Origin: a virus | Reading direction: 5' to 3' (one strand) | Length of the DNA: 64,000 nt | IMG/VR virus record: IMGVR_UViG_2912844605_000003 | In this document: one piece after another, positions 1-64,000 of the stretch | Position numbering within the stretch: the stretch's first letter is position 1 | How the letters are laid out: each line of letters begins with the position of its first letter | Notes under the pieces: generated by a model | The model's input: the letters and a program-made list of their open reading frames with translations, nothing else | The model's database searches: none | What the model was told of the DNA's origin: nothing | Program-made: the position numbers and the translations under genes

Positions 1-655
1 CCTCTATATCACAGTCTTCAACCAATAATCCTTCACAACCGTTAGTAGCTAAATTGTTCCGTCTCCCTCTTTTTAGTTCGCATTTTCTTACGGTCACACT
101 TTTGGAAGGCGTATAAACCATCCCTGGGTAATTCATCATTCCGTGAGCTGCAATCCAAATGTTGTCTCCAATACAATCTGAGATTTGTACATTTTCAATC
201 AAAACATTTTTGCTTCCATGAACATGTATTCCAAATCCCCATTCATGTGTTTTTCTATCGGTATCAATTAGAGAATAATCATGTTGATACCGGTCACCTA
301 TAATACGACCTCCTCTAATTATTACGTTCTCTGCAAGCCCAATATAAAAACAAGAATAGCCCTGATACCTATTGGGGTTAACTTGAAACACTGCTTCTGG
401 ATCCAAAAGGAGCTCCATATTTGATGGGATTTTAATTCCCCCACCAATTTCAGGATTTCGTTGATTTAATGTATTTACTGAGTCAATAATAAAATTCCCT
501 TTTGGAATTTCAACAATAGGAAAGTTGTTCTCTGATGCATATATAAGAGCTTCATTAAATCCTTTAGTTGTTTCAATTGGATTCGAGTTAAATGCATTTA
601 TTCCCCACTGATCAAAGTCAACATAGTATCGTAAGGTATTATTAAACAATGTCAT
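1..655 (-). CDS. yorA: YorA-like right-handed parallel beta-helix (pectin lyase-like) protein, 5' part; runs off the window
   Basis: Hand translation from the ATG at 655: MTLFNNTLRYYVDFDQWGINAF...IIRGGRIIGDRYQHD...HEWGFGIHVHGSKNVLIENVQISDCIGDNI. Open to position 1; ATGA overlap with the pghZ stop. Confidence 0.85.
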   Translation of the reverse strand, partial: MTLFNNTLRYYVDFDQWGINAFNSNPIETTKGFNEALIYASENNFPIVEIPKGNFIIDSVNTLNQRNPEIGGGIKIPSNMELLLDPEAVFQVNPNRYQGYSCFYIGLAENVIIRGGRIIGDRYQHDYSLIDTDRKTHEWGFGIHVHGSKNVLIENVQISDCIGDNIWIAAHGMMNYPGMVYTPSKSVTVRKCELKRGRRNNLATNGCEGLLVEDCDIE

Positions 656-1476
656 GGTGCTACACCGGCCATACAATACACATTTTCATTAATGAATTTA
701 GTTAGAACAGCAATATAGTCATAAAACACTTGATTCTGCGTTCCATTGCGTCCAGCCAGTGTAAAAGTATTAAACATTTCTCTTCGTTGTTCAGTGCTTA
801 TTTCAAGTTGAATACTCATACCAGTGCTATTTTTATTAGCAATGTTCTGCTCATTTGTGCCAGCTAAACGGGAATCTTCAGACAGCAATTCTGCAGAAAA
901 ACCTGCATCGGTAAGTAATGATGTAATCTTTGCTGCTTTTTCTCTGTCTGTCCCACCAACTAAAGTGTGTTTCTTACTTGATGAATACCCATGAATTGAG
1001 ATTGTTAAATCATGCTTACTTAATAAATCTAAAGCTTGAGGTTCATCAAAATTCGTACTTGTAATATGCAACTCAGAAGCTCCTGGTATTCTTAAACCTT
1101 CAAATAGATAGGTAGAGTAAGACTTACTTAGTTCTCTTGCAAGCTCGCTAGTCCCTCCTTCAATACCTCCCCCATGAGGAGCCAAAATAAGCACACGCCT
1201 ATCAACATCGGTAGTTAAAATGTTATAGCTCAAAGGTGACTCATTTGCTTTCAATTCTTCAAAATTACTATACTTATCTGCAGCTAGAACTGAATTGGGA
1301 TTAAACAATGCAAACAATGAGGTAACTAGGATTGGAAAAGACTTCTTGTCTGTGATATACTTATATAGCTTCGTAACCTTGCGAAGTGTCAGGTGGAGAA
1401 GGTTAGGCCCGCCAAAGCTCGCCTTCTCTGCCCCCTTAACCTCTTTTTCTTCTATTCTGTTTTTAAACTTCAACAA
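652..1476 (-). CDS. pghZ: Poly-gamma-glutamate hydrolase (PghP family)
   Basis: 274 aa; motifs APHGGGIEGGTSELA, HITSTNFDEP, ISIHG, QLEIS; signal-like stretch ending VLAAD; yoqZ position. Confidence 0.9.
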   Translation of the reverse strand: MLKFKNRIEEKEVKGAEKASFGGPNLLHLTLRKVTKLYKYITDKKSFPILVTSLFALFNPNSVLAADKYSNFEELKANESPLSYNILTTDVDRRVLILAPHGGGIEGGTSELARELSKSYSTYLFEGLRIPGASELHITSTNFDEPQALDLLSKHDLTISIHGYSSSKKHTLVGGTDREKAAKITSLLTDAGFSAELLSEDSRLAGTNEQNIANKNSTGMSIQLEISTEQRREMFNTFTLAGRNGTQNQVFYDYIAVLTKFINENVYCMAGVAP

Positions 1477-1573
1477 TTAACAACTCTCCCTATATAATTT
1501 TATTTTTATTCTTTTTCTCATCTTTTAAGCAATCACATTAGTACCACCCCCTTATCCGAATAAAAAATTACTT

Positions 1574-1969
1574 TTATGCAGACTCAATACTAATGCCAGT
1601 ATCTTTTAACAATTCAATTTGTTCCGATGGAATATCCGATTTCACCATACTCCACCCGACTAAGGTCATTCCGTAATAAAGATCGGTTAGTTCAACTTCA
1701 TCATTCAACTCACCTTTTAATCGAATCATTCGATCTTTATATTTTTCATGACCAACAATATCAAAGCTCTGATTATAAATTGCATATGTTTTACCGTCTG
1801 CTTCGTTGTCTTGATATGGGGTATAGACTGCCCTGCCGTCAGACAAGCTCGGATCAGTTTTCAACCATTCATATACCTCTTCATCAGATTGAGCAAGCAA
1901 GTATGTAAAGATACCCTGCTCACTTCCCTTGGGTGCAAAGTGCTTTAACATAATTTCATATAAGTTCAT
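1574..1969 (-). CDS. yoqY: Hypothetical phage protein (YoqY-like)
   Basis: 131 aa; GGAGGT RBS; size and position match yoqY. Confidence 0.7.
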   Translation of the reverse strand: MNLYEIMLKHFAPKGSEQGIFTYLLAQSDEEVYEWLKTDPSLSDGRAVYTPYQDNEADGKTYAIYNQSFDIVGHEKYKDRMIRLKGELNDEVELTDLYYGMTLVGWSMVKSDIPSEQIELLKDTGISIESA

Positions 1970-2007
1970 TTCAATTACCTCCCTGGATTCTGGTTAAAAT
2001 ATCGTTT

Positions 2008-2280
2008 TTATTCAGTTTCTTTTCTTACCCATTTTCTAACCTTCACTTCTTTTAACTCCACTTCATAACAATCCACTTGATCTTCAAATTCCCAAGGGCT
2101 TTCATACTGGTTTTCAGTTGCACCTTTGCTATAGAAAGTTTCAAAAAAGCGACCCTGATATGAGAACACGATTCTATAGTGAATGCTCCACCTAGACGTG
2201 TCAGTGATTTCTTCCAGTAGTGAAGACTCCGGCAGCCCCAATTCATTTACCATGTACTCTTTGTCCAATTTAATTTTCAT
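2008..2280 (-). CDS. Hypothetical phage protein
   Basis: 90 aa ORF overlapping the stop of the upstream gene; operon context. Confidence 0.7.
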   Translation of the reverse strand: MKIKLDKEYMVNELGLPESSLLEEITDTSRWSIHYRIVFSYQGRFFETFYSKGATENQYESPWEFEDQVDCYEVELKEVKVRKWVRKETE

Positions 2281-3160
2281 TTAAAATAACCCCTCTTCCT
2301 TTGCAGCATTTACATTCAACTAAAGGCTCGTTGATTTTAGCCATCAGATCATCTAAAAATTTCTTAATATTACTCTTTAAATCTTCAACGTCCTTTCCAC
2401 TAAACGGTTCTACAATTGGGTAGCTCTGATAGGCTTTAGGTGCAACATTGTAAATTTCAACTTCCCGCTTTGTTTGAAGTCTTTTCTCAAGTTTAGGCTT
2501 TCTCCGTTTGTACATTGCATTAAGATCTACTACATACTCGTGAGGTTTGTAAAGCTCCAAAACTTTGACCACAGTTAAACAGAAATCATAATCACTTGTG
2601 ATTCTTGCAAACTTAGGGTTTATATTGGCTTTTATATGTTTTCTGATAATCTTATAGCTTTCTTCTTGGGACAGGTAACACGGCTTTGTTTCAAGAAGCA
2701 TTGGATGTGTTTGAATTCTATCCAGTAAGTTATAATTCAAGTTAAAATTATGACTTTGTAGCTTAAGTTCTCCGTCAATTTCTTCAATTACATTCATTTC
2801 AAACTCAATTTTTTCATTTACTTGTGGGATTTCTTCAAATTTCAAATCATATAGACCTTTTACTTCGTAGTATTCACTTTCTTCATCTATGTAAGAAACA
2901 TTAATTACTTGTGGTGTCAAATCAGTTTCCTGGAATCCCTCTTTTAATTCATACCTATGATTGATTTTTTTAGCTGGCATTTGCTTTTCAATAACACTTG
3001 GCTCCTTATCTAGCTTAAACCAGTCTGACATATACGTTTCAGCTGCTCGTTTCCCATCAAAAAGCAATTCATCTAATTGACTATGAAAATATTTCTTGCC
3101 CTCAATATTGTCAGACACCAAAAAACAGTTACTTGTTTTAATACCAATTAGCTTCATCAA
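2270..3160 (-). CDS. Hypothetical phage protein with C-terminal CxxCxGxG motif
   Basis: 296 aa; AGGGG RBS; ends CKCCKGRG. Confidence 0.8.
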   Translation of the reverse strand: MMKLIGIKTSNCFLVSDNIEGKKYFHSQLDELLFDGKRAAETYMSDWFKLDKEPSVIEKQMPAKKINHRYELKEGFQETDLTPQVINVSYIDEESEYYEVKGLYDLKFEEIPQVNEKIEFEMNVIEEIDGELKLQSHNFNLNYNLLDRIQTHPMLLETKPCYLSQEESYKIIRKHIKANINPKFARITSDYDFCLTVVKVLELYKPHEYVVDLNAMYKRRKPKLEKRLQTKREVEIYNVAPKAYQSYPIVEPFSGKDVEDLKSNIKKFLDDLMAKINEPLVECKCCKGRGVILNEN

Positions 3161-3217
3161 AATTCCCCTTTTAATTTTATTTTTATCCTTTTTAAATCTT
3201 TTTTTATATAGTTTTCT

Positions 3218-3442
3218 TCACTTATTTCTTCTAATTTTATTTTTATCCAACAAATCAATAATGTAAGTCTCAAACATGTCATCCCAATAAGGATCTGTTC
3301 TCGCTATGTATTTCTTTGTTCTTCCGTTCTCCTCAATCTTAAAGGTTTGCCCCTTTTGAATATCGGTGAACTTTTTCTTTCTCCATATTCCCCTGATCAA
3401 CACATCAACTTCTTTAACCTCAACTGTTTGCTGCTGCATCAC
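3218..3442 (-). CDS. yoqX: Hypothetical phage protein (YoqX-like)
   Basis: 73-74 aa; GGAGG RBS; divergent from yoqW. Confidence 0.7.
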
Positions 3443-3509
3443 ATTCCTCCTTTTTGATTTTCATGTACCAAGCCTGTACAATATTCAAAAACCCTAAAGG
3501 ATGATGAAC

Positions 3510-4184
3510 ATGTGTGGCAGGTTCACTTTATTTTCTGAGTTTGATGACATCATTGAGCAATTCAATATAGATCAATTCTTACCCGAAGATGAATATCACC
3601 CAAGCTATAATGTCGCTCCTTCACAAAACATCCTGACAATCATCAACGACGGATCAAACAACCGGCTGGGCAAACTTAGATGGGGTCTTATTCCTCCTTG
3701 GGCTAAAGACGAAAAGATCGGCTATAAAATGATTAATGCTCGTGCTGAAACGTTGGCCGAGAAACCCAGTTTTCGAAAACCGCTAATAAGCAAACGTTGT
3801 ATCATACCGGCTGACAGTTTTTATGAATGGAAACGTCTTGATCCGAAGACTAAGATCCCTATGCGGATTAAGCTTAAATCATCCAATCTCTTTGCTTTTG
3901 CCGGCTTATATGAAAAGTGGAACACGCCAGAAGGCAATCCATTGTACACTTGCACAATCATCACAACAAAGCCCAATAAGCTTATGGAAGACATTCATGA
4001 TCGGATGCCAGTTATCCTTACTGGTGAAAACGAAAAGGAATGGCTCAACCCTAAAAATACTGATCCTGATTATCTACAAAGCTTACTGCTGCCATATGAT
4101 GCTGATGATATGGAAGCATACCAGGTTTCATCTTTAGTGAATTCACCTAAAAACAATTCACTTGAGCTCATTGAATCCCATTAA
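3510..4184 (+). CDS. yoqW: SRAP (SOS response-associated peptidase / abasic-site processing) protein
   Basis: Starts MCGRF (catalytic Cys2); RYNVAP-like, WGLIP, NARAET, FYEW and HDRMP motifs; 224 aa from ATG 3510. Confidence 0.95.
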   Translation: MCGRFTLFSEFDDIIEQFNIDQFLPEDEYHPSYNVAPSQNILTIINDGSNNRLGKLRWGLIPPWAKDEKIGYKMINARAETLAEKPSFRKPLISKRCIIPADSFYEWKRLDPKTKIPMRIKLKSSNLFAFAGLYEKWNTPEGNPLYTCTIITTKPNKLMEDIHDRMPVILTGENEKEWLNPKNTDPDYLQSLLLPYDADDMEAYQVSSLVNSPKNNSLELIESH

Positions 4185-4253
4185 GTACCACTGCCATATC
4201 GCTTTATATATCACCTTCGCTTAGCTAATATGTTCTAAGTAGGAGGTGATATT

Positions 4254-5066
4254 TTGTTTGTATCGCCAATGCTATTGCATTCAATAAAAGAGCCTTTTAA
4301 CGACGAGAACTATATCACTGAGCTCAAATTTGATGGAATCAGACTCATCCTTTCTAAATTTGATAATCAGATTAAGCTATACACTCGTCACAACAACGAA
4401 GTAACAAGCAAGTTTCCAGAACTCTTGGACTTAGATATTCCAGATGGAACAGTACTTGATGGTGAAGTTATTGTAGCTGTCCCAGGTGGTGCTCCTGACT
4501 TTGAAGCTGTAATGGAACGTTTCATGTCAAAAAAATCAGCCCTTAAGATTGTTTACTGTGTCTTTGATGTTATCTACAAAGACGGTCAGTCAATAGCAGC
4601 TAAGCCACTCACTGAGCGTAAGACAGTTCTGAACTCACTTGAACTAGATCATCCTAATGTCTTTGTTATCGAAGGAATTCAAGGTAACGGTCTTGCTTAC
4701 TTCAACCTGGCCAAAGAAAAGAATTTAGAGGGAATCGTAATCAAGAAAGCTAACTCCCCTTATGAGATCAATAAACGTTCGCATAATTGGCTTAAAGTGA
4801 TTAATTATGATTACACTGAAGTTCTCATAACCGGCTACACGAAGAACGATATTAAATTCCTTCTGTCTTATCCTGATGGAACTGCAGCTGGTTTTATGGA
4901 ATTCATGCCGAACGCGGAACGAAGTAAGTTCCACTCTATGAAACAAGTAAAGTCTGAATCTGATGAGTATGTATTTATTGAGCCTATATTATGTAAGGTT
5001 AAGCACAGATTTAAGACTAAGCACGGAAAACTCCGCATACCTTCCTTCGAATCCTGGAGAGTATAA
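4254..5066 (+). CDS. ligB: ATP-dependent DNA ligase
   Basis: 270 aa; motif I ELKFDGIR, LDGE, VFD, EGIVIK, WLKV; C-terminal LRIPSF; AGGAGG RBS. Confidence 0.95.
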   Translation: MFVSPMLLHSIKEPFNDENYITELKFDGIRLILSKFDNQIKLYTRHNNEVTSKFPELLDLDIPDGTVLDGEVIVAVPGGAPDFEAVMERFMSKKSALKIVYCVFDVIYKDGQSIAAKPLTERKTVLNSLELDHPNVFVIEGIQGNGLAYFNLAKEKNLEGIVIKKANSPYEINKRSHNWLKVINYDYTEVLITGYTKNDIKFLLSYPDGTAAGFMEFMPNAERSKFHSMKQVKSESDEYVFIEPILCKVKHRFKTKHGKLRIPSFESWRV

Positions 5067-5139
5067 TCTCTCCGTTACATAATTCCTTAGCCCAAAGTTA
5101 ATTAATCTCAATGAAAATTTAGTACATGGATCAATTAGT

Positions 5140-5470
5140 TTAATTTTCCCATTCATCAAAGCTGTAGGGGTAATCAACACTTTCAATAAAACCGATCTCC
5201 TTCGCCTTCTGACCGATTTTCATACATCCTTCATAGCTGTAAGCCCATATTTCTGTATAATCCCTCAGCTCGCCGGATTTCCCTGTTATGATGAATTTTC
5301 TGAAGCTGTTGATCAGTTGCCACATATTGCCTCCATGCGAAAAGCCGTTTGAGCTGCCATGTCCCAGTTCATACGGGTAAACATCATCTTCCGTGTAATC
5401 ATCAACAAAAACATTTTTAAATTTGAAATACGCTATCCGGTTCTTTGACTTGTAGGATAGCGTATTTCTT
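5140..5470 (-). pseudogene. Probable 5'-truncated or frameshifted gene remnant at the yoqU position; a 61-aa ORF (5140-5325) with its own GGAGG may still be expressed
   Basis: The frame of the 61-aa ORF stays open upstream (TLSYKSKNRIAYFKFKNVFVDDYTEDDVYPYELGHG...) to a TGA near 5472, with no in-frame ATG start. Confidence 0.4.
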
Positions 5471-5526
5471 CACCATTATCTGGTGGTTGTAGTCAAGTCC
5501 AAGACCACTTAATAAAATGCTATAAT

Positions 5527-6696
5527 TTATATGGACCAATGGAACATGAATGGGTACCATGTATCTGTCCCTGTATTAGGATTCCTGGTATTAATAATTT
5601 TGACTCTACCATTTGGCTGAACTTGCCAGTTACACTGGTAACCCGAACTGGTAACCTGCACCATCTGTATGTTCCGATCAGGAGCTAATTCCTTAGGAAA
5701 CTCAAGGTATTCTGTATTAAGGTTGGATACATTTCTTAGTGCTCCATTTAGCTCTACCAGATTGCCTATTCTTCGTATTCTTGGCACTGTGTCAGCGCCA
5801 TATGTCTTACACCCGTTTAACAGAGTTACGTTTAAGTAGCCAGTATCTACTTTATAGATTGGGATTTCTGTTTCTAACGCAACACCGTTAGGGGAATTGT
5901 GAACAAAAATAAAGCATTCTCCGTCAATGATCTGAGCTAAGGATAGTCTCCCTTTGTACTTGCATCCGCCCTCGTTTTCGTAGTCATAGTTAACTGCATC
6001 TGGTAACCGTCCAGGGAATTTACTATTGACAGTTTTTGCAAGACTACTTTTAGTATAGATGAAGGAATTTACTAATTGTCCTGCTGTGTTGTATACAGTG
6101 ATGGCAGGTTTTCCTTTTTGAGCACCTTGCGTTATGAAGATATAACCATTGTTCACAACAATACCCTGAGATTTTTCAGTTAATCTGCCATAGTTATCTG
6201 TCCTAATACTATTTACCAGTATAGGATTTCCTGCTTTTACACTCTCCCAAGTGTAAATGTATATATTTTTAATAGTGTCAGTCCATACATCAGATGTGAC
6301 AAAGTAATCCCCATCAACGTCAGATTTTGCTTTTCCTTTAATAGGAAAGGTGCTCCCTAAGACACCAGTTTCATAGTTGAATATAGCCGCAGATTCTTCA
6401 TTTTTGGGTCGGACGATAAAACTTAGTTGGTCGTTCTTATTATAGAAGTAAGGTAGAGATTCTGTAAAAGATCCACTATCAATTGGAAGAGTTTTACTAC
6501 TCTTAAGTTTACCATTAAGATCCCGTACATCAATACGAAGTTCTGTTCCTGTGTTTTCTTGATTGGCTACATAAATCTCTTGTCTTTCTTCATTAATTGA
6601 AACACCTTGAATCCACGTTTTCATGTCTTTCTTATATCTGACTGGGAAAGAGCAAAGAATTTCTGCACTGTTTATATAAGCTAAGGGGTCTCTCAT
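5527..6696 (-). CDS. TagC / phage receptor-binding-protein-like beta-propeller with a C-terminal tail-fibre-type domain
   Basis: 389 aa; blade-like motifs IQGVSINEERQEIYVANQ, SQGIVVNNGYIFITQG, YENEG. The C-terminus (VTLLNG...RRIGNLVELNG) resembles the YomR C-terminus in this window (ITLQNG...SKWGNLLLIRG). AGGAGG RBS. Confidence 0.6.
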   Translation of the reverse strand: MRDPLAYINSAEILCSFPVRYKKDMKTWIQGVSINEERQEIYVANQENTGTELRIDVRDLNGKLKSSKTLPIDSGSFTESLPYFYNKNDQLSFIVRPKNEESAAIFNYETGVLGSTFPIKGKAKSDVDGDYFVTSDVWTDTIKNIYIYTWESVKAGNPILVNSIRTDNYGRLTEKSQGIVVNNGYIFITQGAQKGKPAITVYNTAGQLVNSFIYTKSSLAKTVNSKFPGRLPDAVNYDYENEGGCKYKGRLSLAQIIDGECFIFVHNSPNGVALETEIPIYKVDTGYLNVTLLNGCKTYGADTVPRIRRIGNLVELNGALRNVSNLNTEYLEFPKELAPDRNIQMVQVTSSGYQCNWQVQPNGRVKIINTRNPNTGTDTWYPFMFHWSI

Positions 6697-6727
6697 TATT
6701 TCCCTCCTTTTGTTTGTGTCTAGTATA

Positions 6728-6814
6728 TCAGTAGAAAGTACGTCTGTCTGTGCTTGCGATAAGCTTTATCAAGTCATTAAAATTTATGCGTTTTATTTGC
6801 TCTTGATTTGGCAC
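6728..6814 (-). CDS. 28-aa small ORF MPNQEQIKRINFNDLIKLIASTDRRTFY
   Basis: Strong RBS AAGGAGGT 7 nt before the GTG; immediately upstream of the 389-aa gene; below the ORF track cutoff. Confidence 0.5.
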   Translation of the reverse strand: MPNQEQIKRINFNDLIKLIASTDRRTFY

Positions 6815-6979
6815 TGTGGTTACCTCCTTCCTTTAAAATAAATATTTTATTTAAAAGGAGATTTTTCTTTAAACCTTTTTAAATTTCCAAGATTCATTTC
6901 ACCTTTATTACTGCAAGCCGGTTGTCATACGCTTGCCATATAAAAGAGACTGGACATTTTTGTCTCGGAGGTGGAATAA

Positions 6980-7129
6980 ATGGAATTGATCTTAGATTAT
7001 TTAGTGAATTGGTCATTTGATAAGATAATGGACTATATCTTAATTGCAGGGTTTTACTTTGTATTCAAATCAAAATCTAAACAAAATTATCCTGATCACT
7101 TCGAAGAAAAACGCCGGCATAGAAATTAA
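6980..7129 (+). CDS. yoqT: 49-aa small membrane peptide (YoqT-like)
   Basis: GGAGGT RBS; MELILDYLVNWSFDKIMDYILIAGFYFVFKSKSKQNYPDHFEEKRRHRN; size, orientation and position match yoqT. Confidence 0.7.
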   Translation: MELILDYLVNWSFDKIMDYILIAGFYFVFKSKSKQNYPDHFEEKRRHRN

Positions 7130-7137
7130 TACTTTAT

Positions 7138-7174
7138 GATCGTTATCGATACGTGTGCTTTTTCGATAACGATC
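7138..7174. terminator. 12-bp inverted repeat between convergent genes
   Basis: GATCGTTATCGA-13 nt-TCGATAACGATC. Confidence 0.5.
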
Positions 7175-7209
7175 CATCCTTATATGTTTAGTTAAAAACT
7201 ATCTTTTAT

Positions 7210-7500
7210 TTAGATTTCATCAACTTGTCTAATAGTGTCTAACAATTCTTTCTTCTTGAAATATGTCTTTTCCAAACGATTTACTTCCTTTTGCAATTCA
7301 GTCGCAGCATCATACTTAAGGATCCATTCTCCTACTCCACAGACTTCTCTTCGTTCTTTCTCAAACGTTTTTATGTGATGGCCTTCAAACCAAACCCTTA
7401 CTCTTGTTCCGTTTTCAAATTCATTATTAAAAGCAGCTTCTTTGTTAATTCCCGCATAAATGCATTTATATTTACTGTTGTCGACTACGTATGTATTCAT
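7210..7500 (-). CDS. Hypothetical phage protein
   Basis: 96 aa; GGGAG RBS. Confidence 0.7.
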
Positions 7501-7521
7501 TTTGCCACTCCCTTGTAGATT

Positions 7522-8055
7522 CTATTGACTGTCTATAATGGAATCCCAATTAAACGTTTCAAGTAAATTAAGAAGCCGCTCAACTTTCGGTGCCCTCCAA
7601 GCTGTCATTGCGTAAGTATGTACTTCAGATGTGTAATGATGCTTGTTCAAATTGATGTGGCTCTTCGCTTCTTCTTTGGTCAAAAACATTGTATCCGGCC
7701 GTACAATATGAACCTTTCTTTCTGGAATTAATTCTGCTTCTTCATCAATGTATTTTTGAATCCACTCAATAGGATCATCAAAGTCGTCATTTTTCAACTC
7801 TGTTAAAGCTTCCTTAGATAGCTCACTATCTTCTTTTAAATCTTCTAAATAATCATCTAAAACATATGCTTCTGCAATATATGGCAGGTACACAGAATAC
7901 CGTTCTGCATTTTCCTCTCGAGCTTCGACCCATTCATAATCACCAACTGTCCAGAAACGTGGTGCAGCTTGAGAGTCATGATCCTGTGTTTTCAATTCAT
8001 TTTGAAGCTCTTTTAAAAATTGAATATCCTTGTTCATTCGTTTCCCCCTAATCAC
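7522..8055 (-). CDS. Hypothetical acidic phage protein
   Basis: 177 aa ORF; true start is probably MNKDIQ, behind the AGGGGG RBS. Confidence 0.75.
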   Translation of the reverse strand: MIRGKRMNKDIQFLKELQNELKTQDHDSQAAPRFWTVGDYEWVEAREENAERYSVYLPYIAEAYVLDDYLEDLKEDSELSKEALTELKNDDFDDPIEWIQKYIDEEAELIPERKVHIVRPDTMFLTKEEAKSHINLNKHHYTSEVHTYAMTAWRAPKVERLLNLLETFNWDSIIDSQ

Positions 8056-8081
8056 GATTTCATCATCACTATCTGATGATC

Positions 8082-8312
8082 TTAAATTTCTTTTCTATAG
8101 ATAAGCAGCGCTGTATTATGAGTGCGACCAGTATTAAAGGAATTGTATTTTATATCAACAACTTCAATTGACTCTGATCTTATGAAACCATTTATTAACC
8201 TATCAATTTCAACCCATTCTCCATTACAATACTCATCTTCGAATAGTCTTGTTTTAATCATTATTAATCCCTTTCTTTCAACAATTTCATAACTTACTCT
8301 TATCAGCTTCAA
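8082..8312 (-). CDS. Hypothetical phage protein
   Basis: 76 aa ORF in operon; start uncertain. Confidence 0.6.
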   Translation of the reverse strand: MKLIRVSYEIVERKGLIMIKTRLFEDEYCNGEWVEIDRLINGFIRSESIEVVDIKYNSFNTGRTHNTALLIYRKEI

Positions 8313-8468
8313 TTAGACTAATGCTTTTTCTTGTTGTCTTTCGACCAACTTTCGCGATATTTTTTGAATTCTTATTCTGCGTTTCTCCTCAAGTATCTCT
8401 CTTTCATTGGCTTCTAACATCTTCTTCAGACACAGATTTTTCCTAATAAGCTCTTTCATTTTGTCCAA
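8313..8468 (-). CDS. 51-aa basic/coiled-coil small protein
   Basis: GAGGGG RBS then TTG GAC AAA ATG AAA GAG...; reads MDKMKELIRKNLCLKKMLEANEREILEEKRRIRIQKISRKLVERQQEKALV; fills the gap between neighbours. Confidence 0.55.
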   Translation of the reverse strand: MDKMKELIRKNLCLKKMLEANEREILEEKRRIRIQKISRKLVERQQEKALV

Positions 8469-8482
8469 TTTCTCAGCCCCTC

Positions 8483-8713
8483 TTAAGCAAGATATTTCTT
8501 TCTATACGGTCTTTTATGTATGAAATCAAATACTAAGTCAACTTTCTCTGGTTCCCTTTCCTCTGTTACTCGCTGCGTAACAACAATTAGTTGACCATTT
8601 TCTTGGCGATCAATACTCTGAACTGAATATCCTTTAGCAGCGTAATATTCTCCGATAATCTCATCAACGTGGTTACTAAGCAGATTCCTCTTTATCACCC
8701 TAATAACCTCCAC
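8483..8713 (-). CDS. Hypothetical phage protein (YoqN-like)
   Basis: 76 aa ORF; likely start MIKRNLL behind GGAGG. Confidence 0.65.
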   Translation of the reverse strand: MEVIRVIKRNLLSNHVDEIIGEYYAAKGYSVQSIDRQENGQLIVVTQRVTEEREPEKVDLVFDFIHKRPYRKKYLA

Positions 8714-8884
8714 TTATTTTATTTTTACTCTTTAAATATTTATATGTATTCCATCCGCAGCCATCAAATATGCTTATATCCGCTCCAAGATGCCATTTAA
8801 ACCAAACTAAGTTAAACCAAGCTGTATCAATTATGTGCTTTAAATAACCTATGTGCCTTCCTCCTTACAATGAAAATAGTCCTT

Positions 8885-9322
8885 TTACACGAATAATAAA
8901 GTAGGTTTTTTGTCCTCTTCATATCGTTCATACCCTATAAAATAATTATCGTAGTCCTTCCGGATATAAGGAGAGACCCATTCAATGAAATTTTCAATTT
9001 CATCATCATAGTTTTTTAAATTGCATCTAATTGTCACGTAACAACCGCCTATAGTGTCATTTACAATTTCACTATGAGTTGTTCCATCGAAGTAGTAACT
9101 ATCTGATTGAAGCATCCATTTCCATCTGGTTTCTTTAGAGAATAGCTTGTGGTCAGGTAATTCATTCGGATGATCCTCTCTCTGACCACACATGAATTCA
9201 AGTGTTTCAATAATATGCCTCGGAGTCTCCTCTATAAGCTCAAAAGCACAAACCAATTCTGTGTACATTCCCATCATTACATCTCCCTCTTTTAAAACAG
9301 TCTTTTTATCATTCTTTATCAC
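8885..9322 (-). CDS. Hypothetical phage protein
   Basis: 145 aa ORF; likely start MMGMYTEL behind AGAGGGAG. Confidence 0.7.
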   Translation of the reverse strand: MIKNDKKTVLKEGDVMMGMYTELVCAFELIEETPRHIIETLEFMCGQREDHPNELPDHKLFSKETRWKWMLQSDSYYFDGTTHSEIVNDTIGGCYVTIRCNLKNYDDEIENFIEWVSPYIRKDYDNYFIGYERYEEDKKPTLLFV

Positions 9323-9584
9323 TTAAATATTCTAAATACTTAAGATGTTCAAAGAGTTCTTCATCTCTATATGCTTGAATTGCATCTTCAAGTTTAAACG
9401 AGTGTTTTATTTTTCTGCTTGTGGCTTCGGTAAATAACCTAGTGATTTTACCTTCATCTAGATAACTATGATAGCCACCACCATTACAAAGAAATCGAAG
9501 TATATTCTTTAAATACCGATCAGATATCTGATCAACTGTGTAGGTATTATAATTTTTATCTATCCAGTCGTATTCATTTCTCAT
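9309..9584 (-). CDS. Hypothetical phage protein
   Basis: 91 aa; AGGAGG upstream. Confidence 0.7.
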   Translation of the reverse strand: MRNEYDWIDKNYNTYTVDQISDRYLKNILRFLCNGGGYHSYLDEGKITRLFTEATSRKIKHSFKLEDAIQAYRDEELFEHLKYLEYLSDKE

Positions 9585-9627
9585 ATTTTTGGTTAACCCA
9601 GTCCTCCTACCTGATTAAAACTTCAAT

Positions 9628-9912
9628 TTATTTAAACTCACGTTCATGTATTGTATATAAAACATAAGGATGGTTGTTAAAAACAGAATCATCAGGATCT
9701 TGAACTTTAATTTTAGGATACAGACTTTTAAACTCATCAATCTCCTTATCATTCCACAGTTCAAGTTCATATAAGGGAATCCCAGCAACACTTGTTCGAG
9801 TATTTCTCGACCATCCATCCTTTTCTAGCTGCTTGATGTTTCCCCACATCTCATCAAGGGAATTATGAAACACTTCTAATACCATCTTTTTTGTTTGACT
9901 TTTAATAAACAC
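9628..9912 (-). CDS. Hypothetical phage protein
   Basis: 94 aa; GAGGGG RBS with GTG start. Confidence 0.7.
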   Translation of the reverse strand: MFIKSQTKKMVLEVFHNSLDEMWGNIKQLEKDGWSRNTRTSVAGIPLYELELWNDKEIDEFKSLYPKIKVQDPDDSVFNNHPYVLYTIHEREFK

Positions 9913-9951
9913 TTTAATCCCCCTCTTTTAAATTAATTTAAAATTTTACTT

Positions 9952-10200
9952 TTAATCTAATTCCCTCATGTCCTCCCGCTGCTCAATATAACTTTTAAAA
10001 TGCTCCCACTCTCTATCAATTTCCTTAACATTTCTAGCAATATAGGTTTCTGCAATTTCTGGATCAACCAACTTTTGAAGAGAAAGTTGGTACATAAGCT
10101 CAATCTTTGTTACTGTCTCTAAAAATGATCGAGCGCAACTTTTAGCACTATTTAAACGATATTGGCTCAATCCATGTTTTGATTCCATTATTATTCTCAC
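9952..10200 (-). CDS. Hypothetical phage protein
   Basis: 82 aa ORF in the early operon. Confidence 0.7.
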   Translation of the reverse strand: MRIIMESKHGLSQYRLNSAKSCARSFLETVTKIELMYQLSLQKLVDPEIAETYIARNVKEIDREWEHFKSYIEQREDMRELD

Positions 10201-10251
10201 TCCCTTTTAATCACGTTAAAATGCATCTTTTATCTAGACTGTAACCTCAGA

Positions 10252-10434
10252 TCACTCCGCTTCTTCCTCCAAGTCTTTTACAATTTCTTTTAAAAACGGA
10301 AGGTGACTTCTGTTCAATGTGAAATCTGCCGTAATCATCCTAGAGTGTGAATTCTCTTCAATGGTTATACAAAAACCACTTCTATACAACGCATCACCGT
10401 ATTTATCTGTAATCAATCCATTTAACCTACTCAC
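10252..10434 (-). CDS. Hypothetical phage protein
   Basis: 60 aa; start overlaps the upstream stop; GAGGAGG RBS. Confidence 0.65.
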   Translation of the reverse strand: MSRLNGLITDKYGDALYRSGFCITIEENSHSRMITADFTLNRSHLPFLKEIVKDLEEEAE

Positions 10435-10778
10435 TTTGCATCCTCCTCATAAAGTCGTTTGAATCTCTGTACTGCTTTTCCTTCCGAATATAAAAATTCA
10501 GGTTTATATGAGATTAAAACCGGTCGTTTGTCTATTGTCAGAACAGTGTTGTCGTCCTTATCTATGGCTAATTCAGCCCGTTCAATTGCTTCCTTCAGTG
10601 GTACGTTACAGTGTTCAAATGCCTTTTTAATCTCTGCATCGAAAACCTGTTTATGTTCATCAAACGCTTTCCAAATATCATTATCCCAATTTTCAATGCG
10701 TGAAGGATTAAACGGAAATTCCTTTCCCTCTGACGTAATCATTCGGAACTTCGCTTCGTTCTTTTCTTCAGGATTCAC
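10431..10778 (-). CDS. Hypothetical phage protein
   Basis: 115 aa; GAGGAGG RBS. Confidence 0.7.
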   Translation of the reverse strand: MNPEEKNEAKFRMITSEGKEFPFNPSRIENWDNDIWKAFDEHKQVFDAEIKKAFEHCNVPLKEAIERAELAIDKDDNTVLTIDKRPVLISYKPEFLYSEGKAVQRFKRLYEEDAK

Positions 10779-10794
10779 TTCACGTCCTCCTCAG

Positions 10795-11157
10795 CTAAAA
10801 CAATCTCTCATTCGTTATTTTTTCCACTTTATAATTTATGAGATTATTATTTTTCACGTATTCCTCTGCGTATTCCAATGCAGTTTTATCATCATTGGCG
10901 TCGAAACTGAAATGCTTCCAACCGAACTCAACTTCGTACCAAAGCTTATATTCAATACGCCTTATTTCAGTACTCTCTTTGACTTCTAAATACTTCTCAA
11001 CAAAATGAATTAAAAACATTCTTTCGAGAAAATCAGCCTGTCTTTCATCTGGCATTCTGTATCCCGGTTCTTCACAAAATTTATCCCATTCCTTCGCTAA
11101 TTCTTTTTGTTTCTCTTTTATCGACACGAACATTTCTTTATCCTTTTCATCCATCAC
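10795..11157 (-). CDS. Hypothetical phage protein
   Basis: 120 aa; AAGGAGG RBS; overlaps the upstream stop. Confidence 0.7.
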   Translation of the reverse strand: MMDEKDKEMFVSIKEKQKELAKEWDKFCEEPGYRMPDERQADFLERMFLIHFVEKYLEVKESTEIRRIEYKLWYEVEFGWKHFSFDANDDKTALEYAEEYVKNNNLINYKVEKITNERLF

Positions 11158-11327
11158 TCCGCGCCCTCCTTAACTGTTTCAAAATCAACCCAAATATCTT
11201 TCAATGGAACCGTTATTTCATTTTCATTTGTTATTGCATTGTCTGCGACAACATAAGATATGCCAGCTTCGAAAATAACCAGTTCGTTATCATCAATCAT
11301 ATTTTCTTTCAGAATCACACGTTTCAC
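11154..11327 (-). CDS. 57-aa hypothetical protein
   Basis: GGAGG then GTG: MKRVILKENMIDDNELVIFEAGISYVVADNAITNENEITVPLKDIWVDFETVKEGAE; start and stop overlap both neighbours. Confidence 0.6.
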   Translation of the reverse strand: MKRVILKENMIDDNELVIFEAGISYVVADNAITNENEITVPLKDIWVDFETVKEGAE

Positions 11328-11710
11328 TCCACGCCCTCCAATAACACACGATGTTCATAAATGTTGCCGCCGATCTCGCATTCTATCCAATTCATACAAA
11401 AGTCGAAATAGGTATGATCATCGGGAAATTTAAGCCCGTAGTGACCATTTTCGTAAACAATGATCATCGGTTCTCCATCTGTCATATCGATGTCCTTGTC
11501 ATAAATCATTTTTTCGTTCTTATCCTTCAATCCTGTGCCCCACATGAGAGACGTATTTTTTTGAGTACTAGACGCAATACAGATGGGATAAAGAGCTCCA
11601 ACGATATTGCGATACAGCCCCCATTCTCCATCGGAGATAATAAGACTCAGCTCACCATCATCCCAATAATGCATCTTCTCGCCGTCCCACACTCTGTATG
11701 CGGTGTTCAT
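11324..11710 (-). CDS. yopX: YopX family protein
   Basis: AYRVWD, LMWGTGLKDKNEKMIYDKDI and EIGGNIYE signature motifs. Confidence 0.9.
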   Translation of the reverse strand: MNTAYRVWDGEKMHYWDDGELSLIISDGEWGLYRNIVGALYPICIASSTQKNTSLMWGTGLKDKNEKMIYDKDIDMTDGEPMIIVYENGHYGLKFPDDHTYFDFCMNWIECEIGGNIYEHRVLLEGVE

Positions 11711-11988
11711 AATTTCCGTGCCTCCTTTGGGTTTTCGTCACACATTTCTTTTAGCGCTTCCATAAACTCTTTTTCGCTCATATTCAACGGCGTATACCGC
11801 TTTATTACTTCGTGAAACGGCTGGAGATAATTTACCAATGTATCTTCAGCATCTTCCCTTCCTTTTGTTGTCCCAGTAAAATTATTCAAATAGTCTTCAC
11901 TCGTCATATTTATATGTGTCGGACAGTCAACCACTGAACTAAATCGGCAGTACCGTCCATTCGGCTGCTTTGCGATTAATGCACCCAT
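11707..11988 (-). CDS. Hypothetical phage protein
   Basis: 93 aa; AGGAGG RBS. Confidence 0.75.
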   Translation of the reverse strand: MGALIAKQPNGRYCRFSSVVDCPTHINMTSEDYLNNFTGTTKGREDAEDTLVNYLQPFHEVIKRYTPLNMSEKEFMEALKEMCDENPKEARKL

Positions 11989-12073
11989 GTTATTCCTCCT
12001 TATCTGAATCTCTATAAAACTTACATTTTATCCACTAATTTTAATTTTGTTACCTTAGTGAAAATTACACAAT

Positions 12074-12268
12074 TCAATATGTACTTACTTCTTTGCCCTT
12101 ACTTTCTTCTTCTCTTAACATATCTTCAGCTATATACATCCCCTCGTAAGCATAATCAATTATTGAATGAAATTCTCCGATGACTCTTCGTAAATTTTCC
12201 TCTTCTTTGTATGCTTTTAATCGCAGAATCGTTTTCATTAATTTATCGAGCTTTTCATCAAGCAACAT
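12074..12268 (-). CDS. yopV: YopV-like protein
   Basis: 64 aa from MLLDEK; AAGGGAG RBS; size and position match. Confidence 0.7.
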   Translation of the reverse strand: MLLDEKLDKLMKTILRLKAYKEEENLRRVIGEFHSIIDYAYEGMYIAEDMLREEESKGKEVSTY

Positions 12269-12379
12269 AGCTCCCTTTACCATCTCCTATATACATATTA
12301 TTTGTATTTGAATAAACTATAACCCATCATTTAATATCTGTCAATTAGATTCGGCCAATTTATGTGACCGAATCTAATT

Positions 12380-12577
12380 TTAATCTGAGAACATAAAGAT
12401 CAATTCATTGATGTCATCCCTAAGCTTAACGAGGCTTTGTGGTGTAACTGAAATTGTAATATCTAATTTCTCTCCCTTGAAACCAAGTAGGAATTGATAA
12501 TGTTCTGAAGTCAGCAATTTTTTTGTAAGTTTCAGACTAACCTCTTTGTAATTATCTTGATCAACAAATATATTCAA
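12380..12577 (-). CDS. yopU: YopU-like protein
   Basis: 65 aa; size and position match. Confidence 0.7.
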   Translation of the reverse strand: MNIFVDQDNYKEVSLKLTKKLLTSEHYQFLLGFKGEKLDITISVTPQSLVKLRDDINELIFMFSD

Positions 12578-12647
12578 AACAATACCTTCATTCTCCTCTT
12601 GCTGCTGATTACATTATGTTTAATGGAGTCTTTCTTTTTTTTTATTT

Positions 12648-12875
12648 TTACTCAGGCAATTCTTCTGTATTTGTTATTTCATATTCCATATCACTTAATT
12701 TAAAATTTTCAACTGATCCGTCAGCTTTTAAAAACGAGACTTCTTTAGATAAAAGTAAATTTTCACAAATCCTGGTTACCAATGTTTCAGAGACTTCTGG
12801 ACTATCTGCTTTGTTTTTGAGTACAATCTCCAGTTTCTTTAGTTCAATATTGTTTAAATAACCTGCCATCCTCAT
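12648..12875 (-). CDS. yopT: YopT-like protein
   Basis: 73-75 aa; divergent from yopS. Confidence 0.7.
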   Translation of the reverse strand: MRMAGYLNNIELKKLEIVLKNKADSPEVSETLVTRICENLLLSKEVSFLKADGSVENFKLSDMEYEITNTEELPE

Positions 12876-12920
12876 TCTCCTATGTTCAATTTTCTGTGAT
12901 AAACCCTTAAGGCGTTAAGG

Positions 12921-12932
12921 GAACGTGCGTTC
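12921..12932. promoter_or_regulatory. LexA (SOS/Cheo) box between yopT and yopS
   Basis: GAAC-GTGC-GTTC matches the Bacillus GAAC-N4-GTTC consensus exactly. Confidence 0.75.
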
Positions 12933-13051
12933 TGTTTTGTATAATCATTATACATAGAAAGTAGGTGTTATGCTAGTGGTTATTTATCGGCTTCGTATGG
13001 TATGATATGTATTATGTCTTTCCATAACAGAACGCAGGAGGATGTCCGATT

Positions 13052-13276
13052 ATGATTAAAGTTGAGATCGGGCAATGCTTGATACCTGAATTATGTAGAA
13101 AGAAAGACATTACAATCAATGAACTTTCAGAGATAACTGGGATTAAGAAACAGCAGCTGAGCGACTATAATCGATTAGTTAAAGTAGATATGTCTATTCG
13201 AACTGCAAAAAGAATTGCTGCTGCTTTAGATTGTAATGTCGAAGACCTCTATGAATTCAAGGTTGAAAGGCATTGA
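13052..13276 (+). CDS. yopS: Cro/CI-type HTH regulator
   Basis: 74 aa; ITINELSEITGIKKQQLSDY...IAAALDCNVEDL HTH; AGGAGG RBS. Confidence 0.9.
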   Translation: MIKVEIGQCLIPELCRKKDITINELSEITGIKKQQLSDYNRLVKVDMSIRTAKRIAAALDCNVEDLYEFKVERH

Positions 13277-13464
13277 AACGACTAAGACTTTGGTCTTGGT
13301 CTCCTCCTTAGTAAACCATATGGTTTACATGACCATCTTACTACATTTAAACATGTATTTAAAGTGATTATTTTGTCTATTTTTGTCGAAATGCGAATTT
13401 TTTCACAATTTTTTGAGATAAAAGAAAAATCCATTTAACCAAAATAGTCAAATGGATTTCATAT

Positions 13465-14442
13465 TTAAATGGTCGTCTCTTTTAGACCTAGTTCTTCTGC
13501 GTAATATTTATTAACTTCTTCCTCATTAATATAATCTTGCATTGAATAAACTGCTCGATATTTGGATTTCACTCTTAAATTAAAGTCATCTATAATCTGA
13601 TACCTTACAGAGTTATCAATAACCCCTTTTTCTTTATAAAGCTGATATGCTCTATACAAATGACCAGATCTAACAATAGTATTTGGTGTTAAAAAGTTAA
13701 TTTTAAAGAACTCAGATATATCAGTAATTAGATTAGTTATGACAAATTTACTTGCTTGGCCGTCTCCTTTGTTGGACGTTCTTTTTGTTTTAACTACATA
13801 ATCATTTTCAACTAAAAAGACTTCTTTTGTTTGGCCTTTTGCCTTCCCATTCTTTAATTTATATTTAGTTTCCTGAGCTGCATTTAAGGCAATAACAAGA
13901 CATTCACTACTAACTTTTAGTTTTCGTTCACCGTGCTTTGAATCATAGAGGGTTAAAACGTTACCATTTAGCATCGCATCCTCAACTTGCTTTTTGGTTA
14001 AACTTAGCAATTCAGAATGAGCTAAACCTGAAACCCCTTCAAACAACAGCCTTAATACAGCCTTTGATTGATAGTTAACTAATTGATTTTCCATTTCCTC
14101 TAATTCACTATAAGTAATATATAATTTTTTGTCTCCGAGACATTCATAAAGCTCTTCTTCAGAAATAGTTCTTGCCAAATTGGTTAATCCTTTACTTAAC
14201 TTATATGAAATTGCCCAATCAATATACAATGACAATAATGCTAAGGTTCTTCGAACACTACCAATAGTGGTTTGATCGAATGATCGTATAAGTTCTAAAA
14301 TTTGCATTGATGTGAAATCATAAATGTCTTTATTATATAAAGTCTCAGTAATCTCTGCTTTTGCAAAAATAGGCCTCATCTGCATAACCATACCCTCAGA
14401 TAAGGTATCTAAATATTTTTCCTTAATCTCATTATTGAACAT
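13465..14442 (-). CDS. yopR: SPbeta master repressor (MrpR/SroF), degenerate tyrosine-recombinase fold
   Basis: 325 aa from MFNNEI; integrase-like fold lacking the RHR catalytic set (GLAHSELL, TPNTIVRSG); last gene of the sro operon. Confidence 0.9.
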   Translation of the reverse strand: MFNNEIKEKYLDTLSEGMVMQMRPIFAKAEITETLYNKDIYDFTSMQILELIRSFDQTTIGSVRRTLALLSLYIDWAISYKLSKGLTNLARTISEEELYECLGDKKLYITYSELEEMENQLVNYQSKAVLRLLFEGVSGLAHSELLSLTKKQVEDAMLNGNVLTLYDSKHGERKLKVSSECLVIALNAAQETKYKLKNGKAKGQTKEVFLVENDYVVKTKRTSNKGDGQASKFVITNLITDISEFFKINFLTPNTIVRSGHLYRAYQLYKEKGVIDNSVRYQIIDDFNLRVKSKYRAVYSMQDYINEEEVNKYYAEELGLKETTI

Positions 14443-14465
14443 TGCAACAAACAACTCCTAAGTAA

Positions 14466-15848
14466 TTACTCGTCTATTTTTAAATTGTTAAAGAAATTCC
14501 ATATCTTTTGTGGTGATTTAGCATTTCCATTCTTGTCTACTACACCTAATTCATCCCACAATTTATTTTTCTTACTAAAGTCTATAGAGCTTAAAACATC
14601 GGTAATTTTACTTTCTAAATCATCTAGACTTACTCCATCTAACTGCAACTTCTTAGCTAATCCCACATAACCATTAAAGAACAAATAGTTGTTTACAAAA
14701 CTTCTCTTCCGTTCTTTTGCTATATCACCTAAGAACTCATCTACATATTGTGTAGCTAAAGCATCAAAGAAAGATGTAAGGTATCTTGCAGTTTTTAGGA
14801 TGTCTGCCTGAGTAGAAAAATCTTTTTTAGAATAGCTTCTTTCAATTGCCTTTTTGAAGTCAGAAAAAGTTATAAGTAAGTTTTGATTCTGATTTATCCA
14901 GTCTCCATTTGTCTTTATATAATCACCAATTATGCTATTATCCTGAATAAACTTAACAATTTTATTTGAATAAACATTTTGACTCATCTCAGCTACTTTA
15001 GATTTCTTCACTGGATTTATTGTATTTTGTTGCCCAAAATGCTCTCTCGCCCTTTTTTGAGTGTAGTTATAGATGTCCACTTTAAAGGTTTCTTCAAACA
15101 AATGATCTAACTCAGGATGCTGTCTTATAGCCATAGTAATGCCTATTAGCCGGTGATACCCGTCTAAAACGTCTAAAATGGTGTCTTCAGTCACTGTAAG
15201 CGACATAGTGTCGTCATCATATTTTAATTCTTCGCCACAACTTGCGCTTCCAACACGTGCATTAAACGTGAAAACTGATTTAATTAATTTCCCATCTAAG
15301 AACAGTTCCTTTATTTCTTCAACCGATTGTTTATTGAGCTGCGGTACAGGTATCTCAATATCTGAGCCCTCTAGTTTTTTCGTTTTGTTCGTTCTTTGAG
15401 CATTAGGATTATAGTGCAATAACTTATTTTCAAATAGCATAAACAACTCTTTAGCAGTGATGGGGAAGAAATAATTATCATCCGAATACTTTACAACTTG
15501 TTTGAATGTATACGGAAATTTTATATCTTCCTCCACAGATCCTTCCCATAACGTTTCAATTTCTCTCATATCCGTTTCTGTGAAGTAATTTCGTGGATTA
15601 AACCTTTCACTTTCAAGAACTGAGTATAGTGACTTGGCTAAAAAGTACATATATTCTTTAGAAATTTCGACTTCTGGATTTTCTATATCGTAAATTAATT
15701 TTTGTGTTGTCCCTGGAGTAATTTTATTTTTAGCCATCTCTAATTGAATATCGTTAATAAAAGATCTTATGTGTTTATTTTTCGAGATAGCATCTTTCAT
15801 TTCTGAAAGCAGTTTCTCATTTGCAGACTGATCAAAGATCACTGTCAT
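14466..15848 (-). CDS. yopQ: YopQ (SroE), ParB/DndB-like DNA-binding protein
   Basis: 460 aa from MTVIFDQ; LDVLDGYHRL (DGQHR-type) motif. Confidence 0.88.
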   Translation of the reverse strand: MTVIFDQSANEKLLSEMKDAISKNKHIRSFINDIQLEMAKNKITPGTTQKLIYDIENPEVEISKEYMYFLAKSLYSVLESERFNPRNYFTETDMREIETLWEGSVEEDIKFPYTFKQVVKYSDDNYFFPITAKELFMLFENKLLHYNPNAQRTNKTKKLEGSDIEIPVPQLNKQSVEEIKELFLDGKLIKSVFTFNARVGSASCGEELKYDDDTMSLTVTEDTILDVLDGYHRLIGITMAIRQHPELDHLFEETFKVDIYNYTQKRAREHFGQQNTINPVKKSKVAEMSQNVYSNKIVKFIQDNSIIGDYIKTNGDWINQNQNLLITFSDFKKAIERSYSKKDFSTQADILKTARYLTSFFDALATQYVDEFLGDIAKERKRSFVNNYLFFNGYVGLAKKLQLDGVSLDDLESKITDVLSSIDFSKKNKLWDELGVVDKNGNAKSPQKIWNFFNNLKIDE

Positions 15849-15954
15849 ATAGCCTTTCACCTCATGTCATGTTGCTAAATTTAAAGTTACCAAAGGCAAT
15901 CTGGTTAATCAAGAAGAATTATCATTTGAACTGAGTAATATACCGAAAAAATGA

Positions 15955-17031
15955 TTAACGCTCATTTACATGCTTTATAAACTTTTTTAATGTAGCTAGA
16001 TCAGTGTTTTCAAAAAAACTAATAAAATCCTCTTTAGTTGCTTCATATAGTGGATTTAAATCAATTTTTTCATCCATTGTGACACCAGCAGAGTTTGCAA
16101 TGTTAATCTTTCTGCTCATATATCTCTCTGTTGTTAATGTATTTTTATGATTTCCTTGTTCTTTTGCTGCAAGTAAATCGTGCCCAGAATTCTCATAGAC
16201 ATAGTCAATTCCTACACCCTTAAATGAGTGTAAGACTAATTCTCTTTCAGGAGGTATACCTAACCTTTTTTTCGACCTTTTCAAGGAGTGTCGTAATGAT
16301 TGTTCCGAAAGCCCCTGAAAAACCAATTCAGTTTCGCTGACATCCTCTTCCTTCAGCTGCAACAATTCCTCATAAAATACCTGGTTAATGCCTGTAGACA
16401 CAACCTGAGATCCTTTATCAATAACTGTTACTATATAATGGCCTGTACTTTCATCAAGTTGTATGTCTTTCCATCTTACGCGCAAAATCGCACTTACACG
16501 AAAAGAAGTTCTGATGGCGAATTTAACAAACAGCTTTTTCATTAAAGGTTTCTGTCTTTCATTTATATACATATCCTGAGCGATTCTTTCGGCTTCTGTC
16601 TGGGTTGTTTTATCCCAGTTTTTAGTTACTGTTTTAAGCCTTTCGACAGTATTAAACACCGACAAGTCAATATAGTCCTTATAATCATGCTCCAAATATG
16701 TATAGAGCATCTTCAGGGAGGTCATTTTTCTGTTAATACTATTATTAACTAATCCCTTTTCCTGAAGATACTTCACATAGTTGCTTAATTCGCTTTTACT
16801 TACAACTAAATCATCGGGAACCAGACTTTTGACATCTTTACCTTTAATCACACTAAAGAACTGCTTAATATCCCCTTCATAATTCTTTCTGGTGTTCGAC
16901 ACCCTTTTAGTTGATGAAGGCATCATATAGTTAGAATTCCCTGAGCTACTTCTTATATCTTTATTGATTAAAAAGCCCTCGATATCATCGTAAACCGCAT
17001 AATTTTTTAATTGTTTAATTTTATTTTGCAT
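15955..17031 (-). CDS. yopP: YopP (SroD), tyrosine recombinase-like protein
   Basis: 358 aa from MQNKIK; N-terminal SAM-like domain; TSFRVSAIL, LHSFK and GNHKNTLTTERY motifs. Confidence 0.9.
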   Translation of the reverse strand: MQNKIKQLKNYAVYDDIEGFLINKDIRSSSGNSNYMMPSSTKRVSNTRKNYEGDIKQFFSVIKGKDVKSLVPDDLVVSKSELSNYVKYLQEKGLVNNSINRKMTSLKMLYTYLEHDYKDYIDLSVFNTVERLKTVTKNWDKTTQTEAERIAQDMYINERQKPLMKKLFVKFAIRTSFRVSAILRVRWKDIQLDESTGHYIVTVIDKGSQVVSTGINQVFYEELLQLKEEDVSETELVFQGLSEQSLRHSLKRSKKRLGIPPERELVLHSFKGVGIDYVYENSGHDLLAAKEQGNHKNTLTTERYMSRKINIANSAGVTMDEKIDLNPLYEATKEDFISFFENTDLATLKKFIKHVNER

Positions 17032-17233
17032 TATCTTCTCCTCCTTTCTCATCTAATAACTCATCAATAGAGACATTCAACACCAGAGCGATAAGCTTTA
17101 TGGTTGTAACATCTGATTCATCTGGCATTTCAATGATTTTGTTTAATGTCTGAATATTAATCATTGTCTCCCTCGACAATCCCTCTATTGTGATGCCACG
17201 TTTGACCATTAGCTGTTTTATTCGCTCTGACAT
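17021..17233 (-). CDS. yopO: YopO (SroC), XRE HTH regulator
   Basis: 70 aa; GITIEGLSRETMI...IALVLNVSIDELL. Confidence 0.88.
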   Translation of the reverse strand: MSERIKQLMVKRGITIEGLSRETMINIQTLNKIIEMPDESDVTTIKLIALVLNVSIDELLDEKGGEDNAK

Positions 17234-17281
17234 GTCAACCTCCTATTTTTTATGTATACTATAGACTGCAGTGCGTATATG

Positions 17282-17599
17282 TTATGGTTGATAAATAAAC
17301 TCTTCAAATTCAATTGCAATGTGTCGTTTTAAATTCTTAACAAAATGTATTAAGGATCTAAAATGTGGATTATTTTCAATGCTTCTTTTTAACCCATCTC
17401 CACCTAATAATACTCTATTTAGATCTTTTAATAATACTGCTATCTCTATTTTTGCACCATGTAGATCATCTTCAGTTTTTGCATTAACAATCATATTTCT
17501 TATGTGTAGTACACTCTCTATGTAAGTTTGTTTCGCATTTAAAACAAAATCAGCATCAATATCTTTATGATTTGTAGACCTAAGTTCTACAACATGCAT
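17282..17599 (-). CDS. yopN: YopN (SroB)
   Basis: 105 aa; position in the sro operon. Confidence 0.8.
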
Positions 17600-17601
17600 T
17601 A

Positions 17602-17802
17602 TTAATCCTCCTTGTATTCACTTAGCAATTTCATGTATCCTTTAGTTAGTTGTTTTCGAACATTTTCATTCTTCATTATTTTTGACTTTTCAATGCTTTT
17701 TTCATGAAAAAACAAATCATTTTTAACTAAGCTTTCAACTTTCTTTTGGTAAATGGTTTTATGCATTGTCATACTGTTTTTTAAGTAACTAATTGCGGAC
17801 AA
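17602..17802 (-). CDS. yopM: YopM (SroA)
   Basis: 66 aa; TTG start behind AGGAGG; first gene of the sro operon. Confidence 0.8.
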
Positions 17803-17839
17803 ACCACCAACCTCCTATATACATATTTTTTATCTTTTG

Positions 17840-17975
17840 CATCTATAGCAATTGTAATGCATTACATAAGGGAAGTAAAGATTTTTTTAACGACAAATAG
17901 CACATTCTACGCAATTTTTTTTGCGAATGTGCTGCTTTGTAATGCATTTTACTTAATTAGGGTGTATGTATTTGA
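17840..17975 (-). ncRNA. aimX: aimX locus (transcript downstream of the AimR operator), boundaries approximate
   Basis: Lies between the AimR operator and yopM, as in SPbeta; contains the hairpin GCACATTC...GAATGTGC. Confidence 0.55.
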
Positions 17976-17980
17976 AGTTG

Positions 17981-18017
17981 ATCACTAGATGTTATTAAAA
18001 CCTAATATTTAAGTGAT
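17981..18017. promoter_or_regulatory. AimR operator
   Basis: ATCACT-N25-AGTGAT inverted repeat, the SPbeta AimR site architecture, downstream of aimP. Confidence 0.9.
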
Positions 18018-18031
18018 GGCCTTAAAACTAC

Positions 18032-18066
18032 AAAAGACGCTTAGCTCAAAAGAGCCAAACGTCTTC
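18032..18066 (-). terminator. Terminator after aimP
   Basis: AAGACG...CGTCTT stem followed by a U-run on the minus strand. Confidence 0.7.
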
Positions 18067-18129
18067 CTTTTCTCTGTTTAATTTAATTAAATAAATAATA
18101 ATACTAATAACTTTATGTGTCAATGGATT

Positions 18130-18255
18130 TTATGCTCCACGTGGCATTCCAGCAACCTCATAATCACCTGAAGCTTGTTGGATTGAAGAGTCTGCACTTA
18201 TGTAAGAAGTGCCTAGTGCGCCCAAGATAACTAAAGCCATAATAAGTTTTTTCAT
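18130..18255 (-). CDS. aimP: Arbitrium pre-pro-peptide; mature hexapeptide GMPRGA
   Basis: MKKLIMALVILGALGTSYISADSSIQQASGDYEVAGMPRGA (41 aa); AAGGAGGTGA RBS; signal peptide. Confidence 0.97.
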   Translation of the reverse strand: MKKLIMALVILGALGTSYISADSSIQQASGDYEVAGMPRGA

Positions 18256-18268
18256 TGTCTCACCTCCT

Positions 18269-19429
18269 TTAAAGTAAAAGTAATTCTAAAAGTTTTTGAT
18301 TTTCACCCATCTTTTGCAATTCTAACAGTGGCAGCCTAATAAGGAATTTGTCATTAGACTTTTTAAAATACTCGATTGAAGAATAGAAACATGCTTTATT
18401 TTGTTCGAGTCTTCCTTTCAAATAATAATGCATTGCAAGCTCATTATCGTTGTGAACTAAAAGATCTAGTTTATCCAAAACTTCTTTTGCTTTGGAATTT
18501 TCATTAAAGTTGATAAAACAATGAGCTTGCTCCTGCAAATCCATAATTGACTCAGATTCAAAATTAATCCACTTATTTTCTTTGCGCCATACATTATTTA
18601 AGAAGCACAAAGCCTGCTGGAAAATCATGTTGTAATTTTCACTTTGAACTGAAACGCTTAGCCCTTTTAAAAAGTTTTCTTGAGCCAATTCATAATTCGA
18701 AAATAATAGAGAGTTGCCAATAGTTAAGTAGCTGAAAACCTGAAATCTCAGGATATTTGTACTTTCCAATGCCTTTTTAGAGTACTCTCTACACTCCTCT
18801 AATGAATTTTCATTTAGCTTTATATTAGACATTAGAACATGAACTCTTGTTTGATATGTATTTCTAATGTACATGTTCTCAGAAATCTCACTTAGGTCAA
18901 TTTGTTTTATAAGTTGGGCCATCGGAGAAAAGTTACCAGTGCTTAAATAATGATAAAGCAGCAAAAGTCTTGAGAAAGAATTCATTTCAGGTGTTTTTAT
19001 ATTTAATTTACCGAGTCTTTTCACTGCCTCAAATTCAGTAATAACACTGTTAGACAGTTCTCTATGTATTTTATACACTTTTCCATATTCTTTACTTTTC
19101 ATATTGCTGCAAGAAATCATTGAATCTATTAAAACATCTTCTATTTCAAAAAACATATTTGCATCAGCATACTCCAATGCACTTCTTGCTGCCTTTGTCT
19201 TAACATCTAGGTTTAAACAGTAATCTTTCATAAATTCATATTCACGGTCTGGATACTGACTCTTAACAATGTTGACTATTGAAGAAAATTCATTAAATGT
19301 TTTCCCATCATGGTTTAAGAAGTCATAAAGAGGATTGGAGTTTTTAAGGCCAGCTACTGTTGCCCATTTATTCATTAAAGAGTTGTCATTTTCCAAGTCT
19401 TTCTTCATAGCTATCCTTATTAACTCCAT
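18269..19429 (-). CDS. aimR: Arbitrium receptor (RRNPP family, HTH + TPR)
   Basis: 386 aa; MELIRIAMKKDLEND...; directly upstream of aimP. Confidence 0.97.
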   Translation of the reverse strand: MELIRIAMKKDLENDNSLMNKWATVAGLKNSNPLYDFLNHDGKTFNEFSSIVNIVKSQYPDREYEFMKDYCLNLDVKTKAARSALEYADANMFFEIEDVLIDSMISCSNMKSKEYGKVYKIHRELSNSVITEFEAVKRLGKLNIKTPEMNSFSRLLLLYHYLSTGNFSPMAQLIKQIDLSEISENMYIRNTYQTRVHVLMSNIKLNENSLEECREYSKKALESTNILRFQVFSYLTIGNSLLFSNYELAQENFLKGLSVSVQSENYNMIFQQALCFLNNVWRKENKWINFESESIMDLQEQAHCFINFNENSKAKEVLDKLDLLVHNDNELAMHYYLKGRLEQNKACFYSSIEYFKKSNDKFLIRLPLLELQKMGENQKLLELLLL

Positions 19430-19557
19430 TATTTCCCCTCATTTCTTTTTGTTGTCTTTATTGGTTAACTTAATAATACTATAGATCACATTACGAGTCA
19501 ATTATTTTATACATATTTTTTGTATTTGTATTCTCTTTAAAATTCCTATTTTAACTA

Positions 19558-19590
19558 GACAAGGGCTTCAGCATGTAAAGTGCCCTTGTC
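19558..19590 (-). terminator. Hairpin separating the accessory cassette from the aimR promoter region
   Basis: GACAAGGGC-15 nt-GCCCTTGTC. Confidence 0.55.
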
Positions 19591-19599
19591 TCAGGTTTT

Positions 19600-20169
19600 C
19601 TAACTGTACTCATAATAAACATCCTTTTGCTTCAGTCTTTCAATCACTAAGTCTTTGAAAGGGATATCTCCCAAAATAGCAAACCGAATATGATCAATTT
19701 TTGTTCTGTTGCTTTTCGTCTCTTGCGACAATATTCTTTCTATATTATTTCGTTCAAAAGCATAACTTTGAAGTTTTTTTCTATACCGCTTATAATCCTC
19801 AATTGAACAATTATTCACTTTTGTAAAATGAATTATCAATCTATCAAGCTGCTCGGGTGATAATACTGATAGCGTTCTTTTAAAATGTTGGAATGCATGA
19901 CAGTTTTCACAAATTAAATCCAGGTCAATTAACTTTACAACCCCATTATCAAAATCGTATTCTTCAATTTCATGTACATGTAATTCTTTATAATTGTCTT
20001 CGTTTGGACGGTGTTTACATATAGCACATGTATAGTTATTCTCTTTAAGGATATGCGGCCTAATCTTCTTTAGCCACAGTGTTTGAGTTAAATTTTTTCT
20101 GACTGTTTTTCCATGAAACAAAGTTGGTTTAGCATCAATTTTTAACTTAAAATGAGAAAATTCGTCCAT
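19600..20169 (-). CDS. HNH-type (beta-beta-alpha metal) nuclease-like protein
   Basis: CAIC...LHVHE...LICENCHAFQH; ATG 20169 behind the AAGGAAGGG RBS. Confidence 0.75.
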   Translation of the reverse strand: MDEFSHFKLKIDAKPTLFHGKTVRKNLTQTLWLKKIRPHILKENNYTCAICKHRPNEDNYKELHVHEIEEYDFDNGVVKLIDLDLICENCHAFQHFKRTLSVLSPEQLDRLIIHFTKVNNCSIEDYKRYRKKLQSYAFERNNIERILSQETKSNRTKIDHIRFAILGDIPFKDLVIERLKQKDVYYEYS

Positions 20170-20190
20170 AGTCCCTTCCTTTTTAAACAA

Positions 20191-20547
20191 TTATTTGTTA
20201 TTTGTAGCGTCTTGATTAAAAACCTTATCCAGTCTTTCTAGTTCTTTAAAGGTTTTTTCCAATTGGGTAAATTCAGACATCTCTCCTGAAAATATTTTTG
20301 ACATTAAATCAAACTGCAAATCCGTCTGTTTATTTGCAGCATATAATTCAGCTTGTTCTTTTAGTTCCGTCTTTATTTTTCCGATTTCTAGCTCATGTTG
20401 CTCACGTAATGATTTTAGCTCGGCCTTTTGTTGTTCTCTCGCTTTTTCCAATTCATTTTTAGACTGATACCTTGATGCGAAAAAAGAAATTAAAGCAGTT
20501 ATTATAGGTACAGCAACTGAAACTAAAATTGTAATTGTAGTAGTCAT
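20191..20547 (-). CDS. N-terminal TM plus coiled-coil protein
   Basis: 118 aa; ITILVSVAVPIITALISFFA followed by heptad repeats; GGAGAGGG RBS. Confidence 0.75.
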   Translation of the reverse strand: MTTTITILVSVAVPIITALISFFASRYQSKNELEKAREQQKAELKSLREQHELEIGKIKTELKEQAELYAANKQTDLQFDLMSKIFSGEMSEFTQLEKTFKELERLDKVFNQDATNNK

Positions 20548-20577
20548 TTAAATCCCTCTCCTTTTGAATAATTCTTC

Positions 20578-21066
20578 TTATAATCCGATTTCATCAATAT
20601 ACACAGTTGTTATTTCAGGATTCTTCTTTAAATATTTCTCTGTCCAATCATCTATCTTATAAAATGATTTATTTTCCCCCTTGCTTTCCTTCAATTCTAT
20701 TATCATTCCATGATGAACTAGTTCGTTAACTGCCCAACTTTCATTATTTAAAACCATTGTTTTTCGATCATGCATTAAAAATTGATTCAGGAGATTTCTT
20801 TCATTTATACTAAGCTTTTTCTTAAGCTTAATTTTAATTTTTGCTCTTACATTGATTTTTTTTATAAATCTATAAAGTATTATAGATATAATTAACAATT
20901 GCAATATTTGTAAGTATTGCAAAGGAATCTGTATGTTAAAACCTAAAGTTATCTGCATGATTTGAGGTATACTAAAAACAATGAATATTGTACTCAAAAA
21001 CTGTGTATCAAATTTCTTAAGGGAAATAATGTACTCTGCAATTTTTTCCATTAAAAATTCTCCCAC
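20578..21066 (-). CDS. Membrane protein, superinfection exclusion B (SieB)-like
   Basis: Two TM segments then a winged-helix-like tail LSINERNLLNQFL...AVNELVHHGMI; a similar architecture is annotated for SPbeta YopI. Confidence 0.55.
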   Translation of the reverse strand: MGEFLMEKIAEYIISLKKFDTQFLSTIFIVFSIPQIMQITLGFNIQIPLQYLQILQLLIISIILYRFIKKINVRAKIKIKLKKKLSINERNLLNQFLMHDRKTMVLNNESWAVNELVHHGMIIELKESKGENKSFYKIDDWTEKYLKKNPEITTVYIDEIGL

Positions 21067-21125
21067 TCCCTGACATCTTTTTTAAACACAAATTTATAAT
21101 CATTTACTGAGTTTAAAAGATTCTT

Positions 21126-21584
21126 TTAAACAGATATTTCACTTTCAAGTTTATTCAAGCTATATTGTTCTAGTATGTGCATATTCTTCTTAGAAACATT
21201 TATCCCATACTCAGGTTCCTTATAGTTAGGCCTATATTTAAATACTGGATCATTTTCTTCAAGGAAGACGCTCCCTGGTATTAAAAAAGATTGTGGTAAA
21301 GATCCTTCAATAAATAACATTAAATAAATATAAAAGCCCTTCTTATAAGGATTGAAATGTTTTTCTTTTAAAAATGTATAAGTTGTTTTAGGAAAACTAA
21401 GTGACTTTACTTGTATTTCTAAGAATTCCCCGCCAGCCTTCCTTGCAATGAAGTCAATTCCATGATCATCTACCTCGCTACTAAAAATTTGATAACCATA
21501 TGAGGCAAAATCCATCATTGCGTAATATTCACCATATCTACCTAATTGTAAGTTATTTAACTTACTCCAATTCATATTTGGCAT
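21126..21584 (-). CDS. PD-(D/E)XK nuclease-like protein (DUF4365-like)
   Basis: GRYGEYYA...EVDDHGIDFIARK...LEIQVKS catalytic pattern. Confidence 0.75.
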   Translation of the reverse strand: MPNMNWSKLNNLQLGRYGEYYAMMDFASYGYQIFSSEVDDHGIDFIARKAGGEFLEIQVKSLSFPKTTYTFLKEKHFNPYKKGFYIYLMLFIEGSLPQSFLIPGSVFLEENDPVFKYRPNYKEPEYGINVSKKNMHILEQYSLNKLESEISV

Positions 21585-21620
21585 TTCTTCATCTCCGTAA
21601 ATAAATAATTATGCCGTTGC

Positions 21621-21866
21621 TTATTTAATCCCTTTATATGTAGATGGGTCTTTATCAGGAAAATTCTTTTTCCAAACATCAAATGTGCTAAACAGTTTTC
21701 TTGTCCCATTTTTATGTAAGTGCACATGTTTGTATCCATAAACATTGCCATTCTTATGGCGAACATGATTGTTCTTTTTGCAGATTATTCTTCCTGATAC
21801 AGTAATCCAATATTTCTCTTCATAGTCAATTAAATCTCTTATCTCTTCCTTCATTTCTTCACCCAT
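21621..21866 (-). CDS. Small NUMOD4-like protein (homing endonuclease N-terminal-like remnant)
   Basis: YWITVSGRIICKK...GYKHVHLHKNG resembles NUMOD4 Y.VS..GRI....GY..V.L. Confidence 0.45.
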   Translation of the reverse strand: MGEEMKEEIRDLIDYEEKYWITVSGRIICKKNNHVRHKNGNVYGYKHVHLHKNGTRKLFSTFDVWKKNFPDKDPSTYKGIK

Positions 21867-21940
21867 TCTGAATAAAATGATTATTTTATTACTATTATAC
21901 TACAATTTTCCATGGTCACACTAAACAAAAAGCAGTCTAT

Positions 21941-22381
21941 TCAGATCTGCTCTTTAATGTTTTCTTCTTTTAACTTTTTGTGTAGTTTGAACCCAATTAA
22001 GATATTGACAATAGCTACTGGAAGATATAAAACTCCTGCACCTATTATTCCTAATGCAGTACTTGAGCTCACTATAAATGTCTGCATTTCTGTGTTTCTT
22101 GACTTCAAGCAAAGTAATACTAGGAGGCCAGCTAAAACCCCCATAAGCCGTGCGATACCTGGAATAAAGAAATCTGTTAGGACTCCAAATAATTGCCCTA
22201 TAATTGATAGCATAATCCCTAAAAAGCTGGACAATAAAACAAAATTTTTAATGGCATTTCTCCCCTTTTCTAAGCTGCTTCCATTCCACATACTCAAATC
22301 GCTTTTGATACAAGTCTTCAAGTATAGCAGCCCATTCAATCCATCCTTCAGCAACAATGCTTTTCTTTTCCCCATCCTCAA
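21941..22381 (-). CDS. Multi-pass membrane protein; true start probably near 22250
   Basis: 3-4 hydrophobic helices from IKNFVLLSS onwards; an AAGGGGAG RBS sits 7 nt before an in-frame ATT. Confidence 0.65.
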   Translation of the reverse strand: MRMGKRKALLLKDGLNGLLYLKTCIKSDLSMWNGSSLEKGRNAIKNFVLLSSFLGIMLSIIGQLFGVLTDFFIPGIARLMGVLAGLLVLLCLKSRNTEMQTFIVSSSTALGIIGAGVLYLPVAIVNILIGFKLHKKLKEENIKEQI

Positions 22382-22410
22382 TCCACTCTATCCAATACAC
22401 CTGAACACTC

Positions 22411-22626
22411 CTAACGCTTTACAACTTGAATTTCCCTTACCTCACATTGGACATTACACTTTGTTTTAAGCTCGCTTGCAACCTCAATGACTTCGTACAT
22501 TGTTTGCAATTTAGAAGCGCCGTGGAGGTCACTAGATGTCAAATAACCGTCCTCATCTAACTTAAATGATTTGAAGTATTCCTTGTTTTCAAACTGCAGT
22601 ACATAAAAATAATCAATCAAAGGCAT
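22411..22626 (-). CDS. yopF: YopF-like protein
   Basis: 71 aa; size and position match. Confidence 0.75.
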   Translation of the reverse strand: MPLIDYFYVLQFENKEYFKSFKLDEDGYLTSSDLHGASKLQTMYEVIEVASELKTKCNVQCEVREIQVVKR

Positions 22627-22629
22627 AAA

Positions 22630-22881
22630 TCAACCTCTTTTAAATAATTTTGTAATCCTCATTACTAATGGCAGCAAACCAATTAACATGAAAAAAGCAA
22701 TAACGTTAAGCTTATTTTTGAAAAACAGGCTGGCCAAATTCCTTTCCATACCCGTTGCTGTTTTTTTATCCATGAGTTCTTTAAACTCATCATCATAGAC
22801 CTGATCAACAAAAATAAACTTAATGCCAGTCAACAATCCAACTCCTAGCCAGATAATTAAAAAATAAGCAAAACCAATCAT
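22630..22881 (-). CDS. yopE: YopE-like 2-TM membrane protein
   Basis: 83 aa; two hydrophobic segments; AGGGAGG RBS. Confidence 0.75.
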   Translation of the reverse strand: MIGFAYFLIIWLGVGLLTGIKFIFVDQVYDDEFKELMDKKTATGMERNLASLFFKNKLNVIAFFMLIGLLPLVMRITKLFKRG

Positions 22882-22951
22882 TTGTTCCCTCCCTATATCG
22901 AACGGAATTTGATATTCTTGAGTATGTTGAATAAATTATGTAGGTGATCTT

Positions 22952-23131
22952 GTGGAAGAGAAATACGAAACAAACGGGTATGATACTTCAATCGTTTATG
23001 ATTACAAAGAATATCCTGATGTAAAATACGGTCGCTGCGACAATTGCGATTACACATTGTTCAAAAGCTCTGTAAAAAGTGGTATATTCTTGCGCGAATG
23101 CCGGCGTTGCGGTATGAAAAAGAGCATTTAG
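22952..23131 (+). CDS. yoyH: 59-aa zinc-ribbon protein (YoyH-like)
   Basis: AGGTGA RBS with GTG; MEEKYETNGYDTSIVYDYKEYPDVKYGRCDNCDYTLFKSSVKSGIFLRECRRCGMKKSI (CxxC...CxxC). Confidence 0.7.
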   Translation: MEEKYETNGYDTSIVYDYKEYPDVKYGRCDNCDYTLFKSSVKSGIFLRECRRCGMKKSI

Positions 23132-23202
23132 TTTAATGCTCTTTTTATTTAAAACACTTCAATTATTATAAGCTTTAAATTAGTCCTCAGTTTTAAAATA
23201 AA

Positions 23203-23430
23203 TTAACATTCATCTTCAAAAAAACTGCTTATTTTTATCGCTATGTCAAAAATAATTAATACAATCGTCATTGCTGTTACGAAATAATTTACTATAGGGA
23301 GAAAAATAAGTAACCAATCCTTGCCGCTAACTTTTCGTCCAAGCCCTGCCCATCTGTTCGAGATGTTATACTTATACAGTAGCCCAAGATATGAAACTAA
23401 CGCACAACAGATATAAAAACCTATCATCAC
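23203..23430 (-). CDS. Small 2-TM membrane protein
   Basis: 75 aa, hydrophobic; GGAGGG RBS. Confidence 0.7.
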   Translation of the reverse strand: MMIGFYICCALVSYLGLLYKYNISNRWAGLGRKVSGKDWLLIFLPIVNYFVTAMTIVLIIFDIAIKISSFFEDEC

Positions 23431-23558
23431 GAAATCCCTCCATTTGTTCCATTGTAGTTACCATGAAGTCTTTTATTTTAGGTTTTTAGTATTTCTCATC
23501 TTGATCACTCGCTCAAATTGTTACAATATTAGTACTCATAAACCTATAAAACAGGTTA

Positions 23559-25142
23559 TTAGAAGAAAAAAGTGTAAATTTGAGTAAACAAATCTCCAAA
23601 GTTATCTTTTGTTTCCTCACTTAATTGAATGTAAAGTGAGACAGCAGCAATTAATGTAGCAACGATAGACAGAATTACAGTGATTATCGTTAAAGAAAAA
23701 GTAAATCGTCTAAGTGAATTATTTGTTTTAATCTCTAATAAATCTACAGTATCATCAATCATTTTTGAAAAATGTTGTGAGTGGTTATATGTTTCCTCCA
23801 CTAAATAACTAGTATTATCAACAATCATTTCAGCAACTTTTATATTGTCAAACCGTGGAGATTCAAATCTAAACGTTTCCCTTATAAACTCTTTTATTCT
23901 ATTAAAATGGTTATTATTAATTTCATATTTAAAACGTTTAAGGATCTTTATATTTTGTTCCAACTCATATCTAACATTAATTAATTTTCGATATTTTGGT
24001 TTTGCTTTTTTAATTGATTTAAAGGTTTCACTTTGTATAACCGCTACCTTCTTACTTGTATCCTTTGCATATTCTCTCATGACCAACATAGGGAGGTAAG
24101 CGTCAGAAAAGTCTCGTAATTTGTATACAATTTGATGTTCAAGGGAACTATACATTGGCTCTCTTTCTATTTCTGTGTTACATGTAACTTTCAATGAACA
24201 GTCAATAAAATGAGATCCCCTCTCATATGGGTATAAGCTCCATACACCATCTTCTGAAATATCTTGATAAGAATTATCCATACCAACTGAACCCCAAAAA
24301 TGATTTTGCTTAATACCTGCCTCTTCTTTGATTTTGCAAGTTAATTGTTTTAATTTATAAACATTTATACTAGGGGGAATTAAATTATTACCTATGAAAT
24401 ACATATCAAAATAATTACTGATTACTTTCATCGTTCTCCATTTTAATTCTATCAATAAGTCCTCTAATAAATTCCTCTTAATTGTATAACTGGGGACTCT
24501 ACTTACCCCCCAAGATTTGAAAAAATTCCTAAAATAAGGCGTAAAAGGAGTAAAAACAATGTGATCCTTCACGTCATTTTTAACAACTTTTTTATATTCT
24601 TTTAGAAAATGATCAGCAGGAGTAATCACAAATTGTAAAATCACAGATGAAGAAGTAATTTGGCAAGCTTGAACATTTAATTGTTTAACAAAGTTAGTCA
24701 ATGTCGTTTCTTTTCCGATATCGATAAACCCAAAGTTGCTCCAGCGTTCCCCGTGAATGCTTTGCTTTACTTTGTTACAAAAATTATCTATTCTCTCTTG
24801 TTGACCATGTTCATATCTCGCAGGGAATTTTTTTATCAATTTTTTTAAGCCTTTATTTAGTTTATCAATATTCTCAATTGGAATATATTCAGCAACATAT
24901 AATGATAGTAAATCCAGCTCAATATCATTTGGCATTTCTGTTGTCCATTGGCTAGTCTCCCAAAAGCTAATGTCTTCCCTTGCTGATTTTAAAACTTTAG
25001 GAACAAATTTTGATTCAACAGTGCAATCTTCCTGCAGTTGTATTTTTTTAATATATGGTACTAGAAGATCAGTGAATTTCTTATTAAATTTTTCTTTATG
25101 ACTTAGCCTCTTTTGGCTATGAGGGTTTTTTATCTCTATCAT
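23559..25142 (-). CDS. 527-aa protein with a C-terminal TM anchor, unknown function
   Basis: Long ORF; GGAGGT RBS; C-terminal FTFSLTIITVILSIVATLIAAVSLYI helix preceded by a coiled coil. Confidence 0.8.
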   Translation of the reverse strand: MIEIKNPHSQKRLSHKEKFNKKFTDLLVPYIKKIQLQEDCTVESKFVPKVLKSAREDISFWETSQWTTEMPNDIELDLLSLYVAEYIPIENIDKLNKGLKKLIKKFPARYEHGQQERIDNFCNKVKQSIHGERWSNFGFIDIGKETTLTNFVKQLNVQACQITSSSVILQFVITPADHFLKEYKKVVKNDVKDHIVFTPFTPYFRNFFKSWGVSRVPSYTIKRNLLEDLLIELKWRTMKVISNYFDMYFIGNNLIPPSINVYKLKQLTCKIKEEAGIKQNHFWGSVGMDNSYQDISEDGVWSLYPYERGSHFIDCSLKVTCNTEIEREPMYSSLEHQIVYKLRDFSDAYLPMLVMREYAKDTSKKVAVIQSETFKSIKKAKPKYRKLINVRYELEQNIKILKRFKYEINNNHFNRIKEFIRETFRFESPRFDNIKVAEMIVDNTSYLVEETYNHSQHFSKMIDDTVDLLEIKTNNSLRRFTFSLTIITVILSIVATLIAAVSLYIQLSEETKDNFGDLFTQIYTFFF

Positions 25143-25291
25143 TTAAACCTCCAAAAAATTGTGGTGCATCTATTTTTTAAAAAACCGATATTCAAATAAA
25201 TGTACGATTTTATGTAGACCTAGAAAACTTGTAATTCCTTCCTATGTTTGTAACTTTAGTATACCATTTTCATCCTGAGTAATCGATATGG

Positions 25292-25498
25292 CTATTGTCT
25301 TTTTTCGTATATCAGCAATTCCTGCAGCTCGATGTTTAGGTATGTACAGACTTTATCTAACAGATCTCTTGGATACCGCTCCATTTCGTCATTATAAAGC
25401 TTTCTGACAGTTGGATACTCATGATCAATATCTCTAGATAGCTTCCGGATACTGATCTTTCTTTCGTCTATTATGGGCTTTAAATTTGATTTAATCAT
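25292..25498 (-). CDS. yopB: Cro/CI-like HTH regulator (YopB-like)
   Basis: [21 protein letters not shown]...[16 protein letters not shown]. Confidence 0.8.
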
Positions 25499-25595
25499 GT
25501 TCTCACCTCATAGCAAATGTTAAATTTGATCACTTTTGAATATCAATCAGATTATATAAAAAGCCAAGACTTAGCTTGACCTTGTATAGTTATTT

Positions 25596-25763
25596 TTAAA
25601 ATAGTTGAGAGTTTAGATAGTCAGCAACCTCCTCCTCTTCTCCTTTAAATACGATTTTCCCACCTTTAAGAATTTCCAGATCCGTCATATTTACTCGTCT
25701 AACTTTATACCCTTCGATTGTTTCTTCCTCTTCAATTTGAAAAATTCTATCTTCGGTAATCAT
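25596..25763 (-). CDS. 55-aa acidic small protein
   Basis: GGAGG RBS; MITEDRIFQIEEEETIEGYKVRRVNMTDLEILKGGKIVFKGEEEEVADYLNSQLF. Confidence 0.6.
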   Translation of the reverse strand: MITEDRIFQIEEEETIEGYKVRRVNMTDLEILKGGKIVFKGEEEEVADYLNSQLF

Positions 25764-25887
25764 GTTTTTTCCTCCATTTACAATGATTTATTCCCTTACC
25801 TTATGTAACTTAAGTATATCATGATAACTTTAAGATATCAATTGTGTTTGATGTATTTTTAAATTAATTCAATATAAAATCCATGTT

Positions 25888-26289
25888 TTATCGAACATCC
25901 TGAATCTTATCAATGAATGCTGAATTTTCATTGGCAAACCTTTCCCAATCCTCAAATATCATTTCTGGATAAGTCAGATAATACACAGCTTGACTGGTGA
26001 ATAGCTCAGACCTGTCGCTTATATTGACATCTTCTAAAAATTGTTCATAGTCCCCTCTAAACACCCTTCCATCAAAATGTTTGTTATCACCCTTTAATTC
26101 TTTTAAAAGTAATCCATGTATCTTTTCAGATAATTCATTAAGCTCCAACTCAGAAGACAGACATAGTGCAGTATTCAAACGACCAGATATTTCATCACTC
26201 CAGTTTAGTCTAATATCATATAACAGTACACCGAGTAATAACTTTTTATCTTCTATAGGCATTTCATTTCTGTTGATTTGATTTTTCAT
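25888..26289 (-). CDS. Hypothetical protein
   Basis: 133 aa; GGGGGAAGG RBS. Confidence 0.7.
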   Translation of the reverse strand: MKNQINRNEMPIEDKKLLLGVLLYDIRLNWSDEISGRLNTALCLSSELELNELSEKIHGLLLKELKGDNKHFDGRVFRGDYEQFLEDVNISDRSELFTSQAVYYLTYPEMIFEDWERFANENSAFIDKIQDVR

Positions 26290-26323
26290 ATCCTTCCCCC
26301 CGATTCTGTTTAAAATTGTTGTT

Positions 26324-26605
26324 TTATTCAGTTATTATTTCAGGATTTTTATCTGCTTTGTTTTCGACTTTCCCTATCCTTACAACCGAGATCAAATCCC
26401 CATCCCATTCAATAACACTAGCATAATAGAATAACTGATTGTCTTTTTCATAAAGCTCTGTTCTGATACGTTCATACCACTTATGACCAAGGTAAGGATA
26501 GTCATATTTGAACTGTCCTTTATATGTAAAACCCATCTGTTCCATTGCTTCGTCAAGTTTACCTACTGGATTATCCAACCTTATATCAATCATTATTTCT
26601 TCCAT
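26324..26605 (-). CDS. Hypothetical protein
   Basis: 93 aa; GGAGTG RBS. Confidence 0.7.
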   Translation of the reverse strand: MEEIMIDIRLDNPVGKLDEAMEQMGFTYKGQFKYDYPYLGHKWYERIRTELYEKDNQLFYYASVIEWDGDLISVVRIGKVENKADKNPEIITE

Positions 26606-26638
26606 CGTGATTCACTCCATTCTGTTTAAATTACTGTT

Positions 26639-26929
26639 TTATTCATCCTTAGAAAATTGTCTATTGAAAAGTTCAATCGCTCTATCATAGGTTGCTAATT
26701 GTGCGAGATGTTTGTCAATATTACTGCCATTTCCTTGCAAGCCATCCGATATATATAATTGCTGATTGTTTTTTAACTTTGATTCTAAATTATCTAACAT
26801 GTTACGAATGCTTGAAATTTCATTCTCTAATCGCATTTTAGCCTGTTCTCTTTCTGCTTCAAGTATAACTAGGTTCCTATTTTCTTTCGTCATATCATTC
26901 TCTTTCATTTCAATCTCCCCGTTCTTCAA
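26639..26929 (-). CDS. Coiled-coil hypothetical protein
   Basis: 96 aa ORF; likely start MKENDM behind GGGGAG. Confidence 0.7.
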   Translation of the reverse strand: MKNGEIEMKENDMTKENRNLVILEAEREQAKMRLENEISSIRNMLDNLESKLKNNQQLYISDGLQGNGSNIDKHLAQLATYDRAIELFNRQFSKDE

Positions 26930-27235
26930 TTTGTTTTATGCATATTATTTGTATTTGTTATTTATATTATAACTTGATAATCTATAATAATCAATAATTA
27001 AATACATATTTTTTGTATTTGATATAGCGTTAATATTAATTGCTCATGAGGGGGTTTGGGGGTGGTGTGAGCAAAAATTGTTCAGGTGAGGAACGAACCG
27101 TTTTGAACAATTAGCAGCACCCCCATTCTCTTATTTTATTATTTAATTTATTTTTGTCTCTCTTAAAGACTTAGACGGGAAAACCCTTGGTATTATTGAG
27201 CTTTTTTTAGAGTTTAAGAGGTTTATTCTCTTTAA

Positions 27236-36700: not shown

Positions 36701-36946
36701 CTACACTTCATTATACCTATTGTGGATTATTTTACCATGCAGAACAGTTTTTGATAACTGGAATAGTTCTGTAATTCATATGTACCCAAGTTATCAATAA
36801 TCTCCTTCGGGCGTTTCCCCAACGCCTATCCGACTTATCTTTTCATCTCCTTTATATCCCCTTTTCGGACGTTACCGATGCTTCGGATCATCGGGCTTCC
36901 GAAGGAGCTTATTGTACGTAAAAAACAAATATTGGAGGAATTTAAT

Positions 36947-37156
36947 TTGGCTAAAGGTAAAAAAGAATACTCTTTTAAAAAGTGCACTGTAAACGTTGAT
37001 GAAGATCAAATTATTGAGTATAAAAATGATGGCATACACATTCACTCATTATCTAAGTACTTAAGAGAAATTGAAAGCAAAACAGAACCGATTGATTTCA
37101 CTTTAAAAAGCGACAGTGAAGTTGTACCCCAAGAAACTGAAGGACTCTCTGAGTAG
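36947..37156 (+). CDS. yonK: YonK-like protein
   Basis: TTG start behind GGAGG: MAKGKKEYSFKKCTVNVDEDQIIEYKNDG...; first late gene position. Confidence 0.75.
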   Translation: MAKGKKEYSFKKCTVNVDEDQIIEYKNDGIHIHSLSKYLREIESKTEPIDFTLKSDSEVVPQETEGLSE

Positions 37157-37167
37157 GTGGTGACTGA

Positions 37168-38367
37168 ATGACAGCTATTTTAAACCCTGTGTTGCACCGT
37201 GAAAAGGAAGAATCCTTTACTGACTACCACATCCGACTTTTTAAAAATAAAGATACTTATCACATTGATACTAAAACCATTGCCACTCTCTTAAACAAAG
37301 ATCAAGGTACAAATTATGATGAGAGTAAATGGCGCAAGGATTATAAGCAATATGAACGATGGAATGATTACATAATGTCCAAGAATTTGGATGAAGAAAT
37401 CCTAAGGAAATACGAAGAAGTGCGACTTCAATCTGAAAAGGAAAAGATTAGAACTCGTGATCAAAAAAGAGAATACAGAAAAAGTATAGCGAATCAAGCT
37501 CGCTTTGAAAAAATCAAGGATGATGTAGTCCAAGCTATTGTTAATTTAGAATCAAAAAGACCTCTACGTTTCACTTTCCCCCTCCCTGCTGCTGCTGAAA
37601 AGCATGGGCTTGCTTTATTCAGTGACTGGCACTTCGGAATGGAAATCGATAACCGCATCAATAAGTTCAATAAAGAAATATTCGATGAACGAGTTGAGCA
37701 TCTCACAAACAAAGTAATTGAGTATGGAAAGAAGAATCATGTCTCCACATTACACGTTGCAAATCTTGGTGATTTAATTGGAGGTCTTATACATGTTTCA
37801 ACAAGAGTTCAGGCTAATGAAGATGCTGTAGAGCAAATTAAATATGTGTCAGAAACGCTTGCTGAGGTGCTAGCTATGTTGGCCAGCGAGTTTCAAGAAA
37901 TTAAGTTTTACAATGTAGCTGGTAATCACGGTCGTCTCTCCCCTTCTAAGAATGATGTGGGAATAAAAGAAAACTTTGAATACCTCATTAATTGGTACCT
38001 CGAAGCTAGATTAAGAGATATTAAAAACATTTCCATTGAACCGGAACAAGATGGTTTTATCCCCGCTAAAATCAACAATCATGAAGTCGTATTTGTCCAC
38101 GGTCACTATGATCGTGTTGATCAATGCGTAACCCGCCTACCTCAATTACTTGGCTATATCCCTTCTTACATATTCGGTGGTCATATTCATCACAACTTTG
38201 AAAAGGAATATGGCAGCACAACAGTTGTTGTAAACGGAGCGCTAGTTGGCGCTGATGATTATGCGATGCAGGGTCGCTTTGGAACGAAACCGTCTCAAAA
38301 GTTCATGGTCTTTGATGATGACGGTGTTGAAGCTACATACATTATTCGTTTTAAAAATGAAAACTAA
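37168..38367 (+). CDS. yonJ: YonJ calcineurin-like metallophosphoesterase
   Basis: SDWH, GDLI, GNHGR, VHGH and GHIH metal-binding motifs; N-terminal helical region. Confidence 0.88.
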   Translation: MTAILNPVLHREKEESFTDYHIRLFKNKDTYHIDTKTIATLLNKDQGTNYDESKWRKDYKQYERWNDYIMSKNLDEEILRKYEEVRLQSEKEKIRTRDQKREYRKSIANQARFEKIKDDVVQAIVNLESKRPLRFTFPLPAAAEKHGLALFSDWHFGMEIDNRINKFNKEIFDERVEHLTNKVIEYGKKNHVSTLHVANLGDLIGGLIHVSTRVQANEDAVEQIKYVSETLAEVLAMLASEFQEIKFYNVAGNHGRLSPSKNDVGIKENFEYLINWYLEARLRDIKNISIEPEQDGFIPAKINNHEVVFVHGHYDRVDQCVTRLPQLLGYIPSYIFGGHIHHNFEKEYGSTTVVVNGALVGADDYAMQGRFGTKPSQKFMVFDDDGVEATYIIRFKNEN

Positions 38368-38380
38368 AGGAGGAATCTGC

Positions 38381-38836
38381 TTGGATTTAGCAATGCATGA
38401 AGTGTATAACCTTCACTTGTATGATAGAAAAACTGAGGAATCTTTAGTTGATTTAACAACACTTCAAGATGTTGAAATTTTTTATAGTGATGAACATGAA
38501 ACGTATTTGATTTTTGCAAAGAATGCTCTGCTAAATTTTGAGGCACTTAAATTTTTAGGTGATTATAAAGCTCCTACCTCCTTTGAATCAAAGTTGGGAA
38601 AGAAACAATATATTTCTGTTTTAACTGAGACACCTAAGCATGAATTCAAACTGTTGGCTGAAACTGTCGGTTCTCGCCCTGAGTCATCAGAGGCCCATAG
38701 AGTTACCTTAGAATTTAACAATGTAGAAATTATTTCTAGGGCTGAATTAAAAGGTGTTAACGGAGAAGTATCGGGTTTAGACTTGATTTTTAAAGTGAAC
38801 CCAGTTGATAAAGAATTTTTTAAAATTCACTATTGA
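38381..38836 (+). CDS. Hypothetical late protein
   Basis: TTG start behind AAAGGAGG; 151 aa. Confidence 0.7.
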   Translation: MDLAMHEVYNLHLYDRKTEESLVDLTTLQDVEIFYSDEHETYLIFAKNALLNFEALKFLGDYKAPTSFESKLGKKQYISVLTETPKHEFKLLAETVGSRPESSEAHRVTLEFNNVEIISRAELKGVNGEVSGLDLIFKVNPVDKEFFKIHY

Positions 38837-38866
38837 TAAAACTTTAATTTTATTCAGATTGGAGTA

Positions 38867-39202
38867 GTGCAAGTGGCTGATTACAAAGAGGTTTACGAGT
38901 CTTTCTGGAAGCAAATCATTGAAGATGAAACAGGAAACATTAACAAAGATCAACTAATGAAAGAGCTATGTGATTATAAGTATCTATTGGATTCTATTCC
39001 TGCTGTTTATGAAGAAGTGACTTGTAATACTGTAAGTAAGCCATTTGTTGATCCTATATATGTTATTGAGTCTCATAGAGAAGCATTTATAAATAAAAGA
39101 ATTGCCCTAGATGATTTAAGAAACATGAGTGTGGCAGCAAAACACTATTCACCTTATGAGACAGTTGTGAGCCTAGGAGCTATTGAAGGTTTATTAAAGT
39201 AA
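38867..39202 (+). CDS. Hypothetical late protein
   Basis: 111 aa; GGAG RBS with GTG. Confidence 0.7.
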
Positions 39203-39234
39203 TACAAAAAAAACGATTGAGGATGAAGAAGAAA

Positions 39235-39735
39235 ATGACGAATGAAGACTTTAAATATCTGAATAAGCACTTAGAAACACTTGCCCAACTCAAGCAGTCT
39301 GGATACAAATGTGATAAAGAGATATCTACTGTTATTAGTAAATTACATAAAATAATGGGGCTTGCATCAAAATCAAAAGTTAATTTTTACACTTTAGGTA
39401 GCAATGTTGAAAACGAAAACATTGCTGATTATAAAATAGGCGTAGATTTTCCAAAAGGAAATAGGTTGTTAATCGTTGATCCCCGGACAGACTATACAAC
39501 CGTTTTACTTGTTAATGTTAATGAATCCAAATTTGAAAATATTAAAAGAAGAATAGCACCTCAGACATTCGGATATCAAGCAGACCTATTGGTTCAGATT
39601 GTAAAAGAAAAACGCCCTGACAAACTGTTGATTGATACATGTGGAATTGGTAAAGGATTAATGGACATGGTGATTGAAAAGTTAAAAAACCAAGATATCG
39701 AAATGTCTCCCAGTGGTGATTTGACCTATAGTTAA
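39235..39735 (+). CDS. yonH: YonH-like protein with a terminase-nuclease (RNase H-like) C-terminal domain
   Basis: 166 aa from MTNED; LLIVDP...[14 protein letters not shown] parallels YonF VIGVDV...VVVDGNGVGGGLID. Confidence 0.7.
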
Positions 39736-39835
39736 ACACCTTTTTAGAACGCCCAGCGATGATTGCGGTACTCCCCTTCCGCTCTATTGCTGGGCGTTTC
39801 ATAAAATGTGTTTACATCAACTTTATGGAGGTGAA

Positions 39836-40831
39836 ATGGTGGGTCGGAAACCTAAAGAAAAAGAAAAACTGTTATGTGCTGCATGTCAAAAGGAAAAAGA
39901 CAAAGATTCTGGCTTTTATAATTCCCGCAGCAAGCTTTACGAAAAAATAGGAAAAGTACCAATTTGTAAATCTTGTCTCAAGAAAAATATTGATTACAGC
40001 AACATGGACTCTGTATACACTGTCTTACAGCAAATCGATGTCAAATTTGATCCTTTATACTGGGAGCAAGCAGTTCAAAGAAAAACTGACACATTTAGTG
40101 CATATATGACAATGGCAAATTCCCTAAAGCAGTTTAATGGAACTGGTTGGAAGGACAGTATTCTAGAACAACAACAAGAAAAAGCTATTGCTGCCGAAAC
40201 TCAGCGTGATTCAGTAGAACATGTCTCAGATGAAATAATTGATAAATGGGGAATTGGTTATACACCCGATGAATACCACCAGTTTGAAAGGAAGTACAAC
40301 AAACTCATTCGAAATTATGGAGAAAAAACCGCTCTCCATACTGAGGGATTACTCTCCTATATTCGCTTTCGTGTCAAAGAAGAACTAGCTACAGCTAAGG
40401 GAGAAGTAAAGGAAGCTAAAGAGTGGGGTCAAATGGCTTCAAAAGCAGCTACTGACGCAAAGATCAACGTTTCTCAGTTAAGCAAAAGCGATATTAGTGG
40501 CGGTGTGGATGTGCTTTCACAACTCTTCGAAGCAGTTGAAACTGAATTAGGCATCATCCCTCTCCTTCCCCGCCTAACCGCTCAACCTTACGATGATGCT
40601 GATTTAATCATTTGGGCCATAATCAATTATTACAGAAGACTAGAGGATAAAGAAAAAGTAGCTTATAAAGACATATATCATTTTTACGATGAGATGCTCG
40701 AAGAAGATTTCAAATCAAAGGGGCTAACTACAGAAGAAATTGAGAACTTGAAAAAAGCACGAAACAACGTTTTCCGTGACTTAGAAGATGTGTATAAAGA
40801 GCCACTTTACGACACTGGGGATGAAGAATAA
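39836..40831 (+). CDS. yonG: YonG-like protein, probable terminase small subunit
   Basis: GGAGGTGA RBS; N-terminal CxxC...CxxC; immediately upstream of the large terminase. Confidence 0.7.
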   Translation: MVGRKPKEKEKLLCAACQKEKDKDSGFYNSRSKLYEKIGKVPICKSCLKKNIDYSNMDSVYTVLQQIDVKFDPLYWEQAVQRKTDTFSAYMTMANSLKQFNGTGWKDSILEQQQEKAIAAETQRDSVEHVSDEIIDKWGIGYTPDEYHQFERKYNKLIRNYGEKTALHTEGLLSYIRFRVKEELATAKGEVKEAKEWGQMASKAATDAKINVSQLSKSDISGGVDVLSQLFEAVETELGIIPLLPRLTAQPYDDADLIIWAIINYYRRLEDKEKVAYKDIYHFYDEMLEEDFKSKGLTTEEIENLKKARNNVFRDLEDVYKEPLYDTGDEE

Positions 40832-42579
40832 TGGCAAGCTACAAAAACTTCGCCTCTAAGAACAATAAACATACAAAAAATCGAACAGATATTTATGAAT
40901 CCTCATTTGAAACTCCAGTAAATCCCAATGATAGCTCTAACTTAATACAGAAAAACATTTCAAAATGGGCAGAATTCACCTCCTTCATTCGTTTTTATCC
41001 TGATATTTTTTATGACATGTTAAAACCCGAAGTTGGTGGAATTGAACTTGATTTATACCAAAGAGTTATGATGAGAACCCTAAGTCGCTTCCCTCAAAAT
41101 TACTTCTGTATTCCTCGCGGTGGATCAAAAACCCTCACTCAAATCATGGTTGCGTACCATACAGCAATCTGCTTCCCAAATGTCACATTAGCAATAACCG
41201 CTTCAACCAAAGAATCTGCGGTTAAAATTTGGAAAGAAAAACATGATGAAATTTTAAGGTTCTATCCTTCTATTGTAGATGAAATCAAAAGCGAAAGTTT
41301 TTCCAAAGATACTGGAAGAGTTGAATTTCAAAATGGCGCAATTATCGATAACCTAGCCAATGCCCAATCTTCAAAGGGATTACGTAGAAGACGTGGCTCT
41401 CTTGAAGAATCTGCATTAATCGATAAAGATCTCTATGATGATGCCATTGAACCAATATTCAATATTCCACGAACTACAATGACTGGTGAAATTGATCCTG
41501 CAGAATTAAATGGTCAAATAAACCGTTTTTCAACATCAGGATACAAAAACTCTGATGAATACGAAAAGATTCTTACTATGGTTAAAGAAACTGGTGACTT
41601 GAAAGGCTCCTTTGTGTTTGGATCTGATTGGAGAATTCCTATCCACTTTGGTCGTCAAAAAATGTCCACGATTAATAAAGCCAGACAAGGAAACGTTACC
41701 CGTTTTCGACAAAATTACCTTTGTGATTGGATTGGTGCAAGTGACGGAGCTTTAATCAACATCAGTAAATTAATTAAAGCCAGAACTATTACACAACCAG
41801 AGCTATCTTGTCCTCGGGATAAAAACAAAAACTTTTTGCTTAATGAGTATGTTATTGGTGTAGACGTTGCACGTTCTGCAGCTGAGTCAAACAACAAAAC
41901 GGCTATTATTGTTTTAAAAATTATTAGGAATAGTAACAACCTTATTAGACAAGTTCAAGTAGTTAATATCATTGAACCACCTAATGGATTAAGCTTTAAG
42001 GAACAATCCATCATGGTGAAAAGAGTATTTAAAAATTATGGCGGAAACCAAGACCTCTCACTCTCTAGAGTCAAAGCTGTTGTTGTTGATGGTAATGGAG
42101 TCGGCGGTGGATTAATCGACCGATTATTAGAAGATGTTACTGATCCTGAAACAAATGAAGAGCTTGGATGTTGGGCTACAATTAACACTGATCAAAAACC
42201 AGACGTGCCTAATTCACCTGAAGTCGTTTACAATCTAAAATCACAAGGTATAAACCAGGATATTATCACCCAGTTTTTAGACTATGTTGAATCGGGGAAG
42301 TTAAAGTTACTAAAAGCTTTCGAAGATATCAAAAACCAAAAAGACATTGCAGACGATGTTATGGTTGAAGCAGCATGTATTCAAACTCAGTTGTTTATTG
42401 ACGAAGTGGCCAACCTACGGATCAAGAAAAACCAAAATTCTTTTACTGTAGAACAGGTTGTAAAACGTATCGATAAAGACAGATACAGTGCGATTGCTTA
42501 CGCCTTATATTACATTGCTCAATTTTTAGAGAAAGAGGAATCCGATGAAGAGTATTCATTTGGGTTCTTTTTTAATTGA
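40831..42579 (+). CDS. yonF: Terminase large subunit
   Basis: Walker A IPRGGSKT; Walker B LEES; C-terminal nuclease GVDVA...DG.GVG...DKDRYSA. Confidence 0.93.
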   Translation: MASYKNFASKNNKHTKNRTDIYESSFETPVNPNDSSNLIQKNISKWAEFTSFIRFYPDIFYDMLKPEVGGIELDLYQRVMMRTLSRFPQNYFCIPRGGSKTLTQIMVAYHTAICFPNVTLAITASTKESAVKIWKEKHDEILRFYPSIVDEIKSESFSKDTGRVEFQNGAIIDNLANAQSSKGLRRRRGSLEESALIDKDLYDDAIEPIFNIPRTTMTGEIDPAELNGQINRFSTSGYKNSDEYEKILTMVKETGDLKGSFVFGSDWRIPIHFGRQKMSTINKARQGNVTRFRQNYLCDWIGASDGALINISKLIKARTITQPELSCPRDKNKNFLLNEYVIGVDVARSAAESNNKTAIIVLKIIRNSNNLIRQVQVVNIIEPPNGLSFKEQSIMVKRVFKNYGGNQDLSLSRVKAVVVDGNGVGGGLIDRLLEDVTDPETNEELGCWATINTDQKPDVPNSPEVVYNLKSQGINQDIITQFLDYVESGKLKLLKAFEDIKNQKDIADDVMVEAACIQTQLFIDEVANLRIKKNQNSFTVEQVVKRIDKDRYSAIAYALYYIAQFLEKEESDEEYSFGFFFN

Positions 42580-42602
42580 ATTTTTTAATCAGGAGGTGAA
42601 AA

Positions 42603-44141
42603 ATGGATACCCAAAAAGAGCCGTCTTATGAATATAATACTGATTTATCAAACCTGGATTCGCTATTCTTCAATACCTCAAATACTTCAGTTTCATATGA
42701 TCGAGTGAAAACTTGGCTTAATAATCACAATCTTTATAACAAACAAATTCGAAATGCCTCAAAATTTCTTTATAATTCAAATGGTATTTACAGGAATGTA
42801 ATTGACTACATGGTTTCTCTCCCTACCCTAGACAGAGTTGTCTACGGGAACTCAAATGATCATAGTCAATTAAAATTGGACAAACGAACATATGGAATCG
42901 CATTAAGAAAAATAAATGACAAAAATATTGTTCGAGATTCACTTAGAAAATTAAGTCTTTACGGCACATCTTTCCATTATTTCGAATCAGTTGCAGCTGA
43001 CAACTTTCCTAAAACTCTTAGTGATTATGAAGTTGATTCAATATCTGAAATCAACGATACAAAAGAGTTCAATTGTTCTATCCTCCCTCTCCCTATCGAT
43101 TACTGCAAAATTGTCGGGAGAAAAAATTCTTCATATTTGGTGGCTTTTGATGTATCCTACTTTGATCAATTCACAAGCAAAGGGAGATCTTTAAAACTTA
43201 AAAGGTGGCCAAAGGAATTTAGACAAGGTTATGTTGAGTACAAAAAAGATCTCAATAAACGTTGGCTCGTATTAGACAACAATAAGACAGTCACCGTTAA
43301 AGGTAGCGCTGACTTGGAAGATCAATGGGGACGACCGATTGGACTAGCTGCATTTGTTGATATGGTTTATGACGATTATTTTGTTGATACAAAAAGAAAC
43401 ATTCTTGATGATTTGAACAGTACATTAATTTATCAAACATTACCTGAAGGTGAAAAGAAGGGTGTTTCTTCTTTAACGCAAAAGCAACAAGAGCAACAGC
43501 ACAACAGTATCAAAAATGCCTTAGTTTCTAAAGGCGCTGTTAAAGGAATAAAATTCTTCTCTTTGGCCTCTGGCACTAAGCTAGACAAGCTTGAGACTAA
43601 CGTTGATTTCCTTAAAGTCAAAGGCGAAGATGAATTAATAAAACGAATATCAACTAACTTAGGTTTTGCAGGTTCAGCATTAAATGGACAAGACGGAAAT
43701 TATTCCTCTCAATCTACAAACATTGAAATGGTGTCCTCACAAATTTTCTCCTGGTTAGAACAGATCTCTAGTGAGTTTAACAAAGTCATTAATGCAAATA
43801 TCATTAAAAATCCCAAGTCTTATGTTGAAGTTTACTATCTCCCCCTTACCCACGTTAACCGTAAAGAAAAAGTCCAAAATATGAAGGACTTGTACACGAG
43901 TGGTCGAGGAAGTTTAACTGCTTGGATAGCAGCTACTGGGTGGAATCCTGATGCCTACTTGTCATTAATGGAATATGAAAAAGAAGAAGGATTCGATGAG
44001 AAGTTCCCTGTTCATGCAACTTCCTACACTATGAGTAAGAATGATAAGTCTGCTGGTCGTCCTGAAGACGATAATTCTCAAAACGAGAACACCATTAAGT
44101 CCAAAACAAATAACAGTAACGGTACGCCCTCTGGCTCATGA
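42603..44141 (+). CDS. yonE: Portal protein
   Basis: 512 aa after the terminase; GRPIGLAA and DELIKRISTNLG portal-like motifs. Confidence 0.85.
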   Translation: MDTQKEPSYEYNTDLSNLDSLFFNTSNTSVSYDRVKTWLNNHNLYNKQIRNASKFLYNSNGIYRNVIDYMVSLPTLDRVVYGNSNDHSQLKLDKRTYGIALRKINDKNIVRDSLRKLSLYGTSFHYFESVAADNFPKTLSDYEVDSISEINDTKEFNCSILPLPIDYCKIVGRKNSSYLVAFDVSYFDQFTSKGRSLKLKRWPKEFRQGYVEYKKDLNKRWLVLDNNKTVTVKGSADLEDQWGRPIGLAAFVDMVYDDYFVDTKRNILDDLNSTLIYQTLPEGEKKGVSSLTQKQQEQQHNSIKNALVSKGAVKGIKFFSLASGTKLDKLETNVDFLKVKGEDELIKRISTNLGFAGSALNGQDGNYSSQSTNIEMVSSQIFSWLEQISSEFNKVINANIIKNPKSYVEVYYLPLTHVNRKEKVQNMKDLYTSGRGSLTAWIAATGWNPDAYLSLMEYEKEEGFDEKFPVHATSYTMSKNDKSAGRPEDDNSQNENTIKSKTNNSNGTPSGS

Positions 44142-44159
44142 AGGGAGGTGAATTAATAT

Positions 44160-45308
44160 TTGAGAAGTGCAATCTTAGAGATTAATAATCAACGAAAAGT
44201 AAGTGGACGAACCTTTGTAAAGTGGGTTGTTCTTGAAATACATGAAAACAATGCCCATTACAATAAAAACGGTATTACCTGGATCGAAAAACACGTTAAT
44301 GCAAACTTAAATTCCATTAAGGATATGCCGCTGTGTGTAGAATTTATTGATTGTGAAAACAGTGAACCATTTGGTCATGGCATGACAGAAATTAAAGATG
44401 GGACTCCCCTGTTTGAAAACAGCACTGTAGTTGGTGTTACAACCAATGGATATATCGACACTATAGAAGTAAATGGTCAACAAAAAAGAGTGTTAATTGG
44501 TGAAGGTTTTATTTACAACCAAAGGTACCCTAAGTTTGTACAATGGCTTAAATCGAAAATGTTTGATGGCGAATTCCCTGAGACCTCAGTAGAAATTTCT
44601 GCAGTTGAAGGCAGCTCTTCAATTGAGTATGACGGTGGGTATAAAGAAAAAGGTCGTATACCTATGAGATTTGATTTCACCGGCGACGCAATTCTCGGAA
44701 TTGATCCAGCTGATGATGCTGCTGTCTTACTGGAACTAAATAATAATCACAAGGAGGAACAGTCAATGGCAAAAACACAAGATGAAGCATTAGTTGAATT
44801 GAATAATAAGCTAAACATTGAGAATAAAGCACTTGAAACAAAAGTGGCTGAACTTAATGAGGCACTTAAGAAAAAAGATGAGGAGTTAAATGCTGCAGTA
44901 AAAGCAGCTAAAGATGAGAAAGCAAAAGTTGAGGAGAAAGAAAAAGAAATCAAAAAAGCAAAAGAAGAAAAAGAAAAAGCTGATGCCGAGTTGAATTCAC
45001 TGAAAGAATTCAAACAAAACGCAGAAAACGAAAAGCTAAAAAGTGAACTAAATCAAGATCTCAATAAATATACAGAGAAAGAAAAATCGGTCGCGAAAGA
45101 AAAAATCGAACTCTTCTCCAAATCTCCTTCTCTTGAGCTAAAGACACAAATTCTCTCGGAAATTAACTCTTCAATTGCTCAATCATTTATTGCACAACGT
45201 CAAAAGAATCAATCAACTGAAACAAATAGCACTAATGATAAAGACATTTTTTCAGAAATTAATGATGCTGGACAAGAAAGCTCAGTATCTATTAATGATC
45301 TCTATTAA
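44160..45308 (+). CDS. yonD: Prohead protease/scaffold fusion
   Basis: N-terminal protease-like domain (ETSVEI, FTGDAILG) plus a K/E-rich coiled-coil C-terminus. Confidence 0.75.
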   Translation: MRSAILEINNQRKVSGRTFVKWVVLEIHENNAHYNKNGITWIEKHVNANLNSIKDMPLCVEFIDCENSEPFGHGMTEIKDGTPLFENSTVVGVTTNGYIDTIEVNGQQKRVLIGEGFIYNQRYPKFVQWLKSKMFDGEFPETSVEISAVEGSSSIEYDGGYKEKGRIPMRFDFTGDAILGIDPADDAAVLLELNNNHKEEQSMAKTQDEALVELNNKLNIENKALETKVAELNEALKKKDEELNAAVKAAKDEKAKVEEKEKEIKKAKEEKEKADAELNSLKEFKQNAENEKLKSELNQDLNKYTEKEKSVAKEKIELFSKSPSLELKTQILSEINSSIAQSFIAQRQKNQSTETNSTNDKDIFSEINDAGQESSVSINDLY

Positions 45309-45344
45309 GATAAAATAACACTTTTATAGAAATGAGGAATTTAT

Positions 45345-45809
45345 ATGTTCAAATTTGGAACTATTGGTGCCTTCAAACAGGTACGAAATAACCCGCGTTG
45401 TAAAGCAACGAAAGATTTAGTGCCTGGCTTGGTTGTGTTACCAGATGACTCTACTGGTCTGGCGCCTACCCCTGCCGATGCTACAGCAGCAAAGGGCGAC
45501 ATTTATGTTGTTGGCAATATCATTGATAAACCTGAGGTTAGAAACAAAGCTGATTTTAAAGTATTGAAAGATGAATACGTTCGTGCTTTCCGTGTAACTG
45601 ATTTGACTGATCTACCAGTTGAGTTGAGTCAAGATACAGTTCAAGGTTTTGATGCTCTCATTGTGGGCGATGTTATTGTCCCAGCAAGTGATGGAACTGG
45701 TCAATGGACTAAAGCTGGGGAAGATGTTGCTGATTATAAAGTTAAGCTTAAAGTTCTTGAAAAAACTACATTCGGTGGTAAAGGTCTGTACTTAAAAGTA
45801 CAAGCCTAA
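45345..45809 (+). CDS. yonC: Head decoration-like protein
   Basis: 154 aa between scaffold and capsid; beta-rich. Confidence 0.6.
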   Translation: MFKFGTIGAFKQVRNNPRCKATKDLVPGLVVLPDDSTGLAPTPADATAAKGDIYVVGNIIDKPEVRNKADFKVLKDEYVRAFRVTDLTDLPVELSQDTVQGFDALIVGDVIVPASDGTGQWTKAGEDVADYKVKLKVLEKTTFGGKGLYLKVQA

Positions 45810-45837
45810 TCCCTAACTTTTGGAGGTATAACTTATT

Positions 45838-46941
45838 ATGAAAATTGAACTTAATAACGTAAAACGGGATTCAGATGTGTTTGCTAATCCCAAGTTAAAT
45901 TCAAAGTCGCCAATTATTGAGATCTTCTCTGCAATTGCAACTGGAAAAGATATTTCTAAATTCGGTAGTAAAGCCGATACAGTTATGAAACATGTCAAAG
46001 ATTTAGCTTCTCAAGCTGTACTTGGAAACCCTGTGGCAAAAGCTGAAATAAATACAATTGTTAGATTGGCAATTGAGCCTAAACTTATTTCAGCTGTTAA
46101 GTTATTTGATTTCATGGGTACTTTTAGACAAATCGGCTATGATCAACAGCCAATGATGACTACATACGCACACGAATCGATTAGAAGTGGTTTCCAAGCT
46201 TCTCGTGGGGACGTTCCTTTTGCTACTACAACTTGGAACGAATACCCTATTGGAACACAGACAATTTCAGCAGGCTATGCTGTTAATTACCGTGAAATTC
46301 AAAGTGGAAACCTAGATAAAGTTGCTGAAGGTATGGAACAAGTTCAGACCGATATGATGAATAAAGCTATGTATTATGTCGTAAATGAAATGTACAACGC
46401 CATTAAATCAGCTACCGGTGTTAAATATTTCTCGGAAAATGCCGGTATTCAAAAATCTGCAGTTGATGACACTATTAAGAAGGTTCGTAGATTCGGTCAA
46501 CCATCTATCGTTGGTGATTATTCTGTTGTTTCTCAGTTAAATGATTTTGCTGGATTCCAAGCAGTCGCCGGAGATGCGACTAGTACAAAATTGCCTGAAT
46601 CAGTAATGGATGAAATCCGCAAGACAGGTTTACTGAGTACTTATAAAGGTTCTTCTGTTGTTGAATTACCTAATGCATACAACCTCACTGAACTTAACAA
46701 GACTGGAGATAACTTCAAAACTTACCTTCCTGAAGGTCTTCTATTCTTCATTCCTCAAGGTGCAAAATCTCCTCTTCAAGTATTCCAACGTGGTGGATTA
46801 ACTTCTATGACAGGTAACGATATCGTGTCTGGTACAGAAATTACTCGATTTGACATGGAAATCGGTGCAGGTGTAGCTAAAGGACAAGAATATCAAATCG
46901 GATTAATCCGTGATGAAAATTTCGAAATCACACCTGAATAA
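45838..46941 (+). CDS. yonB: Major capsid protein
   Basis: 367 aa; position; followed by a hairpin terminator (GGAGGG...CCCTCC, 46950-46969). Confidence 0.8.
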   Translation: MKIELNNVKRDSDVFANPKLNSKSPIIEIFSAIATGKDISKFGSKADTVMKHVKDLASQAVLGNPVAKAEINTIVRLAIEPKLISAVKLFDFMGTFRQIGYDQQPMMTTYAHESIRSGFQASRGDVPFATTTWNEYPIGTQTISAGYAVNYREIQSGNLDKVAEGMEQVQTDMMNKAMYYVVNEMYNAIKSATGVKYFSENAGIQKSAVDDTIKKVRRFGQPSIVGDYSVVSQLNDFAGFQAVAGDATSTKLPESVMDEIRKTGLLSTYKGSSVVELPNAYNLTELNKTGDNFKTYLPEGLLFFIPQGAKSPLQVFQRGGLTSMTGNDIVSGTEITRFDMEIGAGVAKGQEYQIGLIRDENFEITPE

Positions 46942-46991
46942 AATCATTATGGAGGGCATTGTCCCTCCTAAGTAAAATTATGGAGGGTATT

Positions 46992-47465
46992 ATGTCAATT
47001 AATTTAGATAAGAAAATCGCTATTAAAAATTTGTGTTCGTGGGATTTATATTTCAAAAAATTAGAAAGCCATGGAGATTTCCGTTTACCTGCTAATGGCA
47101 TTCGTCAAATTACAGTAGGTGAAGTTCAGTCTCAAGTTTTTGATAATGTTAAAATGTTTGTAGGTACAGATGGTCAAGGGTCACATGCGAAAATTTTCAT
47201 TGATGATAAAGAAACTAGGGTTCACCTTGGGTTTGAAGCTGCTGAAAATGACAGTGAGCAAGAAGTAATCACACCTGAAAGAATTAAGCAAATTTTAGCT
47301 TATAAAACTCAGAAAACATTTGAAGAAAATGTAACTAAAGATATCAAACTAGAATCCGAAAAAGCTCAGTTATTTGAAATTGCTAAGAAAGAAAAAGTAA
47401 ATGATTATAAAAAGATCAAGTTTATCGAAGAGTTTACTGGTTTTAAGTTTGATACAGAATCATAA
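46992..47465 (+). CDS. Head-associated hypothetical protein (YonA-like)
   Basis: ATG behind GGAGGG; 157 aa. Confidence 0.65.
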   Translation: MSINLDKKIAIKNLCSWDLYFKKLESHGDFRLPANGIRQITVGEVQSQVFDNVKMFVGTDGQGSHAKIFIDDKETRVHLGFEAAENDSEQEVITPERIKQILAYKTQKTFEENVTKDIKLESEKAQLFEIAKKEKVNDYKKIKFIEEFTGFKFDTES

Positions 47466-47473
47466 GGAGTGAT

Positions 47474-47863
47474 TTGATGACGCCTTATGAAAAAATTATC
47501 AATGTTTTTCATTCTTTGTTTCAATCGAATGAAGTATTGCCGGAGGGTCTTGAAAAACAGTTTCTGATTAATGCTATTAGCGATTACGAAACAGATCTCA
47601 CAGATCTTGGTTTTCATGAAGAAACTAATACGTTTGATGTCTCACTTTCAAGAGCTCAAACCCAATTACTCGGAATGCTTATGTACAGAGGATATTTAGG
47701 CAGATACAGAGATAGAGCTCTCAAGTTAAATAACGTAATTGGACGCGATATTCAATTAACAGGCTTAGCAAACACAAAAGCACAAGTAAATAGAGCATAT
47801 GAGAGCTTGTGTGATGATATTGATCAAAAAATTAGCAAGCTTAAAACCAATAATTTCGAGTGA
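47474..47863 (+). CDS. yomZ: Head-tail connector-like protein
   Basis: 128-129 aa; position after the capsid genes. Confidence 0.65.
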   Translation: MMTPYEKIINVFHSLFQSNEVLPEGLEKQFLINAISDYETDLTDLGFHEETNTFDVSLSRAQTQLLGMLMYRGYLGRYRDRALKLNNVIGRDIQLTGLANTKAQVNRAYESLCDDIDQKISKLKTNNFE

Positions 47864-47872
47864 GGTGCTTAG

Positions 47873-48535
47873 ATGTCAATAGATTGGTACCTTTCTTCCT
47901 CCTCGAATTATTTAAGTGGCTGGGAAAATGATGAGTTTAATACAAACAAATATGAAATATTTAAAGAAATTCTTGCGAATTCACCCGAAACTTATGATAT
48001 TGAGCTCAATCATAAGCCTCAACAGGTAATTATCCAAACAACCCAAGACAGTGAAACTAAAAAAGTACTTACCGTTTTAGGATTGCTTAATCGAGGCGAC
48101 TTGATTAAATATGATGATAGTTATTGGATTGTTAATTCAAGACCTACAGATAATAAAATGAACGATAGTGCTACTATCAGACTTTGTAACACCTCATTTT
48201 TTCTAACCTCAGAAGACAAGTTAATCGATACTGGAAAAATTAACGAAATCACCGGTAAGCCAATTTATGAAAAAGTACCTGGTGAAAAAACTGAAGTCCC
48301 CTGCATATTCGAAAGGACAACTTCAATAAACGGCACTGAATTGGCTGTAAATCTTCCAGATGGTCAAGCAAATATTACAATTCCTTATCTTGTTCATGAA
48401 AAATTAAAAATCGGACTTACCCTCACCTTCTTTGGCGAAGATTATCAAGTCGATGATATAGACTTTTCTAAAGTTTATGGAGACCACGGAACAATAAAAT
48501 TGGTTGCCAAAAAGAAAGTTGGTGAAAAGACATGA
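47873..48535 (+). CDS. yomX: Neck/head-closure-like protein
   Basis: 220 aa; GAGGTG RBS; synteny. Confidence 0.7.
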   Translation: MSIDWYLSSSSNYLSGWENDEFNTNKYEIFKEILANSPETYDIELNHKPQQVIIQTTQDSETKKVLTVLGLLNRGDLIKYDDSYWIVNSRPTDNKMNDSATIRLCNTSFFLTSEDKLIDTGKINEITGKPIYEKVPGEKTEVPCIFERTTSINGTELAVNLPDGQANITIPYLVHEKLKIGLTLTFFGEDYQVDDIDFSKVYGDHGTIKLVAKKKVGEKT

Positions 48536-49038
48536 GCATGACTGTTGAACAGATGACAAAAATCTTCAGATTGGTTATGGATGATGTTGAACTGAATCGG
48601 CTCTTATATTACAAAACTGATCCTCTCTCCCCTTCTCATCCAGATGTTCAATCACTCGAAAATTATTATGACTCCACAAATGACTCTCCCGCTATAATCA
48701 ATACCATATTCAAGCGAGCACCTAAAACAGATGATCTATCGGATTCACCATTATGTAGGATGTGTGTTTATTTAGGGAATGCATTGCCTAAGCCGACAAA
48801 TCAAAGCTTTATGTTATTAAATCAAGATTTGATGATCGATGTATACACACACATTAATACATTTGAGATATCTGAGTATCGAAGTTTGAAAATCATCGAC
48901 AGGGTTTCAAAATTGTTTTTCAATAAAAATATTGCTGGTTTTGGTGTCACAGTAGATTATAGACGTTTGCTTATAAGTAATCCTCCTGACGGATACCTGG
49001 GCTACAAGATGATCTTTACTTTTGGAGCAAGCAAATGA
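48532..49038 (+). CDS. yomW: Tail terminator-like protein
   Basis: 168 aa; synteny and size. Confidence 0.75.
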   Translation: MSMTVEQMTKIFRLVMDDVELNRLLYYKTDPLSPSHPDVQSLENYYDSTNDSPAIINTIFKRAPKTDDLSDSPLCRMCVYLGNALPKPTNQSFMLLNQDLMIDVYTHINTFEISEYRSLKIIDRVSKLFFNKNIAGFGVTVDYRRLLISNPPDGYLGYKMIFTFGASK

Positions 49039-49745
49039 ATGAGTTAAAGGATTTCTTTTTCTTGGGAAAACCGATCCAGACTGAAATAGGTGAGATTGAT
49101 TTCATCCGCTTAAAAGATTATCCTCTCTACACCAAAGAACTAAGCATGTTGAGGATGAATAAGAAAAGTCTCATTAAAGAATATTCAAGGTTTAATGAGG
49201 ATGGCTCGCTTGACCCATTTATTATTGAAATGAAAAAGAGAGATCTTTATGAAATTGTACATTCGGTACTCCCTGATTTTCACGAGGCTTATTTCAAAGT
49301 TTTTTCAAAAGTATTGATAAACAAGGATTCCCTATCATTGATTGGAAAACATAATTTTCCGCATCTCAGAAAACTAATACTAGACATGCATTGTATCACT
49401 GAAGACAAGGTCGTTGACAATGATGAACTTCAGGAGTTCCACGATATAAGTAAATCACTCAAGCAACAAGATTCTCAAAGTGATTTAAAGGATATAGTAA
49501 GCTGTGTTGCTGCATTTAACGGATACACATATGAAGAAATATCTGAAATGACAATGTATCAACTATATTTGTCGTTCTACAGGATGGCTGAAGTAATGAA
49601 TTATAACACAACCACACTTTTTGCTACTGTCTCTCCTGATGTCAAAGTAAGTGATTGGAGCAGTCACATTAATCTTTACAAGGAAGAGTCTTATCACCTG
49701 AGCACTAGAGATGCTAAAAATATCGAGCAATTATTTGGAGGCTAA
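49035..49745 (+). CDS. yomV: Virion morphogenesis protein
   Basis: 236 aa; synteny and size. Confidence 0.75.
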   Translation: MNELKDFFFLGKPIQTEIGEIDFIRLKDYPLYTKELSMLRMNKKSLIKEYSRFNEDGSLDPFIIEMKKRDLYEIVHSVLPDFHEAYFKVFSKVLINKDSLSLIGKHNFPHLRKLILDMHCITEDKVVDNDELQEFHDISKSLKQQDSQSDLKDIVSCVAAFNGYTYEEISEMTMYQLYLSFYRMAEVMNYNTTTLFATVSPDVKVSDWSSHINLYKEESYHLSTRDAKNIEQLFGG

Positions 49746-49787
49746 TTAACTTTAGTCTCTTTTTATTTTTATTTAGGAGGAAACAAT

Positions 49788-50585
49788 TTGGCAAAACAAA
49801 CAGTAATCCATGAAGTTGGAAAAATTACAGCTAAACGTCTGAGCGATAATAAGGTTATTGCTTCAGGTGTTACACAAATGACTCAGTTTTCCCAACAAGT
49901 TCAACAAGACTTTTTAAAAGGCGGATGGGGTAACCGAGACCTGTATGTTATTAATTCAAGTAAAGAAGTATCGGGTAATGTCCGAAATGCTTTCTTTGAT
50001 CTTGATTTCATGGCAATGCAGCAAGGCGTAAAAATTGAAAACGAAACAATTTCTGTGTGGGAAGATGAAAGCTTAACAGTTAGTGATACCGGTACGGTTA
50101 CTCTTTCTTATCTCCCATTGTCTAAAGTTTCATTAACTAACGAAGATGGAGATCAAATTGAAGTTGACGCTGCATCTAAAATAGTTACTGTGCCTGATAC
50201 CTTTGCAACCAAGGGTGAAGCTTTAGCAGTTCATTATCAAATTGAAGTTGAAGCCGAGACTGTTGAAATTAACGGTGAAAAATTCTCTGAGAATTACTAC
50301 TTTGAAATTCACACAATTGAATACGATCCTAAAACTTCAAAAATCTACAGTGACCTTTATATTCAGCTCCCTAAAGTAAACTTCTCTGGTGAAGCAGATA
50401 TGTCGTTTGAAGCAGGAAATGCATATACTCCGGAAATCGGCTATCGAGCCCTTGCTGATAATAACGGAAAAATCGGTAACTTTGCTCGTGTGAAACGTAA
50501 AGCTGATGGGACAAAGGGCGTTGTCACTAGTGATGAAGGAACTGGCTCATCTCAAAGTTCAGATCTTGGCGGAACAACTGAATAA
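49788..50585 (+). CDS. yomU: Major tail tube protein
   Basis: 265 aa; AGGAGG RBS; tail-tube-like motifs. Confidence 0.8.
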   Translation: MAKQTVIHEVGKITAKRLSDNKVIASGVTQMTQFSQQVQQDFLKGGWGNRDLYVINSSKEVSGNVRNAFFDLDFMAMQQGVKIENETISVWEDESLTVSDTGTVTLSYLPLSKVSLTNEDGDQIEVDAASKIVTVPDTFATKGEALAVHYQIEVEAETVEINGEKFSENYYFEIHTIEYDPKTSKIYSDLYIQLPKVNFSGEADMSFEAGNAYTPEIGYRALADNNGKIGNFARVKRKADGTKGVVTSDEGTGSSQSSDLGGTTE

Positions 50586-50602
50586 TTAAGGAGGCGTTTA
50601 TT

Positions 50603-51214
50603 ATTGCTTTTTTAAACCAGGACGGTGATAAATACACCTCTGCAAAAGATGATGGGACAGGTAATCCCATAACAGCTGTATCAATTGAACGTTCCACTGT
50701 CCCCTTGGAGGTTGGTCTCAATAATGACCAGCCTCTTAATGTTAATGTGGCCAACACTGCACTTGATGTAAATATAACTAATACGGCTTCTGTCCCTGTT
50801 TTGGTTAAAAACACTGCAGCAATTAAAACCCAAGTTCAAAAATCCTATTCTGAATTTGTTGTTACTGATGCTGATACCGTAGCTACAGGTGCAACTAAGT
50901 CTTATACAGTTGATCTAATCGATTCACTTGGTGTTTTCAGAACTTACGGTGTTGCTATGTACACAACTCAAACAGACAGCTCAAACAGCAAAGTTTTAGC
51001 AAGTATTTATTCCGTACCGAAAAACATCCCATTTTATTCTGCAACTACATCAGGTAATGATAATTCTGTTCTATTCAACAGCATTGCTTTTGTTCAGAAT
51101 TACCCTTTACAAAAACAATTAACTTTCACTGCTCCAAAAATACATCTGACAGTTAAAGCAGCCGGTACAGTTGATCTAACTGGGTTAAAAATCGTTGTTT
51201 GGGGGATGGAATAA
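50603..51214 (+). CDS. youA: YouA-like tail-associated protein with a non-canonical ATT start
   Basis: AAGGAGG 8 nt before an in-frame ATT; gives 203 aa (MAFLNQDGDKYTSAKDDG...). Confidence 0.7.
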   Translation: MAFLNQDGDKYTSAKDDGTGNPITAVSIERSTVPLEVGLNNDQPLNVNVANTALDVNITNTASVPVLVKNTAAIKTQVQKSYSEFVVTDADTVATGATKSYTVDLIDSLGVFRTYGVAMYTTQTDSSNSKVLASIYSVPKNIPFYSATTSGNDNSVLFNSIAFVQNYPLQKQLTFTAPKIHLTVKAAGTVDLTGLKIVVWGME

Positions 51215-51441
51215 TGACATTTGATGAAGTGTGTGGTCTGTTCAAACAATTTGATGGTTTGGAACAAAAATTCCTATTGCTATCAGATGGATCCTATATC
51301 AGTGTTGATGATTTCAAGCAACGGTTTGAAGGCGACTTCAATGAATACGAACCTTTAAGTTCGCTTCAGTCATCCCCTTCTTCTACCCCAGCTTGGGAAG
51401 GTATATGGAATAAGCTACAAGAGGATGGGCTTTTTGAATAA
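51214..51441 (+). CDS. yomT: YomT-like protein
   Basis: 75 aa from the ATG overlapping the upstream stop. Confidence 0.75.
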   Translation: MTFDEVCGLFKQFDGLEQKFLLLSDGSYISVDDFKQRFEGDFNEYEPLSSLQSSPSSTPAWEGIWNKLQEDGLFE

Positions 51442-51495
51442 GTCCTCCCCTCTTGTTTTTCTAGATAAAAGACAGTTTTTATTCAAATTAAGGAG

Positions 51496-51864
51496 GTGGA
51501 GTTGTTGACAGAAACGACTGAAAATGTCGTAATCACGATTCCAGACAAAACTTCATTTACTTTTCACGACTCTGCAACAACCGCATCTGAAGGTGAAGAA
51601 TTTGTAGTGGGTCATTTTCGGGAACTTACTGTTAAGATCTCTGGTTCCTCTACTTCTAGGGAATTAAAATTCTTTTCTATTGATGAAAATGGTGAAAAAA
51701 CAGAGTTGGGAGCAACGAACAAAACAGACTTCCAATTAGGAACAGGTACTCTAAGTACCAATGAGAATTGGGATATTGATATCGCTGGTCTGTATAAAAT
51801 TATGGTTGAACTGATCTCAGTTAGTGGCGGAGATGTTACAGTGAAAGGAATTGCAGTTAGCTAA
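51496..51864 (+). CDS. yomS: YomS-like protein
   Basis: About 119 aa; likely TTG 51505 behind AAGGAGGTG. Confidence 0.75.
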   Translation: MELLTETTENVVITIPDKTSFTFHDSATTASEGEEFVVGHFRELTVKISGSSTSRELKFFSIDENGEKTELGATNKTDFQLGTGTLSTNENWDIDIAGLYKIMVELISVSGGDVTVKGIAVS

Positions 51865-52922
51865 TGAGTAGCAGCAAATTTGTAGGACAACTTAAACAAA
51901 ACAACATACAAATCAACAATCTTAAAGATTCCCTATCACGTACTGAAAAACATATGACTGATTATGAAAAAGAATTGTCTAATGAGATTAATTCGTTTAT
52001 GGAAAGACAAAATTTCGAGCTTAAATCGCACACTGAAGATATAAACAATCCTCACAAGGTGACTAAAACACAAATCGGCCTCGATAAAGTTTTAAATGTG
52101 GAACAAGCTTCAAAAACAGAGTTTGACTTACATGCCTCAAACATTGAAAATCCGCATAATGTCACAGCTGCTCAAATTGGACTTAGTAATGTTCTAAATG
52201 AAAAGCAAGCTACAAAAGTTGAATTTGATGATCACGTTAAAAATTTATCTAATCCCCATTCTGTAACAAAAGAGCAGATAGGATTAGGGAATGTCACTAA
52301 TGTTGAACAAGCCAGTAAAACTAATTTTGACAATCATGCGTCTGATAAAACTATTCATGTTTCAGAGGATGATCGAAACAAATGGAATACTGCCGAGGAT
52401 AATGCCAAAGGCTATACAGATGAACACGCTAGTCGAAAAGATAATCCGCACGGCGTGACAAAAGTCCAAATCGGATTAGGTAACGTTAAAGATGTTGAAC
52501 AAGCATCATTGACCGACTTTAATGCTCATAATTCTAATTCTATTCGCCACATTACCGCAGATGAACGTTCAAAATGGAATTCTAACCTTAGCTCAGAGTC
52601 ATTTAATAAAGCAGTCTGGTCTAATATTACATTACAAAATGGAGCAACCGCTGGCACCCGTACTCCTATATATTCTAAATGGGGCAACTTACTGTTAATC
52701 AGAGGACATATCGTAACATCAGCAGACATTATTTTTGGCACAATCCCAACAACTGCTGTACCAATTGGTGGCTCTGTAAATCTAGTTCCAATCAGCGGTA
52801 CTGGCGGAAGTGCAGGATTAATTATCTATGATACTGGAGAAATGAAAATAAAATATCCAACACCAACTGATTCCTCAAAAGTTGCAGGTTATTATTTGGA
52901 TATTGCTGTTCCGCTACAGTAA
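51864..52922 (+). CDS. yomR: Tail fibre-like protein with NPH repeats
   Basis: Coiled coil, ~34-aa NPHxVTxxQIGL repeats and a C-terminal beta domain. Confidence 0.8.
   Translation: MSSSKFVGQLKQNNIQINNLKDSLSRTEKHMTDYEKELSNEINSFMERQNFELKSHTEDINNPHKVTKTQIGLDKVLNVEQASKTEFDLHASNIENPHNVTAAQIGLSNVLNEKQATKVEFDDHVKNLSNPHSVTKEQIGLGNVTNVEQASKTNFDNHASDKTIHVSEDDRNKWNTAEDNAKGYTDEHASRKDNPHGVTKVQIGLGNVKDVEQASLTDFNAHNSNSIRHITADERSKWNSNLSSESFNKAVWSNITLQNGATAGTRTPIYSKWGNLLLIRGHIVTSADIIFGTIPTTAVPIGGSVNLVPISGTGGSAGLIIYDTGEMKIKYPTPTDSSKVAGYYLDIAVPLQ
52047..52580 (+). repeat. Intragenic tandem ~102-bp repeats (NPHxVTxxQIGLxNV..EQAS) in yomR
   Basis: Four NPH units plus two IH[VI]xxxxRxKWN units visible in the translation. 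Confidence 0.85.
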
Positions 52923-52939
52923 ACAGCAAGGAGGTTAAA

Positions 52940-53230
52940 ATGGTACAAGTCTATAGATATGATGAAGATTTCATATTTGAAAAACCTATCCTAATTGAAG
53001 ATGTAAATGAAGGGGATGAGTTTCTTCTTCCAGAGCGTTGCACAGAAATCCAACCTCCTTCTTTTTTTAAAGCAAAGTTTGATATTAACAAACAAGAATG
53101 GTTCGAGTCTGCTACCCAGGAGTACATCGATAGCCTAACACCTCTAACTCCTGTTCCAACAGATTTGGACAAAGTAAAGCAACATTTGGGTGACTTGACA
53201 TTTCAACTCATGATGGGAGGCTTTATTTAA
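52940..53230 (+). CDS. Tail fibre assembly chaperone (YomQ-like)
   Basis: VYRYDEDFIF...LPERCTEIQPP..FKAKFD...W motif typical of fibre chaperones. Confidence 0.7.
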   Translation: MVQVYRYDEDFIFEKPILIEDVNEGDEFLLPERCTEIQPPSFFKAKFDINKQEWFESATQEYIDSLTPLTPVPTDLDKVKQHLGDLTFQLMMGGFI

Positions 53231-53382
53231 TGAATTGGTACGCTATAATTAAGGATTATTACAATGATGGAAACGGGGTTTGGGACGAATACCGAGTTAA
53301 GCAAGCTGTTATCAAAGGAAAAATCACACCGGAAGAATACAGAGAAATAACCGGAAAAGATTACATTGAAGACGAGATGTAA
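53230..53382 (+). CDS. XkdX family small protein (YomP-like)
   Basis: MNWYAIIKDYYNDG...VKQAVIKGKITPEEYREITG; XkdX signature. Confidence 0.8.
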   Translation: MNWYAIIKDYYNDGNGVWDEYRVKQAVIKGKITPEEYREITGKDYIEDEM

Positions 53383-53400
53383 ATGTGATAATTTGTATTT

Positions 53401-54240
53401 ATGAATATATTAAAAAACTTAATAATTGTATTTCTAATCTTCCTAGGCGGATGTTCCACCACTTCCCACTCTTCTATTAAAGGGTCGGCAAAAACTGAAA
53501 ATCCTCCCATTAGTAATTACAACCCACTGATTATTGCTCACAGAGGAGCGTCTGGTTTAGAACCAGAACATACCGTATTATCTTACAAACGAGCAATTAA
53601 AGATAAGGCAGATTTTATAGAAATTGACCTGAGACAAACTAAAGATGGCAAGTTAGTCGCAATACATGATAAGGATGTTGAAAGAACAACTAATGGAAAA
53701 GGAAAAGTACAGGAACTGACTTTGTCACAATTGAAAAAATTCAATGCAGGTAAAGGGCAAAAAATATTAACAATTGAAGAGATTATCAAAGAATTTGGTC
53801 TCTCGACCAATTATTACATTGAAACCAGAGAAGATAATAATGGCAATTTAGTAATGGAACAGGAACTTGTCGATATACTGAACAAATATAACTTAATCGC
53901 TAAACATAAAGTTGTCTTACAGTCTTTTAGCGAAAAGAGTTTAAAGAAGTTACACTCAATAAATAAAGATATTCCCCTTGTTCGTCTAATTGGTGATGAA
54001 GAGGTGAAAAGTTTAACAAGGGATACTCTAAAAGATATCAAAAAATATGCTTATGCAGTTGGCCCTAACGCTAAATTAGTTGATGAGTCAGTTGTAAAGA
54101 GAGTCCACGATGCAAATCTAAAAATACATGTGTTCTTTGATGCAGAAAATGAGAGAAAGCTAACCAAGAAAATGCTTGGTTTAAAGGTTGATGGATTGTT
54201 TACCAATGATCCAGCTTATACTCTAAACGAGCTAAAATAA
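53401..54240 (+). CDS. Glycerophosphodiester phosphodiesterase (GlpQ-like) lipoprotein
   Basis: Lipobox LGGC; IIAHRGAS, EHT, IEIDL, AIHD, IETR, QSF and GLFTNDP GDPD motifs. Confidence 0.92.
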   Translation: MNILKNLIIVFLIFLGGCSTTSHSSIKGSAKTENPPISNYNPLIIAHRGASGLEPEHTVLSYKRAIKDKADFIEIDLRQTKDGKLVAIHDKDVERTTNGKGKVQELTLSQLKKFNAGKGQKILTIEEIIKEFGLSTNYYIETREDNNGNLVMEQELVDILNKYNLIAKHKVVLQSFSEKSLKKLHSINKDIPLVRLIGDEEVKSLTRDTLKDIKKYAYAVGPNAKLVDESVVKRVHDANLKIHVFFDAENERKLTKKMLGLKVDGLFTNDPAYTLNELK

Positions 54241-54259
54241 AATCATATTGAAGTTTTCC

Positions 54260-54288
54260 AAGACACCCCTTCTTGCGGGTGTCTTTTG
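54260..54288 (+). terminator. Terminator after the GDPD gene
   Basis: AAGACACCC-8 nt-GGGTGTCTT followed by TT. Confidence 0.8.
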
Positions 54289-54318
54289 TTATGAAGAGGA
54301 TAAAAAGGAGGAAATAAA

Positions 54319-54807
54319 ATGGCATCAAAAAAGTTGAACTTGGGATTAATCGAGGAAAGCGTCAGTAAATATGACAAGAAAGAAAAAGTCCAATTAACTG
54401 ATGAGGCGCATGTGTTTATTTATCCACACTTCTCCCCTTCTCGGTTAACAAAAATGTTAACAGGATTGATTTCAGATCCACAAGAAGCAAAAGAAGCAGG
54501 GTTTAAATCCTTCAAGGATATAAATCAAGCTCACTGGGCATTCTTCTCACTAATCAAAGAATTTACAGATTTGGGCATTCCAAATGACATTAAAAATAAA
54601 GTCAAATGGTATCTTAAACTGGTAGACTCAGAGTATTTCCCTTTGATTATTAAAAGTTTCCCTAAAGAAAGTCTAGAGAAGCTGGGAAAGGCCACTATGA
54701 TGTTGCAACAAAACATAGATGAGTTATCAAAAAAATCTCAGGAAGAAGCTAATAATCTTATCCTTCAGAAAGTAGAAGAAATTGAAGATAGCACTGACTT
54801 GCAATAA
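54319..54807 (+). CDS. yomO: Tail assembly chaperone-like protein
   Basis: 162 aa; AAAGGAGG RBS; synteny. Confidence 0.75.
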   Translation: MASKKLNLGLIEESVSKYDKKEKVQLTDEAHVFIYPHFSPSRLTKMLTGLISDPQEAKEAGFKSFKDINQAHWAFFSLIKEFTDLGIPNDIKNKVKWYLKLVDSEYFPLIIKSFPKESLEKLGKATMMLQQNIDELSKKSQEEANNLILQKVEEIEDSTDLQ

Positions 54808-55226
54808 TGGCGAAAAATATAAAGGAAATTAAAGTAATGATTGAGAAAGCTGCCATTCAGTCTATACATAAGTCTTCCTCCAATGTTAAGCAAATCATGA
54901 TGAAAACTGGTCAAGATCAGGTTGAAGAGGATGTTTATGGCGCCTATAGTCCCCTACTCTATGAACGCACAGGAAACCTTAAAGGCGCTTTTACAACTAA
55001 TAATGAAAGTAATGGTATCTCATTAGACAATACCAGAGAAGATGAAGGAAAAGATGTTGCAACAGTCATTGAAACTGGAAAGGGCTATACATATCCAGAT
55101 TTATATGGTTATGGCTACGGGAAACCTCGTCCTTTTATGAAGAATACTGCCGAGACTCTAAAAGATGGACGATTAACAGAGGCATTAAAAAGTGATTTAA
55201 AAGCAGACGGAATTAAAACGTACTAA
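54807..55226 (+). CDS. yomN: Tail completion-like protein (HK97 gp10-like)
   Basis: 139 aa; RTGNL and PRPFM motifs. Confidence 0.75.
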   Translation: MAKNIKEIKVMIEKAAIQSIHKSSSNVKQIMMKTGQDQVEEDVYGAYSPLLYERTGNLKGAFTTNNESNGISLDNTREDEGKDVATVIETGKGYTYPDLYGYGYGKPRPFMKNTAETLKDGRLTEALKSDLKADGIKTY

Positions 55227-55239
55227 TGGCGGTGAATTA

Positions 55240-56241
55240 ATGACCAAATCAATTGAAAAGAATATGCTCAGGTCTCGAGCAACAAAGCTTCCCGAGGTCA
55301 CGGAATCAATGTGGGAGCAAGTTGACGAGGAACATAGAAACTTAGTTCAAGAGTTTTTAGATGCACACTCGTTTAGAGATAAAACACGAAAACAATATTA
55401 CTCCTCCCTTCGTCAATTCTTTTGGTGGGTACATACCTCTCTTAACGGCAAAAAACTTTATAAGATCTCAAAACGTGATTTCATTAGGTATCAAAGTTTC
55501 TTAAAAAATCGTGGAATGTCTTCCAGTGGGATTGCATTAAAAAAAGCTGGTGTATCTTCATTAAACAACTATATTGAAAATGTTGTTGCAGAAGATGATG
55601 AGAATTATGAGAAATTCAGAAACTTCACCCGTGGACTCCCAGCTATTCCAAAAACCACAACATATGAAAAAGTAAAGGTTACATATGATGATTACAAGCT
55701 AATGATGGACGCCCTAAAAGAGGACGAAAATTATTTAGGAATGGCCTGGCTTGCCACAGCTTTCAATGTTGGCGGGCGAAGAGCAGAACTCATACAGCTT
55801 AAAACAGAAATATTAGATTATCCTATCCCCGAAGGTCAGTCATATGTGATGAGTCATAAGGTATTTGGAAAAGGTAAAGGTGAAGGAAAGCCTCTTGAGT
55901 ACATGATTAACACAGAAGCATTGGAGTACCTTCGATTGTGGCATGAAAAACGCGGTTATGATCATGAATACCTCTTTACTACTCAGTATGGCGGAGAGCC
56001 TAAACAGATGTCAGAGTCTTGGGCTGATTATTTTTGCTCGGACGTTTTATCAGACATTCTTGGCCGGCGTATTAACCCTCACCTCTTCAAAGCTTCATGC
56101 ATCACTTATCTCCTAGAAGTTAAGAAAATCAAAATTGAATTGATAAGTAAATATGTAGCTCATCATGAAGATGTCTCAACAACAATTAAACATTATGATT
56201 TACGGGATTTTGAAGAAGAAAAGAATCAAATATTTGTTTAG
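55240..56241 (+). CDS. yomM: Tyrosine recombinase-like protein
   Basis: 333 aa; GGRRAEL, NPHLFK and AHHEDVSTTIKHY motifs. Confidence 0.9.
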   Translation: MTKSIEKNMLRSRATKLPEVTESMWEQVDEEHRNLVQEFLDAHSFRDKTRKQYYSSLRQFFWWVHTSLNGKKLYKISKRDFIRYQSFLKNRGMSSSGIALKKAGVSSLNNYIENVVAEDDENYEKFRNFTRGLPAIPKTTTYEKVKVTYDDYKLMMDALKEDENYLGMAWLATAFNVGGRRAELIQLKTEILDYPIPEGQSYVMSHKVFGKGKGEGKPLEYMINTEALEYLRLWHEKRGYDHEYLFTTQYGGEPKQMSESWADYFCSDVLSDILGRRINPHLFKASCITYLLEVKKIKIELISKYVAHHEDVSTTIKHYDLRDFEEEKNQIFV

Positions 56242-56376
56242 TTAAAATCCCTCTTTTATGCAAAATCAAGATCCTTCATTTGAGGGATTTTGCTTATGCT
56301 GTAAAAATTGAACTTTCTATTTTTCTTTTCTCCAAGTTGCAAGGATGGTATAATTTTCATAAAGGAGATGAAGGCT

Positions 56377-56547
56377 ATGGCAACTGATATGAGAATTAAA
56401 CCAGTTGTGACAGGGAAGGATGCAGAAAGATTCTTAGAAAGAGTCAAAAGAAATAATGAAAGAATCGAAGCTAGAAGAGCGAAAAGAAAAGCGATGATGA
56501 ATAGGGTACCGTATGGAAAACAAGAAAATCGACTTGTCAAAAATTAA
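56377..56547 (+). CDS. 56-aa basic peptide, candidate minimal antitoxin
   Basis: AAGGAG RBS; extended -10 TGGTATAAT upstream; MATDMRIKPVVTGKDAERFLERVKRNNERIEARRAKRKAMMNRVPYGKQENRLVKN; overlaps the GNAT start. Confidence 0.65.
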   Translation: MATDMRIKPVVTGKDAERFLERVKRNNERIEARRAKRKAMMNRVPYGKQENRLVKN

Positions 56548-57070
56548 AGTCCGGCTTATACAAGTAACTGATTATAACATCATTCAAGATTTCAAATGTG
56601 GCAATCCCACCATAGAGAGATATTTAAAACAAGATGCCTACTTCGACACGATAGATCACTTTTCGAGTACAAGCTTAGTTTTCTATAAAGAAAATGAAGA
56701 AAAAGAAGACTTAGTAGGCTTTTTCACATTAAAAAATGTACCTCTCAGAATTAGCATTCCTTCTGATGAGTTGTCCACTAACTACAGTTTAGAGATTGCT
56801 AGAATCGCCGTAGATGTAAAATATCAAGAGAACGGCTTTGGTACAATGATGTTAAATACAATTAAAAATTTGGCCCAAACAACGAATCAACGATTTGTCA
56901 CACTAGATGCATTAATTGAAAGATATGATTGGTATGCAAAACGGGACTTTGAAGCTTTCATTGAAAATGAAGCAAAACTGAGCAATAAAGAAGGTTTAGT
57001 ATATATGTACTCTGATTTGCTTGACGAAAACGCTATTGATGCATATCTAGAGGATGAACAGATTGTTTAG
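56513..57070 (+). CDS. GNAT acetyltransferase, TacT/AtaT toxin-like
   Basis: FKCGNPTIERYLK, LVGFFTL, IARIAVDVKYQENGFG (acetyl-CoA motif), VTLDA...WYAKRDF. Confidence 0.85.
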   Translation: MENKKIDLSKIKVRLIQVTDYNIIQDFKCGNPTIERYLKQDAYFDTIDHFSSTSLVFYKENEEKEDLVGFFTLKNVPLRISIPSDELSTNYSLEIARIAVDVKYQENGFGTMMLNTIKNLAQTTNQRFVTLDALIERYDWYAKRDFEAFIENEAKLSNKEGLVYMYSDLLDENAIDAYLEDEQIV

Positions 57071-57115
57071 TCATATTTTTTCTAACCTCGCATATACTGC
57101 ATTGAGGTGGTAAAA

Positions 57116-57241
57116 ATGTGTACAAGCAATAAAAAATCAATTGTCACAGGCAAAGATGCCAAAAAGTTTGTAGATAAAGCATTAAAAAAACAAAGATTAG
57201 TAGAAAATAGAAGAAAAAAAAGAAAACTATCAAAAGACTAA
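57116..57241 (+). CDS. 41-aa basic peptide, paralog of the peptide upstream of the GNAT
   Basis: GAGGTGG RBS; MCTSNKKSIVTGKDAKKFVDKALKKQRLVENRRKKRKLSKD. Confidence 0.65.
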   Translation: MCTSNKKSIVTGKDAKKFVDKALKKQRLVENRRKKRKLSKD

Positions 57242-57499
57242 AGAGGCTTTATCGCCCTCTCTTTCAAACCGAAACCTAAAACCCATTTCAATGGGTTTTT
57301 AAATTTTTGCGGATTACTCTTTACTTTTTTCAGATCAGGGGAAAGTGGCTCTCGAATTGCAGTAATAGGTGGTTGATTTTCAGCGTAGAAGTATTCTCTC
57401 TCCTTTTGTAGAAATTTAACCATAAAATTTCTTCCCTTCGTTTTTAAATATTAAAACTTTCCACATTTTTCTCGATAATAGTATTGAGGTGATTATGTA

Positions 57500-57922
57500 A
57501 TGGAAAGTAATACAGTAACACACCAGCTTCTTTCACTTGATACTAAACAATTTCTTGAATATATCAAAAATGATTTTGGGTATCTGAATAAGACTGAAGA
57601 AAGCAGAAGCAAAATTCTAAATTCATTGAGAGAAATTGACACTGACTCTTTGATTTTTATTGAAGCAAGACTTGAGAATCTTCAAAAACAATTTGACCAC
57701 ACTAAACATTTACCTTGGATTTTAGCAGTTTGGAATATTGCAATGGGGTTTTACCAGACATTATTTAAGTCTTATCCCCTTATTAATACTTTTCTCATAG
57801 GCGGTGGGACTCTTGCATTCTGGTGGGCTTATTACAAAGACAGAAAAAATTTATTGGCTGTAAATTATTTGATTGATTTGCTTGGAAGGATAAAGAAAGA
57901 AAAAGAGGATAATACTAAATGA
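57500..57922 (+). CDS. 2-TM membrane protein
   Basis: 140 aa; GAGGTGA RBS; two hydrophobic helices. Confidence 0.75.
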   Translation: MESNTVTHQLLSLDTKQFLEYIKNDFGYLNKTEESRSKILNSLREIDTDSLIFIEARLENLQKQFDHTKHLPWILAVWNIAMGFYQTLFKSYPLINTFLIGGGTLAFWWAYYKDRKNLLAVNYLIDLLGRIKKEKEDNTK

Positions 57923-58013
57923 TCTTTATCAATTCTTTTTATTAGCTTTTATACGGGAAATTCCCTAAGACATCATTCCGTATAAAGAGAAACACAGAAC
58001 TATTACATAAAAT

Positions 58014-58049
58014 AAGAAAGAGGAATGCATTAAGCGTTCCTCTTTCTTT
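58014..58049. terminator. Bidirectional terminator
   Basis: AAGAAAGAGGAA-11 nt-TTCCTCTTTCTT between convergent genes. Confidence 0.75.
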
Positions 58050-58067
58050 GTTTAAAAAATTCTGTTG

Positions 58068-58262
58068 CTAATTCGCTACGGGCCTTTTACTTTTGAATAA
58101 TCGTACGATAAAGGTGAACGCCGATGAACAAATCAAGCTAACCAACAACAAATTCAAAATTGAAATGACTTGTAATCCATCAGTGTTTAATTGAAATCCG
58201 AAAAACAAAGCAAAAAAGAGAAATGAAAATGCGAAGGTCTTAGAAAGGAAAAACTGTTTCAT
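58068..58262 (-). CDS. Small 2-TM membrane protein (immunity-like)
   Basis: 64 aa, hydrophobic; AAGGAGGTGA RBS. Confidence 0.7.
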   Translation of the reverse strand: MKQFFLSKTFAFSFLFFALFFGFQLNTDGLQVISILNLLLVSLICSSAFTFIVRLFKSKRPVAN

Positions 58263-58281
58263 AAAATATCACCTCCTTTGT

Positions 58282-59115
58282 TTATTTTACGCTTGTTTTC
58301 TTATAAACTGTTCCTTTTTTATTACCTGTTAAATAAACTTTGATGTATTGATCTTGGACTACCAAGCCATAACCATTAATTTCGAGACCAAAGTGGAAAT
58401 TTCCTCTTCCGTAAACCTCAGCGTAATTAGATCCTTTTTTATATGTGCTCTTTTGCCAGTTGGAAACTTGCCAGATGGATAAGAATCCTCTTGTATACCA
58501 TGCATCATTTAACTTCGGTTTAACATCGGTACCATTGTATTGGAAATACCCCTTTGTCTTAACTGTGAAAAGCTTCATATTTAAAAAGTTTTTGGCCGTA
58601 TAGCTATGTGTGTATGTTTTTGTGTTTTTGTATTTTGCTGCTGCTATTTCAACATCAGATGAAGTTGGTGGTGTTTCTTCTTCGGTGGTAGACTCAATGA
58701 AGTAAACTGGAGTATTTGTGAATGTAACGGAGATGTTTTCGTTAAGTTTGTGTGTGGTGAATTGACCTATATCAACGTTTGATTGGATGTACTTATCAAT
58801 ATCAAGTTCTTTTTTTGTGTTGTCAACATTCGGTAATATTGTTTTGCTGTTAGTTTCAACATAATATTTTGTCAAAGCCTTTTCGGTGAATTCGTTTTTA
58901 GAATTGAACTGATCTACTGCATTTTCTAATTGTTCTTCATCTTGAGGATTAGAGATTTTTAGTGTAACTAAAAGCAAATCTTGATATTCTTGAATTGAAT
59001 TGATCTCATTCTTTTCGCTTGCACTTGCTGTTTTACTTCCAGTGGCAAATGTGAAAGATGAGAGAATTAACACGAAACCCAAAATAGAAAAAAGTGTTTT
59101 TTTAAATTTCCCCAT
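58282..59115 (-). CDS. Secreted protein of unknown function
   Basis: ATG 59115 behind AAGGAG; Sec signal MGKFKKTLFSILGFVLILSSFTFATGSKTASA; aromatic, beta-rich C-terminal domain. Confidence 0.8.
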   Translation of the reverse strand: MGKFKKTLFSILGFVLILSSFTFATGSKTASASEKNEINSIQEYQDLLLVTLKISNPQDEEQLENAVDQFNSKNEFTEKALTKYYVETNSKTILPNVDNTKKELDIDKYIQSNVDIGQFTTHKLNENISVTFTNTPVYFIESTTEEETPPTSSDVEIAAAKYKNTKTYTHSYTAKNFLNMKLFTVKTKGYFQYNGTDVKPKLNDAWYTRGFLSIWQVSNWQKSTYKKGSNYAEVYGRGNFHFGLEINGYGLVVQDQYIKVYLTGNKKGTVYKKTSVK

Positions 59116-59475
59116 AGTTAACAGCTCCTTTTTTGATTGATAATAGAGCCTTCTATGTTGATTCAACCTGTTGTAGGCATTTTATAATACGTCCCTCCTT
59201 TCAATTAGAACCATAACATATAATCTATGTCCAATTCCATACATTTTATCAATTTTAAGGTAATATTATTTACTCATAAGTGAATGACACCCAAAAATCA
59301 CAATAGGACATATAAACTATTCCCTTTCTAGTGAAGGGAATTTAATATTGATATATTAGAGAGCCATTTTTATAACAATAGATAGCAGGTAAAGGCACGT
59401 TCTATTCATCCCACTCTGTTCTAAACTTTTGGCAACAGTGGTATAATGTAGGAAAATGATACCGGCGGTGGTTGA

Positions 59476-60159
59476 ATGGGATATAAGTTAATGGCTTATG
59501 GTGGCTATTTTTTATTCTGTCTTTTCTTTTTGTTAATGGATGGCTGGAGAGGCATGGGAATTTGCTTAATAATTGCAGGATTAGCTCTATTAGCACTTGA
59601 GCCCTATAAAATTAAAGCCCAAAAAAATATAGATAAACTAAAAGAAAATGCGGAAACACTTAAGCACTACGACAGTGGTTTTAATCCAGACAATTTCTTT
59701 AATACTTACAAAACTAAAATTGCTTTTAAAGAATCTGATTCTCTTGTGAAAATATATCAGCTTAATAGAAATGAACACATTGAAGAATACACAATCCCTT
59801 TTTCTAATATTATTGAATCCGAAATTACTTTGGACAATCAAATAATTTCTAAAGTATCAAAATCGGGAATTGTAGCTGGTGGCCTGTTAGCTGGAGGCAT
59901 TGGAGCTGCACTTGGAGGGTTGTCTGCCTCTTCAATACAAAATGAAATGGTCAAATCCGTCACGCTAAAGATTACTGTTGAAGACCTAAGTAAACCTATC
60001 CATTACATCGATTTTCTCCCCACACAAGAAGTTGAAGAGTATAATACTCAGGGGTATAAGAAAGATAGCAATATCATTCAACAAGCACTTAAGAATGCAG
60101 AATATTGGCATGGTGTTATGGATGTAATTATTAAGAAAGCAAACAAAGTCGCTCAATAA
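59476..60159 (+). CDS. yomJ: YomJ membrane protein (SPbeta immunity-associated)
   Basis: 227 aa; N-terminal TM segments; GxxxG-rich central helix; directly upstream of yomI. Confidence 0.85.
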   Translation: MGYKLMAYGGYFLFCLFFLLMDGWRGMGICLIIAGLALLALEPYKIKAQKNIDKLKENAETLKHYDSGFNPDNFFNTYKTKIAFKESDSLVKIYQLNRNEHIEEYTIPFSNIIESEITLDNQIISKVSKSGIVAGGLLAGGIGAALGGLSASSIQNEMVKSVTLKITVEDLSKPIHYIDFLPTQEVEEYNTQGYKKDSNIIQQALKNAEYWHGVMDVIIKKANKVAQ

Positions 60160-60175
60160 CTGAGTGGCTTTTTTC
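60146..60175 (+). terminator. Terminator after yomJ
   Basis: AAGTCGCTCA-5 nt-TGAGTGGCTT followed by a U-run. Confidence 0.75.
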
Positions 60176-60212
60176 TTTGTCCTCTCCCCTACTGAAAGGA
60201 AGTGATTCTTAC

Positions 60213-63200
60213 TTGAGTCAAAACCTCAAAATTGTACTAACCCCACAAGCTGATACCTCATCTAAAACTGTCGAACAGTTAAATCAGCAAATTAAATCTC
60301 TGGAAAAGAAACTCAACTCCCTCAAGCTCAATACGAATATTGATTCTACAACCTTAAAAGCTCTGCAAGAATTCTCCTCTGCTGTCGATGCATATCAGAA
60401 AAACCTAAAATCCTATAATCAAACAGTTAGAGAAACCTCAACAGTAATTAAGAATGCTGACGGATCGGTTGAAAAACTCACCCAGCAATATAAGAAGAAT
60501 GGTGAAATACTTCAACGCGAAACGAAAATAATCAATAATCGCAATACTGCTCTAAAGCAAGAAACTCAAGAGGTTAACAAGCTTACACAGGCCACTGAGA
60601 AACTAGGACAGGTTCAAAAAAAGACTGTGCAGAGAAATCTGCAAGGACAGTCAACAAAGGTTGTGCAGAAAAATCGTCACGGGTTCGATGATATTGTTTA
60701 TACAACTGATCCTAAAACTAATTCGACTTCTTCAAAAACTACAACTAATTATGACCAACAAAGGAGAGCAATTGAGCAGCTTAAGCAAGATCTAGAGAAG
60801 CTTAGACAACAAGGTATTGTTACTGATACGACCATCTCATCTCTTGGCCGAAAAATAAACACAGCTCAATCCGCTCAACAAATTGAAGCACTGCAAAATA
60901 GGATAAGGATGTTAGATGATAAATCTGCTGCAGTTGCGAAGAACAACGAATTAAAGAAAACCATTGAATTATATCAGCGACAGGCACAAGTAAATGTTCA
61001 AAACCTAAATACACGGTATGGCAGTTCTATGGGCTCTAGTAATAGACAAGCTGTTCAAGATTATTTGAATGCAGTAAATAGTCTTAATGTAAGCACTGGA
61101 AGCAATAATATCAGATCACAGATTCAAAGCTTGAATATGCAATTTAGAGAATTAGCCTCCAGCGCTCAAGCGGCTGCTAATCAAGCCTCTTCTTTTGGAG
61201 CAGAACTAACCCAAACCTTCAAAAGCATGTCCACCTATTTAATCTCCGGTTCTTTATTCTATGGGGCTATCTCTGGACTTAAAGAAATGGTATCCCAGGC
61301 AGTTGAAATTGATACGCTCATGACAAATATCCGCCGTGTTATGAATGAGCCGGACTATAAATATAATGAACTTCTCCAAGAATCTATTGACTTAGGTGAT
61401 ACACTTTCAAATAAAATCACAGATATTCTCCAAATGACAGGCGATTTTGGGAGAATGGGCTTCGATGAAAGTGAACTCTCCACGTTAACGAAAACTGCTC
61501 AAGTTCTTCAAAATGTCTCCGATTTAACTCCCGATGATACAGTTAATACTCTTACGGCAGCAATGCTCAACTTTAATATTGCAGCCAATGATTCAATATC
61601 AATTGCAGATAAATTAAATGAGGTTGATAATAACTATGCTGTTACAACACTCGATCTAGCGAATTCTATCCGGAAAGCAGGTTCAACTGCTTCTACATTC
61701 GGGGTCGAGTTAAATGATCTTATTGGTTACACAACCGCAATTGCTAGTACAACACGTGAATCAGGGAATATCGTCGGTAACTCTCTAAAGACAATTTTCG
61801 CTCGAATTGGGAATAATCAAAGCTCAATTAAAGCGTTAGATGAAATCGGTATTTCTGTCAAAACAGCTAGTGGAGAAGCTAAATCAGCAAGTGATTTAAT
61901 TAGTGAAGTTGCTGGTAAGTGGGATACTCTTACTGATGCTCAAAAGCAAAATACTTCAATTGGAGTAGCTGGTATTTATCAGTTATCCCGTTTTAATGCA
62001 ATGATGAACAACTTCTCTATTGCTCAGAATGCGGCAAAAACTGCAGCTAACTCTACGGGAAGCGCATGGAGCGAGCAACAAAAATATGCTGATAGTCTAC
62101 AAGCTAGGGTAAATAAGCTTCAAAATAACTTTACTGAATTTGCTATTGCTGCTTCAGATGCTTTTATTAGCGATGGATTAATTGAGTTCACTCAAGCAGC
62201 AGGTTCTTTACTTAACGCTTCAACAGGAGTAATCAAATCAGTTGGGTTCCTACCTCCCCTTTTAGCTGCAGTAAGCACTGCAACCCTTTTGCTCAGTAAG
62301 AATACCCGCGCATTAGCCACCACCCTAATTTTGGGCACACGTGCAATGGGGCAAGAAACTTTAGCAACTGCTGGGCTAGAAGCTGGTATGACTCGTGCAG
62401 CAGTCGCCTCAAGAGTTCTAAAAACTGCTCTTCGAGGGTTGCTTGTTTCAACATTAGTTGGCGGTGCGTTTGCTGCTTTAGGATGGGCGCTAGAATCATT
62501 AATTTCTTCTTTTGCAGAAGCTAAAAAAGCTAAAGATGATTTTGAGCAGAGCCAGCAAACCAATGTCGAAGCAATTACGACCAATAAAGACTCCACTGAT
62601 AAACTAATACAGCAATATAAAGAGCTTCAAAAAGTTAAAGAGTCAAGATCTTTAACTTCAGATGAAGAGCAAGAATACCTTCAAGTCACTCAGCAATTAG
62701 CACAAACTTTCCCTGCATTAGTTAAAGGCTATGATTCTCAAGGAAATGCAATTCTTAAGACAAATAAAGAGCTTGAAAAAGCGATTGAGAATACTAAAGA
62801 GTATTTGGCTTTAAAGAAACAAGAAACAAGAGACAGCGCAAAGAAAACATTCGAAGACGCTTCTAAGGAAATTAAAAAGTCTAAGGATGAATTAAAGCAG
62901 TACAAACAAATAGCTGATTACAACGATAAAGGTAGACCTAAATGGGATCTCATTGCAGATGACGATGACTATAAGGTTGCAGCTGATAAAGCTAAACAAA
63001 GCATACTCAAAGCTCAATCTGACATTGAGAGTGGAAATGCTAAAGTTAAAGATAGCGTCCTTTCAATTGCAAATGCTTATAGTTCAATTGATATCAGTAA
63101 TACTTTAAAGGCAAGTATTAGTGATGTTGTCAACAAACTTAACTTAAAAGATAATTTAAATCCTGAAGAATTAGAAAAATTCTCCTCTTCTTTAGGAAAG

Positions 63201-64000
63201 CTTCAAGAAAAAATGCAAAAAGCTTTAGATTCAGGCGATGAAAAAGCTTTCGATAATGCAAAAAAAGATCTTCAAAGTCTCTTAGAAACATATTCTAAAT
63301 CCGATTCCTCTATTGATGTTTTTAAAATGAGCTTCGACAAAGCACAGAAGAACATAAAAGATGGAGATAAGAGCTTATCTTCCGTTAAATCTGAAGTTGG
63401 CGATTTGGGTGAGACGCTAGCAGAAGCAGGTAACGAGGCAGAAGATTTTGGTAAGAAGCTAAAAGAAGCTCTGGATGCAAATAGTGTGGATGATATTAAG
63501 GCAGCTATTAAAGAAATGTCAGATGCTATGCAGTTTGATTCCGTTCAAGATGCCTTAAATGGGGATATTTTTAATAACACCAAAGATCAAGTGGCTCCTC
63601 TCAATGATCTTCTAGAAAAAATGGCTGAAGGTAAAAGCATTTCTGCAAATGAAGCTAATACCCTTATTCAAAAAGATAAGGAACTTGCCAAGGCTATTAG
63701 CATCGAAAATGGCGTTGTGAAAATTAACCGTGATGAAGTTATCAAACAAAGAAAAGTTAAACTTGATGCTTATAACGACATGGTTACCTATAGCAATAAG
63801 TTGATGAAAACAGAAGTTAACAACGCTATCAAAACCTTAAACGCTGATACTTTACGGATTGACAGCCTAAGAAAGCTACGAAAAGAACGTAAGCTTGATA
63901 TGTCTGAGGCTGAACTTTCAGACCTAGAAGTTAAGTCAATAAATAATGTTGCAGATGCAAAAAAAGAACTTAAAAAGCTTGAAGAGAAAATGCTTCAACC
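60213..64000 (+). CDS. yomI: Tape measure protein / CwlP (5' part; runs off the window)
   Basis: TTG behind GAAAGGAAGTGA: MSQNLKIVLTPQADTSSKTVEQLNQQIK...; long helical ORF with tape-measure core motifs (NEVDNNYAVTT, ESGNIVGNSLKTIFARI). Confidence 0.93.
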   Translation, partial: MSQNLKIVLTPQADTSSKTVEQLNQQIKSLEKKLNSLKLNTNIDSTTLKALQEFSSAVDAYQKNLKSYNQTVRETSTVIKNADGSVEKLTQQYKKNGEILQRETKIINNRNTALKQETQEVNKLTQATEKLGQVQKKTVQRNLQGQSTKVVQKNRHGFDDIVYTTDPKTNSTSSKTTTNYDQQRRAIEQLKQDLEKLRQQGIVTDTTISSLGRKINTAQSAQQIEALQNRIRMLDDKSAAVAKNNELKKTIELYQRQAQVNVQNLNTRYGSSMGSSNRQAVQDYLNAVNSLNVSTGSNNIRSQIQSLNMQFRELASSAQAAANQASSFGAELTQTFKSMSTYLISGSLFYGAISGLKEMVSQAVEIDTLMTNIRRVMNEPDYKYNELLQESIDLGDTLSNKITDILQMTGDFGRMGFDESELSTLTKTAQVLQNVSDLTPDDTVNTLTAAMLNFNIAANDSISIADKLNEVDNNYAVTTLDLANSIRKAGSTASTFGVELNDLIGYTTAIASTTRESGNIVGNSLKTIFARIGNNQSSIKALDEIGISVKTASGEAKSASDLISEVAGKWDTLTDAQKQNTSIGVAGIYQLSRFNAMMNNFSIAQNAAKTAANSTGSAWSEQQKYADSLQARVNKLQNNFTEFAIAASDAFISDGLIEFTQAAGSLLNASTGVIKSVGFLPPLLAAVSTATLLLSKNTRALATTLILGTRAMGQETLATAGLEAGMTRAAVASRVLKTALRGLLVSTLVGGAFAALGWALESLISSFAEAKKAKDDFEQSQQTNVEAITTNKDSTDKLIQQYKELQKVKESRSLTSDEEQEYLQVTQQLAQTFPALVKGYDSQGNAILKTNKELEKAIENTKEYLALKKQETRDSAKKTFEDASKEIKKSKDELKQYKQIADYNDKGRPKWDLIADDDDYKVAADKAKQSILKAQSDIESGNAKVKDSVLSIANAYSSIDISNTLKASISDVVNKLNLKDNLNPEELEKFSSSLGKLQEKMQKALDSGDEKAFDNAKKDLQSLLETYSKSDSSIDVFKMSFDKAQKNIKDGDKSLSSVKSEVGDLGETLAEAGNEAEDFGKKLKEALDANSVDDIKAAIKEMSDAMQFDSVQDALNGDIFNNTKDQVAPLNDLLEKMAEGKSISANEANTLIQKDKELAKAISIENGVVKINRDEVIKQRKVKLDAYNDMVTYSNKLMKTEVNNAIKTLNADTLRIDSLRKLRKERKLDMSEAELSDLEVKSINNVADAKKELKKLEEKMLQ

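Follow-up and report, generated by a model that had tools for sequence, protein, structure and literature searches.

Receptor-binding proteins (RBPs) are usually investigated as virion components. The RBPs of phages phi11 (Gp45), 80alpha and P68 recognise teichoic acid and belong to siphophages and podophages of Gram-positive bacteria. They are encoded in the tail module and contain an N-terminal coiled-coil stem, a five-bladed propeller platform and two tower domains at the C-terminus. In Gp45, the platform comprises residues 142-439 and follows a coiled-coil stem of 141 residues, while much of the trimer interface is located outside the stem, in the C-terminal part of the protein (PMC4901313). 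In gp15 of Listeria phage PSA and in the lactococcal proteins of phages TP901-1, p2 and bIL170, a β-barrel head comes after a short stem and neck. A cellular protein with related architecture is TagC (DinC) of Bacillus subtilis, which is encoded in the chromosomal tag locus and is among the most strongly SOS-induced proteins of this species. A role in teichoic acid metabolism was once guessed for TagC, but to our knowledge it has no recognised function. Its gene is under LexA/SOS control (PMC9135335).

Here, we analysed a stretch of viral DNA of 64,000 nucleotides (IMG/VR record IMGVR_UViG_2912844605_000003), which is called the window and represents an SPbeta-type prophage. It carries a gene for a 389-aa protein, labelled P0001, in which the ligand-recognising part of an RBP appears to be freed from its anchor. 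The explanation that we tentatively favour is that a foreign insert in the gene yoqU introduced this anchor-less RBP, and that the protein may be kept as a free glycopolymer-binding accessory rather than as a part of the virion.

Genomic location and insertion into yoqU

The ORF 5527..6696 (-), encoding 389 aa, was confirmed at the position given in the preliminary description, and its distance of about 45 kb from the tail genes is likewise correct, since the fibre gene starts at 51864. Consequently, the gene lies outside the tail/baseplate module. It is located within yoqU and adjoins ligB; the Pfam search identified the SRAP peptidase gene yoqW and the ATP-dependent ligase gene ligB on its left side. 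Both flanks are approximately 90-92% identical to SPBc2 and other Spbetavirus genomes. In the alignment with the SPBc2 locus (L001), window positions 4200-5452 match up to position 2057 and the match resumes at position 2060 with window positions 6731-7210. Therefore, a 1278-bp insert (5453..6730) is present inside yoqU, which it splits cleanly after codon 28 while leaving both halves intact. The preliminary description had suspected that the neighbouring gene was disrupted, and the PHROG match together with the SPBc2 alignment identifies this gene as yoqU. The region contains the following features:

5143..5452 (-), 3' part of yoqU, from about codon 30 to the end; matches phrog_14313 positions 78-130 with an E-value of 4e-20
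5425-5438 / 5455-5468 (no strand), perfect 14-bp inverted repeat straddling the left junction 5452/5453
5453..5526 (-), 3' untranslated end of the insert; folds as RNA into three hairpins together with adjacent yoqU sequence
5527..6696 (-), gene for the predicted 389-aa anchor-less RBP module, with a propeller (aa 1-272) and an RBP head (aa ~283-389)
6697..6730 (-), 5' terminal part of the insert, including the RBS of the 389-aa gene; sequence identical to that of L008, the second copy of the gene
6731..6814 (-), first 28 codons of yoqU; matches phrog_14313 positions 1-28 of 130, with 92% nucleotide identity to SPBc2 yoqU

The RBS of the 389-aa gene is a GGAGG at 6703-6707, 6 nt before the ATG. 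yoqU itself starts with GTG and has its own GGAGG at 6823-6827, 8 nt upstream of this codon. Its 5' remnant is terminated by a TGA at 6728-6730, a stop codon that arose at the insertion junction, while the reading frame of the 3' part (5143..5452) is open but possesses no start codon of its own before an internal Met at 5325. The 28-aa leader ORF with a strong RBS that had been proposed upstream of the gene thus exists as an ORF with an RBS, but not as a leader. A dedicated leader peptide or uORF was rejected because ORF 6731..6814 and its RBS are yoqU's own start, as indicated by its match to phrog_14313 positions 1-28 and its 92% identity to SPBc2.

The empty site in SPBc2 reads CTTGCGG/TAGAATGTACG, while the left and right junctions in the window read CTTG/TAGGATAGCG and ATCAG/TAGAAAGTACG, respectively. 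Comparison of these sequences revealed a TAG-A microhomology at both ends of the insert. In addition, one arm of the 14-bp inverted repeat belongs to yoqU, and the second arm, within the insert, repeats it in inverted orientation. Neither a transposon-type target-site duplication nor terminal inverted repeats were found at the insert ends. The inverted copy looks as if it had been made by templated synthesis (snap-back or template switch) when the DNA was joined illegitimately. Because of the TAG-A microhomology at both junctions and the inverted target copy at one of them, we infer that the 1278 bp of foreign DNA were joined into the early gene yoqU by illegitimate recombination. The second copy diverges before the 14-bp repeat; therefore, the repeat is specific to the lineage of the window.

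RNA folding of the region 5395-5530, which includes the three hairpins, yielded a minimum free energy of -39.9 kcal/mol (z = -6.3), and no canonical T-run terminator was found at the 3' end of the insert. Promoter and terminator scans near the gene gave nothing above chance level. Transcription would probably start from the yoqU promoter, with the 389-aa gene as the last gene of a small leftward unit.

Comparison of window 5100-7200 with L002 and L007 showed that SPbeta-like phages differ in the genes that they carry between ligB and yoqT. SPbeta contains only yoqU at this position, SPbetaL6 and Goe12 have yoqU plus an additional 255-aa gene, and in SPR a different 51-aa gene replaces yoqU, while in the window yoqU is split by the RBP module. 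A literature search found no paper naming yoqU together with SPbeta.

Predicted structure of the 389-aa protein

The AlphaFold2 single-chain model of the 389-aa protein, built with 20 homologs, has a mean pLDDT of 88.6, and its residues 1-272 form a five-bladed propeller. Structural matches were scored by the VIA-align Z. The propeller matched the P68 tail fibre (6IAB/6Q3G) with a Z of 21.4 and an rmsd of 2.9 Å over 239 aligned residues, the 80alpha RBP (6V8I) with a Z of 20.8 and phi11 Gp45 (5EFV, chain residues 140-426) with a Z of 20.6. The NF5 RBP (Z 17.8), glutaminyl cyclases (Z ~18) and GH43/GH32-type enzymes (Z 11-14) were also matched. The propeller that had been proposed from blade motifs is thereby borne out against the very platforms named in the preliminary description, phi11 Gp45 and P68 (Z 20.6-21.4). 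When folded alone, the C-terminal 119 residues reached a pLDDT of 82.5 and matched the head of PSA gp15 (6R5W; Z 12.7, rmsd 1.9 Å), followed by the heads of bIL170 (2FSD; Z 10.6) and of p2 and TP901-1 (Z 9-9.5; 9.2 for 2F0C). Taken together, the matches of propeller and head indicate that the protein, as modelled, corresponds to the platform and head of an RBP from a siphophage of Gram-positive bacteria.

In comparison with the RBPs of phi11, 80alpha and P68, the five-bladed propeller platform is shared (rmsd of about 3 Å, approximately 240 residues aligned). In contrast to these proteins, P0001 has no coiled-coil stem at its N-terminus and ends in one head domain instead of two tower domains, and its gene is situated in the early region rather than in the tail module. 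The C-terminal 105 residues share the β-barrel head fold with PSA gp15, TP901-1, p2 and bIL170, although sequence identity to these heads is just 11-19% and the head of P0001 comes after the propeller and not after a short stem and neck.

HMMER searches of Pfam and NCBIfam returned nothing significant for the 389-aa protein; the family PF21311 (Phage_RBD_prop) gave no match at E ≤ 1, and a PDB sequence search gave no match either. Among the PHROGs, phrog_6758 was matched with an E-value of 5.3e-58, whereby aa 3-389 aligned to profile positions 155-526 of 526, and weaker matches of the C-terminus were to "minor tail protein" families. By visual inspection of the sequence, no signal peptide was seen, in agreement with the preliminary description.

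A resemblance of the C-terminal domain to the tip of the YomR fibre had also been noted earlier. P0001 aa 283-377 match phrog_3285 positions 379-472 with an E-value of 5.7e-9, and the last 100 residues of the YomR-like fibre of the window (ORF 51864..52922) match positions 381-485 of the same profile. The direct hhalign comparison of both proteins was weak (E 0.016) and a tblastn search of the window with the 389-aa protein found no paralog, so the link to YomR is based on the common PHROG profile and the weak hhalign match. The likeness therefore holds at the profile level, over the C-terminal ~100 positions of phrog_3285.

Elsewhere in the tail region, the ORF 53401-54240 matches glycerophosphodiester phosphodiesterase as well as tail-fibre PHROGs. 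Judged by these matches, it is likely a teichoic-acid-cleaving tail protein. The part of the window around this ORF is 99.5% identical to phage SPR.

Since the propeller also resembles glutaminyl cyclases (Z 18) and GH43/GH32-type hydrolases, P0001 might be an enzyme rather than a binder, similar to the role once guessed for TagC. It would cut or modify a glycopolymer (teichoic acid, a polymer resembling a capsule, or a precursor) inside the cytoplasm or once it has been released. GH43/GH32-type enzymes likewise combine a five-bladed propeller with a subsequent β-sandwich, each blade contains invariant acidic or polar residues (Q30, E79, D136, Q177, E240/E242), and an actinobacterial homolog that is 47% identical and carries a Tat signal is found in a polysaccharide-use context. 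However, RBP platforms without enzymatic activity gave the highest structural scores, clearly set apart from the others, the C-terminal domain has the classic fold of an RBP head, and no glycoside hydrolase family was matched in Pfam or NCBIfam. We therefore consider an enzymatic activity rather unlikely, though it is the alternative that fares best, and return to the favoured explanation of a free, glycopolymer-binding RBP module.

Comparison with full-length RBPs and TagC

Residue 1 of the model aligns to residue 140 of Gp45. The 389-aa protein thus begins at the same point as the platform of Gp45 and lacks the trimeric stem or baseplate anchor; positions 1-154 of phrog_6758 are likewise absent. 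The RBP of Bacillus phage PM1, gp75, has the same two domains and shares 41% identity over aa 2-387 (E 5e-95), but possesses 131 more N-terminal residues. Its gene is positioned in the tail module, directly after the genes for the Dit-like gp73 (annotated as hypothetical) and Tal, the tail-associated endopeptidase. Anchors of the BppU_N or Mtd_N type are present in homologs that share 55-64% identity with P0001 and have lengths of 435-571 aa. An exhaustive profile search with a cut-off of E ≤ 1e-30 yielded 73 clusters, and almost every one of them is extended at the N-terminus by 80-400 residues. In the alignment of homologs, the conserved module starts exactly at Met1 of the window protein (motif MRDPLAY), and this Met is an internal residue in most of the Bacillus-type full-length relatives.

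Another homolog without a phage anchor was observed on the high-GC, 565-kb metagenome contig Ga0180222_1000006 (L009:7836-9194). This actinobacterial protein is 47% identical to P0001 and starts with a twin-arginine (Tat) signal (FGRRAFLSTAG...). Its gene adjoins those of a sugar ABC transporter (sugar uptake), a sulfatase and an FGE-sulfatase, which is a non-phage context. By its sequence, it is a putative secreted cellular version of the two-domain module.

For comparison with the host protein, TagC was taken from the nearest Bacillus genome, where it is encoded downstream of tagB (L020:439-1764, tag locus). TagC matches PF21311, described as the phage 5-bladed beta propeller receptor binding platform, with an E-value of 4e-97. 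Since this domain begins at residue 27, TagC is likewise anchor-less, and its relatives include 632-aa "phage baseplate proteins" with an extra N-terminal domain (PF27455). The pairwise comparison of P0001 with TagC was weak (E 0.06), whereas hhalign of both family profiles gave a probability of 83.5% and an E-value of 8.3e-6 over 337 columns covering both domains, with P0001 aa 24-380 aligned to TagC from residue 23. The likeness to TagC that had been proposed from the sequence thus holds at the profile level, although the pairwise alignment alone is weak. Both proteins share an anchor-less propeller followed by a C-terminal domain, a length of about 400 aa and the same structural start point. 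They differ in that TagC is chromosomal and matches PF21311 strongly, while the window gene is prophage-borne and falls outside PF21311 by HMMER. Furthermore, in contrast to the LexA/SOS-controlled TagC, the window gene has no LexA box nearby (GAAC-N4-GTTC with ≤1 mismatch, between 6697 and 7300). Host TagC/DinC therefore resembles a phage RBP that was domesticated and placed under the control of the SOS response.

The loss of precisely the stem, together with the 41% identity to the RBP of the B. subtilis phage PM1, raises another explanation. Inside the cell, P0001 might act as a poison subunit against competing phages: through contacts of its head and propeller, it would co-assemble with full-length RBPs when a PM1-type phage superinfects, and the resulting stem-poor trimers would fail to mount on the baseplate. 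In Gp45, the C-terminal part provides much of the trimer interface outside the stem (PMC4901313). This mechanism would also account for the lack of an export signal and for the location in the early region of a prophage in two contexts (see below). At 41% identity, however, co-assembly may fail, and no PADLOC match was found. We know of no record of an RBP acting as a poison subunit, and we regard this purely inferential proposal as quite improbable. The favoured role as a free glycan binder is taken up again below.

Distribution and selection

The 389-aa gene is absent from all 21 matching SPbeta-like phage records. A tblastn search of the phage collection yielded matches in phage PM1 and Arthrobacter phage Hankly only. 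No homolog was present in the nearest genome or the nearest provirus record, no relative was found in the species-representative genomes that were scanned, and the IMG/VR search returned distant actinophage-type loci only.

A second copy, which is 98% identical, was found on the metagenome contig k87-225042 (L008:1-4166). It shares the 5' junction, with a diverged yoqU-like remnant of 29 codons and the identical RBS stretch. Upstream of it lie an xre-like gene and an anti-repressor gene, while an IS3-family transposase is encoded downstream. Since this context differs from that of the window, the cassette has moved to, or from, a non-SPbeta prophage. In an exact-sequence look-up, more than 250 contigs of B. 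subtilis-group genomes were found to encode the 389-aa protein or a close variant of it, in each case annotated as hypothetical, with a protein divergence of at most about 3%. An additional anchor-less form of 401 aa is 87% identical.

Between the genes of the window and L008, which are both anchor-less, 10 nonsynonymous and 23 synonymous changes were counted. This corresponds to a dN/dS of 0.11, with a binomial p of 5e-9 against neutrality. Among 15 variants, 23 of the 389 positions vary and are evenly spread, and no hypervariable (receptor) patch was found. The anchor-less form is thus conserved under purifying selection and is not a dead fragment.

These data bear on the idea that the gene has no function and is carried along inertly, as a piece of a tail gene that was captured during break repair and has an accidental start codon. 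Its insertion does resemble a repair scar, with the junction microhomology and the inverted templated copy, another captured scrap, derived from glyA, is present in the same phage, and none of the 21 sequenced SPbeta-like phages (0/21) contains the gene. An inert fragment is nevertheless hard to reconcile with an ideal RBS, a dN/dS of 0.11 for a pair of copies in which the truncation is already present, and the spread over more than 250 contigs with so little divergence, beside a related anchor-less 401-aa form. This explanation is accordingly very doubtful, and selection for a free, functional protein is assumed in the following.

Possible function of the anchor-less RBP module

On the favoured explanation, the insert would be a complete gene with its own RBS, encoding the distal, ligand-recognising two-thirds of a siphophage RBP. 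This module would consist of a Gp45/P68-type propeller platform and a subsequent TP901-1/PSA-type head without the N-terminal stem or anchor, and the free protein would be retained by selection. The absence of an anchor and of a visible export signal, the position in the early or lysogeny-side region of prophages in two contexts and the purifying selection make a free glycan-binding accessory (moron) protein the most plausible role, rather than a part of the virion. Since no export signal is visible, the protein would build up in the cytoplasm, and any extracellular role would depend on lysis; it would reach cell walls only when cells lyse, for instance upon prophage induction.

The most likely activity would be binding of a cell-wall glycopolymer. 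Given that SPbeta adsorbs to teichoic acid (PMC8270828) and that the window encodes a tail protein of the glycerophosphodiester-phosphodiesterase type, wall teichoic acid is the obvious candidate ligand. Phages whose RBP is of the PM1-gp75 type might then find their receptor already occupied. As the closest phage relative of P0001 is the RBP of PM1, while the sequenced SPbeta-like phages and the nearest provirus record contain no homolog, competition, if it occurs, would be expected with PM1-type phages and not with SPbeta's own tail. The soluble receptor-masking or decoy protein released at lysis, as suggested in the preliminary description, would be one conceivable form of such a role.

Going one step further, an anchor-less RBP might serve B. 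subtilis prophages as a weapon or shield in competition between phages, either as a poison subunit or as a public good that is released at lysis and covers the wall receptor of sister lysogens, with TagC as a domesticated example; we put this broader proposal forward as an unlikely one. Should the protein prove to block or poison other phages, it would represent a new type of prophage-encoded exclusion.

The other role that had been suggested, a spare RBP module for host-range switching by direct use or as a recombination cassette, draws on the RBP domains and on the family relationship between the head and the tip of the YomR-like fibre of this phage, but it was rejected as highly improbable, because the protein has no stem or anchor to join a baseplate, its gene has no BLAST similarity at the DNA or protein level to any other gene of the window, flanking homology arms or invertase sites are absent, and with no homolog in SPbeta-like phages or the nearest provirus record there is nothing to recombine with.

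The free glycopolymer-binding module that we favour would place a ligand-recognising RBP part, normally bound to the virion, in the early region of a prophage, where it has spread through B. subtilis under purifying selection. The occurrence of two independent anchor-less RBP derivatives in one species, P0001 and TagC, suggests a real and so far unrecognised role for free RBP modules, and both proteins form a tractable pair to study it. Even if the protein only binds teichoic acid, it would be a ready-made cell-wall probe.

A hexamer at two sites of captured DNA

The empty yoqU site of SPBc2 contains the hexamer TAGAAT (L001 ~2058-2066; GG/TAGAATG). The extended form CTAGAAT flanks the captured glyA scrap of the window on both sides, at 35147-35153 and 35242-35248. 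TAGAAT is under-represented in the window, with 42 occurrences found compared to 75 ± 8.5 expected. Its presence at both sites could be a coincidence or could reflect a preferred break site.

What the first reader, a model, noticed from the sequence alone, without database searches (positions are those of the whole stretch)
56377..57241. GNAT toxin-like gene sandwiched between two paralogous VTGKDA peptides
Seen: the upstream 56-aa ORF (...PVVTGKDAERFLERVKR...) and a downstream 41-aa ORF missed by the track (...SIVTGKDAKKFVDKALKK...) share a VTGKDAxxF motif and a basic tail. Each has its own RBS. They flank a GNAT with FxCG...YLK and the acetyl-CoA motif of tRNA-acetylating toxins (TacT/AtaT class). 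Known GNAT toxin-antitoxin systems use a single ribbon-helix-helix (DUF1778) antitoxin. These peptides are shorter and look like the toxin-binding helix only. Inference: a three-part TA or abortive-infection module with two antitoxins, or an antitoxin plus a decoy, inserted in the tail module after a terminator with its own extended -10 promoter.
Basis: partly seen in the sequence, partly recalled or inferred. Interest (0 to 1): 0.75.

Follow-up and report, generated by a model that had tools for sequence, protein, structure and literature searches.

The report
Toxin-like acetyltransferase flanked by twin peptides
An SPbeta-like Bacillus prophage carries a mobile three-gene cassette, an acidic acetyltransferase shaped like bacterial tRNA-acetylating toxins flanked by two related, very basic mini-proteins; it looks like an undescribed variant of a toxin-antitoxin module, but toxicity, target and binding are all untested.

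Summary
Three co-oriented genes sit at 56377-57241: pepA (56 aa), a GNAT (185 aa) whose start overlaps pepA by 35 nt, and pepB (41 aa). pepA and pepB are paralogs: 45% identity over 31 residues, no gaps, E=1e-8. All three genes are conserved in about ten distinct loci, mostly prophages of Bacillus, Peribacillus, Oceanobacillus and Paenibacillus.

By profile and predicted fold the GNAT is closest to the solved tRNA-acetylating toxins (AtaT, TacT, KacT, ItaT, GmvT). It keeps their catalytic Tyr and acetyl-CoA loop.

Two things differ from those systems:
- The peptides are not DUF1778/RHH antitoxins. The model shows one long basic helix after a short conserved N-terminal motif.
- The GNAT is acidic (family pI 4.4-6.0). 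It has lost or charge-reversed the basic residues AtaT uses to hold tRNA.

The best reading is therefore a toxin-antitoxin-like module with two paralogous neutralising peptides, at moderate confidence. A tRNA target is doubtful.

This scan has found two-gene "GNAT plus mini-partner" cassettes before on other DNA. The second, flanking paralog and the charge inversion are new here.

The parts
56244..56291 (+). Terminator hairpin of the upstream yomM-like recombinase gene. It marks the left border. Shared with SPbeta-like phages and not part of the cassette.
   Evidence: 10-nt perfect inverted repeat. Homology to phage SPR runs to 56298.
56299..57454 (.). Insert relative to phage SPR: 1156 bp in place of 29 bp. 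The portable cassette shared with other SPbeta-like prophages ends at about 57263.
   Evidence: blastn of the window against SPR and against L002, L003, L022 and L023. The cassette was not found in 50,697 phage records by megablast.
56346..56354 (+). Extended -10 promoter element TGGTATAAT.
   Evidence: Read from the sequence. A TGnTATAAT lies upstream of pepA in all 8 aligned loci.
56377..56547 (+). pepA: 56-aa basic peptide (net +10). It has a conserved N-terminal motif, one long predicted helix (14-43) and a disordered, variable tail.
   Evidence: ORF and strong SD. Conserved upstream of every homologous GNAT examined. AF2 model pLDDT 82. No Pfam or PDB relative.
56513..57070 (+). GNAT acetyltransferase, 185 aa, pI 4.6, AtaT/TacT/ItaT-like fold with an extra acidic C-terminal helix. 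Its start overlaps pepA by 35 nt.
   Evidence: Pfam Acetyltransf_1. Family profile against PDB toxins E 2.5e-14. AF2 pLDDT 89, with ItaT, AtaT, KacT, GmvT and TacT as top Foldseek hits. Residue mapping.
57104..57110 (+). Shine-Dalgarno GAGGTGG of pepB.
   Evidence: Sequence. A GAGGTG- or GGGGTG-type SD lies before pepB in other loci.
57116..57241 (+). pepB: 41-aa basic peptide (net +12), a paralog of the first ~38 residues of pepA without the tail.
   Evidence: BLASTP to pepA E=1e-8. Conserved in about ten loci. Synonymous to non-synonymous codon changes 7:4.
57242..57309 (+). Operon end: a weak hairpin, then a 9-bp stem terminator (57278-57299) with a T-run.
   Evidence: Terminator scan. RNA fold -16.6 kcal/mol, z = -2.2. 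A hairpin plus T-run also follows pepB in L005, L007 and L009.

Best explanation
This is a self-contained, mobile operon of toxin-antitoxin type: constitutive extended -10 promoter, pepA, GNAT, pepB, terminator. The GNAT is a diverged, acidic relative of the tRNA-acetylating GNAT toxins with an intact catalytic centre.

pepA and pepB are two paralogous basic peptides. I propose that they bind the GNAT through the segment they share and keep it inactive. That segment is an extended N-terminal stretch with R-x-x-P, a G-x-D-A helix cap and a Phe-bearing amphipathic basic helix.

Both peptides have strong ribosome-binding sites and the GNAT a weak one, so the peptides should be made in excess. If peptide supply stops, the enzyme would be released and acetylate its target. 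That target is probably a cationic substrate, or tRNA only with help, rather than tRNA bound in the AtaT manner.

Shown here:
- gene anatomy and conservation of all three genes
- paralogy of pepA and pepB
- fold and catalytic residues of the GNAT
- absence of an RHH in the peptides
- charge inversion of the GNAT relative to the solved toxins

Inferred only:
- peptide-GNAT binding
- inhibition
- toxicity
- any role in phage exclusion or prophage maintenance
For: - The GNAT family profile hits AtaT, TacT, KacT, GmvT and ItaT first (E 2.5e-14 to 6e-11). The next hit, PaiA, is at 1.9e-10.
- The top Foldseek hits of the pLDDT-89 model are the same toxins.
- The AtaT residues Y144, G106, G108, R95 and F20 correspond to invariant or near-invariant Y141, G108, G110, R97 and F27.
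- A small upstream partner overlapping the GNAT start is kept at GNAT identities from 100% down to about 25%. pepB is kept in about ten loci.
- Motif-bearing partners sit upstream, downstream or convergent to related acidic GNATs.
- One distant partner (L015) weakly matches positions 46-77 of the 80-position TacA1 (DUF1778) Pfam model, E=0.027. hhalign gives P=7e-4. It links through L016 to the pepA profile.
- GNATs with pepA-like partners have pI 4.4-6.2. Those with DUF1778 partners have pI 6.6-9.5. The peptides carry +3 to +13.
- The cassette is a portable insert at a variable prophage spot, with a conserved promoter and terminator.
- One copy has a frameshifted GNAT (L017).
Against: - No binding, toxicity or rescue was tested.
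- The GNAT lacks the basic tRNA-contact residues of AtaT. H34, R37, R40, R45, R71 and K77-82 become D/E, F/Y, I, S, hydrophobic residues, or a gap or acidic residue. The GNAT is acidic.
- PMC9177977 notes that GNATs outside the DUF1778 'true TA clade' may have other functions, and that GNAT toxin homologues are almost absent from Firmicutes.
- The direct profile comparison of the peptide family with DUF1778 is null.
- A solo pepA-like peptide without an adjacent GNAT is widespread in B. sonorensis.
- If pepB were a stable inhibitor, the enzyme might never be released.
- PADLOC has no match.
Confidence: 0.45

Rival explanations
1. The GNAT is not a toxin. It is a phage accessory acetyltransferase acting on a cationic substrate such as a polyamine, a basic antibiotic, or the Lys or N-terminus of a basic protein. 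The basic peptides are its regulators, pseudo-substrates or actual substrates.
For: - Acidic enzyme with charge-reversed residues in the groove that binds tRNA in AtaT.
- After the toxins, the next-best relatives are PaiA spermidine acetyltransferase and N-alpha-acetyltransferases.
- The peptides are Lys/Arg-rich, and pepA has a conserved Met-Ala start.
- PMC9177977 allows non-TA roles outside the true TA clade.
Against: - The NCBIfam PaiA score is 25 bits against a cut-off of 250.
- The Lys of the G-K-D-A motif is not conserved: S, N, P, H, T, A and R all occur. The pepB N-termini vary.
- The overlapping small-ORF architecture and patchy prophage distribution are typical of TA modules.
Confidence: 0.25
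2. The peptides are obligatory adaptor subunits rather than inhibitors. The shared N-terminal motif docks on the acidic GNAT. The Arg/Lys-rich helix supplies the nucleic-acid-binding surface that the enzyme has lost. pepA and pepB would then direct it to different RNAs.
For: - The tRNA-binding basic residues are missing from the enzyme.
- The peptides have an arginine-rich helical segment.
- Two diverged paralogs are maintained side by side, and pepBs are closer to each other than to their own pepA.
Against: - There is no precedent in this enzyme family.
- No fused peptide-GNAT forms were found, which is weak evidence.
- Many homologous loci manage with one peptide.
Confidence: 0.12
3. Only pepA neutralises the GNAT. 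pepB is a regulator or competitor, for example a decoy that displaces pepA, or a protease-resistant buffer that sets the release threshold.
For: - pepB lacks the disordered C-terminal tail of pepA.
- pepB forms its own conserved subfamily.
- pepB is absent from several otherwise complete pepA-GNAT loci (L010, L011, L012, L019, L027, L029).
Against: - pepB keeps exactly the segment that is conserved across the whole partner family, while the pepA tail is the least conserved part.
- Neither peptide has a predicted DNA-binding fold.
Confidence: 0.1

Closest known systems
Type II GNAT-DUF1778 toxin-antitoxin systems (AtaRT, TacAT1-3, KacAT, ItaRT, GmvAT)
   Same: - GNAT of the same fold and sequence clade, with the same catalytic Tyr and acetyl-CoA glycine loop.
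- A small partner gene upstream that overlaps or abuts the GNAT gene.
- Carried on mobile DNA.
   Different: - The partner has no ribbon-helix-helix DNA-binding domain and no significant DUF1778 match. It is a 40-56 aa single-helix basic peptide.
- A second paralogous partner follows the GNAT.
- The GNAT is acidic and lacks the basic tRNA-contact residues.
- The GNAT has an extra acidic C-terminal helix.
GNATs outside the 'true TA clade' with short divergent upstream ORFs (noted, not characterised, in PMC9177977)
   Same: A toxin-homologous GNAT in a TA-like bicistronic locus, whose short upstream ORF lacks a predictable DNA-binding domain.
   Different: That paper names no peptide family, no shared motif, no downstream paralog and no charge inversion. 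I could not check whether this Bacillales family is on its tree.
DUF4065-GNAT pairs (clade C in PMC9177977)
   Same: They are a precedent for GNAT toxins that swapped DUF1778 for another partner.
   Different: DUF4065 is a larger, unrelated domain. No match to it was seen here.
Three-component TA systems (toxin-antitoxin-chaperone, HipBST, omega-epsilon-zeta, PaaR-PaaA-ParE)
   Same: Three genes in one operon around one toxin.
   Different: In those systems, to my knowledge, the third component is a chaperone, a regulator or a split toxin domain, not a paralog of the antitoxin.

Membership tests
GNAT-DUF1778 type II TA (TacAT/AtaRT class) | Toxin is a GNAT of the AtaT/TacT fold and sequence clade. 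| tested here: met
   Profile against PDB: AtaT 2.5e-14, TacT 6e-14, KacT 1.8e-13, GmvT 5e-13, ItaT 6e-11. Top Foldseek hits are ItaT, AtaT, KacT, GmvT and TacT1-3.
GNAT-DUF1778 type II TA (TacAT/AtaRT class) | Catalytic Tyr (AtaT Y144) and acetyl-CoA glycine loop (AtaT G108). | tested here: met
   Y141, G108 and G110 are invariant in 8 family members and 5 known toxins.
GNAT-DUF1778 type II TA (TacAT/AtaRT class) | Antitoxin carries DUF1778 with an N-terminal RHH DNA-binding domain. | tested here: not met
   No PF08681 hit for any of 25 peptides at E<=10. No solved antitoxin was hit by the peptide profile. hhalign against 5 DUF1778 proteins gives probability 0.4%. The AF2 model is one long helix with no strand-helix-helix.
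GNAT-DUF1778 type II TA (TacAT/AtaRT class) | Positively charged tRNA-binding surface (AtaT H34, R37, R40, K77-82; PMC7595197). | tested here: not met
   The aligned positions are D/E, F/Y, I, and a gap or acidic residue in the family. Family pI is 4.4-6.0 against 6.6-9.5 for five known toxins.
GNAT-DUF1778 type II TA (TacAT/AtaRT class) | Small partner gene immediately upstream in one operon. | tested here: met
   pepA overlaps the GNAT start by 35 nt. The same layout is seen in L002-L029.
GNAT-DUF1778 type II TA (TacAT/AtaRT class) | Toxin arrests growth and the partner binds and neutralises it. | not testable with these tools
PaiA-type spermidine/spermine N-acetyltransferase | Match to the NCBIfam equivalog NF053587 above its cut-off. 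| tested here: not met
   25.1 bits against a cut-off of 250.
Known anti-phage defence systems (PADLOC-DB) | Any of the three proteins matches a PADLOC model. | tested here: not met
   0 families at E<=1 for all three proteins.
Tripartite TA systems (TAC, HipBST, omega-epsilon-zeta) | Third component is a chaperone, regulator or split toxin domain unrelated to the antitoxin. | tested here: not met
   The third gene is a paralog of the first (alignment A3).

The most novel reading that the evidence does not exclude
The two basic peptides are not antidotes. They are interchangeable targeting subunits. Each docks on the acidic GNAT through the shared N-terminal motif, and its arginine-rich helix recruits a different RNA or other polyanion-bound substrate. 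This would turn a toxin-fold enzyme that has lost its own tRNA-binding surface into a two-specificity holoenzyme.

A related reading is that the toxin-antitoxin interface has undergone a complete charge swap, which retargets the enzyme to cationic substrates.
Probability: 0.12. Interest if true: 0.8.

Novelty: new variant of a known kind. Interest (0 to 1): 0.55.

Why it matters
GNAT toxins are thought to pair almost only with DUF1778 antitoxins and to be nearly absent from Firmicutes (PMC9177977). This cassette shows three things:

- A Bacillales and prophage branch of the same enzyme clade exists with a different, minimal partner family that no database names.
- That partner can be duplicated, so the enzyme is bracketed by two paralogs.
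- Enzyme and partner carry the opposite charges to the canonical pairs.

If the peptides neutralise the enzyme, they would be among the shortest protein antitoxins. They would also give a compact model for how much of an antitoxin is needed for inhibition without DNA binding.

If the enzyme is not a tRNA toxin, it marks a change of substrate within a toxin fold. Either way it can be tested directly in B. subtilis with SPbeta-type phages.

Tried and rejected
- **Complex prediction (GNAT plus pepA):** There is no binding evidence either way.
- **Search for DUF1778 in 151 Bacilli genomes:** only two weak partial hits, not usable. I used DUF1778 genes from E. coli Sakai, E. coli HS and pCP301 instead.
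- **Direct profile-profile tests of the peptide family against DUF1778:** null. This held for whole proteins, for the C-terminal half, and with intermediates added. At a relaxed threshold the best local alignment falls in the register I expected, but P=0.37.
- **Natural peptide-GNAT fusions:**
  - P0009 (272 aa) looked like one, but its N-terminal extension reads like an out-of-frame read-through of the partner gene.
  - The search for longer relatives of the peptides found none, which is weak evidence.
- **ESM Atlas look-up of pepA:** best scores 0.82, at chance level.
- **Rfam scan of the cassette:** nothing meaningful.
- **sigma-70 scan:** no separate promoter for pepB and no convincing operator palindrome upstream of pepA.
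- **RHH reading of the peptides:** I considered strand, helix A, helix B. I rejected it on the single-helix model and the absence of any RHH-family match.
- **Wider locus scans with the GNAT alignment:** these returned few loci, 5, 4 and 4. The family is rare.

Full report
**Where it lies.** The window is an SPbeta-like Bacillus prophage. The region up to 56298 is 92-97% identical to SPR, SPbeta, phi3T and relatives. It ends with the yomM-like tyrosine recombinase gene (55240-56241) and its terminator. Against SPR, 1156 bp (56299-57454) replace 29 bp, and homology resumes before the spr_53-like 140-aa gene at 57500. Megablast did not find the inserted DNA in 50,697 phage records. The same cassette, about 85% identical from about 56243 to about 57263, sits at the same spot in B. 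sonorensis prophages and in two IMG/VR contigs. In each it is followed by different cargo. It is therefore a portable module in a variable slot.

**Anatomy.** All parts are on the + strand:
- extended -10 TGGTATAAT (56346-56354)
- SD AAAGGAG
- pepA (56377-56547, 56 aa)
- GNAT (56513-57070, 185 aa), whose ATG lies 35 nt inside pepA behind a weaker AGGG-type SD
- a 45-nt spacer with SD GAGGTGG
- pepB (57116-57241, 41 aa)
- a weak hairpin, then a 9-bp stem terminator with a T-run (57278-57309)

A TGnTATAAT element precedes pepA in all eight loci aligned. No separate promoter for pepB and no operator-like palindrome were found.

**The two peptides are paralogs and both are real genes.** In the window they share 14 of 31 residues without a gap (E=1e-8). 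An alignment of 16 pepA and 9 pepB sequences is essentially gapless over the first 35-38 residues (A3). The shared pattern is a basic residue, x, x, Pro, three residues, then Gly-x-Asp-Ala-x-x-Phe, followed by a Lys/Arg-rich stretch.

pepB, with its own SD and a following terminator, is present in these lineages, at GNAT identities down to about 35%:
- B. sonorensis
- B. velezensis (TTG start)
- Peribacillus
- a JGI phage contig
- Oceanobacillus
- Paenibacillus thalictri
- two IMG/VR phages
- two metagenome contigs (L026, L028)

Against the 85%-identical copy, synonymous codon changes outnumber non-synonymous ones 7 to 4. In the Bacillus/Peribacillus group, pepBs resemble each other (45-56%) more than their own pepA (28-41%). 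This points to one old duplication that was then inherited with the enzyme. Several related loci have pepA and the GNAT only (L010/21, L011, L012, L019, L027, L029).

**The enzyme.**
- Pfam gives only generic GNAT matches.
- A profile of 13 family members hits the solved tRNA-acetylating toxins first: AtaT 2.5e-14, AtaT2 4.8e-14, TacT 6e-14, KacT 1.8e-13, GmvT 5e-13, ItaT 6e-11. PaiA follows at 1.9e-10 and Naa50 at about 1e-7.
- The AF2 model (pLDDT 89) has ItaT, AtaT, KacT, GmvT, AtaT2 and TacT1-3 as its top Foldseek matches. PMC7367177 identifies 7BYY as ItaT.
- Mapping through an alignment with five known toxins gives AtaT Y144 to Y141, G106/G108 to G108/G110, R95 to R97 and F20 to F27. All are invariant or nearly so. 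The catalytic centre looks intact.

**Two departures from the canonical systems.**

1. *The partners are not DUF1778.*
   - No PF08681 hit at E<=10 for any of the 25 peptides.
   - No hit of their profile to any solved antitoxin.
   - hhalign against five DUF1778 proteins from E. coli Sakai, E. coli HS and pCP301 gives probability 0.4%.
   - The AF2 model of pepA is an extended stretch (1-13), one long helix (14-43) and a disordered tail. This is not a ribbon-helix-helix.

2. *The charges are inverted.*
   - Twenty GNATs of this family have pI 4.4-6.0 (net -2 to -15). Five known toxins have pI 6.6-9.5.
   - The peptides carry +3 to +13, while DUF1778 antitoxins carry -4 to +4.
   - PMC7595197 showed the following AtaT residues to be needed for tRNA recognition. 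In this family they are replaced as shown:

   | AtaT residue | This family |
   |---|---|
   | H34 | D/E |
   | R37 | F/Y |
   | R40 | I |
   | R45 | S |
   | R71 | hydrophobic |
   | K77-K82 | gap or acidic |

   - Three more distant GNATs with motif-bearing partners are also acidic (pI 5.1-6.2). One with a DUF1778-like partner has pI 8.6.
   - These sequences are related to each other, so this is a pattern and not a statistical test.

**Is the peptide a stripped-down neutralisation segment?**

*Arrangements seen.* Partners carrying the same motif occur:
- upstream (L047; hhalign to the family P=1.9e-4)
- downstream (L045)
- convergent (L048) to related acidic GNATs

*The weak chain towards DUF1778.*
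- One distant partner (L015) has TacA1/DUF1778 as its best Pfam hit. The match covers positions 46-77 of 80, the toxin-binding half, at E=0.027, below the family cut-off. hhalign gives P=7e-4.
- L015 resembles the L016 partner (E=7e-6).
- L016 matches the pepA profile at P=0.0035.

This chain is suggestive only, because the direct comparisons are null. Whether the peptides derive from DUF1778 stays open.

**How rare, and what is known.**
- The peptide family has 23 members among 5.8 billion proteins by the word-indexed search, all labelled hypothetical.
- The GNAT has 299 representatives at E<=1e-3.
- PMC9177977 states that GNAT toxins pair with DUF1778, or with DUF4065 in one clade.
- It also states that GNATs outside this 'true TA clade' have short divergent upstream ORFs without DNA-binding domains. 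Such GNATs may have unknown antitoxins or other functions.
- It reports that homologues are almost absent from Firmicutes.
- This scan has reported two-gene 'GNAT plus mini-partner' cassettes on other prophages before. None of those has a second paralogous partner, and none shares this peptide sequence.

**Mechanism.** I commit, at about 45%, to a toxin-antitoxin-like module. Both peptides would bind the GNAT through their shared segment and hold it inactive, helped by strong SDs against a weak one for the enzyme. The variable tail of pepA may be little more than the product of the overlap, or a degradation signal.

The acetyl acceptor is probably not tRNA bound in the AtaT manner. The rivals are:
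- a non-toxic enzyme for cationic substrates, with the peptides as regulators or substrates (about 25%)
- peptides as RNA-binding adaptor subunits (about 12%)
- pepB as a modulator rather than a second neutraliser (about 10%)

A solo pepA-like peptide is kept in many B. sonorensis genomes without an adjacent GNAT. This fits an orphan antidote, but equally a GNAT-independent role.

**Verdict.** This is a new variant of a known kind. Function is untested and binding could not be modelled here.

Noticed in passing
L041:2501-2975 (B. sonorensis, same contig as L002, about 120 kb away): A solo pepA-like 64-aa peptide, 68% identical to the N-terminal 41 aa of pepA with a different tail. It is present on 24 or more contigs with no GNAT beside it. 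It follows a yonO/RdRP-like fragment and precedes a 58-aa two-transmembrane ORF.
   Followed up: partly
L017:2438-3042: A record titled Streptomyces sp. carries B. velezensis-type SPbeta DNA with the same three-gene cassette, but the GNAT is split by a frameshift. This is either a decayed copy or a sequencing error, and the record is probably mislabelled or contaminated.
   Followed up: no
L048:671-2191: A distant acidic GNAT directly follows a 277-aa protein with HFX_2341_N and weak Cas_APE2256 matches. A 58-aa peptide carrying the same G-K-D-A motif is encoded convergently and overlaps the GNAT's 3' end.
   Followed up: no
L014:1834-1959 (- strand): A 41-aa ORF convergent to a related GNAT ends with a P-I-L-T-G-K-D stretch like the peptide motif. 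It may be a remnant or a convergent partner.
   Followed up: no
window 57243-57454: The right-hand ~200 bp of the insert has no match in the phage collection. It is not shared with the other cassette-bearing prophages. It holds only a 61-aa minus-strand ORF (57238-57423) of doubtful reality.
   Followed up: partly
window 57500-57922 and 58282-59166: Downstream cargo comprises a 140-aa protein (spr_53-like, no family match, with a hydrophobic C-terminal half) and, on the minus strand, a 294-aa protein with a signal-peptide-like N-terminus.
   Followed up: no
window 56513-57070 versus L002:4001-4555: Between 85%-identical cassettes, the GNAT shows almost as many non-synonymous (31) as synonymous (34) codon differences. 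This suggests relaxed or diversifying selection on the enzyme.
   Followed up: no
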